From: Torpedo marmorata
Lineage: Eukaryota
DNA length: 64,000 bases
Assembly: GCA_977017645.1 (NCBI GenBank)
Contig: OZ360238.1
Coordinates: 42,904,001 to 42,968,000 of the forward strand
Direction of reading: 5' to 3'
In this document: positions 1 to 64,000 of the stretch, in pieces
How the letters are laid out: each line of letters starts with the position of its first letter
Position numbering within the stretch: the first letter of the stretch is position 1
Position numbers and translations under genes: made by a program
Notes under the pieces: generated by a model
What the model saw: only the letters and a program-made list of their open reading frames with translations
Databases searched by the model: none
What the model was told of the DNA's origin: nothing

Positions 1-148
1 CTCCCTGTGTCAGCATGGGTTTCCACTGGATGCTCCGGTTTCCTCTCACCCTTCAAAACGTATGGGGATTGTAGGTCAATTGGGTGTAATTGGGCGGCAG
101 GGGATCGTAGGCTGAAAGGGCCTGTTCCCGTGCTGTATGTCTAGATTT
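1..148 (+). mobile_element. V-domain SINE (HE1-like), cut by window edge
   Basis: V-domain CTCCCTGTGTCAGCATGGGTTT...CCGGTTTCCTC plus CR1-like tail GGCCTGTTCCCGTGCTGTATGTCTA shared with the other copies in the window. Confidence 0.85.
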
Positions 149-495
149 AATTTACATTTAAACTTAAAATAAGTGCAGCATTTAAATTATAGTTGGAACT
201 GAATACAGAAGTACATAAACTGCACTTTTTACTTGAGTAACATGCATGATGTTTATTTAAGTCTTAATCCCAACTGCACCTTAAAGAAGCTCAGTGGTGC
301 TGTCATTTGTCAGGAACACTTCAGTGGAGTAGAAGTTGATGTTGGGCACTCCATGTAAAATTGCACCTATTTTGGAAAGTGCTTTTTTTTCACTGAGTTT
401 CCACTGAATTTCTTTGGCATTTTCTGTCTTGAAGTCGAACAATTGTATATTTTTAAATCTAGCTTTCATATTTAAAAGTCACTTTAAAATATTTA

Positions 496-845
496 ATTTA
501 GAGGCCCTTCTGGACCATGAGTTTATGCAGCCCAATTATTCCCACGTGACTAATTAACCTACTAATCCCATATGTCTGTGGAACGTGGGAGGAAACCCAC
601 ACAGTCACAGGGAGAATGTGCAAACTCCTTACAGACTTGTCCTGCATATGTATTGTTTGTCTGTATGTGTGTTATATCTGGTTGTGTGTCTGAGCGTTTT
701 GCACTGAGGACTGGAGAACGCTGTTTCGTCTGGTTGTACTTGTGCAATCAGATGACAATAAACTTGTCTTGACCTGACTTGACTTGACTTGAGACAGCTG
801 TTGATTTGAACCTGGCTCACTGGCACTGTGGTATCATTGCGCTAC
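496..845 (-). mobile_element. Older V-domain SINE split by a Rex1 3' end
   Basis: GGGAGGAAACCCACACAGTCACAGGGAGAATGTGCAAACTCCTTACAGAC (to 636) resumes as AGACAGC...GATTTGAACC (B box) at 792. Confidence 0.75.
637..791 (+). mobile_element. Rex1/Babar LINE 3' UTR fragment with (GACTT)n tail
   Basis: GGAGAACGCTGTTTCGTC...GACAATAAAC+(GACTT)n; similar to the 3' end of the copy at 37105-37194; AGAC repeated at 633-636 and 792-795. Confidence 0.75.
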
Positions 846-1974
846 AGGTATTACATATTTTTATATAATTAAGAGCAGTACCTCAATGAAGTTTAATACA
901 ATTGAATAAAAAATGAACAAAAGCAAGAGCATCAGTCAGAGGAACTGGTGTAATCATCCCCGAAGCCTTGAGAATTTAAATCCATTAACTTTAGAAACAT
1001 AATTTTAAAATATTAAACTTGACAGGATATATGTAAGCCATTTTCTAATTGGATTTGTGTACGGAGCCACACTATTTTGGAATGCAAATTCATTCAAAAC
1101 TGTTTTAAAACACATCTGTTGGTGTTCTTGTACCCAAAAGATGTGGTTTTCTTCCTGGTGTTTCCTAGAAGGCATGATATTGATCATTTGACCTCATCAG
1201 GACCTTAACTATTTGTTCCCTTGCCTCACTAGGTGTCCTGCTGTATGTACTTTCTGTAAAATAGACTTTAGCAAATTGTCAAGGCTTTTTTTAGTAGCAG
1301 TTCATAAACCTAAGAGTTCTACTACCTCAAAGAGCAAAGGCAGCAGGTGCAGGGGAATGTTACCAGCTGCAAGTTCTTCTTAAAGTTATGGACACTCTTT
1401 TCTTGAAATACAACAACATTCTTTTGGTGGCTCTAAGCTTTGGAACACCTTGTCCAATGGCTCTGAGGGAGTTTCTTCGACATGAAGATTGCAGCAGTTC
1501 AATATCACTCGGGGATGGGCAGTAAAGATTCTCCCTTGTAGGAACATCCAAATTCCATAATCAAATAAACAAAAACAATGAACTCCTAATAGTGATTAGT
1601 TCACCCTGAAGACATAGCAAGTTATGCAGTTGTTCAAGTTTGTCTCATGTACCAAAGATGCAGTGATAAAGGTTGTTTTATGAGCAGACCAGTTAGACAT
1701 CTGATACATAATACTGCAATAAGATATAATATAAAAAGTGCAGAGAGACAGAGAGATTAGTTGCTACTGAGCAAATACAAAATAGTTTTACTCTTTTGAA
1801 TTCAAATCTCATGGAAGTTAAAATGGAATGAATGCAATTTGCCCTGAAAATTCTATGCTTTTGTACCTATTTATTATTATCTGAGGAATTAGTGAAGGTG
1901 GCAGCATAATTTACCGAAACTCCAGACACATCTCTTCAAGCAATTACTCCAAATTCTTGGAGATTTAAAAAAAA

Positions 1975-2219
1975 TTTAGACATACAGCACGGTAACAGGC
2001 CATTTCGGCCCATGAGTCCGTGCCGCCCAATTACACCCAATTAACCTACACCCCGATACGTTTCGAATGGTGGGAGGAAAATGGAGCCCCCGGGGAAAAC
2101 CCATGCAGACACGGGGAGAACGTACCAACTCCTTAAAGACAGCGCGGGATTCGAACCCCGATCCCGATCGCTGGCACTCTAAAGGCGTTGCGCTCACCAC
2201 TACGCCAACCGTGCCGCCC
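1975..2219 (-). mobile_element. Full-length young V-domain SINE
   Basis: tRNA-like head (A box TGGCGTAGTGG, B box GGTTCGAATCC), V-domain, CR1-like tail; CpGs largely intact. Confidence 0.92.
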
Positions 2220-3289
2220 AATGTTTTTTTTTCATCCTCGTTAAAGCTTTGCTGCATTTCTTTAAAACCACTGAAATTATTCTGACTGCCTCTTTCCCAC
2301 GAAAACTTTGGATAACATTGAATTGTACCACATGGTATGAAGATTTAAGATGGCTTCTATTTATTGCCTGTGGGCAGCCTCTGTCTGTTCTACAGAACTC
2401 CAAAAGGAAAATAACATGGCTAAATTACAACATGTTTCCATCACCTTGTCACAGTAGAAACCTCATGCACACCTATTGGGAGACAAGGTCAAAAAGATGT
2501 TGCATATTTACTCAAGGATTGCAACAAAATTGGTCCCAACACTAATGAATTAACAGTTATAGAGTTACAGAATGAGCTGGCATCATCCTTGTGAAATGGA
2601 TTTTTCCTATCTTTATCCCCCAACGAGTATTTAACAAATCTCTGACCATATGATAGATTCAATGCAATGTCAAGATGAATCCCCTTGCTTGGCACAGAGG
2701 ATGCTACTTGCTGCAGAGCCTATAAAATTTTAAAATGAGAAGTCTGTTCCAATTCAAACATTTTTCTCTACCTGTGTCTTAATAGCTCTTGTGGTACTTG
2801 TGGTATGAATAGAATACTTTATAGGAAATGGAATCGTGGATGTTGTTTTTATTTGACTAAAGAGGAATATCTATGTTAACCCATTCATGCCTTTGTTTGG
2901 ATTAGCAAAGGCATAATACATGAAATTCTAAAGAGAAATTACATGGAAATGCATAGATTAGGCAACAAAGAAACAGACAATTTGGCCCAATTATTTTTCT
3001 TTCACCACGTAAGACTGGTCCTTAATATATTAGAAAGCAGTGATCCTTGCATTATCTATTGGGAAACACCATCTTTGGGGAATTCTGAGACTTTGCTATG
3101 CTCATTGATTCTAGTTGGAATGGTAAAGGGTGTACTCCTGACCCAGGGAAAAAGCCTGACCTACAATTCAATGTTCAGTCAACATCTTGACCAGATGTGA
3201 GATGCATTATGGCAGTCTTGGTGCTTCACTGTTGGCAGAAAGAAAAGAAAACATGGGCTTTTCAGAGGTACAGAATCATTTTACAGTCA

Positions 3290-3540
3290 GTTGAATACTT
3301 TTGAAGAGTAGTCCCTGCTTATCACTCTTATTCAAAATAAAACTGCAGGTTTTTCCACCTGAGAAAATAGTCAAGGTTTTCTTTTAACATGTCTTCCAAA
3401 TGGCAGCTTCCTGACAGTGTGGCATTCCCTCACCTCTGCACCGGAGAGTAAGCCTAGGTTATTGTGGTCTAGTTTCTGGAATGGAATTTGAAACTCACAG
3501 TCTTTTGATGAAGAAATGAGAGTGCTCCTTATAGAAAGGC
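3290..3540 (-). mobile_element. Ancient Deu-domain SINE relic (SacSINE/AmnSINE-like)
   Basis: TTTAACATGTCTTCCAAATGGCAGCTTCCTGACAGTGTGGCATTCCCTCACCTCTGCAC...GCCTAG resembles the reverse complement of the Deu domain, followed by a tRNA-like head remnant. Confidence 0.6.
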
Positions 3541-3648
3541 TGAATAAATTATTTCTGGCTTTGTATATGAATTAAAGTGGTTTAGAAATTAACATGCGAT
3601 CTTTATCGACTGAGGAGCTGCACAACTCAATCCCAAGACCAACAAGGT

Positions 3649-4192
3649 TCTGAGCACCTCCTCTCCGTCCGCAACAACAGCGACCTCCCAGTAGCCAACC
3701 ATTTCAATTCCGGGTCACACTCCCACACTCACATGTCTGTCCATGGCCTTATGTACTATCCCACCCAGACTACCCGCAAATTGGAGGAACAACATCTCAT
3801 TTTCCGTCTCGGCACTCTCCAGCAAGATGGCATTAACATTGACTTTTCTGCTTTCCACTAAACCTGCTTGTCGTTCCCTTCCCCTCCCCCCTCACCTATC
3901 CTTCCTGTTTTTCTCCAGCTACCCAGCCATCCCTCCTCCCCCTCTTTGCTGCTGTCCCCTCCCTCCTTTCTCCACCTATCATCTCCTGCCTTTGCCACCC
4001 CACTTCCCCCCTCACTCTTTTGTTCGGACGCCTACCGGCATTTTCTCATACTTTGATGAAGGGCTCAAGCCCGAAACGTCGGTTATGTATTTCTACCTTT
4101 GCTACATAAAAGACACTGTTTGACCTGCTGAGTTTCTCCAGCATTTGTGTTTTTTACTTCAACCACGGTGTCTACAGATTTTCGTGTTTTAC
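3649..4192 (+). mobile_element. Penelope-like element 3' fragment: GIY-YIG endonuclease C-terminus plus pseudo-LTR
   Basis: Frame 3649-3861 reads SEHLLSVRNNSDLPVANHFNS...RKLEEQHLIFRLGTLQQDGINIDF*, typical of the Penelope GIY-YIG end; 12-bp imperfect TSD TTCTGA(G/T)CACCT at 3648-3659 and 4193-4204. Confidence 0.88.
4047..4087 (+). ncRNA. Minimal type I hammerhead ribozyme motif in Penelope pseudo-LTR
   Basis: TTGATGA-A-GGGC(TCAA)GCCC-GAAA-CGTC; helix I CATACT/GGTTATG; palindromic ACGT in place of helix III; core position 3 is U rather than C. Confidence 0.65.
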
Positions 4193-5848
4193 TTCTGATC
4201 ACCTTTCAGTCTTTTCAGTTGTATAATTTAACACAACTCATCATAACATGAATTTTCAAACAGTTTTTTTTCTACTTTGTTTATATTTGGGTCTCTGCTT
4301 TCCAAGTAAATGGCACTGTGATGTATTTTAATCAGAAAATCCAAAGTTGTTTTCCTTCCTCCTGCTACAACCTTTGAAGATTCAATCTTGATGTGATTCA
4401 ATTACTTGTTCTGGGATTACTTCAGTGCCCCTGAACTGGGCACCATTATAGAGAAAGGATCTTGTCCTAGGTTTTTATTTTAAAATAGCTATTGAACACT
4501 GGACCCCAGACATATGCCATTGCATCTGCAACTACCATCCTTTGCAAACCCCAGCTTATTAGAATTGATGCACAGAACTGAATAAAGTGTTCCTCCAACA
4601 GAACATATCATAGCCATATTAATATTCCTGGCATTAACCTTAACCTTGCATTGGAAATCACTTTCAGGAGCTGGTGGTATGGATTCAAAAACGTTTTGAG
4701 TTTGACTGGGTCGACACCCTTTGGCAAAGAAGGAACACCATAAATAATCTCACTCTTTATGTTGGGTTAAAATTGAAGAGAGAGAATTTTACATTTTTTG
4801 AGATAAGAACATCAATTGTGGAAAAATGATTGTCAAAGTAAAGAAACCTGGAGTTGTAATCTGGTAATGCTCTTCCCCCACAACAGTAATTCCCAGCAGT
4901 TCTTCTTTCTCCTCCCTCGGGTGATATTATTGACCTTTGCCTCTGCCCTGAAGGCACTGCTGCAGAAGTTATTGAATGGGTTTTGTTTGTGGTTGGTTCT
5001 ACACTTGAAGCGCCTTCAGCTCAAGGTTACTATAATGGATAAAGGATGATGAGTGGCAGTTAAACAGATTTTTCACAGCATGACTTGATATGCAGGTTTA
5101 ATAGCTTCAAGGTACATTTTGACATACTGGAGTTTCAGGATGAAGTTGCAGGTCAATGCATCTATTTCACCAGTGCTATGTTCTGCTCTTGATAGTTTCT
5201 AGAAGCATATGGATTTTCAATGCAGGTGGCGTGATGGTAAAATGTCGACAGGCCAGTCACGATTTAATATCTATTATCTACCATGGCATTGCTCTTGCAT
5301 TAGGACTGCTGAATGAGTAAAGTAACTCATTGTGCACTCTGCTCTAACACTCAGATGCAATGAAGCAGTGTTGAATCAAAAGGAGTACAAATAGCTTAAA
5401 TTTGTGCAATACTTTTAAAGTTGAAAGCATCCAGAGTTGAGCGGAAGTTGAGACGGAAATGGACGCCTTGACATGGGGAATCCAGTTCTGGAAGGTCATT
5501 GCTGAGAAGTAAAAGGGGCAAGGAAACCCAGTGGGTTTTAAGGAGAATATTCTGGGAGTAAACACATGTGGTCAGAGGATGAAATACCACCGGTGAGTTG
5601 AAGAATCAAGAGCGTAGGATTAGGAAGGAGGAGAGTTCAAAGAAAAGGGCAAGATGAGCCAGGGATGGACAACAGTATTCTCACACTGCAGAATGATTGG
5701 CGAAGTTTTCAGATTTTCCTTCTTCAGAAACAAATTCAGTTCCTGGTCTTTTGGACAAAAGCATAATTTGGTATGCACTTTAGGTAATAGATGGTGTGTG
5801 ACCTGCTGAGTTTCTCCAGTACTTTTATGTATTCTTTGTATTCCTGAT

Positions 5849-6112
5849 GGCGGCACGGTTGGCGTAGCGGTTAGCGCAACACCTTTACAGCGCCAGCGAT
5901 CGGGACCGGATGTGGGTTTGAATCCCGCGCTGTCTGTAAGGAGTTTGTACGTTCTCCCCGTGTCTGCGTGGGTTTTATCCGGGGGCTCCGGTTTCCTCCC
6001 ACCCTTCAAAAATGTACCGGGGGTGTAGGTTAATGGGGTGTAAATTGGGTGGCATGGACTCGTAGGGCCGAATTGGCCTGTTACAGTGCTGTATGTCTAA
6101 TTTTTTTTTTTT
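5849..6112 (+). mobile_element. Full-length young V-domain SINE
   Basis: GGCGGCACGGTTGGCGTAGCGG head, GATCGGGACCGG variant, V-domain, tail TGCTGTATGTCTAA plus T tract; preceded by a short Penelope remnant at about 5795-5840. Confidence 0.92.
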
Positions 6113-6229
6113 AATTGTTAAATGACCTCCCACTGTCAGCTGCCACCACAGCCAATCAGATTTCTATTTTTCCCTTCATCTGCTCTACTTTTACAATGAA
6201 CCAGTAAGGGTATGACAGAGTCACAGAGC

Positions 6230-7290
6230 ATTCAAAAACTGGTCTAAAGGTATTATACTTAAATGCACGCAGCATTAGAAACAAGGTGGATGATCTTGCA
6301 GTACAGTTACAGATTGGAGGGTACGATGTTGTGGCCATTACTGAGTCGTGGCTAAAGGATGGGTGTCATTGGGAGCTGAATGTCCAAGGATACACAGTGT
6401 ATTGGAAGGATGGGCAGGTAGGCAGAGGGGGTGGTGTGGCCCTGCTGGTAAACAACAATATCAAAATAATTGGAAAGAAGTGACATAGGATCAGAAGAGG
6501 TAGAATCCTTATGGGTTGAGTTAAGGAATGGTAAAGGTAAAAGGACCCTAATGGCAGTTATATACAGGCCTCCAAACAGCAGCCGGAATGTGGACTACAA
6601 AATACAACAGGAAATAAAAAAGGCATGTCAGAAGGACAACGTTACAATAATCATGAGGGATTTTAACATGAAAGTAGATTGGGAAAGTCAGGTCAGTACG
6701 GGATCCCAGGAGGGAGAGGTTGTGGAATGCCTATAGGATGGCTTTTTGGAGCAGCTTGTTGATGAGCCCACCAGGGGATCGGCTGTTTTGGATTGGGTGC
6801 TATCAAATGAACAAGAGGTGATTAGAGAGCTCAAGTTAAAGGGACCTTAAGGAGGCAGTGATCACAATATGATTGAGTTCACTGTGAAATTTGAAAAGGA
6901 AAGGCTAAAGTCCGATATGTCGATATTTCAATGGAGTAAAGGAAATTACAGTTACATGAGAGAGGAACTGGCCAAAGTCGATTGGAAAAGCACACTAATG
7001 GGGAAGGCAGCAGATCAGCGATGGCTGGAGTTACGTCAAAAAATGAGGAAAGTACAGGACAGGTACATTTCAAAAGGAAAGAAAGTTGTGAATGGAAAAA
7101 TTAGACAATTATGGCTGACGAGGGGTTAAAGCCGAAGTAAAAGCAAAAGAGAAGGCATACAAGGAAACAAATATTAGTGGGAAGATAGAGGACTGGGAAA
7201 CTTTTAAAAACTTAGAGAAGGCTACTAAGAAGGTGATTAGGAAGGAAAAGAGAAATTATGAAAGAAGGTTAGCAAATAATATCAAAGAGG
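6230..7290 (+). pseudogene. CR1 LINE ORF2 N-terminal AP endonuclease domain, broken by stops and frameshifts
   Basis: GLKVLYLNARSIRNKVDDL...YDVVAITESWL...GGGVALLV...ESLWVEL...VIYRPPNS...DFN...SDH motifs across ORFs 6286, 6470, 6869. Confidence 0.9.
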
Positions 7291-7598
7291 AGTCTAGGAC
7301 AAGAGGCCACAATTTCAGGATAAAAGGGCATCAATTTAAAACAGAAATGCGGAGAAATTTCTTTATCCAGAGCGTCGTGAGTCTGTGGAACTTGTTGCCA
7401 CAGGCGGCCGTGGAAGTGAGGTCATTGGGTGTATTTAAGTCAGAAATTGTCAGGTATTTAATTAGTCAAGAGCATCAAGGGTTACGGGGAGAAGGCCGGG
7501 GAGTGGGGCTGACTGATAAGGATCAGCTCATGATTAAATGGCAAAGCAGACCCGACGGGCCGATTGGCCTTCTTCTGCTCTTACATCTTGTGATCTTG
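7291..7598 (+). mobile_element. CR1 LINE 3' end
   Basis: SRTRGHNFRIKG...MRRNFF.Q.VVSLWN.LP C-terminal motif and GGCCGATTGGCCT 3' hairpin. Confidence 0.88.
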
Positions 7599-8354
7599 AG
7601 TATTGGTTTCATCCTGCACCACTCTTACCCCTGTGTGGGGCAATTGTTTCCTGCAGACTCCAGTCATTTCTGGAAGTTGCCATTCTCACATGAACCATAC
7701 AATGCAAAAGGAGTTAAGTTCACTTTCTAACATGCTTTGATGATTGATATCAGCTGGGGCGGCAGTGGTTATCAATTTAGTCTCAGATCCTTTCACCATC
7801 CCATCCCTTAAAAGTTGAATTAGAATGTGAAAATGTCATATTGCGTTCCTGCTCCCGCTCACTACTGAAGAATTTGCATGGGTGCTTAAGGAGCAGGGAT
7901 AAAGAGACTTATGCCAAGGTCTTTGGGGATTACAACAACCTCTCAAACAAATTTACAGCAATCCAGTAGAAAAACCACTGAGACAATTAGGAAGGTAACA
8001 ATCCATTTTATTTTTTTGTGGACACCATAACATTTTAAGTTCCAGTGAAATCAGACGTGGGAAAATAAGCTGTTTAATGTTGTCAAGAATCATGTAATCA
8101 GATATTGATGTTTTTCATTTCATGAGGTAGGGCATGCTGGTGATCAATGGCAAGAACGTGGGAGGAGATGGAACATTTGAAGGAACATGGGGAGGTCATG
8201 GAACTGCCTCAATTAATTCCAACAAAAATTGGCAACCTTGAAGGGCAAAAAAATGCCTTCTTTTTCTTTATTGCCAATTTCAAAACTAACTCAGTATCCT
8301 GATAAAATGAATAAAATTACATTCTTCACTTTGACTGTCTTCCCTGCTGTGCAG

Positions 8355-8409
8355 GAACAGCAGGGGTTCCCTGTTGCAAAGGAGACTCTAGATTATCCTC
8401 CAAGTACAG
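8355..8409 (+). other. Candidate 55-nt exon (function unknown)
   Basis: Pyrimidine tract plus TGCAG acceptor before 8355 and CAG/GTATGT donor after 8409; no recognisable protein. Confidence 0.2.
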
Positions 8410-9798
8410 GTATGTCATTTTCTCACCACGTGACTCCTCTTCATAATGGTATCTTTGTGACAAAATACTCTAATTCATCAAAGGATAAAGCGTAATGAGA
8501 GGCATCAAATATATAAACGTTTCATATACCCTGGAGAAAGAAAGCAGAGGGCATCAAATCTATTACAGTACCCTGGAGACTGGCTCGGCTTTTTATAGTG
8601 AAACCTATCTGAGGGATTGCCTCTCCCAGTAAACTGCTCTGACTGTGCTGTCAATCCAGTTGTTAAGCACAGTCAACTCCAGTTAAGCAAACAGAAATTG
8701 AAAAACCCAAACCATTTTCTGTCTTCAGCAAATGTCTTCACTCATTCTGTTCAATGAATAATTGCAATGAAGTGATTTATTTACTTATTTGTTACATCGA
8801 TTAAGTGCTATCAGATTCCCTGCTTGGATTACCTGAGGCTCCATTCATTGCTGCAACTTTCAAATATGTGGCCAGCTAAAAATAAAAATAAGCATTTTAT
8901 GAACCGTTGGGGAAAAAAGCAATACTCTGCAATTCAAGATGGGCTAATTTTGGTTTCTGAGATTGCGAAAGCAATTGGCAAATTTGATCCAGAATAGTTG
9001 TTTACCACTGATGAAAGCGTTCGGATACCAAGGGACATGAAAGTTGGGCAGAAACGTTGCTCCTAAATGCTAATGTAGATTGAAAGTTATTGAAGTACCC
9101 ATTATAAAATATCTTCAGGATAGTGAGGAGAATGGATGGAGAGGTGAGGAGGGCAAGGTTGTGCATGGTTTGAGGTGACTGATTTCTGTTCCTGATTTTT
9201 GTAAATTTAATTTCACATATAATGTGACTGTCTTTTTTATGATTTACTCCAAACTCCTGACCGGTAAACAACTTTCAATTGAGGGATAATCTTTCACAAA
9301 CTATTTCCCCCTGACATTGATATTCCTTGAAGATCAGAACTGCAACAGGTATTTGTGCACGTCTCCTTGAGAAATGGAAAATAAAGACAAGCCACAGTGT
9401 TAGTACAGCCATTTAATCCTAGTGATTGACCAAGCAACAAACTTTCAGCAGAGCAGTAACAAGACCACACACTCTCTCCTGGAGCCTCAATGCTGTTAGC
9501 AGAATTCAACATTGACATTTAACTCCTGAACAATTCGCCATTTTCCAAGAAGTGGATTAAGCAGAAATTAATTGCATCGAGTAATAAAACTCAGACAATG
9601 AGAACGCCTGTCCATTTTCATATGCTCGAGTCACTATTGCCTACCTAATCGAGGAATAGTCATGAAATACAGACTAATCTGTTTTGTTCTAATCAGATCT
9701 AAAGGAGCACAAACTTCATAGTTTTGATGTTCAATGTACAAAGGAGCATTGTCTCACATAGCGAATTTGAGAAATAACAGATTAATAATATAATTTTT

Positions 9799-10971
9799 TT
9801 TTAAATATTTTAATTAAAATTTTAAATCACAAAATACATAAGGTAAAATATAAAATTATCAAAATACTTGTGATACATTTTCACCCCCCCCTCCCACCCT
9901 CCCCTCCCTAACGCTCCCATCCCTACTAATCTAATAAAATAAAAAGAAAAAGAAAGAAAAAGATAGAATAAGGAGAATGTCAATCTAAAAAATACATCTA
10001 TAAACTAATTTTATTATGGAGGTTAGGTTCGCCAGTAGATCCGATGTCCAGAGATCTTCAAATCCTTAAACCGACAACTTTCATATATGGGCTCTAAATT
10101 TTTAAAAAGAAATGATATTTATTACGTAAATTGTAAGTAATTTTTTCAAGTGGTATACATGAACGAAGTTCTGCATGCCATCTTTCTAACCCTAAATCTA
10201 CATCAGATTTCCAAGTAATAGCAATACATTTCTTTGAAACAGCTAAAGCAATTCGCAGAAATTCTATTTGATACATATTTAATTTAATCTTAATACTAAC
10301 TTTTTTAATATCTCCAAACAGAAATATCATAGGATCCATTGTGAATGTGATTTTTAAGACTTTGTCTAAAATTTTTTAAACTTTCAACCAAAAATCATAA
10401 ACTTTTGGACAAAACCATGTAGAATGTACAAAAGAACCTTCCTCTTTATTACATCTAAAACATAAACCTGATAATGTCGCATTGAATTTCTTTAACTTTT
10501 TAGGTGTTAAATATAATTGATGAAAAAAATTATATTGTACTAGTCTATATCTAACATTAATAATGTTCGTCATACTTAGTTTATATAATTCTTTCCAATG
10601 ATCTTCATCTATTGTTACATTCAAATCTAATTCCCACTTTAATCTTGATTTATGAATTCCTACTTTAGGAATTTTTCTCTGAAGCAATCTGTACATTTTG
10701 AAATAAATTTATTTACATCTCCCTTAGTAACTAATAATTCTAATTCATTCTGTCTTGGTAAAATCAAACTATAACCTAATTTCCCAACCAAAAATGCTCT
10801 AATTTGGTAATAAGCAAAAAGTGTATTATCCAATATATTAAATTTATCTTTCATTCTTTGAAAAGTAATAAATTTCCCAGCTTCAAAACAATCATTTATT
10901 TTCTTAATTCCTTTTTGAAACTAAATTTTAAATAATTAATTATTAACAGTAAATGGAATAAGTTCATTTTG
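9799..10971 (-). mobile_element. L1-clade LINE 3' fragment (ORF2 C-terminus with zinc-binding motif, 3' UTR)
   Basis: ORFs 10094-10854 with CFRC...HSTWFCPKV and ALAVSKKCIAITWK; G-rich 3' UTR tract; 11-bp TSD ATATAATTTTT at 9788-9798 and 10972-10982. Confidence 0.88.
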
Positions 10972-11308
10972 ATATAATTTTTGACAATTTTTCATCTGTA
11001 TTTGAATTTTGTTCAATTGCGTTTTTTTCCTGATGATCATTTGGAAACTTCGGACAATGTGTTTCCCGTTGCTCCTGACAAATGAAGATACTTTATGAGT
11101 GATATTTCCCACAGGTCCTTGGGAACAAAATGGCATTAAACCACTGAAGGATATTTTTCATCAGTCCAATTGCATTAACACACTTGAGTTCTAAAGCTCC
11201 TTAATGCATGATATTAATCTGCATCTACTTCTGTCAATTCTGTAATTTCTGCCAGATTATTTTACATTTAACTAGACCTTTAGATGCCTTTATGGCTTAC
11301 TGGATAAA

Positions 11309-11555
11309 TTTAGACATACAGCACGATAACAGGCCATTTCGGCCCACGAGTCCGTGCCGCCCAATTTACACCCAATTAACCTACACCCCCCATACGTTTT
11401 GAACGGTGGGAGGAAACCGGAGCCCCCGGGAAAAACCCACGCAGACACGGGGAGAACGTACAAACTCCTTACAGACAGCACAGATTTGAACCCCGGTCCC
11501 GATCGCTGGCGCTGTAAAGGCGTTGCGCTAACCGCCACGCCAACCATGCCGCCCC
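11309..11555 (-). mobile_element. Full-length young V-domain SINE
   Basis: Near-identical to the copies at 1975 and 13319. Confidence 0.92.
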
Positions 11556-11742
11556 TTTGGTCTCTTATTCTAGATTCTAAATTCAATCCCTGCTGCAGAT
11601 AAATTTAAGATGATCAGAGAATAGAGGAATGCATGTCTCATCCATTAGCACCAATAAACTAATTGTTTAGTCACAATTACAGAATATGAGGACTCTTCAT
11701 GCACAAAGAGGCTGGCACATTTCGCTATATTACAACTTAGAC

Positions 11743-11941
11743 CACCTATTCTCAACTGGGGCCACAGAACATTTAAGGGGGGGCACAGACTGAAACCATA
11801 AAATAGTTTTTTATGTTGTCAGTAGGAGAGATGTAAGGAAGAAACCAACTAAACTTGACTGCTTCACAGGGAAGGTGGGTCATAAACTTTTGAGCAGAGT
11901 CCTAACGGGACCATAACCAAAAAAAAGGTTGAGAATTTCTG
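11743..11941. mobile_element. hAT/Charlie-like MITE, degenerate
   Basis: Ends CACCTATTCTCAAC / GTTGAGAATTTCTG; internal sequence matches the reverse complement of 20207-20415. Confidence 0.65.
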
Positions 11942-12304
11942 CACAGAATGTACTTCATTAGCTGTGGGGAATGGGGTGGGGAAGATGGAGCCTAGCTCCC
12001 CCACACAATTCCAGTGGAATGCTACTGTGTGTGTTGACTATCAAAAATGTTTTCAATCCCTTGGGTGTGGATTGGCAGGGAATGTTCAAGTTTTAGTTCT
12101 ACTCTAAAGCAGATCTCCATTTGAGGGTGTCATGAGGTTCAGGTCAATGCAAAACTTTTTATTCATTGGCGTTAGATGAGGATGATGCACTGCAATTTAT
12201 TGACACAACTGTTGATGGACAGGGCACTGTACACAGATGAAGTGCTGGTGGGAAGCAAGATCTTTCATTAGAAATGGCATGTAAAGAGATTTTAAAATTT
12301 TAAA

Positions 12305-12544
12305 TTTAGAAATACAACACGGTAACAGGCCCTTTTAGCCCATGAGCCCGTGCCACCCAAGTACACCCAATTGACCTACAGCCCTGGCACATTTTTGATC
12401 AGTGGGAGCAAACTGGAGCACCCGGAGGAAACCCATGCAGACATGGGGAGCACGTACAAACCTTACAGACAGCGCCGGATTCGAACCCCGGTCGCTGGCG
12501 CTGTAATAGTATTGTGCTAACCGCTACGCTAACTGTGTCACCCC
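12305..12544 (-). mobile_element. V-domain SINE
   Basis: Head, V-domain and tail present; lacks the GATCGGGA insert. Confidence 0.88.
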
Positions 12545-12816
12545 AAATGACCAAATCATATTGGTGACACGAGCATGGCTCAGTTGGTTCCACTAAATCT
12601 GAGTCAGATGGCTGCATGCTCCAATCCAACAGCAGGGACCTGAACTTGCAAGCTGGACTGATACTTCGAGACAGTGGTGTGCTGTTTTCCTTGACAGCAT
12701 ACATCCAAAGAAGGTAATCTGACTTTTGCAGGAATTTGATCAAAGAATTCAGCAACTGAATTACTCAGAATTCATTGCCCAATTAACCATGAGAAATAAA
12801 ATATAAAATCCCCTGG

Positions 12817-12942
12817 AGTTAAGCAGGAAAGTCTGCAGACACTGTAATTGTAGTGGAATACACAAAAGTGCAGGAGAAACTCAGCAGGTAACACAGCATC
12901 TATAAGAAGTAAAGGATAACCAAAGTTTTGGGCCTGAGCCCT
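12817..12942 (-). mobile_element. Short Penelope pseudo-LTR insertion
   Basis: GGAGAAACTCAGCAGG...TTTTGGGCCTGAGCCCT is the reverse complement of the 4060-4192 type; CCCTGGA on both sides. Confidence 0.75.
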
Positions 12943-13318
12943 GGAATGGATTCTACTTCAAATGATTCACTGTTGCCTGAAAAGTGATATGATTAGTGTT
13001 TACTGCAAACAGTGTGTTGGTGTCATGAAAAGATATCTACCAGAGATCAGAAAGCAGAATCAACCAGGGCTAGGATCAGACAAAGAGATATCAGAGAAAT
13101 GAGATCAACCAGAGACAAAAGACATCAGCTATCAAGAAAAGATTAGACATTGCCTGCAGACTAGTCCTGGTAGATAATCCTGTCCTATCTCCAAAATTCT
13201 CCTCTTGGGGATGGGGGTTGTGAAGATACAGGATCCTGTGTCAACAGACTGGAATGCAATTGCAATGGTTTTTGATTTAATACATATTTTTAAATTTTTT
13301 AAAAATTTAAATTAAAAA

Positions 13319-13562
13319 TTATACATACAGCACAGTAACAGGCCATTTCGGCCCACGAGTTAGTGCCGCCCAATTTACACCCAAAACCTACACCCCTGGT
13401 ACATTTCGAACGGTGGGAGGAATCCTGAGCCCCTGTGGAAAACCCACACAGACACGGGGAGAACGTACAAACTCCTTACAGACAGCGTGGGAATCAAACC
13501 CCGGTCCCGATCGCTGGCGCTGTAAAGGCATTGTGCTAACCGCTACGCCAACCGTGCCGCCC
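13319..13562 (-). mobile_element. Full-length V-domain SINE
   Basis: Same family as 11309-11555. Confidence 0.9.
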
Positions 13563-14207
13563 ATCTGTTTAAATTTTGTCCTCGCACTGCCATATTTAAA
13601 GTTCATTCAAACTTATTCGCAAATCATTTCAAGTCACCCTAGCTAAATATGTTTCTCATCTCAGACTTGTTGGAGCTGAGACTGAGCTTTAGCAAGTCCT
13701 ACATTGTTATCAATTCCTGATTGATTCCACCTGGAGAAATGCCTGCACTTACACTCTCAATTTTTTCCAAGATGCTATTGCCAAGTCTGGTTGCTCAGTG
13801 TGTTGGTAATAGCATATTCCAATCCACAGTGCACTGAAGCACTATCTTATTCTTGTCTTTCACTTGAGTTCTCTGTCAGGTGGAGCAACGTGATCCACCA
13901 TCACCATTTAGTGGGGGCAGGAGTCTTTGACCGATGCATGAAACTATTATTTTTATCCTTTGAAAGAACATCAATGAGATTTCTGCACTTTTGGTCTTGA
14001 TGCACATCACCAGTTAGAGGCTGCTGTTAATCCTTTCAAAACACAGCCCAAGGCTAAGAGTGACCTATCAATCTCCCCATCCCGCACCTCCTCTGATCAT
14101 TTCATTTAAACACCAGTACTATCCTGCTTATAGACATGCTTGTTTTGACTGTGCGGCAGAAATGATAAATGTTTATTTTCTTTCATCATTGTAATTAATT
14201 ACAATGA

Positions 14208-15704
14208 ATGCGTAATGGTGGCGCTGCCGGAGCCGCTGTAACGGCCGCACTGCCGCTGGTGCGGACACGCGGGGAGCGTGGGAGCGGAGATACAGCACTC
14301 CCGCGGGGTCCAGCCGCCCAGTCAACTGCCGTCGGTTCCGCACGGGTTTTGAACGGCACGTTTTAAAAAAAATAATATTTTATTTAAAATTTTAAATCAC
14401 AAAATACATAAAATAAAATATGAAATTATCAAAATATTTGTGATACATTTTCACCCACCCTCCCCTCCCCAACCCTCCCAACCCCCTAATCTAATAAAAT
14501 AAAAATATATATAAAATAAAAATAAAGAAAAATAAAGAAAGAAAAAGATAGAGTAAGGAGAATGTCAATCTAAAAACATATATCTATAAACTAATTCTAT
14601 TATGGAGTTCAGGTATGCCAGTAGATCCGATGTCCAGAGATCTTCAGATCCTTAAACCAACAACTTTCATATATGGGCTCCAAATTTTTAAAAAGAAATG
14701 ATATTTATTACGTAAATTATAAGTAATTTTTTCAAGTGGTATACACGAACGAAGTTCTGCATGCCATCTTTCTAACCCTAAATCTAGATCAGATTTCCAA
14801 GTAATAGCAATACATTTCTTTGAAACAGCTAAAGCAATTCGCAAAAATTCTATTTGATACATATTTAATTTCATTTTAATACTAAGTTTTCTAATATCCC
14901 CAAACAAAAATATCATAGGGTCCATTGGAAATGAAATCTTAAATACTTTATCTGAAAGATTTTTAACTTTCAACCAAAAATCATAAACTTTTGGACACGT
15001 TAAAGGAGCCGACGGTGGTTTTATTTAAGATCCCGCGACCACGGGGTCTGCGCCCAAGATGGCAGCGCCTTTTAACCGGCAGCAGCCATGAGGGCCTGCA
15101 GATTCCGGGGAAGCAGAGGACTGGACCAGGGCACCAGACGTCGGGAAGAACATCGAGAAGGAGAAGCGGAGGAGACGACCCATGGGACGGTGACTACGGC
15201 GGCGGACCGGTGAGGGGCTCTGAGGCTGAAGGACCAGTGCATGCGGCAGGCTGCTGGCGACTCAAGGCGAGGAACCCGCGGAGGCTGTGGGCTGCTGGAG
15301 ACTGCTGTCGGGGGACTCACGCCGGGTTGCAGACTGCTGGAGGCTGGCTCGAATTGGCTGGAGGAGTACCAGGTATCGGAACCGGGATGCGATGGGGTGC
15401 CAAGGGCAACCTGACCGTGTTGGAGGTTCGGATCTGGAGCTCGGGCTGCCGATCGTTTGGACTGAACTCTGTGTGGCTGCAGAGGCTGCGGAAGCGCTGG
15501 AGGCGAATCTATGGACACTCGGTGACTCTGGAGGGACTCTCTTTTGCTTCTCTTTATCTGACTGTAAGGAATGTTAGAGGCGCTTAGGCAATTTCTGCCG
15601 GTGGTGAATCTGTCTGCCTTGCAGCAGGCAAAAAGAAATTTCATGGAATATGATACTGTCTTATTACTATGACAATAAATTGAATCTTGATCTTGATCTT
15701 GATC
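14208..15704 (+). mobile_element. GC-rich non-coding element with Rex1-type 3' tail, interrupted by L1
   Basis: CpG-rich body; 3' end GCAGGCAAAAAGAAATTTCAT...ATGACAATAAATTGAATCTT(GATCTT)n; partial second copy at 42105-42530; no RT motifs. Confidence 0.7.
14363..14995 (-). mobile_element. L1-clade 3' fragment, same family as 9799-10971
   Basis: ORF 14644-14973 nearly identical to ORF 10094-10339; CACGTT repeated at 14357-14362 and 14996-15001. Confidence 0.9.
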
Positions 15705-15877
15705 AGAGCCCACAATGAGCCAAAACTCATGACTGTCCAAAGCAGTGACATTTTGTTACACATCAACTAAACATTTTAAATTTCCACACACAATTTCTTA
15801 TGCAAAGCATTTAATGTGGCGAATTGTTTCATGACCCTTCACAGATACCAAGCCATGCAGGTGAAATTAAGGCAGGT

Positions 15878-16031
15878 TTTGGGCTTGAGCCCTTGATAAA
15901 GGACTCAAGCCCGAAACGTCGTTTATGTATTTTTACCTTTGCTATATAAAGGACACTGTTTGACCTGCTGAGTTTCTCCAGCATTGTGTTTTTACTTCAA
16001 CCATGGTGTCTCCAGATTTTCGTGTTTTACT
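15878..16031 (+). mobile_element. Penelope pseudo-LTR insertion with short inverted 5' arm and hammerhead-like motif
   Basis: TTTGGGCTTGAGCCCTT/GATAAAGGACTCAAGCCCGAAACGTC; body nearly identical to 4060-4192; TSD ATTAAGG(C/A)AGGT at 15866-15877 and 16032-16043. Confidence 0.85.
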
Positions 16032-17418
16032 ATTAAGGAAGGTAAGTTGGATTTAAAAAAAAAAATTAAGCATTGGGAATTGCATAAATTTAAGGAGAGG
16101 ATTTCATGGCCTGGGGTAAGACAGTTATTTGGTAGAGTAGTGTAGAGATTGTGATATAAGAGTCACCCACAGAGTTCTGGATCATTATTCTCAGGTTTTC
16201 CCACCTTGGCAGATGGAGAAATTTAATTCTAGTAATTAAATAAATCTGGAATTTAAATTGACAAAAAAAAATAACTTCCACATTTGCTCAATAGGATTTA
16301 GGGATGGACAATAAATATCAGTGATGGACGTATCCTTGAATAAATAATGATCAAAACTCTGCGAGTGATAGAATGAAGGGAATTAGTAATGCATGAGAGA
16401 CCAATATTTGAGGAAAGGAGTGAACTCGGATGATCCAGGACTGAGGTACTTTTCAGGGTCATCTGTGGACTGGGAAGAAGTAATGAATTGCTCTGAACAA
16501 CCTATTCCTTAACTAGTTTACCAAAGCAAGCCTGTGTCTGGCAGGCAAGTTGTTGGTAGCTGAGTCCAGAATGGTCAGCTGATGATGACCCAGAATGAAG
16601 GTGCCTCACTCAATCTTTTCAAAGGAGATGAAATAATAGGTGTCTGAATGTTTGGGGAAATTAGTAGCTGTTTAGTATTTCCTATTCCATGTCTTACAAA
16701 ATAAACCTATCTCTCAGAAAAAATGCTATTATTTTGGACTGAACTACGCTCCTGCTTGGTAAACTCTTCCTTCTAATACCAGATATTGGCATTGGATTGT
16801 TCCACCAAAGTAACACCTCAATTAAAACAAACTAATTCCTCATTCACTGTTACTGCTCAAGCACTTCCCCTTGGTGTAACTAGATAATGATCAGGAAAGG
16901 GATCAATTTTTATTCTCTTGGACAAGGAGGTCAATAGTATCCTCAGCTGCCACTCCAGCCAGAATGGTGCTAATTCATCACAACCCAGGGAGTGCAGAAG
17001 AGATCTCCCTTGGTCTGTCCAGTTCATGAATTGCATTTATTGTGTGAGTCTTCAAGCCAGTTCTTAGTACTTTCATACAACTATCATTATCTTATCTGTC
17101 CTTGGCTCAGATTGTTAACAAAGTTCAACCTTATCTTGATCAAATCAAATCTTCAATTTTCCCTTGCACCTTAAAGTAATTTATGAGCGTAATATTTCAA
17201 CTGAAATTCGCATCCCCAGTTTTTCAAATATGTTAACCACAACCCTCCAAATCAGACCAAAAGAAGTAGCCCCAGAGTTTGATGCAAATGAGTAATCACA
17301 GCCTCCAAATGCTCAAACAATAATCACAGATATCAATTCCAATGTCTTTAATTAGCAATTTCCACTAACTTTTCTATGCTTCAATACTGATCCATTGTTT
17401 GCACCCCGCATGTGCCTA

Positions 17419-18160
17419 TTAGAATTAGAATCAGAATCAAAATTTATTGTTATTAATGTGTCACAACATTTGTTGTTTTGCAGCAGCATGACAGCTGCAA
17501 ATATTACCAGAAATACATTTAAAAGTAAATAAATTAGTGCAAAACGAAGAGAAAGTGAGGTAATGTCTGTGGTTCATCGTCCATTCAGAAATCCGATGGC
17601 TGAGGGGAAGCAGTTGGTTTAGTGCCGCTGGGTGTTTATCTTCTGGCTCCTGTACCTCCTTCCCGATGATAGCAGATTGAGAGGGCATGGCCTGGGTGGT
17701 GAGGATCCTTGACGATCGAGGCTGTTTTCTTAAGAGACTGCCTCTTGTAGATGTCCTCGATGAAGTGATGGCGCTGGCCGAGTTCACAACTCTATAGTCT
17801 TTTCCGTCCTGTGCATTGGCACCTCCATACCAGACAGTGATGCAGAATGCTCTCCATGGTACACCTGTAGAAATTTCCAAGAGTCTTTGGTGACATATTA
17901 AATCTCCTCAAACTCCTCACAAAGTATAGCCGCTGGTGAGCCTTCATTGTGGTTGCATCGACATGGAGGCCCCAGGATAGATCTTGAGAGATGTTGACAC
18001 CTAGGAACTTAAAGTTCATAACCCTTTCCTCTGCTGACCCCTCGATGAGGACTGGTTTGTGTTCTCCTTGATTTCCCCCTCCTGAAGTCCACAATCAGCT
18101 CCTTTGATTTACTGAGTGTAAGGTTGTTGTTGTGATTAAACATCAGCATCTCTCCAATTT
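17419..18160 (-). mobile_element. Rex1/Babar LINE 3' fragment
   Basis: [38 protein letters not shown] motifs; AATAAA plus (GATTCT)-type tail. Confidence 0.9.
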
Positions 18161-18294
18161 CTTCCGAAAAGCTCCTGGATCCTTGCTTCACTTTTTGGCT
18201 CCTTACCTGCCTTGATTTCTCCTGTGCCTTGCTGCCAGATAACATTCCAGGGAAACATCATGGAACAATTTACACATAAAAATGTTCCAAAATT

Positions 18295-18400
18295 CCACAG
18301 ATACAAGACCAGTTCTTACAGAATGGAAATGTGCAAATGTAACTCCACTATTTCAGAAGGAGAAATAAATTGGGAACTACAAACCATTTTCCATCAGTTT
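18295..18400 (+). mobile_element. Small CR1 RT-region relic
   Basis: GAATGGAAATGTGCAAATGTAACTCCACTATTTCAGAAGGA encodes EWKCANVTPLFQK, like the CR1 DWKxANVTPLFKKG motif. Confidence 0.55.
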
Positions 18401-18444
18401 AAATCAAACCATTAGTTGAATCTGTTCTCTGTTATCTGGATCAG

Positions 18445-19876
18445 TGGTAGATCAAGCTCCAAACCCTGGACCTCTGTACCCCCCTCTGCAACTGGCTCCT
18501 TGACTTCCTCATCAGAAGACCACAGTCAGTACGAATTGGAAACAACGTCTCCTCACTGACGATCAACACAGGCGCACCTCAAGGATGCGTGCTTAGCCCA
18601 CTGCTCTACTCACTCTACACCAGTGGTTTTCAAACTTTTTCTTTCCACTCACATACCACCTTAAGTAATCCCTATGCCATAGGTGCTCTGTGATTAGTAA
18701 GGGATTACTTAAGGTGGTATGTGAGTGGAAAGAAAAAGTTTGAAAACCACTGTTTTAATCGTACCTAGTTGACTCGTTATGTGCACGATTTCATAACTCC
18801 AAAGGAAATGGGCCAATGACAATTTTTCTCAAGCAAAATATTTCAGTAGCAATTGGGTCTAGAGCAATGGTTCTTAACCTTTTCCCTCACTCACATACCA
18901 CCTTATGTAATCCCTTACTAATCACAGAGCACCTATGGCATAGGGATTACTTAAGGTGGTATGTGAGTGGAAAGAAAAAGTTTGAAAACCACTGCTCTAC
19001 ACCCATAATTGTGTGGCTAGGCACAATTAAAATGCAATCTGCAAATTTGCCGAAGACGCCACGGTTGTCGGCAGAATCACAGATGACAATGAGGAAGTGT
19101 ACAGGAGGGAGATAGATCAGCTAGTTGAGTGGTGTCATAACAACCTTGCACTCAACATTAGCAAAACCAAGGAGATGATTGTGGTTTTCAGGAGGAAATC
19201 AGGAGAACACAAACCAGTCCTCATCGAGGGATCAGCAGTGTAGAGGCTCAAGAACTTCAATTTCCTGGTGTCAACATCTCTGAGGATCTGTCCTGGAGCC
19301 TCCATGTTGATGAAGAAGGCTCGCCAATAGCTATACTTTGTAAGAAGTTTGAGGTGATTCGGTATGTCACTGAAGACTCTCAGAAACTTCTACAGGTGTA
19401 CCGTGGAGAGCATTCTGGCTGGTTGCATCACTGCTTGGTATGGAAGTGCCAATGCTCAGGACAAGAAAAAACTCCAGAGTGTTGTTAACTTGCCATGTGA
19501 CATCACGGGCACCTGTCTTCATTCATTCGAGGACATTTTCAAGAGGCAATGTCTCAAGAAAGCAGCCTCTATCCTCAAGGACCCCCACCATCCAGGCCAT
19601 GCCCTCTTCACTCTGCTACCATCAGGAAAAAGGTGCAGGAGCCTGAAGATGAGCACTCAGTGGCACAAGGATAGGTTCTTCCCCTCTGCCATCAGATTTC
19701 TGAATGAACAATGAACCAGAGACACCACCTCACCTTGTCTTCTTCTTTTTCTTGCACTATTTTATTTATTGTTGTAATGTGGTTTATATAAATGTTTGCA
19801 CTGTGATGCTGCCACAAAACAACAAATTTCATGACATGTTCATGACAATAAATTCTGATTCTGATTCTGATTCTGA
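18445..19876 (+). mobile_element. Rex1/Babar LINE 3' half, interrupted by composite MITE
   Basis: LCNWLLDFL...[18 protein letters not shown] interrupted at 18620 and resuming at 18995; ORF 19364-19714; (GATTCT)n tail. Confidence 0.92.
18621..18994. mobile_element. Composite hAT (Charlie-like) element: two inverted palindromic MITEs plus 112-bp spacer
   Basis: Units 18621-18752 and 18865-18994, each with CA(G/A)TGGTT...AACCACTG ends; a single 8-bp TSD CTCTACAC at 18613-18620 and 18995-19002. Confidence 0.9.
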
Positions 19877-20206
19877 GATAGGGCAGTTGAATTGCCTCAA
19901 TGCAATCCAGATGGATCTTTGGGTTGCCTGCAGTCTTTAAACCATAATGGCATAAGGGTTACAACTTCCCTTTTAAGGAGAACTTTCATGAAAAAAATTA
20001 GGTACTTCATTTAAGTTTGCAATATGCTCAGATTGCAATGTTGGTGTATTCCAACGTTTCACACCCCCCCCCCCCCACATAATTAATGCTTTTAAATCTT
20101 CATTTAAAATCATTGCCTAAATATCATGTGAACTAGCACCGAACATAGGGTCCCTCGATGGGACCCCTAATGCTTTCCTGCAATCCCTATTGAGGATGAT
20201 TTAAAT

Positions 20207-20415
20207 CAGCCTTCTCAATCTTTTTTCAGCTATGCCCCCCCCCCCCCCAGGACTCTGCTCAAGATTTATGGGCCACATTCCCTGTGAAGCAGTTAGGTTT
20301 TGCTTTCTTCCGTGCTTCTCTCCTACCGACTACACAGAAAACATAAAAAAATATTTATGTTGCGTGAGGTGAAAAGAAAGCAAGGCTGTGCTGTGGCCCC
20401 CGTTGAGAATGGCTG
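20207..20415. mobile_element. hAT/Charlie-like MITE
   Basis: TIR CAGCCTTCTCAA / TTGAGAATGGCTG; inverted copy of 11743-11941. Confidence 0.7.
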
Positions 20416-20669
20416 CTTTAATGGTTTCATATCATTTAGTCATGTACTTACATGTATCGTATACTTCTCAAAATTATTGGCTGCGGGTCTGTTCGGGAGC
20501 CAGATGTCAATGTCTGCTTTTGCAGGTCACAGAGGAGATTCAGGAGAGAGTTTGTGTGGTGTGCTGTTCCTCCACTGAAGGAGCACTGATGACAGTGCTT
20601 AGCTCTGTGCTCTGTAGCTTGGGTTGCATAGTCACAGTCACACTGTGGTTTTAATTTTACATCCATGTA

Positions 20670-20876
20670 CATAGAACCATAGAACACTACAGCACAGAAA
20701 TTGGCCCTTCAACCCTTCTAGTTAGTACAAACTATTATTCTGCCAAGTCCCACTGACCTGCACCCAGTCCCTAGCCCTCCATACCCCTCCCATCCATGTA
20801 CCTGCCCAAACTTAAAATTGAGCCTGCATTCACATCTTCGGCTGGCAACTCGTTCCACACTCTCACCACTCTATGC
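20670..20876 (-). mobile_element. CR1 3' end
   Basis: CATAGAACCATAGAACACTACAGCACAGAAA tail, matches 26817 onward. Confidence 0.85.
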
Positions 20877-21173
20877 ATTTGATGGTACATCAGTGTCTTT
20901 GTGGATTTTCAACGAATGCAATAAGTCATCTCCATTATTCCATTTTTCTCAACTAGTGATCTTGTGGATCTGGATTAGATCCCAGGATGGAATCATCACA
21001 TTCCTACAATGGAGATTCACGCTTGAGTGAGGAATGAGGGGGCACTCGATTCATGGGTAGATTATCATTGCAAAAGAAAGGTGTAAGAGTTGCAAGAGTT
21101 TCTGAATCATGGATGACAACATTCATGAGAACAGGAAACCAAGAAATAGAGAAAAGAAATGTACGTAAAGAAC

Positions 21174-21403
21174 CGGCATGATTAGTGTAATTGTTAGAGC
21201 AACGTTATTACAGCGCCAGCGACCCCGGTTCAAATCAGTCTGCAAGAGGTTTGTATGTTCTCCCCAAGTCTGCGTGGGTTTCCTTCGGGTGTTCCAGTTT
21301 CCTCCCACCCTTCAAAACATACGGAGATTGTAAGTTAATCGGTGTATTTGGAAGGGCACAAGCTCGTGGGCTGGAAGAACCTTTTCATGTGCTGTATGTC
21401 TAA
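21174..21403 (+). mobile_element. V-domain SINE
   Basis: TTACAGCGCCAGCGACCCCGGTTCAAATC head, V-domain, TGCTGTATGTCTAA tail. Confidence 0.85.
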
Positions 21404-21419
21404 TTTCTTTTTAAAAAAA

Positions 21420-21720
21420 TGACATCTTTCATAGCTCTTTCAGGACCTTGCAAACCACTGTATATTATTTAAGAATTTTTTGAAATATAGTTACTGTTTG
21501 AATTTATGGAATTGCCACAGCCAGTTGTACACAGCAATCTCTTGCAAATAGCGATGTGATATTGACCATCCAATCTATTTCAATAATATTAAGTGAATAA
21601 TAAACATTTATGCAGACAATAAGAATAATTCCCAGTATTTCCTTGAAATAGTGGCATGGGATCTTTTCTTTCAGTTTTGGAGGTTCAAGCTGAGTATTTT
21701 TATTCTGTGCATGTGTTAGG
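21420..21720 (-). mobile_element. Ancient Deu-domain SINE relic (3' half)
   Basis: CTTGAAATAGTGGCATGGGATCTTTT and ACAGCAATCTCTTGCAAATAGCGATGTGATA motifs; related in inverse to 41055-41285. Confidence 0.5.
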
Positions 21721-21989
21721 GTTGAGGATCTGATGAACATGCTTTGAAGTCATGTTAATTTACATTTTAAAAACAATGAATTATTCCAACTTTAAAGACC
21801 TGCGATTTTTCATTCAAATCCTCAACGCGCAACACTATTTTTGTTCAAGTCATGAAATAGAAACAGCAAACGAGACTGGGAAATACTGTGTGAACATTTC
21901 ACAGAGAAGTCCGTTAAAAAGCATTCTGCGTCTGTCTTCAGAAAGAATAATTTAACATTGAATTATGAATTCCAGACAAACCCTCACTA

Positions 21990-23420
21990 CTTGTAAAACG
22001 ATATCTAAAATCACCAGACAGTCCTTATGTGATTGCCAGATAGGCTGGGGCCCATTAGAAAAAAAACACAACAGTGTGATAACAGAGAAAGGTCAAAGTT
22101 GTCATAGATTAATCTCAATTATGAGGGTAGCACGTGGAACTCTTCCATTGCCAACTAATCTTATTCCACACACATGCGCATTGTCATGTGATTTGAAACA
22201 TGACTAAATGAAATTATAAAGCAGTGTTAAATTTATTAATCATTTAATTAACTAAATGTTCCTGCAACTACAGTGGAGATGAATGGCGTGTCATCTGCTA
22301 ATACAATTTGCCTCTCAGTCAGGAAGGGTCAGAGGAGAAGCAAACTGCATCTTGAATTATCCTTACATCACACCTTCTTTAAAAGGGTTACAATTATGGC
22401 ATGGCTTTCTCTGTGCAATGCCCTTGCTGCTAACCCATCTGACATTGTGGGTCATGTTGTTTGGGAAGAGGGAATGGGGAGCAGTGAGGCTCAGGGTGAT
22501 TTGGTGGGTGGTGATCAAGGATGTGCGATCAGGCAGGATAGTGTGTCGGGGTGGCGGGGGGTGGGGGGGGGGAGTGGCTGGTCGTCCCATTCGATCACTG
22601 CATTATTTTATATCAGGACCTGCAATCAGCCTGATGACAGGCATCAGTGGAGGAATGCAAAGCTTCTGGAGACGGAAAAGACCGCGGCCTGACACAGAAG
22701 GTGACTCCTGAGGCACTAACCTTGGAGAAAGTTACACTTTATTAAAATGAATTTAGAAAGGTTGTTCTTGACAGCTGCATAATTAAATATCAGAGTGTCA
22801 GCAATAATTTATTCCACACACATTTGGTGGTCATAGCCTGTTTGCTTTAGGGTCAATATGCATATTAGAAAGAAAGGGAAAATAAGGAGTGAAAGAAAAC
22901 ACACAGTGAGGTGCATTTATCTTGGACTGAGGTGGGGGTGGGGAATGTGGATAAGATAGACAATGCTCTCTGTATGAGCCTTATAAATTTCAGCTGCAGT
23001 ACCGTGAAGCACACGTCTATTTCACCTGGTGCAAGAGTATTTACTTTCTCCTTTTTTTTGTGTGAAGAAGCAGGCAGACAAGGTCTGTTGGTCACAGTGT
23101 ATTACCTTGTCAGTTGCAGTACACCTCGTATGTGTCCTGAACAAATTACATGCTTCTGTAGGTCTGAAAGGGTATGGAGGTTATAACTCACTGTATGCCC
23201 CAGTGCAGGCTTCTGTTACTTCCCAAATGATAACCAAGGTCACGCTAATCAACTCAATTACCCGTCCTGTTGGAGATTTTGATAATGGTTTCAGCAAGTC
23301 AGCTTCCTGTTTAAAAGCAAACCTTTCCTTCCCAGCAAATTATTCCTTTTCTGTAAAAAAAATCACATGCCTTGATTCTAAAAACAAAAATTATTCCTCC
23401 TTTTGCTGCCAATGAGAAGG
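21990..23420. promoter_or_regulatory. Repeat-free block with enhancer-like motif density (candidate conserved non-coding elements)
   Basis: No recognisable TE; many TAAT/ATTA, TGACAG, CAGCTG, AGGTCA and GATAA motifs; conservation cannot be seen from one sequence. Confidence 0.35.
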
Positions 23421-23958
23421 AAAAAAAGTTTAATTCGTTCTTCCATTTCTCTGTTTAATTTTTAAATGAACCATTTGAATATTTTTTTGAGTGCAAAATG
23501 AAAGTCATTCACTGAGACTTGTATCTTTGTACGAGTGTGCATATATTTATTTCTGTTATATTTTAACACATTTATTTTTTATTATACCAACTCTGATTAC
23601 GCACTGAACTCTATAAAAGCCAAAAAAGTGGAATCTTGTATGTTCTGTTCTCCCACTAATAGAAGTTGACTGATGATTGAAAGGTCGCTGAAATTTCACG
23701 AGAGGATTTGCCACTCTTCTCAATGATCTATTGAAGTCCAATTTCTTTGCATCTTTAACATTTTCTTCACAATTATCTAATGATCCCAAATCATGATCCT
23801 TTTCAGCAATGTATTTCAAATTGTAATGACCCCTTGTGTTAAATAAGTTTCTCTAATCCATTATATGCTTCCAGGACCAGTCCTGAGCTTCTCCTTCAGA
23901 GTGCTACATGTGATTTAGTGGGTTGCGTACTTCCCCCTGAGTCAGGAGGTTGTGAGTT

Positions 23959-24370
23959 AATAGACAATAGACAATAGGAGCTGGAGTAGGCCCTTCGGCC
24001 CGTCGAGCCAGCACCGCCATTTTACAGATCATGGCTGATCACTACTATCAGTACCCCTTACCAGCCTTATCGCCATAACCCTTAACTCCTCTGCCCACTA
24101 GAGTCTTATCTAACTCTCTTTTGAACATAATCAGCGAATCTGCCTCTACCACCCTCTGTGGCAGAGAGCATTCCACAGATTCACACTTCTCTGGGTAAAA
24201 AAATTTTTCCTCATCTCCGTCCTAAAGGGCCTTCCCTGTATTCTTAAACTATGCCCTCTAGTCCTCGTCTCTCCCATCATTGGGAACAAGTAATCTGACT
24301 TCACCCTGTCTATCCCCTTGATAATTTTGTATACCTCAATCATGTCCCCCCTCATCCTTCTAAACTCCAT
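23959..24370 (-). mobile_element. Young CR1 3' end
   Basis: ORF 24146-24370 MRGDMIEVYKII.GIDRV...TRGHSL...RKNFFTQR; (AATAGAC)n tail. Confidence 0.9.
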
Positions 24371-25075
24371 ACATAGACATTGTCATACAGCACGGAAGAG
24401 GCCTTTTGACCCAACTCATCACCTCAGAATAAGTTAGCATTCTGGGCTAGTCCCATTTGCCGACATTTAGCCCATATCTTTCTAACTACTTTCTATGTGC
24501 ATACTGCATATGCCGGCGCATAAGACGCCTCTTATATAAGACAACCCCCTGAATTTCCACTTAAAATGTAGATTTTGAGCTATACTCGCTGTATAAGATT
24601 ATTCCAAGTCTTACTGCCCCAATAGTCCTTTACCAACCATCCCACTGATCAGTGGAGTGATGCTGTCACAATATTTTAATAGCAAATTACCCAGTAAAGG
24701 TTTAAATTTTAATAGCATATTTTAAAATGTACCACTGTCAGCTCCTTTAACAGGCCATATAAGGCCTGTACAGAGCTGACAGCAGTCGGATTGGGCGGAT
24801 GGACCCCGCGTGGGAGCACTGAGACTTTGCTGTTAAGGTTCGGATTTTATTCTTGGCGTATTGGGGTGACATTTTAAAAGTTCAAGCACCATCTTATATG
24901 CCGGCATATACGGTACCTGTCCAAAAGTCTTTGGAACATTGAAATCATACCTATTTCTATTGTTTCCTCTGGCAGCATGATCCAGACGCAGCCCATCCTC
25001 TTGATGAAAAGGTTGCTCCTCAGGTCCTTCTTACACCCCTCCCCTCTCACCTTATAATTATGCACCCTAGTTCTA
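24371..25075 (-). mobile_element. Older CR1 3' end interrupted by MITE
   Basis: CATACAGCACGGAAGAGGCC tail; sequence resumes CCTGTCCAAA at 24916; ORF 24874-25065. Confidence 0.75.
24504..24913. mobile_element. Tc1/mariner-superfamily (Tc2/pogo-like) MITE
   Basis: TIR CTGCATATGCCGGCGCATAAGA / TCTTATATGCCGGCATATACGG; TA at 24502-24503 and 24914-24915. Confidence 0.8.
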
Positions 25076-25489
25076 CAGATGAACTCAACAGTGTGTCTGT
25101 TAGCAAGACCACTTTTGGACTTGAGTCCAAAGATCCAGATTGCAACACTAATGTGGTACTGCGAGAATGCCGAGGTTTTGGAGGTCTTTTGAATGAGATA
25201 TTAAAGCCTTTGGTCACTTAAGTGGTTGTAAACATTCTGTAGGATTGTTTTGAAAAAGAGGAGGAGAGTTATCCCTGGTACCTCGGCCAGGGATTGATAA
25301 TTGGTTCACAGACAGAAACCAAAGGATGAGAGTACACGGGTCTTTGTGAGGCTGTCACCTGTTAAAGACCCACATGACTGGTTGAGTACTTGTAGGAACC
25401 AGACTCTGTTTCTCTTTCCATCAATGCTTCCTGACCTGCTGAGTATTCCTGGCATTTTCTACTTTGGTTTCAGTTTTTTGTTTCAATTA

Positions 25490-25805
25490 CTGGCAATTAG
25501 GGTGCACTTAGTAATAAAGCTGCCTCTCAGCTCCCGAGACTGGGTTCAACTTTGACGGGCAGTGCTGCCTGTTTGGAGTTTGCATGTTCTCCCTGTAATA
25601 ATTCTGGGTGCTTTGAATTCCTCCTACATCCCATAGCTGTGTGCATTTGAAGGTTAATTGGCTGCTCTTCCAATGTTTAGGTGGGTGGTTGAATTTTGTG
25701 GGGTGTTGAAGGGAATAGGTTACTGTGAAAATTAGTGGGAGAATGGAATTGCTCTGTAAATGGCTGTGAATTTATTGGGCTGAATGGCCTGTTTCCATGT
25801 CTAAA
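25490..25805 (+). mobile_element. Old V-domain SINE (longer HE1-like type)
   Basis: GGAGTTTGCATGTTCTCCCTG, TTCCTCCTACATCCCA, tail TGGGCTGAATGGCCTGTTTCCATG. Confidence 0.7.
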
Positions 25806-25835
25806 GAAAAGTTAAAATATGGAAATTGTCCAAGA

Positions 25836-26064
25836 AACAGTTAGTGTAGTGGTTAGCACAACTCTGTTACAGAGCCAGCGACCTAGGTACGAATCCGGCG
25901 CTGTCTGTAAGGAGTTTGTACATTCTCCCCGTGTCTGCATTGGTTTCCTCCGGGTGCCCTGGTTTCCTCCATTCAAAACATATGGGGTTTGTAGGTTAAT
26001 TGGTTTAATTGGGTGACATGGTATCCTGGGTCGGAAGGGCCTGTTACCGTGCTGTATGTCTAAA
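25836..26064 (+). mobile_element. V-domain SINE
   Basis: Head, V-domain and tail as in the other copies. Confidence 0.88.
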
Positions 26065-26816
26065 TGTAAACTTTTTCACACCCTCTTTACGTTTGCATTC
26101 AAAATATTTTTCCAGAGTTGTTTCTACCTGATGAACTGCTTTATAGACTTCACCACAATTCTCTCTATCAGTACTTTCGATCTGTGTCCATACCACCTTT
26201 CTTCCACCTGTATATCCACACTATCAGATTGATGTCTTGAATCTGCATCACATTGTACAGAGAGACTGTTTCTCAGAATGTGGAGCCAAGCCCTCACCAC
26301 TACCAGTACTCAGTATACTTATCAAAGCCCACCTTATCCTTAACATTAATCTGATCAGATTGCTATGACTGTTGAAGTTGATCTATATGGGGAAGTGGGC
26401 AAGAAGATATTCCTCTGTGAGCTACTGTTTAGTCAAGAAGAAAGACTGATGCTAACACAATCATTAACCCAAGAGCTGGAACATTGGCAAACATGGTAAT
26501 ACTCCTGACATTTGACAATCTACCTTGTAGCTTTTTATTGCTGATTGATTAAACAATGGATTATTTTGTGTTCTTCTACACCAAGAAATACAATTAGTAT
26601 GAAAACTACAGACAAAATTGTTGTCAGCTCCCTTGCAACACAAACAAATGCATAGAAAATATTTTTCCCCAGGAAATAATCCATGCCAGTGTTTGGGCAT
26701 TGGACAGGATGGATTGGATACTAAAAAGTTTGGATATGGATTGTACTTGTAGTTTCATTGGAAGGCCAGATTCTTTGTGCTATTATTTTGTCAATATGCA
26801 GTTTACCTGCAAACTC

Positions 26817-27275
26817 CAGAACCATAGAACACTATAGCACAGAAACAGGCCCTTCTAGTCTGTGCCAAACTATTTTTCTGCCTAGTCCCACTGACCTGCA
26901 CCCGGACTATATCCCTCCATACCCCTCCCATCCATGTACCTGTCCAAATTTGTCTTAAATGTCAAAATTGAGCCTGCATTTACCAATTCAGCCGGCAGCT
27001 CATTCCATACTCTTACCACGCTCTGCATGAAGAAGTTCCCCCGAATGTTCCCTTTAAACTTTTCCCCATCCACGCTTTACCCACGTCCTCTAGTTTTTAT
27101 CTTACTGAACCTCAGTGGGGAAAGTCTACTTGCATTTACTCTATCTATACCCATCATAATTTTGTGTACCTCTATCAAACCTCCCCTCATTCTGCGCTCC
27201 AGGGAATAAAATGCTGACCTGTTTAACCTCTCCCTGCAACTCTGTTCCTCAAGTCCTGGCAACATACTTGTAAAT
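26817..27275 (-). mobile_element. CR1 3' end
   Basis: ORFs 26882-27073 and 27077-27403: ERLNR...YSLERRMRGGLIEVHKIM.GIDRV, RGNFF.Q.VVRVWNELP. Confidence 0.9.
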
Positions 27276-27369
27276 CTACTTGGAAATATTGCCCCAGTTA
27301 CTTTGTTTAAGATCCAGCTGCCCTTGTGACCTGCCTCTCTTTGGGATTTGTATATGAAGAGTAGTGAAA

Positions 27370-27690
27370 TACTGCTGCTGCTTCCTCTTTGGCATTCCTT
27401 CAAGAGGATGACTTCCTTCCAATCCAGCTTAGAGAGGAAGTGGGGATCAGAGCCTCTTCCACAGCTGGATGGATTGGAGTGTAGTTTGTAAGGTGGCCCA
27501 TTCCTGCTGCCCCTTATGTAGGAATTATGTGAGCCCTAGATGAATGGCCACACACTGCTCAACATCATCCCACAGAGCCCTTCTCCACTTGAGCAATCAT
27601 TGACTTGAGATTCTGAGGAATCGATGGGGATGCTAAATTTCTTCAAGGAGGCTGCTCCAAAGTGGCCACCTCTGACAAGCATCTGTGATA
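27370..27690 (-). mobile_element. Degenerate RTE-clade LINE 3' end
   Basis: Minus strand near 27650 reads ASLKKFSIPIDS.ES, like RTE ORF C-termini (KASLKKCxIxxxxWE). Confidence 0.45.
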
Positions 27691-29414
27691 GTGGCAGGTC
27701 ATGGAAATAAATAGCAAAATGTCACAAAAAGTACTTTTTAACATGGAGAGTGAATTGTGAAAGATTCATTACTTCAAATGCAATCCACTTCCTCATTGTT
27801 GAAACCTAAATCCTTCCTTCTGTTGTTTATAGACTGGTATATTGCCAGTTTCTTGAAAAGCAGAATGTGGCAAGCTATTGTTGTTCGACTGTTGATTAAA
27901 ACAAACAGATGAGTATCATCAAGCAGACATGAGAACTCACTGTGAGTAATCTTATTACCAAATAACATGTTGACCTGTTCCACAAATGGGTCTAATTGCA
28001 TTGCACACTGAAGGAGGTTGTTGGGACATTCACGGCATGGTGTATATTATCCTGGAATCAGATCTTGTCATCTTTAGGTTATGATCTCTTTTTAATATAA
28101 ACTGTTCCTTGCACTCTGTTCACTTATTAGTTTCCTCTAGATTAATTGGAAGCTACATCACATCAACGGAGATTAGAAAAATCTAATTTTCCCCATTGAG
28201 AGCAGTGGATATCGGGGCTGAAGGATCACCAGAACCTTACAATAGTTTCTTTTAAAAATACAATCAGGAAACCATCTGTCTTTGAAAAGAGATTGGAGGT
28301 GACAAGCAAGGTCCCTGACTTTCATGAAAAATTAAAATCCCAAATAGTTGTTAGAAATTTCAAAATCCACCAAACAAAAAAGGGATTTAATTTATCAATC
28401 AAATGCTAACTACAGGAATCAGTGGTCCCTTGAAGGACAAATATATGGTACAAATGGTTTTGTGCGCAAGGAATTTCTTGTAGAAGAAAATTCTATCCCA
28501 TTTTGAGATATAGGTTGGAATAATATACTCTCTGGATGAGAGAGGGTTTTCAGTATCATACCTCTTGCTTCTTAAGTTAAATGTCACCTCCAATGTGCCA
28601 CTCAGTTAGTGCTGGCTTGTAAAACAAAACTCAAAAAATTGAGTTGAAAGTTAAAATGAATAATAAAATCTAAATCCAATCACAACTTCACCCCAACCAG
28701 AACTCGCACCATAAAAAGAGCTTCTTTAGAAAGGCAATGATCCGTGCTAAATAGTTAATGACAAAACTGGGCAATTGCTTTTTTTCTTTTTTTAAATCTA
28801 TCCTTTCCACAATAAAGCTATGCATTTGGAATACATTCTCGGCTCGTCCTGTAAAAACCAGAAAATTTTAAGACATGGTTCTAAATGGTTATCGTGGTTT
28901 TAATATCTCAACTCCCTGCAGGCTTTTAAAGTCCCCTAATAGATAAAATTACATGGCGTCACAGTGAATGAACAAGTCCTTCCACATTCTAGCTCTTTTT
29001 TTCCCTCTCTCCCCTTCACTGCCTTCTGCGTTTCTTCTAGGCAAAGTTCACATTGAAGTGTGACAAGTGACACTTGACAACTGACACATGCTGTATCTTA
29101 TCAACACAAAGCACAGACAGTCCTCTGCTGAAGAATGATTGTCATTTTGCCTGTTTGTCATTCCCCACCCTGTTTCATTTGTCAATCTATCCCTAAAGGT
29201 TCCTACTCGATCCTGCGTTTGATATCTTCATTCGTCTCAATTCAGATTCCATCTCGTCACAAAATAGATGAATGTTTAGTATAATTTGAAAAGATCTATT
29301 CCTTCCTGCATAGATACTGTGCCAGGCCACACTGAGCAGATTGAGGGCTGATTGCATTACACTGAAACAATTGAAAAACTTGCATGATAACTGTAAAAAA
29401 AACTGCATGGTAAT

Positions 29415-29720
29415 AGCAGTACATCACAAGAACAGGCCATTTGGTCCCTCACATCCAGGTTGCTATTTATGCTCCACATATGTCTCTTCAACTTATCCTT
29501 TAAATGCAACCTTCAGTGTTTTGCTCTGTCACATATTTAAATTATCTGTGCTGTTCACTTCTACTATTCCCTGTGGAGCCTCCTTTCACATCCAAACTAC
29601 TATCTGGGTAAGAAAGTTTCTGCTGCATTCCCTATGGGATTTATTAGAGATTAAACATTGGTTAACTCAGAAGAATGGTTGTGACCTACTATTCCAACAT
29701 TGTTTCTTGTTATGATTTAA
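29415..29720 (-). mobile_element. Old CR1 3' end
   Basis: AGAACAGGCCATTTGGTCC tail and ACTATCTGGGTAAGAAAGTTTC motif. Confidence 0.55.
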
Positions 29721-30029
29721 TACGATAAATTCTAAATAGAATCGACAGATCAGAGTGGTTCAAGGTTCAGTCCCTGGATTGAGGCATGCTTGCTGATCTT
29801 CACCAGGGTAATCTTGAGGTACAACAGTTGTCATGACCTTTGCACTTATGAAGGGTTGATTGATTGTAAAATCAGACAACAGATTGTTGCCCAGTCGCCT
29901 ATGCAGGATGCATGTGTGTAGCTGTCAAATGAGAAGGTTGTCAGGATCAGTGGGGGTCCCATGATACTTCAACAATAGATACGTGGAGCCTAGGTATTAG
30001 TCTGGAGAGATGTCAGGTGCTTTGTAAAA

Positions 30030-30150
30030 TTGAAAAACTGCAGATGCTGGAAATCTGATACAAAAAGAAGTACTGGAAACAGCAGTTCAGCTGGCATCTG
30101 TGGAGAGAGAAACAAAAGTTAACGTTTCAGGTCAAGAGCTGGTTATCAGA
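30030..30150 (-). mobile_element. Old Penelope pseudo-LTR remnant
   Basis: CTGCAGATGCTGGAAATCTG...GCATCTGTGGAGAGAGAAAC...GTTAACGTTTCAGG...TTATCAG. Confidence 0.65.
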
Positions 30151-30237
30151 AACATTTTCTACATCACTTCAAAAGGAAGAGGGAGAAAATCAGGGAGGGA
30201 AGAAAATTTAGGGTCGATGGCAAGGATATGTAGCCTA

Positions 30238-31828
30238 CAGAATCAGAATCAGAATCAGAATTTATTGTCATGAACAAGTCACGAAATTCGGTGTTTTGCG
30301 GCAGCATCACAGTGCAATTAACATTCATATTATAACCATCTTACGACATTACTATAAAAAATTATAAATAATAGTTCACGAAAAGTAAGGCAGTGTCTTT
30401 GGTTCATTGGTTATTCAGGAATCTGATGGCAGTGGGGAAGAAGCTGTCCTTGTGTCGTTGAGTGCTCGTCTTTAGGCTCCTGTACCTTTTTCCCGATGGT
30501 AGCAGAGTGAAGAGGGCATGGCCTGGGTGTTGGGGGTCTTTGAGGATAGAGGCTGCTTTTTTAAGACACCGCCTCATGTAGATGTCTTCGATGGAGTGAA
30601 GTTTGGTGCCTGTGATGTCACAGGCCGAGTTAACAACCCTTATTCTTGTCCTGAGAGTTGGAGCCTCCATACCAGGCAGTGATGCAACCAGCCAGAATGC
30701 TCTCCACGGTACACCTGTAGAAGTTTACGAGAGTCTTCGGTTACATACCGAATCTCCTCAGACACCTCACAAAATATAGCCGCTGTCGAGCCTTCTTTGT
30801 GATTGCATCAACGTGGAGGCTCCAGGACAGATCCTCGGAGATGTTGACACCCAAGAATTTGAAGTTCTTGACCCTCTCCACTACTGAGCCCTCAATGAGG
30901 ACTGGGACGTGTTCCCCTGACTTCCTCCTGAAGTCCATAATCATCTCCTTGGTTTTGCTGACGTTGAGCTCAAGGTTGTTGTCATTACACCATTCAACGA
31001 GCTGATCTATCTCCCTCCTGTCCACTTCCTCATTGCCGTTTGTGATTCTGCCGACAACTGTGGTGTCATCGGCAAACTTGTAGATGGCATTGGAATTGTC
31101 CCTGGCCACACAGTCGTGGGTGTATAACGAGTAGAGCAGTGGACTAAGCATGCATCCTTGGGGTGCGCCTGTGTTGATAATCAGTGAGGAGGAGACGTTG
31201 TTTCCAATTCGTACTGTCTGTGGTCTTCCAATGAGAAAGTCAAGGATCCAGTTGCAGAGTGGGGTACAGAGGCCTAGAGTTTGTAGCTTCTTGAAGGCCA
31301 AGCTGTGTTCGATGAAGAGCAGCCGTATGTATGAATTGCTGTTTTCGTGGTGATCCAGAGCTGAGTGGAGAGCCAGCGATATTGCATCTGCTGTGGAGCG
31401 ATTATGACGATAGGCGAATTGCAGTGGGTCCAGATCTTTGCTTAGGTACGTATTAGTTCTGGCCATGACCAGCCTCTCAAAGCATTTCATCACAGTAGGA
31501 GTTAGTGCTACTGGGCGGTAGTCGTTGAGGCAGCTCACACTACTCTTCTTGGGTACCGGGATGATTGATGCCCTTTTGAAGCAGGTGGGAACCTCTGACT
31601 GCTGCAATGAGAGGTTGAAAATGTCGTGAACACTCCGGCTAGTTGGTTGGCGCAGATTTTCAGTACCCTGCCAGGTACACCGTCAGCGCCTGACGCCTTG
31701 CGAGGGTTCACCCTCTTGAATGATGTTCTGACGTCGCCCTCAGAGACAGATATCACAGGGTGCTCAGCCTTTTCAGGGATTCTAGTAGGCACTGTTTGGT
31801 TCTTCTTCTCAAAGCGGGCATAGAAGGT
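30238..31828 (-). mobile_element. Rex1/Babar LINE, 5'-truncated, RT domain with frameshifts
   Basis: ORFs 31535-31792, 30741-31607, 30404-30670: [32 protein letters not shown]; (GATTCT)n tail. Confidence 0.95.
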
Positions 31829-31829
31829 G

Positions 31830-32300
31830 GGCTGCTGGAGGAACTCAGCGGGTCAGGCAGCATCTATGCGTAGAAACAGTTGGTCAACATTTTGGGTTTG
31901 GACCTTTTTTTGAGAATAAAATAAAAAGGAGGTGATATTACAAATGTGAAGGGGGAAAGGAGCTGGGGAGAGCCAAGAGGTGATGGAGTGTTGGATGGGA
32001 ATGTAGAAAATGGTTTAGATAAACCTGAAATGATAATTATGTTCCTTTCTCCACAGATGTTATCTGAACTGGTGATTACTCTCTCAGTTCTTGACCCCTC
32101 CCTTGCTTCTTTCTCCCTTCACATATGCAATATCACCTCCTTTTTATATATAATATTTTTACTTTAGTCTTGATAAAGGGACCCAACCCAAAATGTTGAC
32201 TGATCATTTCTACACACGGATGCTGTCTGACGCACTGAGTTCCTCCAGCAGCTCATTGTTTGCTCAAGATTCCGACATCTGCAGTTTTTGTGCTTCTCTC
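31830..32300. mobile_element. Fold-back Penelope pseudo-LTR pair
   Basis: GCTGCTGGAGGAACTCAGCG...CAACATTTTGGGTT is inverted relative to AACCCAAAATGTTG...CTGAGTTCCTCCAGCAGC. Confidence 0.75.
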
Positions 32301-32435
32301 CAAGAATATCTATGTACGTTGGTGGTCTTCAACGTGGTAATTCCTGCTCAACAGCTGAAGAGTGAAATCTGTCTAAATCAGATAGTTACATCGGTTAACT
32401 CTTGATTGGCAGGAGAGATCATTAAGAAAGGAGTA

Positions 32436-33049
32436 CAGGTCGTTTCCGATAATCCGAAATGCTCGGGACCGGACATGTATCGGTTAACTGCATTTTTCGG
32501 ATAATTGAGAAATGGCTTTAAGCAGCCCAGTAGCATCTGCAGAATACTTGTATCAGCCGTCGCCGATCCCCACCACCTCCCCACCGCCGTCGCCGAACCT
32601 GCCCGGGAGCCCGAGGTCCCCGCTCCATTCCCCCCCCCCCCGGTCCGATGCTGCCGCCGCCACCCCCAGCCCCCACGGTCCGATGCCGCGGAAAAATCAG
32701 TTCCCCCCCCACGGTTGCCCTAATGCCCCCCGATTAGATTTGTTCTGACGCCGACTCTGGGAACAGCGGAGATCCAAGTACAGTGGAGGGTATAGAAGAA
32801 ATGGAAAGAGAGAGGGAAGGGAGTTACCTGAAATGAGGACAATCTCCCCATGCGTTGCCTGACCCGCCGACTTCCTCCAGACGCTCACTGATGTTACCAA
32901 ACTGGCGCTAACAGCGCGTCAGAGCCCACATAAGCACATAGGGTGAAATTTTTTTTCAACAACTTGTGATGTCATGTTGCTGCCGAAATATTTTTCGGAT
33001 AACTGAGAATTTCGGTTAAGTGGTTTTCAGATTATCGGTAACGTACTTG
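32436..33049. mobile_element. Tigger-like MITE with GC-rich interior
   Basis: TA+CAGGTCGTTTCCGATAATCCGAAA / TTTCAGATTATCGGTAACGTACTTG; subterminal TTTTCGGATAA repeats. Confidence 0.7.
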
Positions 33050-33129
33050 TCATCTCTGTTTTTGGGAATGTTCCTGGTTTTGAAATCCTATAGATTTACA
33101 ATATAAGGAAGGCCAAAGGGTAATACCTT

Positions 33130-34152
33130 TGACATAATTTTGTGTTCACAAATTAGCTAAAGGACAGAAAACAGGAAGAAGGAAGGAACGAGTCACTTTC
33201 AGGTTGGTTGAAGGTTACTAATGGAGTGCCACAGGGATCAGTCCTCGGCCCTTAGCTATGCACGATTTATATTAATGACTTGGGTGAAGAGGTAGAGAAT
33301 GATACAAAGCTAGGTGGGAAAGCGAGCTGTGAGGAGGTCATAGGAATCTAAACAGTTTCAGAGAGGGGCAAGCAAATGATGTTTATGAGTATAACAGGAA
33401 ACTATGAGATTAGACACTTTAATAGGAAAAATATAAAAACAGATACTTTAAACAGTGGAAAGACTGGTAACTGTTGGAATACACAGGAATCCTGATATGC
33501 TGGTTTGTGAAACACAGAAAGTAAATGTTACGGTAACCAAGCAATTGGAAGGCACACATAATGTTGGCGTGTAAAGGGACCAGTTTACAGAAGTGTGAAA
33601 GTCTTGCTGAGGTTGTTCAAGGCTTTAGTGAGACCACAGCCAGGAAACTGCCTGCAGTTTGCTCTTTGTTTCCAAGGAACATCATATTTGCTTAGGTTCA
33701 GGGTGATGCTGTTTCACAGGATTCAGTCCTGAGATGAGGGTTTGTATTATGAGGAAAGACTGTACTCTACTGACTGGAGCTGAACAGAATGTGCAATGAG
33801 CATATTGAGATATGCTAGGTTTTGAGGAGGATTGACAGTGTTGACAGTGTGCTTCCTCTGGCTGGAGTATCTGAAACTGGGGGTATAGTCTTAGAACACT
33901 GACTCAATTGTTTCGGATTGAGTCAAGGAGATTTTTTTTTTGCACAGAGGATTATAAATCTTTAGAATTCTCTGCCTCAGTGGACACTGATTGGTCAGAC
34001 AAATTGTATTCAAAGCTGCGATCGATAGATTTTTGGGAGCTGAAGGTAAAAGAGCAGGAATGTAGGCAAGGCATCTGATCATCCATGATAATGAGTGGCA
34101 GAACAGGCGCAAGGGACCAAATGGCCTTGCCCTGTTCCCATTTCTTACGTTC
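33130..34152 (+). mobile_element. Degenerate CR1 RT fragment to 3' end
   Basis: GGAGTGCCACAGGGATCAGTCCTCGGCCC (GVPQGSVLGP), IYINDL, 3' GGACCAAATGGCC hairpin. Confidence 0.8.
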
Positions 34153-34167
34153 TTTCCCGTGAGATTA

Positions 34168-35152
34168 ATAGCACTGAACAATCTTATGAATAGTTCTTCT
34201 ATTAGATTATATTCTGTAATCTTGAATCATGCTTAGTTCATTTATAAGGGATCATTAATTTTCTAAATGTATTGAAGATTTAATTGACTTTAACCCAGTA
34301 ACAGAATTAGTTGACCGTCTGGGCTCAATGCAAGGAAGAATCAAATCCAATCGGATAGCGCTGTACCTAAAGGAACCCCATATTATTCACTCTGCTACCA
34401 TTATTTTTAAACAACTTTTTTAGAGGCCCCAGATGCATCACTCTTTCGCCGAAATTGCTGATAATCTCATTTGGGAATCTGGTTTGGAAGAGTTAATGAG
34501 CTGGACAGCATGAGGGAGATGATTTAATATAAATAGAGATATAGTCATTAACCCGTGGTGCTTCAGTGATCATGTGACACACGTGTGAGTATGTGCATGA
34601 ATGTATGTATTTATTAAGCTCTTTCACACTGTCAGGCACACTAACTGCTCATTCCATCATTCATAACGTTAGTGCTCACTGTTCAGCAATGAACAGTGTC
34701 AAAAATATTGTGATTTTCTTTTTTTTAATTGTTAAATTGATCACTTGGTTATCATATTTCATATTTGGACTCATCTAGGGTATTAGCCCTGGCAAGGAAC
34801 CCTTTCCCCTTTCAGGCATGTCCCCTCGCAGTGAGCATCAATCATTCCCAACTTCCTCAACGCCCGTTGGCTGCGGAAGGAGATCCACTACAACATGCCG
34901 ATCATTGACATCAGACCAACCTCTCACACTGCCACCAAAATTCAGAGGCTAATAAGTTGCTGCTGTGGGTTTGCAAAGCAGAATCATGGGGACCTTGTTC
35001 TTATCCCTTACATTCTTTCCCCCTGGATGAATAGCATCAATCACTTTGGTGAATAGTTATTCTATTGGATTATATTCTGTAATCCTGCATCATGCTTAGT
35101 CCGTTAACAAGGGACCATCAATTTTTCAAAATGTATCGAATATTCAATTTAC
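34168..35152 (+). repeat. Dispersed direct repeat of about 100-120 bp (34168-34288 and 35030-35152)
   Basis: TGAATAGTT(C/A)TTCTATT(A/G)GATTATATTCTGTAATC(T/C)TG(A/C)ATCATGCTTAGT...AAGGGA...AAATGTAT occurs twice about 865 bp apart. Confidence 0.8.
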
Positions 35153-35569
35153 CGTGATCGAGATAAACTGGTTTCACACCAAGGGGTGTCAGGGTATCCC
35201 CCGAGAGGGAGCAAGAGGTGGCTACTGAAATGCTTGACACTTTCCACGGCCAGTGGATGCTGCAGAGAATGGAGTGCATTCAGCATAGCAAGAAGAATAT
35301 TTTAAGAGTAGGTCTTTGTTATCGATTCAAGTTTTTAACAGTGATTTTGAAAGAAAATTATCCTCACGGCCGGGAAAATAAAGAAAATTCTATCCCACTT
35401 ACTGCAACTGAATGAGGCCGAGGGCTGCGAAATAATTGTGTACAGCCTGCAACATGGAATTAAACAGCATATTGAAAGACTATTCAGTCCGTGTTTTGTC
35501 TGAATTAGCCTCACATACCCATTCTTTCCCCACCCCGCAATTTTCTTTCTTTTCAAGTCCGTGTTCATC

Positions 35570-37194
35570 AGATGCACTGAACAACTTCTACGCGCGTTTT
35601 GAGGCGAAAAATTATGTAGTGGCAAAGAAGACAACCCCTCCTCCAAATGATCAGGTGCTGTGTTTCACAGTGGCTGTCGTGAGGAGAGTGTTAAGCAAGG
35701 TTAACCCACGGAAAGCTGCTGGGCCAGATAACATTCCCAGCAGAGTGCTCAGGGGACGTGCGGTCCAGCTAGCTGATGTTCTCACCGACATCTTTAACAT
35801 CTCCCTGAGCAGTGCCATGGTTCCAACGTGCTTCAAAGTCGCTACCATCATCCCCATGTGGAAGAAGTCAACGGTGTCCTGCCTCAATGACTACCGCACT
35901 GTCGCACTCACATCTACCGTCATGAAGTGCTTCGAGAGGCTCGTCATGAGGCACATCAAGCTTCTGCTGCCCCCCTCACTGGACCCCCTGCAGTTCGCAT
36001 ATAGATCAAACCGCTCCACAGATGATGCCATCATTACCACCCTCCACCTAGCCCTCACCCACCTGGAAAATAAGGACGCGTATGTTCGAATGCTGTTTAT
36101 TGACTTCAGCTCGGTATTCAACATGATCATACCTCAGTACCTGATAGGGAAGTTGAGGGGGCTGGGCCTAAACTACACCCTCTGTAATTGGATCCTAGAC
36201 TTTCTGACGGGAAGACCTGAGGAAGTCCGGATTGGAAACAGCACTTCTAAGGTCATTACATTGAGCACGGGGGCTCCCCAGGGCTGTGTGCTTAGTCCAT
36301 TGCTGTTCACCCTGCTGACTCATGACTGTGCAGCAAAACACAGCTCGAATCACATCATAAAGTTCGCTGATGATACAACCGTGGTGGGCCTTATCAGTAA
36401 GAATGATGAGTCAGCATACAGAGATGAGGTGCAGTCGCTAATGGAATGGTGCGGAACCAACAACCTGCAGCTGAACGTAAACAAAACAAAAGAGTTGGTT
36501 GTCGACTTCAGAAGGGCCCGGGGGGATCATTCTCCTTTGACCATGGATGGCTCTACTGTTGAGGTCGTAAAGAGTACCAAGTTCCTTGGAGTGCACTTGG
36601 CGGAGAGTCTTCAGCTGGTCCCTCAACACCAGTTCCATAGTCAAGAAAGCCCAGCAGCATCTTTACTTCCTGCGAAGGCTGAGGAAAGTTCATCTCCCAC
36701 CCCCTATCCTTACTACATTCTACAGGGGATGTATTGAGAGTATTCTGAGCAATTGCATCACCGCTTGGTTTGGTAACTGTACCATCTCAGACCGAAAGAC
36801 CCTGCAGAGGATAGTGAGGTCAACGGAGAAAATTATTGGAGTCTCTCTCCCCACCATGACAGACATCTGCAACACACGATGCATGAGGAAGGCTAAAAAC
36901 ATTGTGAAGGACTTTTCACACCCCTTTGGTAAACTGTTTTCCCCTTTGCCATCTGGAAGGAGGTACCGAAGCACTCGGGCTCGTACGTCCAGACTGTGCA
37001 ACAGTTTTTTCCCCCAAGCCATCAGGCTCCTCAATTCCTAGATATATATGTGTATTAGCATGTTATAGTTTTTTCTATTGTATTATGATATTTATGTACA
37101 TCTGCCCATGGTCCTGGAGAAACGCTATCTCGTCTTACTGTGTATATGGTAATGAACGACAAATAAAGGTGACTTGACTTGACTTGACTTGACT
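35570..37194 (+). mobile_element. Rex1/Babar LINE, 5'-truncated, one frameshift near 36605
   Basis: ORFs 35436-36737 and 36586-37041 with [33 protein letters not shown]; (GACTT)n tail. Confidence 0.95.
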
Positions 37195-37384
37195 ATTGGG
37201 TTGACTCACGACACCCTTTCTAGCAATGTTGGAGATCGTGTCTTACTAACCAAGTAAAATATAATACTATCTTCATTTCCCTTCTGCTTCAAATAATGCT
37301 CATCATATTAAAGGTCCATCCTGTAACCCTCGCACTGATGGAAAAAGGTTTTCCTGAAACACTCTTGTAAAAATGTGCTTTTTA

Positions 37385-37880
37385 TTTCATAGAAAAGTGG
37401 AACAGGAGCAGGTCTTCAACCCACGATTCTTCACCAGATTTGATGCCCATATTAAAGTAAAACTGCTGCTTGCACTCGATGCATATCCCTCCATTCCCTG
37501 CATATTCATGTCTCCATCTGGAAGCCTCTGAAGCTTCTATCATATTTGTTTTAACCACTATTCCTGGCAGTCTGTTCTTATCACTCTGTGTAAAAAATGT
37601 GCCCCACACATCTCCCTTAAACTCCACCCTCACCTCACCTCAAACGCATGTTATCTAGCAAGTGATATTTTTACTCTGAGCAAAAGATTCTGACTATCTA
37701 CCCTATCAATGCTCCTCATAATTTTATAAACTTCCATCAAGTCTCCCCTTCCGCCTCCGACGCTCCAGAGAAAACAACCCAATTTGCCTCTCCCCATAAG
37801 CTCATACCCTCGAATCCAGGCGACATCCCCGTAAATATCTTCTGTGCCCTTTCCAAAACCTCTACATCCGCCCTTTAATG
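37385..37880 (-). mobile_element. CR1 3' end
   Basis: ORF 37382-37633 and CTCCGACGCTCCAGAGAAAACAA (FSLERRR) motif. Confidence 0.8.
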
Positions 37881-37928
37881 GAAGGAATTTCTAAAACAAT
37901 AACTGATCGTGAAGCTCTCCATTTATAA

Positions 37929-38148
37929 ACTAGACACACACTGCTGGAGGAACTCAGCATCAGTGAGAGAAAAAGGATGGTCGACGTTTTGAGCTGAAAC
38001 CCTTTGTCAAAACCAAAATGTAAGGAAAGGATCTCGATAAAGAGTTTCCTCTCGGAGCATCAACCATTCTATTTCTTTCACTGATGCTGCTCGACCTGCT
38101 GAGTTCCACCAGCAAAGTGTGTTTAGCTTAGATTCCAGTTTTCTGTGG
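37929..38148. mobile_element. Fold-back Penelope pseudo-LTR insertion
   Basis: Inverted arms ACACACTGCTGGAGGAACTCAGCA / TGCTGAGTTCCACCAGCAAAGTGTGT; perfect 13-bp TSD TCTCCATTTATAA at 37916-37928 and 38149-38161. Confidence 0.82.
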
Positions 38149-39899
38149 TCTCCATTTATAATTTAAGGTTATGTTCAAAATTCTATTTAATCTGAACAGG
38201 CAAGACATAACCCTCAAGGTGGTCCTGCATTCTGAACAACCCTTTTTTTTTTCATTGAGCTTTGGAAGTAACACCTAATAAAAAAAAATGTAATTGAAAA
38301 ATTAGTTCTTTGCCACCTGATCTCTTATCTGGCATACTTCTGCTAAATTCAACCCCATGCTTGCACTCAAACTCTAATGAACAGTTTTGTTTAAATCGAA
38401 TCGCATGAGGTACGAACATAAAACAAAAAGGGAGAGAGCTGCTGCAGTGATGTGGATCCTCCTTCTGCCTCTTGCAATAAAAAAACATTTACTTACTCTG
38501 TGGAGATGCTCAAAGACATAATGCAGTTCTCTTTTTCTAAAACCAGCTGTCACCATTTTTCCCACTCCATTTGGCTTTTGTCTGTGCTGGCCCCCATACA
38601 CCATTTGTACAATTTATCTTCCCTTCTTGTACATCTTCTACCTATGCCTTTCACACAGTTCTTTGCAACATTTATTTTCCCTCTTTCCTTGAAGTTGAAG
38701 AAAAACCTTGGGTCTGTTCCTTTTCCATTTTGTGGTGAAAAGTAGCTTCCATGACATTTCAGTGACATTTTCCAATCAACTTCCTTGCCAGCTCATCAGA
38801 CTGCTAATTCTATGAAAGCCATAGCTTGGTTAAATGTACTCACTTGGGTGGCAGGGCAGACAGGATACTTGGCTGCAGGCTCCCCCGTATCCTCCACCAT
38901 TAACTGAATTGAGAAGACTGGCCAATAAAAAGTGTTGCCCTTAGACTGATTGAAAGGACATGCTTGAAAACATTCCATTTAACTTTGCTTCTTTCCTTAT
39001 GATGAGGACGTTGCAATGGCTTCTGACAGCACGTCTGGCTAGAATATAGGAAGGGCTTCTCTTGACTTCTGAAGCACCAATTAAATAAGAGTTGAGATTT
39101 AGCCAGTGCTCTTCTTTACTTAACATTCATTCTATCTTATACCCTGTGCACATCACTCTCTCCCTTATGGCATAAGCCTAGTTAGAAACAATTCCCATGT
39201 ATTGGTGAACAGATTAACGCCCAGTTAACCAATGCAGGCATTCTTTGGGCATCCTAATGTTGACTTTCATCTTTGACAATTCATTATCAAACTCTTATCT
39301 TTTTGTTTTAGTTACTTAGGCACACAGGATAACATTAGCACAGATGTGGAGTGTCCTCTCTTCTCCTTTGTGTCTGGAGCTTGTACATGCCTTGGAAAGT
39401 ATCCAATTACATAGCGGACATTGGTAATGTCATGTTAGCAAGAACAAGAGACTAGCGAGGATTCAGATAAGGTCGCGTCTGGTGATTTAAAATCCCTTTG
39501 CTCCCTAACCAGTTTAAAAGAGACCTCAAAAATGACAGCTTCTGCTCCGGCCAAAAGTCTGTTTGATACCTGATGTCTCATTTAAGTTTGGGTCAAAGAA
39601 ATTCAAGCTAACTGTTCCCCAGGCATGCAGTGAGGACTGGTGTGTGTTAGGTCACATGCTGAGTGATCTCAGATTGCATTGAATTACTTGCCAGATTCAA
39701 ATGCTGACTGTTAATTTCTCATTCGAATCTCACAAGGTGAGTCACATCTGCCTACACAGACCCAACTTGTTCTTCTAACATTCAGCCCTGGATCCCACTG
39801 AGAGGGGATACAAAATAGAGATGAATAATTATGAACCATTTCTGTCTCTCCACAGTCTCGCCAATTGAGCTGTTTGAGGCTAGGTCAGTTAAAATTTTC

Positions 39900-40050
39900 A
39901 AAAGCAAGATTAACACGTTTTTTTTAAGGCAAGAGCATTAAGGGTTAAGGAGCCAAGGCTGACAGATGTTGCTACGATACGGACAAGCCATGATCTAAAC
40001 GAGTGGCAGAACAGATTCAGAGGGATGAATTTCTCACTTCTTTTCCTATG
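39900..40050 (+). mobile_element. Short CR1 3' end
   Basis: AGCCATGATCTAAACGAGTGGCAGAACAGATTCAGAGGG tail motif. Confidence 0.55.
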
Positions 40051-41054
40051 ACGGTCCTCCAAGTACTTGACAAGCAGCAAATCAAATTGGATGTGTAAGT
40101 GGTGTGCTACATGTGAACAGAGCTTGTTTGACAAGGGCTCTTTTAATTTGAAATGCTGCAGATTCAGAACGGATTCCCATTTTCACGTAGCATTACAGGA
40201 TAGGTCAAATGGGCACAGACAATGAGAGGAAGAAGTTCAGAAGATGCGCTCAAACCCCAACTTGTTGCTTGAATTTAGCACAAAACCCAACTGAATGTTA
40301 GATACAATGGAGTAAACTGGTGAGCACAGCAATTTCAAAGAAGACAACTCGTGTATGTCAACTGGCCAGAACAGCAGAAGTGGATTTACCAGCAAACAGT
40401 ATAAACCTTGAGCTTTAAGCTATTTGACCAAAATAGTGATACACAAATCTCTCATGCGGAAAAGAGACTGCAGGATGACGATTCGAAGGGAAGAAACTTA
40501 TTGAGATTCATTCAGTCAGAATGGTTTCCTGCTTCAGCCTCTTCCCAGCCAATTTTATTACATAAGCAGGAAGAAATGGCAGGAAGTATCTCAGAATCAC
40601 TCTGAATGTAGTACCAGGGCTGGTTGCAAGCGAGTCTAAGGGTGAAGACATCTCATTTAAAATAAACAGAGAATTGCTTTTAAGTCATGATGTTAACAGG
40701 AACTTGAAGAGGCAAATTAAATTTGCATAATAAGTTACAATGAAGCTTCTTGTTAATCAGAATGTCCTAATAATAAACTAGTAGTGTTTTACACGCATAT
40801 TTTCATCTCTAAATTCCTTGAACTCTCGCAGCCCTAGGTACCAACCACAATTTTGTACAATACTGATGTGTCATTGCTTCATGTATAAGCCCAGGTTGTG
40901 GTGTGCGCAGGCCAGTGTCACATACACAGGGCATCGTGTCTTCTCTTCACTCCCTGCCTCAATGTGTGTCCAGCAGGGATAATTGAAAATCCATCAGGGG
41001 CGAGAAAGTCAGAAGTCCACCACTGCTGGTCCATCCTCTCTATCCCAAGAATGT

Positions 41055-41285
41055 CAAGGGGAAGCACTATTTTGAGCAAGAAGAGAGGAGTTAACCCCAG
41101 TCACTCAATCAGCATCTAACATCATGAAACAAATGATCAGATTGTTGTAATCTTACTGTTGGTGGGATCTGTTGTGCATATATTGCTTCATGCATTAATT
41201 ATATCAATGACTATATTTCATTGGCTGTAAAGAATCTTGCAACATCCTAAGATCTTGAAAGGTGCATTAAAAATAAATATCCATC
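41055..41285 (+). mobile_element. Ancient Deu-domain SINE relic (3' half)
   Basis: GCACTATTTTGAG...GGAGTT, TGTTGGTGGGATCTGTTGTGCA, TTCATTGGCTGTAAAG...TGAAAGGTGC. Confidence 0.55.
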
Positions 41286-42014
41286 CTCACTATCTGCTAA
41301 AAGAGAATTCTTTCTCATTGCAGTTTCATCTGCACTGACCTTGGGATGTTCTTGATCAATTAAGCTCTGTTGCATGGCAAATGATACATTTACCTATTAA
41401 TATCACTTCTCTTTTAGGATTCCCCCTGGTCATAAAGCATTCATCAGCTGCTAAGGGCAGATATGTTGGCAGATGGTATCCTTAAGACCAAGTCCTTCTG
41501 CTGCCTCCCTGATATGTAGCAAAGATTGGATCACCCTGCTATTCCTATTCCCTTCCATATATCCAGAAGCTAAATCTTTTATCCATTTAATATCTCCCAA
41601 TTAGTTGATTAGAATTAGGAACTCACCAAGATTGGACCTGCAATATTAATTTAAATAATCCTGGAATACGACCAGTCATGAATTGGTTAAATCTGAAATA
41701 GCTTGTGTGCTTCCTGGCTTATCCTCTCTCATTGATGGCAGGCTTTAATTTAAATATGTATATTTTATTCAGAATGAACATTTAATATGTCATGGTTGCA
41801 TGAAATACATGGTTAAATGATGTAAGGCCAACTGACATGAATTTTTGTACTGTCTCAGAATTTCACTGCTCGATACAATGGCACAGGAGTGAAATCCTCA
41901 ATCAGAAGTAAGCCAGAGCTAATTAATTTGCACCTTTGCAGTGAAAAAGTGAAAGAACTTCCAATTTTTAGGACATTATGCTTCTGCTGTCTTCGTTTTC
42001 TTTTCAGGAACGTT

Positions 42015-43130
42015 GTGTAAGAGGGGTCTGGGGATCCAGGGCCATGGATCCCTAAAAGCGGCCATGCAAGTAGATAGGGTGGTAAAAAAGGAGAATGATA
42101 TGCTTCAAGATTCAAGATTCCTTTATTGTCATGTACCCCTTACAGTACAAAGAAAAGAGAAGCAAAACAGAGTCCCTTCAGAATCACTGAGTGTCCATGG
42201 ATTTGCCTCCAGCGCTCCAACAGCTTCTGCAGCCACACAGACTCCTGTTCGATTCATCGGCAACCCAAGCTCCAGGTCCAAACCTCTGACACAATCAGCA
42301 CCCTCTCGAATCCCGTTCTGAAACCTGGTTCCCACGAGCCAGTCCTCAGCAGCCCGTAGCCCGTGCAGGTACCCCGACCGCCTGCAGCTTGTGTGGGTCC
42401 CTCAGTTCCTGAGCCCCTCGCTAGTCCACTGGTGTGGTCACCGTCCTGTAGGGTTGTCTTCTCTGCTTCTCCTTCTCAACGGGGGGGGTGTTTCTCCCCA
42501 TTTCTGGTGCCCTCCCCGGTCTGCTGCTCCTGCCTTCATTGGTTAGGCCTTTGGGTAAAGAAGTAAGGAAGTCATGATGCAGCTTTATCAATCTTTGTTT
42601 TCGGCCGCATGGCATATAGTGTGCAATTCTAGTTGCCCCATTACATGAAGGATTTGGAGGCTTTGGAAAAGGTACAGAAGAGATTTACCAGGATGCTGCC
42701 TGGATTAGAGGGTGCGAACTATAAGGAGAGGTTGGACAAACTTGGGTGTTTTCACTGGAGCTTCAGAGGCTGAGGGGTGCCCTGATCGAAGGTTATAAAA
42801 TTATGGGAGGCATAGATTGGGTGGACAGTCAACATCTTTCTCCCAGGGTAAAAATGTCACTTACTCAAGGACAATGCATTTAAGGTGAAGGCGGGAAGTT
42901 TGATGGAGATGTGTGGGGGATGTTTGTTACACAGAGAGTGCTAGGTGCCTGAAACTGGCTGCCAAGGGTAATCTTGGAAGCAGAAATGATAATAGCGTTC
43001 AAGAGGCTTCTATATATATATATATAAGGAATATAGGTAAGTGTATCATGTATAATCAACAGAGTTGTAATTTAATTCAGCACACACATCATGGATCAAA
43101 GAACCAGTTCCTATGCGTTCTACGTTTTAA
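42015..43130 (+). mobile_element. CR1 3' fragment interrupted at 42105-42530
   Basis: QVDRVVKK...; LEKVQKRFTRMLPGL; ERLDKLG; LRG.LIE motifs. Confidence 0.85.
42105..42530 (-). mobile_element. Second, truncated copy of the GC-rich Rex1-tailed element
   Basis: ORF 42129-42335 DLELGLP...CVAAEA..ALEAN.WTL.DS.GTLFCFS matches ORF 15287-15577; ATGACAATAAAG(GAATCTT)n tail. Confidence 0.8.
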
Positions 43131-43209
43131 GTTCAAAGAAAATATCTTTGAAGTTGAAACTTCCCACATTGGTCGTTGGTGAAGGATCCTGCACCTGAAA
43201 TGTTAACTA

Positions 43210-43465
43210 CAGATAGACCCACACTTACGATGTCCTGACGTACGATATTTCAAAGTCATGATGGTTCTGTTCTCGCGTTTTTTCGGCAAATCTCGCTTTT
43301 CTTCGGCAAATCTCGCGTTTCTTCGGCGAAATCTCGTGTTTTTTCGGCAAGTCTCGCGTTTTTTCAGCAAATCTCGCGTTTTTTCACCCGATTTCAATTT
43401 ACGATAATTTCGACTTACGATGCGAGTCCCGGAACCAAACCCCATTGTAAGTCGGGGTATACCTG
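43210..43465. mobile_element. Tigger-like (MER47/Tigger5-type ends) MITE with internal 20-bp tandem array
   Basis: TIR CAGATAGACCCACACTTACGATG / CATTGTAAGTCGGGGTATACCTG; TA at 43208-43209 and 43466-43467. Confidence 0.85.
43271..43386. repeat. Minisatellite, about 5.7 x 20-21 bp (TCTCGCGTTTTTTCGGCAAA)
   Basis: Units read directly; no unique spacers. Confidence 0.9.
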
Positions 43466-43780
43466 TATTCTCTTGCCACAGATGCTGTCTGACCTGCTGA
43501 ATGTTTGGAGCATTTTATGTTTTTATTCACACCTTAAAGAGCAAGCAAAAGGCATTTTCACAACCTCACAGTTTACATTGTAATGCCTTCGTTTTACTTG
43601 CTGACACCTGGCATGTTTGCTGCAGTGACCTTAACGAAATGGGGTATTCCACCTGCGCTTGGGACTGCGCATACAAGTGAGCCGAGTTGCTGTCAGAACT
43701 GAACATGTATGTCCAATGTATTTATACCTCTGTATTAATATTCTCTTCTCATATGGAAGATGTAATTTTAATTTATTTAA

Positions 43781-44022
43781 TTTAGACAAACAGCATGGTA
43801 ACAGGCCCTTTCGGCCCACAAGCCCGTGCCGCCCAATTACAGCCAATTAACCTACAACCCCCAGTACGTTTTGAGCGGTGGGAGGAAACCAGAGCATCTG
43901 GAGGAAACCCACGCAGACATGGGGAGAGTGTACAAACTCCTTACAGATAGTACCGGATTCAAACCCCGGTTGCTGGTGCTGTAATAGTGTTGCGCTAACT
44001 GCTGTGCTAACCGTGCCGCCCC
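43781..44022 (-). mobile_element. V-domain SINE
   Basis: Head, V-domain and tail present. Confidence 0.9.
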
Positions 44023-44152
44023 AAAATGCTGCTATCCACGTTGTGTACTTTGAAATATTATGTGATCTCCATGAACAATTTAAATTTTTTTGCTGATTTT
44101 ATGTTAAAGCAAAGGAACAGATGCCTCATGGCCATCTAATGGTGCACTTCTT

Positions 44153-44438
44153 TTCTTTTTAAAATATTTTTATTGAGTTTAACATATAAACATGTATACA
44201 GAAAAAAAAATTGCGAAAAACACATAAAAAGTCATCTCATATTCATACATATATAAAGATAAAACAAATGGAACTGCATTAACCAGTTCCTAAATTCAAA
44301 TGAGAGACAAGTTATAAATATACTGTAAATTCATGTTAAAACTCATATTTCAAATTATTAAACTAAAAAGAATAATATAAAAGAAAAAAAAATTCAAAAA
44401 AAACCACATAAAAAACTAAAACTAATCTAACCCCTCCC
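44153..44438 (-). mobile_element. L1-type 3' UTR insertion with 18-bp TSD
   Basis: T-rich tail plus TTTATT (minus-strand AATAAA); TCTAATGG(T/C)GCACTTCTT at 44135-44152 and 44439-44456. Confidence 0.75.
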
Positions 44439-44947
44439 TCTAATGGCGCACTTCTTCAATAACTAGCTTAGCAATAAGTCCCAATGCTGTAAAAATTGTG
44501 TTTTTATAAATGGGGTAATTCATGCACATCCTGTCAATGATCAGTTGATTTTGAGGCAACGTGTCCCTGTGTAGCTTGGGAAACTGCAATGTAGGTCAGT
44601 GTCCCCAAATAAACCAGTCATGTTATGTCTGTGGTGTCACGTCCTGTCGTGTAAGGATGTTTCTGCCACAAAACTTCCCTCAGCCTCCAGGCCCAGACAA
44701 TTCTGTTTGTTTTTTCACTCACAAAGTCCCTTCATGTCTTTAGATTTCAAAGCAAATTCCCAAATTTAATCCCACTGTCTTTTCATTCAAATGAGTTTTG
44801 CATAGCAGATGCAGCTATAAAACTGCTCATTAATTACAGGCAGCTTTTTTCCAAAATGGTTATCTTCTCTGTTTATAGAAAGACTTACATTAAAATAGAA
44901 CCTTTCACAATCTCAGAATGTCCCACATACATTGGAAAATACCAGAA

Positions 44948-45075
44948 TTCTGACGAGGGGTTATCAATCTAAAATGTTAACTGGTTCTCCCTCCACAGAT
45001 GTCTCTGAACTGCTGAATCTCTCCAACATGTTTTGTTTCTCCTTCAGATTTCCAATATTTGTGGTTTTGTTTTCT
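44948..45075 (+). mobile_element. Old Penelope pseudo-LTR remnant inside a Deu-SINE-like relic (about 44880-45300)
   Basis: CTGACGAGGGG...AAAATGTTAAC...CCACAGATG...CTGCTGA; GTCCCA on both sides. Confidence 0.55.
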
Positions 45076-45330
45076 TTCTGGGAGTCCCAAAATGCCTAAA
45101 ACAGCCAATTAAGTACTCTTGAAGCATTAAGCAATGAAGTACTTTTGAAATGTGTCAAGATATTGTTATGTAAGTGGCAGCTCATCAGCTGCTCAAGATT
45201 CCAGTCCTTGTGTTTCCTGCTTGTTGTGTAAGTAGTATTGTTAGGTAAGCCACTGTTTCAGATCAAGAACAGCATGCATCTCCCTTTTAAGGACAGCGTG
45301 TATAGATTGAAGCACATGCAGTAGCTAGAG

Positions 45331-45447
45331 CAGTGGTTCTTAACCTTTTCCTTTCCACTCACATACCACCTTAAGTAATCCCTTGTGGTTAGTAAGGGAT
45401 TACTTAAGGTGGTATGTGAGTCGAAAGAAAAAGGTTAAGAACCACTG
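45331..45447. mobile_element. Solo palindromic hAT MITE (same family as the units at 18621 and 18865)
   Basis: CAGTGGTTCTTAACC...GGTTAAGAACCACTG; perfect 8-bp TSD AGCTAGAG at 45323-45330 and 45448-45455. Confidence 0.93.
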
Positions 45448-45593
45448 AGCTAGAGTAAGATAATAAAGGAGCAGGATGTCACCACTTTGCTGAGCAACAA
45501 TATGTGTTTAATCATTGACATAGGCATTCAATTATCAGAATTTACAGTGATAATTGTAATGATTGGAACTTCACCAATTTGCACAATGGAAGG

Positions 45594-45875
45594 TACAGTT
45601 ATATAGAAACAGGCCCTTCTTGGACACAGCTGCCCACCTCTAACTAGTTCCTTATGCCTGTGTTTGGCCCACACCCTTCTAAACGTTTCCGATCAAAGTA
45701 CCTGTCCAAATGTCCTATGAATGTTGGAATAGTACCCACCCCTGTGTGAAAAGGACATTCTGCAGGTCCCCTTTAAATCTTTCTCCTTTTATCTTAAAGT
45801 GATGGCCTCCAGTTTTCGATTCTCCTGGGAGAAAGATGGTGAGCATTCACCTTATCTATGCCCCTCATGATTTTA
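45594..45875 (-). mobile_element. CR1 3' end
   Basis: AGAAACAGGCCCTT tail; TACCTGTCCAAATG; TTATCTATGCCCCTCATGATTTTAT. Confidence 0.75.
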
Positions 45876-45936
45876 TTTCCAGACAAGAGTGTGATAACAG
45901 CCAGTAAATCTGTTTTACACTGATTTATTTTATTTA

Positions 45937-46130
45937 TTTACAACAAGGTAGAAGCCGATTTTGGCCATTGAAATCTGTGCTGCCCAATTAGCCTAACAAC
46001 CTTGTACGTTTTTGGAGAGTGAGAGGAAATTGGAGCACCCAGGGAAAACCCACGCAGGTCACAGGGTGAACATACAAACTTCTTACAGATAACACCGGAT
46101 TTGAACCCGGCTCGCTGATGTTCTAAGTGA
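45937..46130 (-). mobile_element. Degenerate V-domain SINE
   Basis: GAAAACCCACGCAGGTCACAGGGTGAACATACAAACT, GGATTTGAACCCGG. Confidence 0.75.
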
Positions 46131-46689
46131 TGAAATTGGCAGAAGACTGCAAAGAACTCCACTGCTCTTGAATAGAATAGTGCCGTGCCCACTGGAGAGG
46201 GTGGGGAGGACTTTATTTAGTGAGTACTCCTCCCTGAATCATGATTTGTCAGCCAGTCACTTGTGGGAGGAATCACATCTTGCCCAATGGCATTGCTGGT
46301 AGATGATCATGCTCTCTGAATCAATACTGTATCTGCTTTCCCTGAAATCAGGGTCACCCTCAGTTGCGATGTCTTTCATTGTCTGATAGTTCACCAACAT
46401 GCGTAGTCTGGCCTGCACATGGAAAATCTCATGGGTGCATTGCAGTCCATCAGAACAAGACAGTGCTACCCTGTATATCTCAGCACTGTGAAAGAGACAC
46501 AGAAATTGACTAACTAAAACTGCCAGTGTTTTTAATTAATGTATAGACTGAATGACACTAAGAATATAAAGAGCCTTTGCACTATTTTCCTTTGCATATA
46601 GATTTTTAAAATCAAGAATAAAGTTTATTTTTGAAATTTAAAAGAATTAATACAGCTTCTCAAACCTTTTGGTTAAATCATGCTGATAT

Positions 46690-46990
46690 AAAACTATGAG
46701 TCCAAAACTGGAGGGTATAGGTTTAAGATGTAACAGGAAATTTTTTAAAGGGCCCTTTGGGGCAACTTTATCACACAGAGAGTGATGGGTGTATGAAACG
46801 ATCTGCCAGAGGAAGCTGTAGATGTGGGGACAATTGTAACATGTAAAGCATTTGGACAGGTACGTGGATTGGAAAGGTTTAGAGGGATATGGCCACATGC
46901 AGGCAAATGGGACTAGCTCAGATGAGCAACTTGGTTGGCATGACAAATTGGACAGATGACTCTGTTTCCGTGCTGCATCACTCTAAGATC
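46690..46990 (+). mobile_element. CR1 3' end
   Basis: AACTGGAGGGTATAGGTTTAAG...CACAGAGAGTGATGGGTGTATGAAAC...CTGTTTCCGTGCTGCA. Confidence 0.8.
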
Positions 46991-49608
46991 CACATCACAA
47001 CTCTGTTTATTCACCTTGAATCTGGATCCATTTGCATCATTGTCTAAGGATGATCGTTTTTTTAAAATGTTCTTGATGAGCCTCCACAAATTTTTGTGAG
47101 TGGAATGATCCAAATTTCCACTGCTCCTTCATGCTTCCTGACATCTCCCCATTTCCTGCCAGTTTAACATTTTGTCTTCTTGTTTTGGTCTCCCAAACAG
47201 GGAAAGTAGTTTCTCTTTATCTACCCCATCGAATCCCTTAATAATCTTTGTCATGAATTTTCTTTATGCCAGTATTAAATTATTACATCGCTATCTTCCT
47301 CGTGTTAAATGCTCTTTCCGGTTAATACTTGCAGCTCAGAGAACATCAGATGATAAAAGATGAACTGATATTTCAAGCCTGACATAGTTTGCACTTTCTT
47401 TGTCATCCAGGAGAGGAGGAGAAGGGGCCTCTGAAACACCATTGATTGCAACTATTATCCATCCCTTTGGAGGGCTTACACTCTCGCTGCCTTCTGGCTG
47501 AACAAATTGGCCTGAAGTGGTGTGTATTTTTGTTGGTAAATCCTTTCAGCTGGGTTCAACGGGCAGAATGAATGCACTGACTATTCAGCTGTCTGTCACC
47601 TTCAGCTTTATCTGCCGGAGCTGTCACTCAGTGTTTCACAGCTGTGAGCACGCTCAAATGGCTTGTCCGTTTTTTTTGCACGGTCTCTTGGCCTTGTTAA
47701 TTCAGAAAGAATAATCTGTGTAAATACTGTTTAAGATTGTCTTTACACCAGTGTGGGTTTGTGTGCATTTGCCTTCTTGTGGGGGTTGCAGAGGGGAAGA
47801 TTGGTGGTGAGTAGTGGGGAGGGTTGTAGTCTTGAAGACTCCAAACTCTGCGTTTGCCTTGGAGCTCTGAATTTTTCATTCACTTTGCAAAATAATTGCA
47901 TAATCAGATCTTGCACTGGTGCTTACAAAGCATTCATGTCTTGTAATGAAACAGCTTTGCTACCTCCCATTGCTGAAATGCTTTGGTAATTGAAGTGGGA
48001 ACCATTGTGCAAAGAGTATGTTGTTTGCTTTCTGAACTGTTACTTCAACGAAAAGCTGTGATCTGTTTCATGTGAAGTGAAGTAAAACCTAAAAGTTTCT
48101 ATTTATGGGACTTGGAAGAAGCAGGCTTTCAATAGATTTTTTATTTTCATCTTATTTTTCAAAAGGCTCTGTAGTGACGGCATGAAAATGCACTGCAGAT
48201 GCATGTGTAAAAATATCAAGCACAATAATAAATTGTTCATTTTGACGAGACATTATATAATTCTGGGTGTCCCACTTAAGACGACAATAACATCATGCAT
48301 TGTGTAAACAGGTGGGGGCAGAAACACTCATTTTAAACCATGTTTGATGTGAATGAGTATTTTGAATTGGCCTGACACTCGATATATTATTCCTGACTCA
48401 TCTATAAAAATGTTGTCTTATCTCGATTGTATTATGCTGTATAGCAGGAGTGTTCCTGATATTTGCTGTTTAAAGTGTGGGATTTTGAGAGTCATGTAGG
48501 ATAACATAAGTTGGTGATTGAAACATTAGAGAACTCTCAGTTGACATTCTATTTATGCCTCTGATTTCTCAACCCTGCACCCTTACATTTTTCCCTTTCC
48601 TTCCTCTAGGGCTGCTCTAAACTTCCACAGATGTCACCTGCCCTCCAATCCCATCGAGGCGTTCTGCCATTTGTGATACTGGGAGGTTTTTAAAGTTATT
48701 TCAGAGCACAGCTGTGCTCTGTCCATGTGTTTTATCCCCCGAGCAAAGAGCAAAATTCCTGACACATTGAAATTTATGCCATTTCTCTCTTTGTCACACC
48801 TCAAACTCAGGGGCAATGAAATTAAGTATTGTGCTGTGACATAGCTCAAGTCACACAGCACAGACTGAAGCTTCCTTCTTCTTCCATATGATCTTATGCA
48901 ACAAGGAGATGTGCATGCATTCATTAGAGCCAAGTTCCCTGTTCTGCTCAGGGTCAGGTTGTTCTATAATTCCAGAGTTCAAATAAATGGCCTCCCTTGT
49001 ATAAGAGGAACAGATTTGCAAATTATTTTCATTATGAGTGTATTCCAGTTTGCTCAGCTTCAGTGGCTGAGCGAGCCCCAAGTGAGTCCAACATCAATCA
49101 TCATTTACCATCCAAGCCCCAAAGTGGCTACAACTTTATTCATTTGTCTGTGTTTTCAACTCAGTTGGGTATTATCACTACATTCAAAACCAATACTGAC
49201 ACTAATTAGGCAAAAATGTAATTGTGATTGCCATTTCACTCTGCTTTTGGTACAATTTAATCCATTCATTTCTAACTTTGGAAGAAAATGTGATATATTT
49301 TTTATCAAGTTTTTTATCCTGTGCATTCCACTTTCACACATTAGCAATGGCCATTGGAAGCATTTATATTTTTTAATTCTTTTGCTGTTATTTATTCCTC
49401 TGCACTTTATGGCACACAACAAGGTCTCCAGCCAACATATGCCCAAGGAACGACCAATGTTCATGTTCCTCATTTCCACCCATCCCTACCTTTACCAGCC
49501 CTAAAAAAAATGAGGAGTTCTCAGCCTATGATTTGTACTTATTGCACAGGGCAATAAATGAAACAACTGTGACATATAGGGATGCCATCAGATTTGTATG
49601 GGGAATAA

Positions 49609-49789
49609 GTCAGCTGGTTTCGCAGCGTCCATAGGAGGTAAAGATATATAACCGACGTTTCGGGCCTGAGCCCTTCCTTGAAGTACTCAGGGCCAAAACA
49701 TTGGTTGTATATCTTTACCTCCTATGGACATTGCGAGACCTGCTGAGTATTCACTACAACCACAGCATCTGCACACTTTCGTGTTTTTT
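49609..49789. mobile_element. Fold-back Penelope pseudo-LTR insertion
   Basis: Arms TCCATAGGAGGTAAAGATATA / TATATCTTTACCTCCTATGGA; TSD TTTG(T/C)ATGGG(G/A)AATAA at 49593-49608 and 49790-49805. Confidence 0.85.
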
Positions 49790-49864
49790 TTTGCATGGGA
49801 AATAAAATCAATTACTGTATACAATACATTGTAACCTAAAGTCTTATTTGTTCAATTTTTTGCG

Positions 49865-50385
49865 ATTTGGATATTGCTGGCAAGGCCAACATTTATTCCC
49901 ATCTCTGATATTGAAGGTAATAATGAGTTGCCACCTTGCACCACTGCAATCCTACTGAAGAAAAGACTTAGACAATTCTGTTGGGGAGGGTGTTCCAGAA
50001 TTTAGACTCAGCAATGATGAATGACCACAATACATTTCCACGTCAGAATGGAGGGAAATCTGTAGGTGTTGGTGTTCCCCTGCATCTGCTGACCTTGTTC
50101 GTCTTGGTGGTTGAGGGCAGGGTTTGAGAGTGCTGTTGGAGAAGCCTTGGCAAGAGTTTCCACAGTACATGTTGTTGATGGTGCACACTGTGGCCACTCC
50201 GCTCCAGTGATAAGAATGAGTGCAGTTGGAATGCTAATTACGAGGGCTGCTTTGAGCCAGATGGCATCGAGCTCCTCGAGTCTTGTTGGAGTTGCTCTCA
50301 TCCAGATGAGTGAACAACATGCTTTAACATTCTTGGCTTGTCTTTTGTACATTGTGGAAAGATCTTCTAGGGTAGGAAATTAAAA
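49865..50385 (-). mobile_element. Old CR1/L2-group LINE 3' fragment (distinct family)
   Basis: ORF 50008-50352 resembles YKAQVRxxMEY...WMxAxPTxLxxLDxIQxKAA; tail GATGGGAATAAATGTTGGCC. Confidence 0.6.
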
Positions 50386-50523
50386 CCTGACCTGAACATG
50401 TAAAATCTGAAGCCAACCCAAGCTAAAGGGCTTATAATATTTACTTTACTTGACCCAACTTTGAAGACTTGCTGTGCTGCACCTACTTTGCCATGGAACA
50501 AGAACAGAAGACACATGGGTAAT

Positions 50524-51840
50524 AGATTTCAGATTTTCAGATTTCAGATTTATTGTCAGAGTACATACATGATATCACATGAGATTCCTTTTTCCTGCGG
50601 GCGCGGCAGAATTACCACTAATTGGTAGTGCAAAAAATAAACTGTACACAGCGTAAAACATGTAAACAAACAAAGAACTGTAAACAGATAACGAATGTAA
50701 ACAAACTGTGCAATACAGAGAGAACAAAAATAAAATCAATAAAGTGCACAAGTAAGAGTCCTTAAATGAGTCTCTGATTGAGTTTGTCGTTGAGGAGTCT
50801 GATGGTGGAGGGGTAGCAGCTGTTCCTGAACCTGGTGGTGTGAGTCTTGTGGCACCCATACCCCTTTCCTGATGGCAGCAGCAAGAACAGAGCGTGTGCT
50901 GGGTGGTGAGGGTCTTTGATGATTGCTGCTGCTCTCCGACGGCAGAATTCCCTGTAGATATACTCAATTTTGGAGATGGTTTTGCCTGTGATGTCCTGGG
51001 CTGTGTCCAGAACCTTTTGGAGGGCTTTACGCTCAGGGGTATTGGTGTCCCCATACCAGACCGTGATGCAGCCGGTCAGCACACTTTCCACCACACCTCT
51101 GTAGAAATTTTCCAGGGTTTCTGATGTCATACCAAACCTCTGCAAACTCCTGAGGAAGTAGAGGCGCTGATGTGCTTCCTTCACGATGCGATTGGTGTGT
51201 TGGGTCCAGGAAAGATCCTCCGAGATAGTGACTCCCAAGAACTTAAATTTGCTCACTCTCTCCACCTCTGATCCCCCAATGATCACTGGATTGTATACCT
51301 CTGGCTTTCCTTTCCTGAAGTCAACAATCAGCTCCTTAGTTTTGGTGACATTGAGTGCAAGGTTGTTGTTGGTGCACCATTCAGCCAGGTTTTCAATCTC
51401 CATCCTGTATGCTGACTCATCCCCTTCCTTTATACAACCCACTACCGTGGTATCGTCAGCAAATTTGTAGATGGTGTTATTGTCGTACTGAGCCACACAG
51501 TCGTAGGTGTAAAGTGAGTAGATCAGGGGGCTAAGAACACAGCCCTGTGGTGCTCCGGTATTGATGGAGATTGTGGAGGAGGAGTTCTTACCAATCTTCA
51601 CTGATTGTGGTCTGGATGTGAGGAAATCCATGATCCAATTACACAGTGGGTTGTTAACTCCCAGGTCTTGGAGTTTGCTGATCAGTTTTGAGGGGATGAT
51701 GGTGTTAAATGCCGAATTGTAGTTAATAAAGAGCATCCTGATGTATGCATCTTTGCTGTCCAGGTGTTCCAGGGCTTTGTGTAGAGCCAGTGAGATGGCA
51801 TCCGCCATAGACCTGTTACTACGATAGGCGAACTGGAATG
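50524..51840 (-). mobile_element. Rex1/Babar LINE, 5'-truncated, uninterrupted 361-codon RT frame
   Basis: ORF 50762-51847 QFAYRSNRS...[10 protein letters not shown]...YKFADD...KFLGV...PSTIRLLN; (GAAATCT)n tail. Confidence 0.95.
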
Positions 51841-51974
51841 TACCCATGTCACCCTGATCTTGAAAAGATATTGAACTAGCCTAGCACAGCATGGCCTGAC
51901 ATGGCCCAAACTGAAATGTTTTAGCAAAGTATACAACTGACCCATCCTGACCTGTCCCAAACCTGACACATTGT

Positions 51975-52078
51975 TGGTAAATAGAAATTCTGCCTGGCCC
52001 GCAGGAAAAATAATCTCAGGGTTGTATGTGATGTCATGTATGTACTCTGACAATAAATCTGAACTTTGAACTTTGGAA
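51975..52078 (+). mobile_element. Rex1 3' tail fragment
   Basis: CCCGCAGGAAAAATAATCTC...TACTCTGACAATAAATCT(GAACTTT)n; inverted relative to 50545-50612. Confidence 0.8.
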
Positions 52079-52459
52079 CTCATCGGCCTAGGGTCAGGTA
52101 ACTAGACTCCAACTGTGACATTTATCTCCCCGCCCACCACTGTTACTGTCTCCTTTGGAGTACAGGTTTAGCCTGTGCCGTTACTCTATAATCCGGGATT
52201 CTATCTTCCAGTGCAATAAACATAGGAAGTGAGTCCGGGCGATTACATGGTCATCTAGCATTGCTCCTGGTATCTGCAGGAATGGTAGTTTCATCACCTA
52301 TGAAACAGAATGTATAATCAGAAGGCCTTGCAGAAACTGATGTGAGTGATTTTCACATTTTGTTTGAATGATTTTATTAATTAGCTTTTAAGATGGATAA
52401 ACACAACGGCTGTTTACTTAGGTAGGATTTTGGCAGCCACGCGTCACACAATGAAATCT

Positions 52460-52950
52460 TCAGATTTGAAAATGATATGACTTTATTGTCGTACACATTG
52501 TTCAATGTGCATATGCTGGAATTCTTACGCTGCAGCCGAAGAGGTACTTGGAAAGAAACACTATAATAGTGAACTAATTGGATTAAATTAAAAGGGACAA
52601 TAAATTCATAAGATAGATAATAAATATTCACAGTATTCCTCATGCGAAAAAGTGACTTGCAATAGTGCAGACAGTCCATGATTACTGTCCCAAGGGGCAA
52701 GGGGGCGGGGGGGGGGGGGGTGGAGAAATGTTCAAGAGTGTGATAACAATTGGAAATAAACTGCTCTTGAACCTGGAAGTGCTGGTTTTCAGGCTTCCAC
52801 ACCTTCTGCCTGATGGTAGCAGTGAGAAGACGTTGTGACCAGGGTGATGAAGGTCCTTAATGATGACTGCCTTCTTGAGGCAGCACCTCACATAGATGTC
52901 TACAATGGATGGGGGGGTGGGGTGGTCAGAGCCTGTGATGAACCTGCTTT
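52460..52950 (-). mobile_element. Rex1/Babar 3' fragment
   Basis: ORF 52682-52891 CLKKA.IIKD.HHPGH..FSLLPSGRR..S..T.T.RF..S.FP. Confidence 0.82.
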
Positions 52951-52969
52951 ATGAGTGTAACAGCCAAAT

Positions 52970-53540
52970 GGAGATTAAACAAAAAGTCTGCAGATGCTGG
53001 AGAACTGGAATGACACACTAAAGTGCTGGAGGAACCCAGAGGGTCACGCAGCATCCACAGCAAGCAATCGGCACTCGATGTTTTGTGTATTGTGTATTGT
53101 TCCAGGTTTAAGACCAGATAGAGTTTGCAGCCTTGGGTAAAACAGGTTGATGACGGAGAATATACCACATGGCATGTTAAAAATGTGATTTTTTGTCATG
53201 GCATAAGTTATGGGATAAAAGGGAAATGCTAGAAATCCTCAACAAGTCAATCAATATCTAAGTAAGAGAAACAGAGTTAATGCTTCAATTCAGTGGCCTC
53301 TCTCATTTAACCTCCTCTCAGCCAATCTTCTGCTTACCCCATGACCATCTTCCTTCTTTTGTTCATCAAAACTTAGTTTCTCTTCTGCCTCATTTTTTGT
53401 TCTCCCTTTCCCCTTCCCTCCTTTGCACGCATCTTTTTTCCAGGTCTAATGAAAGACAATCAACTGAAACATTAACACTGCTTTCTCTCCACAGCTACTG
53501 CCTAACATGCTTAAGCACTTTCAATTTTTATTTCAGAATT
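52970..53540. mobile_element. Old Penelope pseudo-LTR remnants (inverted arrangement)
   Basis: TCTGCAGATGCTGG...GTGCTGGAGGAACCCAG; CTAATGAAAG...CTGAAACATTAAC...CTCTCCACAG. Confidence 0.55.
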
Positions 53541-53754
53541 TTATTTCAAATACACGTTTTCTTTTTATTTTCGATTTACAGAATGTTTATTTTTGCGGAG
53601 GTGAGTGTATAGAAAAGACTTCCTGAACTGAATATCATTATCTCTGAAAAACCGTAGTCTCGTTGAAAAAAAAGTTCCCTGAATTGAATAATTGGTGAAT
53701 ACATGAGTTGCATCCAGTTGCTGTCCAGCTGTAACATGAGAGTGCATTGGCAAA

Positions 53755-53985
53755 GGATAAAATCATAAAATGCAAGAGCAGAATTAGGCCATTCAGCCCA
53801 TCGACTCAGTTGCACAATTTGAATATATTCTTCTGATTCATTTTTCCTCTCAACCCTTTCTCCTGCCTTTTCCCCATAACCTTTAACATCCTTACTAACC
53901 CTTAAATCAACCCAATGACTTAGCCTCCACGGCCATGAGCATTGAGTGTGTTGCCTATCACAGTCAAATATTTGTGCAGTCCTCA
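53755..53985 (-). mobile_element. CR1 3' end
   Basis: GAGCAGAATTAGGCCATTCAGCCCATCGA tail; CTCCTGCCTTTTCCCCATAACC. Confidence 0.75.
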
Positions 53986-54339
53986 AGGTTTAGGGTAACA
54001 TAAGCAGAATCGTCGTTTAAGTGCAGTAACCAAGATTTGCAGCGATACCATACTCCAGTAATGTTCAGCGGCTTCAGATAAAAGAGGGTCTATAAAATAG
54101 AATTAAATGTTCAATTAAAAAAAAAAAATGTATGGATAAAATTAGAGTTGTACAGAAATGGAGCTGTACAGCAGTTCTTAGACGCTGCTCAGTATTTTGA
54201 AGGTATGACCTACTCAGTCAGAGATTTTAAACACTTTAATCTGCCAGTCAAGCAGAACACCCAGTATAAATTTCAGAGGGGGGTAGGGGTAGGGTCGGGA
54301 TAGGGGTACATGGGGGAGTGACTCGTATGAATCTTAACC

Positions 54340-54900
54340 CTTTGAGAGCCCTGGGAGCAGCCCCTTGGCTTGTGCTCAATGAGTATTGGCAATGAAGAAA
54401 GCCTCTGTGATTGGAAGTGTTTCTCTTAATTGCACTTCAGCTTTTGGAAATCCTTTGTGGCTGCGTGTAATAACATCAGGCACATTGAAAAAGCTGCCAA
54501 AGGGCATTTCGTACTCTGATGGGTCACAGATGAGGTTGACCCATTCAGAAATAACATGCAAAGCGAGCACCTCATTTTCAGAAGTCTCTTCCTTTGTATC
54601 TCTGCGCAAGCCCCTCTTCCGTTGGAGAGGCCTCCACCGTTGCTATTTTTAACACATTTGTGCTGATTCTTTAATATCCGCAATCCCTGTGGAATTAATT
54701 CATACAAATGAGTGGTTAATTATGCGAATAGCGGAAGTATAGGGATAACGGCACTGCCATTACCAGCAGAGAAGGCCACAACTGATCGACAGGTTGTGAA
54801 GGCAATTTACTTTTTTCTTTGCTTTTCTCCCTAGTCTATTTCCGATTGATTCATTAAGTTCTTTATAATTTATCCCTCCTGTGCCGCACACAGTTCCCCA
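54340..54900. promoter_or_regulatory. Repeat-free block, candidate conserved non-coding element
   Basis: No TE similarity; retained CpGs; TAAT/TTAATTA motifs; flanked by a G-run cluster and a CTCF-like site. Confidence 0.35.
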
Positions 54901-54966
54901 GTCGAAGGGGGCTGGGATGCAACCATTTCCTTGGCCTGTGCAAGGAAAGAACCATTCTATGGCTCA

Positions 54967-54982
54967 CCACTAGGAGGTGCAC
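54967..54982 (+). promoter_or_regulatory. CTCF-like motif
   Basis: CCACTAGGAGGTGCAC against core CCASYAGRKGGCRS (two mismatches). Confidence 0.4.
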
Positions 54983-57900
54983 TGTCGAATTCGAGGATGG
55001 TTCTTTCTTTAAACCAAGCACAATCTGGGGGGTAAGATAGGGGGTTAAGGTGACCCTTAGCTCGTTTCAAACAGGCTGCTTTTATTTCCATCAATGAGAG
55101 TGCAATGGATATATCAAAGAGGTGAACCTCTCATTCCAGCAGTGAAATATAGAAATTTTTGACAAAGGAATTCTGTGGGTGCTTATTATTTACAATCCTC
55201 CACAAAATGCATCATTATTTCATTTCCCCACCACCCCACCCTCCATCATGACTCACACTTTAAGTTCTCTTTGTAAAATTATGGTCATTCTGACTGAAGT
55301 TCCAGAACGCAGTAAGTGCCCGTGCTTTTAAAATGAATTGAACACGGCAGAGGAATGGTTTGAGAAGAAGCTGTTGTCACCAGTCCTGCAAGCACAAAGA
55401 CCGAGCTGTTGTCAGCAAAATTGTCACCTGTTGGATCTGGGCGACTGATGCAAATTGTTTGCGAACCATTCCCCCGTGCATTTGTCCAGTAATGTTATCA
55501 GTAAATTGTCTTTTCATGTCACATAAAATTTGGAATTTGAAAAAAAAATTGAAAAATCAGCACCCTCACTTGGCAGCAATTGGCCACAGTTGAAACAGCC
55601 AGATATTTTCATGTGGATGAGGTTGTTTGCTGCAGGTTTTTTGTTCTTTGTGGAAACCATGAATGTTAATGGCAAAGCAGGCCTGCTACAAGAAAGCAGT
55701 TTTTCACAGCTGTTAACACTAAAGTAACATCTGCCCTTAAACTAACAACTTTAGACTTTCTTCTTGTTGGACTGATTGCTTTCTGATTGTTCTCAGAGCA
55801 GGGAAGGTTAAGGGTAGGTTAATAGTGTTGAAAATAATGAAGAGTTTGCTAAAGTAAGGAAGACCTGTTTCTTTTGAAACAAGACACATAAGAGACTGCA
55901 GATGCTGAAATCTGGAGCAACACACAATCGACTGTTACGATCTACAAATTAGTTCCTCCAGTAGGTGTTTTTGGTCTTTAGGTGTGTTTGTTTTTAATTT
56001 AGTCAATGTCCTTATCATTTAATTAAGTACATTTAAATTCTGTTGTGAGTGGCATTTGAACCAGTGGCACGAGATCATAAATCCAGGCATCCGTAAAGCT
56101 AATCCAGTAATTTAATCATGTGCTACCAGGCCAAACTAAAAGATTGATGCACAGTGGAGCAGAGCTGCAACGGAACATGTCAATGACGCAGAACTTGTCC
56201 ACAACATGGTTAATATTCTGACACAGGAAAGACTCTGGAGTAGCATAAATAAAATACCAGCCATCCATACATATCTTGGCGACTGATCAAAAGTCTATTG
56301 AGAAGAGCTGGAAGTAAGATTCTAGGCGTCCACATTGCCAATAAAATAGGTAGAAGAGATAGGAGCGTGAGTTTGTCGTTACATATTTACATCAGTAAGT
56401 CAGATTACCAAGTTAGTTGCCGATGTAATGCTTCCACATGGAAGTATGGGTACTGAGGCATATCATTACAGGACTACATCATTCAGCCTCTGACGTGACC
56501 TGGGGTGAGGGGCGGTGGTGGGCTGGGGGTGGGGGGGAGGTCTTGAAGCTTTTACCTAAATGATAAACAGGAGACATCGCCACCACTCCTTCACAACCGC
56601 ACTGTACTATGTCTGATGTAAGCAAGTGAAATATTTTTTATTTTAAAAAGAAGAACAAATTACTTGTGGGTCATCAGATTTATTTATTAAATTCAAAATC
56701 TCTTCAGCACAGATAAAAATTAATCACTCCATCTATTGCGAATGTAATGTCTTTTTTTGTAATTTTCAGTGTTTCAGTTTCAAAAAAGTTAACATTCCTA
56801 TAAAAGTTTCCATTCAATCCATTGAATCCTTATTTCACTCCATGACATTGTCTGTTCCATAATGAGCGACTCAGTATCCTCCCAAGTGTGAACCTTTTAT
56901 ATTATATCTTTCCTGATGTCTGTCTTTTTTTAAAAAATTCAGACAATAGGCATTATTCTGTGAGAACTGACTGGATGGAATATGACAGAGAGATGGTTCT
57001 ACAGTAACAAAAGTTTTGTTCTTTTATTCCCTACAACACCCACCCCATCCCCATTTCCAGTGTGATTTTGTTATTAACAAACGTCCTTTTTAATAACTTT
57101 ATTTTTCCCATTTTTTTTGCTAACTTTGTTTTTGAAGTACATGCCATATGAGGATTGCGATTATAAAAGTACCTGAAATCTGCTATTAGATCAGCATGCA
57201 TAGTTCTTTCTATTTACATTCTATTTACATATGCGGACATGGCAAAGATCTACATGTTATTTACATCCTACTTGGGAGAGGACGAAGGCAGCTTTAATTA
57301 TGAGTCTAAAAATTCATGGTACAGTAGTAGAATATTTAACATGCATATAAAGTTAATATTTGCATGATTTAATTTAAATTTGTAACTTTTCTGACATACC
57401 TCTTTTAAATTTTCTATGCTAAGTGTAGCATAATGAATCGGCAACATTTTCTTTATTTGTCTTCTCTTGCTCTTTCTACCTTATTTAATGACTATTTGCA
57501 CCATACAGTATTTTCTTTTGTTTCTTTAAATGGTCACTAACATGGAGCGCTGCAGTATCGCACCATTCTCCTCTTCGCTAAAGCAACTAGACAGGCTATG
57601 AGTTTCCTACGAGACTTGGCAGCAAAATGCTGGTGAATGAAATACAATATAATAATCTGCAAGTATTTTACAAGTAACCTTCAGCCAATGGAACAATAAC
57701 TACAGCGTTCTTTCTTTCTCTTTTTTTCTTATAAAGATGATGTCTAAGCTATCATCATTAATTATGGAAATAGTATAAATGAGATTCTATGTACTTGTAA
57801 AATATTAATGAGGCTTGTATTTCAGAATCTGGAAATCATTGTCTTCAGAGCTCCTTCTATACTGTACTAGTATTTATTGCAGTCTTATTTATTCTATCAA

Positions 57901-60251
57901 GGAACCAACAACAAAACAAGAAAGCACCTGTCTTTTTCCATCTCTCATGTTTCCATTGAAGCAAAGATGGCATTGACCTAAAACTCCCCATTCTCAAGTT
58001 GTCTAAGTTTATTTCAGCTATTCTATTGCAAAATAAATTCCTTCCTTCGTAGCTAATTCTTATATATTGTTGCTTTGCTGAAAGACTGAGTTAAGCATCA
58101 GTTTATCCTGAAAAATATTTAACTATTAACCTCTTAGTATCACCCCCTGCATGAGGGGTAAGGTATTGTTAAGGTATTGTTTCGACATGACCCATGGTTC
58201 ATTCTGTAGAAATTCAAGCACAATGGCTGGACCTTAAAATCAAGAGTGCAACACTTAATAAGCAGAGTCATGTTTTTTTCTCTTGTTTCTGCTGAGAAAA
58301 AATAAATTTAAATGGTGTAAATCTGATTTCTTTGTAATTTCAGCAGTTCTTACAAAGATATTTCAATTAGCTTGCTTTGATGAAAATATTTGCAACAGCG
58401 TTGTGCAAAACAAATTCTGAAGGCATTTAAAGATATCTTCAAATCACCAGGAAGCCAGACGTGGATGAAGAATCAATTTGCCATTGTTCTCAGCAGAGGA
58501 CAGCCTCAGAATCCCCTTGACTCAATATATTGGAACATGTAAAAACCCATTATACCATTTCCCTTCCTACATCAGCTCCTCACCCATAATAAGGACCATA
58601 AACTACAATAATAGTAAATACAAGAAGATCAATAGAAAATGAGTTTAAGGAGCAATATGCAGTGTTTTAACCGAGGGAATTTTACAATACTATTGATGGA
58701 TTCTAATTATTATTAATGTGGTCGATATTCTATTGTAAAATTCCAGTTGCAATGGGATACCAAGGTTCTCCCTATGAACTGATTTTTTTTGTGTACAACT
58801 CATAGTGCACAGAGCAAATGAAATTACTGTTAACTGAATTCAAAAACAGATGACTGCTTCCTCCATCTGAAAAGAGTAGACGGAAGATCACAGTGATCAC
58901 ACGCTGAGCACATCACAGGCACAAGGAGGTAGATCTTATGCAGCAAGGGTTGCAATCTCTGGTGTCAACAATGTACAACAGCCTCCAAAGGGGTAACATT
59001 GATATTAACACATAATAGGTATTAAAGCTATAGCACACACAGGTTTGAACCAGGTGGTACAAGTTGATATTTCCATTTGCTGCTGGGGTCTTCAATTGTC
59101 TAGTCAACACCCTTTCATAGCCATGTGGGATTTTGATGAAACATTACAAGAGATCAATCAATATAAAGCTTTATCAGAGCCACCTTTAAAAATATACATC
59201 CACAATGAGTAATATCTGGCTGTGATGTGAACGCAGTGCATTCAAACTAGCATCCAGATGAATTACTCGGGTCTCCCAGTCATGGGCTGGATTGGAATAG
59301 CTTGCCATTATAACTTGTGCCCAGCTGAATGAACTGTCAGCTCCTTTCTTTCCTCTTTCCATTCCTCTTGGCTAAGTAGCTTCTTCCCAGGAGGCAGCAG
59401 AATCGATGCACGAGGCCACGTTAAATGTGCCTGCGCTTGGTTAATATGGAGAGATGTTGGCTGCAAGCTCTGAGAGGGTTAGGGGGCACTTACCTTTTAC
59501 ATTTAGAGTGGAGAGGAAAGCTTTGAGGAAGGCAGTCCAAACCATTTGTTTTACAAAGATAAAATAAAATCCAAATAAGCCACAGATCCTTCATTATTTG
59601 ATTTTAAAAATTGTGAGCTGACTGTTCAGACGGTCCACCTACTGTTTTGAGGCCGTTCTCCACACATGAACAAGTCTTTCCTGACTTGTATATAGTCAAA
59701 GGAAAACAATTGTCAAAGCTATTCCAAATCCCAAAATATTTCATACCCCAATTCCCAGAGGTATCCCAAAGACATTCAAGAAATCAAATCCATGATACAA
59801 TGGTTTAGAACATTGTTGACAAATGATTCAGGAACTCGACATTCATGAGCTCTGAAGTGGATTGCACTTTTTTCAGTGAGTGGGCAACCTGACGTGAATT
59901 TTTAGTTCAAGCCAGTTTCTAAAAGCAATAGAATTTCATTGCCACATGCAGCAAATGGTCTGCTAGTCATTGCACTCACTCTGCATAAAAAAATGCCCAA
60001 CAGACATTCAACTGGAACATGTGGCTTTTCCAGCAGAGAAAAAGTTTTTTTTTTGCTTTTCAGAAGTAAGTCCATGTGTTGAAGATTCTGCTATGGGGCT
60101 TGGAATTTAATGTTGCACTGGATGCCAACCATCCTAGCCATGGGTTTGAGCAGGATTGCTGTTCACTCCATTGATCCATTTCTTTCTGAAGATGGACTTG
60201 GATTAAAAAAAAAACGAGGCTTTAACCAGCTCAAAATGGGCACCTTTCTTT

Positions 60252-60488
60252 CTCTCTCGTCTTTAAACACCTTTTGGCTGTTGGTCTAGACTCCTCCCCT
60301 TCCCAATTCTTCCCCCTTTCTCTCTAGTCTTTAATTAAGATGCCTGTTTGCTTTTTGCTTATACCTTGAAGAAGGGCTCAGGCCCAAAACGTCGGTAATA
60401 TATCTATGGACGCTGCGGGACCTGCTGGTTCCTCCAGCATTTCTGTGTGTTTTTACTGCAATCTCAGTGTCTGGTGACTTTTGTTTCA
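60252..60488 (+). mobile_element. Penelope pseudo-LTR insertion with hammerhead-like motif
   Basis: TTGAAGAAGGGCTCAGGCCCAAAACGTCGG; TSD CACCTTTCTTT at 60241-60251 and 60489-60499. Confidence 0.8.
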
Positions 60489-61802
60489 CACCTTTCTTTA
60501 CTTGAGGAGCTGTGAGACAGTGGGTGACAAACAGACCATTATCATCAGAGATAAAAGTATCTAAGAAATATACACATGTAAAACCTTGGGTTTTCCAAGG
60601 TGTGGTGCCAGTTATGAATACACATATCTGGTATTAGTGAGAGGGAAGTTGCAGAGACTAAAGATTTTCAAAGGAAAGAGTGTCACGGCAAATCGATATT
60701 GGATATCACAAAGCAGTGAAGTTACACTTCTAAGGCATTATGGCATGCTGTTATTCTACTTTGGGGAGGTGGGCTTAAAAGAAAAGCTCATTCTAAAATC
60801 TACAGAAAAACAAAAAAGTAGTATTTCAAATGGAAATGGAAGTCTGACGAAAAACTGTAGCAGTAAGCTGAAGTAATTAACTCTGTTCTGTCTGATAAGG
60901 CAGGCAAAGCCCCTTTAATTAAAGACTGCAGTAATTTCACAGTACCACATGAAGGAGACAGGGTCTAATTAGCCACCCACTCGGCTATCACTCCAAGATT
61001 TGGCACTGTCGAGCAAAAGGGTCTGAGGAATTTATAAAAGCAGGTAAAACCATAGGTCACCATTGGATTTCATAAGAAATATTGTTATTAATTCTGTGTA
61101 AGATAATGGGAATCAATACAGACCATTTCTCTTTATGAAATATAACCTTCTTTTGACCCAAGCATGTCAATGTAAGTCACCTTATTATTTTAGTGCTCCA
61201 TGTAGATAGAATTTATGCAAAGGAATCAAGAAATAAAAATGTGATGACGTCTGATTAAAAAATTGTATCCTTAAAGGAGCTGTGAACCTTTGGTGAAATA
61301 TCCCTGAGCACTTCGATTTCCTCTTTTGGTAATTGGGCCAGTTTTGAAATGATTGAGTGTGGTGTTGTCAAACGCAGAACAGCTCAGGTCTCAAATTAAA
61401 ACCCTAACTGAACCTGTATATTTTCTTTTTTCCTGATTATGTCCAAAGGCATTTGTGGACAAACATGCCTGCTCACTGACACAGACTGATTACTGTGTTG
61501 GAGAAGTGCATCCCCAGCCTGGGGAAATCTCTTTTCCACCACTCATGGGTGGCTGTTGCTAACTGACTATGGCATCGAGGCAAACTGAAAGCCAACATTT
61601 GGGGAAAGTCTACTCGAGCATGTTCCTGGCTGAGAGCCACAAATAACAGCTGAAAGTAATCTCCCATCCTGGGACAAGTCTCTGATCACTAGCTGATCTG
61701 TCAAAGACAGTCACCACCCAATTTACATATCAAATTGACACAGATAAAGTAATGGATTGAGTTGGTACAGCACAGCCCAATCTCATCCAGAAGTGAATGC
61801 TT

Positions 61803-62052
61803 TGGCAGAACGGTTAGTGTTGTGGTTAGCACAACACCATTACAGCACCAGTGACCTGGGTTTGAATCCAGTGCTGTCGGTAAGGAGTTTGTGCGTACTC
61901 CCCGTATCTGCGTGGGTTTCATCCAGGTGCTCCAGTTTCCTCCCACATTCCAAAGATGTACGGTGTTGCTAGATTAATTGGTCACATGGATGTGTTTGGG
62001 CAGCACAGGCTCGTGGGCCGGAAGGGCCTGTTAACCGTGCTGGATTTCTAAA
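61803..62052 (+). mobile_element. V-domain SINE
   Basis: GGGTTTGAATCC B box, V-domain, GGGCCGGAAGGGCCTGTT tail. Confidence 0.88.
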
Positions 62053-62604
62053 TTAAAAATCAAATCAAACATGATCCAATCTGATCCAACCAAACCCAAC
62101 ACATGTAATCATGTCCTATCAGGCAGCCAAACTCCATTCCAGACCCTTACTTGCCAGATATCAATATGTCACACAACTGCCACCACTCAAGAATTAAGAT
62201 CTTGGCTATTCACATGAGGAGCTTTCACTGAAAGATATTTGGTCTCAACATTATTTTCAATATCCATCTGTCTCTAGTGTGCTTCATTTTTGGCTATCTT
62301 CATACACTTATGTAAACATTATTAAAAATCAAACACTACTTTACTTGAGATTTTCAAGAAGATGAAAAGTCACTGGAACTGAATAGCTGGCAAGAGCCAA
62401 CTGCAAAATGCAGTGTGTTTGGCAAGATTGCAATGAATCTTTCAGTACTCCATTCCCAGGAGATAGCATCTCTGTGGAGATGTGGAGCATTTAGAGTGTG
62501 TTTTGTAAATGTATCCATTTTTGACAATTGCTATGAATACTGTTGCCACAATAATCATTCGTTTCTCTTCCCTCCTGTTTCACCTGTCAGCATGGTGAAA
62601 ACAG

Positions 62605-62725
62605 ATTCAATTGTACTTTTGAAGGGGAACTGGATAGGCGCTTGGAAAGAGGAATGATCAGAGAAGTGGGACTGAACGGATAGGTTAGATGGGTTGAGTG
62701 ACCTCTTTGTGCAGTGCATGATTTC
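62605..62725 (+). mobile_element. Old CR1 3' end
   Basis: TTTGAAGGGGAACTGGATAGGC...GATGGGTTGAGTGACCTC. Confidence 0.5.
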
Positions 62726-64000
62726 GTGAAGAGGTGCCAGTTTGTCGAGATAGTCACTCCCTCCAAGATTTGAACATTTTCAAAAAACATATCAGCATCA
62801 TTTCCATTTGACTTCATGCTGTCAAATTTGGGTCAGTGTGGGACAATGGTGCATGATGAGCAAAAAGAATGTCTTGGTCATCTTGCACCACCTTCACATT
62901 ATTAATGCCCCCCCTCGCAACAACATGTCACTCAGAAGTCTTCTCTTTGAGCCCCACAGACTTTGAACATATTTAAGGTACTAATTCAAAGGGAAATTGT
63001 TGCTCCTGACCTCACTTGACATCCACACGTCTATATTTGGGGGAATCGCTGGATAGTGAACAGAAGTGAGAGCTGATTCTCCCATTCCCAATTTCAGATG
63101 ACTCCAGGCTAATTGTCACTTGCCAAGGACCAGTGAACTCAGCACAGCTTATCAATCAAACCTGAGGCCTGCTTGCTTTGTACAGCTCAGTTAATCATTC
63201 TATAATGTTCACAGAGGTTGTTAAAAGGGGCACTCTCATCTAGTGTATGGTGGCTGCATCATAAAGACCATGCCTTCTGCGCAAGTCTTCAAACCCAAAC
63301 AGGAGGTTAAAAGGATCAGAAATGAGAGTGACTAACTTCAGGGACATTTCCTCAGTCCCAATGTGTTGCAAATTTAACTGAAGTTTTTAGGAGAGAAGGT
63401 TGGCTTTTGATTGTTTGAGGAATTCAGTCAGATGGAATGATGACAGTGCCCCTTAAATGAGGAAAAAGGAGACATACGGTTGCCTGGATGGTGTGGACCA
63501 ATCAAAGCAAACACTGATTCAAAATGCCTTCAAATAGTAATTAACACATTCTAAGGTTTTGAACATTTGCTAATGATGTATAAAATGGCTCACAGCTGAT
63601 AATATGAATATGATTATAAATGTAATTTTGCTCCACCTCCTCTTATATTCCATCTGCTAATTATTTTTCCAGTGAAATGGCACGAGCAATGTTAATAAAG
63701 TCATGCTATGTTGCCTGTTTTCTGGCTTGCAATCTACAGAAGAGTGATAGAAAACAGCCTGACTTGATCATCTTGCTAAGCCAGTTTCCACACTTGCACT
63801 GCAGATGGTATTCTAGATATGCCAGTTATACTTGTAATAGCCTGGAAGTTAAAAACAAACTGTCACAGGAGAATTTTTGCACTCTTTCCTGAATTTATAA
63901 TATCTGAGACACATTTTAAAGGTTCACTCCGCTTTAATTTTGCACTTAATTCTTTTGTCATATTTTCTTTCATTTTACCTGGTTCCTTTTCGAAAGAGGC

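Follow-up and report, generated by a model that had tools for sequence, protein, structure and literature searches.

The window analyzed here is a stretch of 64,000 nucleotides that carries, at positions 18613-19002, a compound insertion in which two palindromic units enclose a spacer of 112 bp. The features of this block, together with those of a solitary element in the same window, are as follows.

18613-18620, + strand: left 8-bp target-site duplication (TSD), the same 8-mer as 18995-19002
18621-18752, + strand: unit 1, an imperfect palindrome of 132 bp with an A-type tip at both ends
18700-18757, + strand: first copy of a 58-nt direct repeat, the second lying at 18942-18999 (spacing 242)
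18753-18760, + strand: left inner target-like 8-mer, the first 8 bases of the spacer
18753-18864, + strand: 112-bp spacer, non-coding and fixed within the family, with no source located
18857-18864, + strand: right inner target-like 8-mer, the last 8 bases of the spacer, the consensus target
18865-18994, - strand: unit 2, the inverted second unit, with a B-type inner tip and the same outer tip as unit 1
18995-19002, + strand: right 8-bp TSD
45323-45455, + strand: solo 117-bp derivative of the parent MITE P plus its TSDs, the element itself spanning 45331-45447

Throughout, end types are labeled A (window 18621 onward), B (window 18865 and 45331 onward), C (as in locus L003), D (L051), and E (L089).

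The block measures 374 bp in total and has a TSD at its outer ends only. The two units, aligned in inverted orientation, share 93% identity, and in each unit inverted arms flank a 26-nt loop, the two loops being reverse complements of each other. The modules are 132 bp long with short TIRs and no coding capacity, and neither encodes a transposase. The host element, which we take to be Rex1, recovers its reading frame in register once the insert and one TSD copy are deleted, with a stop three codons on; the spacer is foreign to this frame and has no second match within the 64,000-nt window. These observations confirm the anatomy given in the preliminary description (two inverted palindromic units around a 112-bp spacer, with the TSD only outside) as well as its claim that the host frame rejoins exactly. 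The solo reported there at 45331 does have its own TSD (45323-45330 = 45448-45455, perfect), but it is not a copy of the 132-bp unit: with B-type tips at both ends and the parent arm variant, it is a 117-bp derivative of P.

A search of G000 (6.2 Gb) for the 29-letter unit-spacer junction returned 11,533 exact matches, a lower bound given the requirement for an exact match, whereas the reversed control returned 0; chance is therefore excluded. The spacer search of G000 gave 648 candidates, with 40 of 40 scored at 97-100%, and unit DNA adjoins both spacer ends in 30 of the 30 top spacer loci, four of which are truncated. The junction sample comprised 62 of the first 65 listed places (the remaining three had already been sampled, two of them inverted isomers); both ends could be placed in 42, with a TSD of at most one mismatch in 30 and four or more mismatches in 8. 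When all loci are combined, the TSD has at most one mismatch in 96 of the 136 copies with both outer ends and at most two in 110. Positions 4-5 of the TSD read TA in 95% of the symmetrized set derived from these 96 pairs, and an 8-bp TSD with a central TA presumably marks the Buster group. The left TSD of the window block scores as a typical target of the family, above 67% of real TSDs.

Divergence of the spacer is 1.4% across 95 copies and 1.6% across 28 less biased ones. Contigs of four organisms from four studies cover the block, bridging one or both junctions, with a distinct block subfamily in two of them; a fifth organism carries the spacer. The subfamily, found in organisms C and D (runs X6 and X13), is marked by spacer and inner-end variants of its own (about 18-20% at 18763 and about 71% at 18870), which are rare in organisms A and B. 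No RNA sequencing run carrying the block was found among the matches listed.

As such, the window block belongs to a young non-autonomous hAT family, Buster/Charlie-like and high in copy number, and it is virtually certain that the block inserts and moves as one 374-bp whole. The earlier proposal that the block moved as one unit is strongly supported by the thousands of whole blocks, and the test suggested with it, a search for many two-MITE copies flanked by different 8-bp TSDs, came out positive. Two independent MITE insertions side by side at this locus, with no joint movement, would be a rival reading, and MITE multimers formed by independent insertions are described as common in rice (PMC5172404). 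For this block, the probability of that reading is close to nil: it is refuted by a spacer that is foreign to an exactly rejoining host frame, by a TSD at the outer ends only, and by the recurrence of the same block at thousands of sites. In contrast to a multimer of independent insertions, the units here lack individual TSDs, and the array spreads as a whole.

We next consider the units themselves. B-type ends outside blocks gave 1,656 matches, and the 30 viewed comprised 20 of parent type, 9 related to blocks, and 1 free half unit. The parent, P, is a near-perfect palindrome that spans about 160 bp and closes in a loop of 3 nt; an exact search for its center gave 244 matches, and a TSD with no more than two mismatches flanks 12 of 20 copies. 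The 132-bp unit differs from P by a central deletion at a microhomology of 3 letters and by one substitution in the arm, and these two derived characters are common to both units of the block. Mismatches between arms amount to 54/875 (6.2%) in P, 37/2350 in C-type blocks, 17/800 in A-type blocks, and 17/700 in A-A solos. Since its arms are more diverged than those of the blocks or of the A-A solos, P is likely older than the blocks. At L293 and L321, P lies beside a hAT transposase; its candidacy as the end of that element was rejected, as it proved to be a P insertion with its own TSD in duplicated DNA.

Solos of the 132-bp type gave 986 matches, of which 30 were viewed, including 14 A-A and 6 C-C copies. 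Their TSDs are well preserved (at most two mismatches in 13 of 14 A-A solos, perfect in 5 of 5 C-C solos), and B-to-C half units stand alone in L104 and L141. Blocks outnumber 132-bp solos by about ten to one after a rough correction. Because the solos are about as young as the blocks by the arm mismatches given above, they are not demonstrably ancestral.

A likely second route to solos runs through the 58-nt direct repeat, whose copies, spaced by 242 bp, are formed by the right arms of the two units. The halves of a C block run C-to-A and B-to-C, so C-C solos are not excised halves; a collapse between the 58-nt repeats yields C-C solos directly. Block and solo forms interconvert at one site, in a dispersed host repeat of over 2 kb (H; 301 pattern matches) that holds a left-truncated block at that site (L399-L428). 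Among 30 copies of this H site, 13 have the spacer, 16 are collapsed, and 1 is interrupted, with L426 containing an extra 242 bp. The tree of H flanks, built from 24 flank pairs after 6 of the 30 copies with no right flank motif were left out, needs 6 state changes, at least 3 of them forced, and gives no direction of change, its bootstrap not having settled. In shuffles of this tree, 43-45 of 500 scored as low, so that the states are barely clustered. The inner B end occurs in both family variants among the H block copies, and their sequences suggest conversion from other family members. Since a collapse of blocks gives the same picture, the A-A and C-C solos are ambiguous as independent movers. 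Recombination between the 58-nt repeats would turn a block into a solo and sometimes add one repeat, and many solos may be products of blocks rather than their ancestors.

The outer tips of the block are of four types (A, C, D, and E) and are alike at both ends of a copy, while the inner ends are fixed. Specifically, 39 classified copies consist of 30 C/C, 8 A/A, and 1 mixed; a cruder classifier applied to 107 copies found 99 matched and 8 mixed. At the inner ends of 62 junctions, unit 1 is A-type in 61 and unit 2 is B-type in 56. The D tip was found 778 times and the E tip 432 times. Of the D-tip rows, the first 100 contain at least 18 facing pairs, 16 of them spaced 367-379 bp; the first 100 E-tip rows contain at least 19 close pairs, of which 15 are 339-379 bp apart and 4 are 132 bp apart. 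The pairing for L429-L468 is taken from coordinates, and individual copies are L051, L078, L089, L112, L152, and L469-L471. One E-tipped block contains an uninterrupted 983-aa endonuclease/reverse-transcriptase-like frame (L469:443-3394), of the same kind as the host element of the window block.

The block is predicted to fold as a single stem pairing unit 1 with unit 2 (-138.9 kcal/mol, z -26.9). Rare variants recur in both arms of one copy more often than across copies, numbering 5 versus 0.89 expected (reached in 63 of 20,000 shuffles), and a second measure of arm sharing gives 7 versus 1.66 expected (34 of 20,000 shuffles); this signal comes from 4-5 of 99 copies, in a test that left out 8 D/E-type or end-selected copies as well as homopolymer and terminal columns. 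In addition, the interiors are flipped in L122, L125, L152, L156, L160, L470, and L471, and the start of the spacer is mirrored on both sides of unit 1 in L083 and L258. At L022:1330-1800, about 39 bp of the right flank is the reverse complement of the left flank, which by its sequence identifies this copy as a fold-back copy running beyond the element end into host DNA. From the arm-shared variants, the flipped interiors and loops, and the mirrored flank, we infer that arm-to-arm template switching acts within the block.

We now turn to the spacer, whose two ends both resemble targets of the family. The right inner 8-mer ranks first among the 105 spacer 8-mers, a score inflated by the inclusion in the target matrix of loci chosen for this 8-mer as their TSD. 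The left inner 8-mer ranks third of 105 and falls in the top 2.4% of window 8-mers, and it scores above only 12% of real TSDs. Both sites have also been occupied: the left inner 8-mer of L091 holds a solo, and the right inner 8-mer of L097 and L104 holds extra units, with the 8-mer duplicated in each case. Target-like spacer ends that are occupied with duplication are the expected remains of two insertions 112 bp apart. The suggestion that the end of the spacer is a leftover target site is therefore supported, this end being the best of 105 and the other the third.

By contrast, the claim that the block relocates DNA captured elsewhere gained no such support: a MITE-free donor was not found in the exact-anchor searches, and the spacer of the window block is inherited family sequence. 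It is a fixed part of the family rather than fresh cargo, and any capture happened once, in the founder. The spacer contains no open reading frame, and a comparison with Rfam gave 19 hairpin-type matches, none at the gathering score. Against 818,484 bases of sampled DNA, only 2 of 211 spacer matches had no unit nearby, namely a family remnant and one match with E 0.46. Donor searches of G000 that demanded a non-unit base at one spacer end (235 and 476 matches) returned only family copies among the matches listed (60 loci), and the 6 matches with non-unit bases at both ends were all blocks. Under stricter exclusions, 10 of 11 matches were family copies or deletions and the remaining one a chance match, and a further strict search gave 166 matches, of which each of the 30 viewed could be put down to a family copy, a deletion, or, probably, chance. 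Units with the inner 8-mer on both sides were found once with one pattern, as a nested copy, and 66 times with a second pattern, with a donor in none of the 20 viewed. Nor did these exact-anchor donor searches of G000 find a two-insertion intermediate, and their power is roughly estimated at under one half. The failed donor search is weak evidence, because exact anchors are needed and cut-and-paste itself removes the spacer from its first site.

Two sets of loci were considered and rejected in the course of these searches. A group of duplicates with the spacer and unit 2 or its start, and without unit 1 (L377, L389-L393), was rejected as an intermediate; since the right flank of L393 differs from the inner target 8-mer, these read as a block with its left part lost. 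This segment, which holds the block without unit 1, is highly duplicated (98-99% identical over 1.5 kb) and occurs on many small contigs (C23, C24, C87, C154, C156, and C165). L010 and L097, candidates for a long parent, belong to a different dispersed repeat and hold a truncated block.

Internal deletion is the usual origin of non-autonomous hAT elements. The block could accordingly be a derivative of an autonomous hAT that had a palindromic unit at each end, in which case the spacer would be transposon interior and no host DNA would have been captured. The absence of a host donor in the exact-anchor searches is in keeping with such an origin, and KolobokP, as described in PMC9587614, is a precedent for autonomous elements of composite-like build that have non-autonomous derivatives. 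We nevertheless consider this origin, which the preliminary description named as a refuting case, unlikely. In 30 + 40 PF05699 stretches and 30 PF18658 loci, the spacer matched nothing significantly beyond block copies, at either the DNA or the translated level, and none of these 100 transposase-domain stretches contains a transposase element with A, B, or C tips, the sampled PF05699 and PF18658 stretches being a small part of 2,133 and 495 candidates, respectively. Moreover, the three long tip-to-tip pairs considered as parents were all rejected as blocks with later insertions (3 of 3), and both spacer ends are target-like.

For the D subfamily, a candidate for the transposase family that moved it is provided by Spin-doc zinc-finger (PF18658) hAT elements, two internally deleted copies of which have D-like tips and 8-bp TSDs (L346:161-2303 and L347:668-2190). 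Their tips suggest that the block, by exchanging its own, could pass to a different transposase, likeness of tips alone being no proof of use. Several other transposase-related loci were noted. A further hAT family, unrelated to the block tips, is represented by L292, L298, and L320; it has a transposase, a TIR type of its own, and 8-bp TSDs that are rich in GC. At least 14 near-identical matches to the hAT dimerization domain lie within about 4 Mb at G000:C47:95.4-99.7 Mb (members L200, L202-L210, L212, L220, L224, and L225). Five strong Spin-doc zinc-finger matches lie within 30 kb at G000:C62:28.20-28.23 Mb (L328-L332), possibly a domesticated gene or gene cluster.

Altogether, we think it probable that the block arose once, when two palindromic-MITE units landed 112 bp apart in opposite orientation and trapped host DNA between them. 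A Buster/Charlie-type transposase, supplied in trans, would then have cut at the two outer ends of the paired units, such that the spacer would be former host DNA whose ends are the inner halves of two original target duplications. Points against this origin include the lack of a donor, the weak left target, and the occurrence of the same two derived characters in both units. These shared characters are equally explained by a fold-back copy, which leads to a different origin involving one insertion only. A unit would have inserted at the right inner target, and template switching during replication would have copied it in inverted orientation 112 bp away, trapping the flank as spacer and creating new outer ends that were then used, akin to the FoSTeST route that has been proposed for multicopy Pack-TIRs. 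Such an event would account for the derived characters common to both units, it draws on a process evident in the family (the mirrored flank of L022 and the mirrored spacer start of L083 and L258), and it is compatible with a left inner 8-mer that is a modest target. Yet the left junction falls exactly at a complete unit tip, beside a top-2.4% target 8-mer that is occupied with duplication in L091, and the inner tips differ (A versus B), so that an exact copy would need a later change. On balance, we regard a single insertion with fold-back as unlikely.

Following the two insertions that we favor, the block would fold into one long stem, in which template switching copies one arm onto the other. 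Such arm copying would keep the outer tips matched and flip the interior, and it would explain why the parent type survives only at the innermost tip of unit 2.

How does the block compare with known systems? Tn5 and Tn10 are bacterial composite transposons, and the Paris composite of Drosophila virilis is a natural model for the Sleeping Beauty sandwich. We assume that the relatives of the block are those known as the Buster/Charlie group. Like hAT MITEs of this group, the block has an 8-bp TSD with a central TA in about 95%, short TIRs, and a palindromic parent, P; unlike them, it joins two whole MITEs and a spacer and displays four outer-tip types on one fixed core. It resembles bacterial composite transposons in its two near-identical inverted mobile modules whose outer ends are used together, and differs from them in that its modules encode no transposase and its passenger has no evident selectable function. 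With the bacterial composite transposon defined as in PMC9587614, the block works like one yet lacks the encoded transposase that would make it one; nor is it a KolobokP or a Pack-TIR.

KolobokP elements are described as composite-like DNA transposons with TIR-bounded modules, solos with TSDs, and multimers attributed to unequal crossover (PMC9587614). The block has in common with them an interior enclosed by two TIR-bounded modules, solos that carry TSDs, and membership in a young non-autonomous family of similar build. According to the same account (PMC9587614), however, KolobokP has modules of about 450 or 660 bp in direct repeat, its TSDs are 3-5 bp, its interior codes for a transposase and a His-Me nuclease, and its copies number from tens to a few hundred, whereas the block has inverted palindromes of 132 bp, an 8-bp TSD, 112 bp of non-coding interior, and more than 11,500 copies. 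In the maize compound Ds-l4-483 and the Ac/Ds macrotransposons, as in the block, neighboring hAT ends enclose intervening DNA and can move it (PMC3260210); the maize compounds treated there are single events or loci, ranging from kilobases to 100 kb, while the compound described here is a fixed high-copy family. The Sleeping Beauty sandwich vector likewise places cargo between two complete inverted end pairs, but as reported it is engineered, belongs to Tc1/mariner, and carries kilobase cargo (PMC5715130). Finally, animal Pack-TIRs, mostly hAT, contain non-TE-like filler within a TIR element and include multicopy cases with distinct TSDs, namely four among the 370 reported, the example given having three copies (PMC8277862). 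Their filler lies inside one element and its parent copy is identified (PMC8277862), whereas the filler of the block lies between two complete units, and a TE-free parent copy was not found in exact-anchor searches of G000. A high-copy inverted double-MITE hAT family was not found in the literature searched, and Repbase or Dfam may already record this one without comment.

These results show that a two-MITE composite has become a stable eukaryotic family of very high copy number, as opposed to a single rearrangement. They may, more tentatively, describe a natural sandwich MITE that re-addresses itself, having trapped host DNA and swapped its outer tips in matched pairs, through template switching in the stem-loop, around a frozen core to use successive Buster-type transposases; we see this as possible rather than likely. 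A transposase-domain family in G000 has tips that resemble the D tip. The passenger is short and has no evident function. The family would represent a way, other than internal deletion, in which new DNA-transposon families arise. Because blocks (more than 11,500), solos, parent palindromes, inverted isomers, and all four tip types coexist in one genome, a single family offers a test of two old questions, namely whether an element with doubled ends is more mobile and how the two TIRs change in concert, permitting a switch of transposase.
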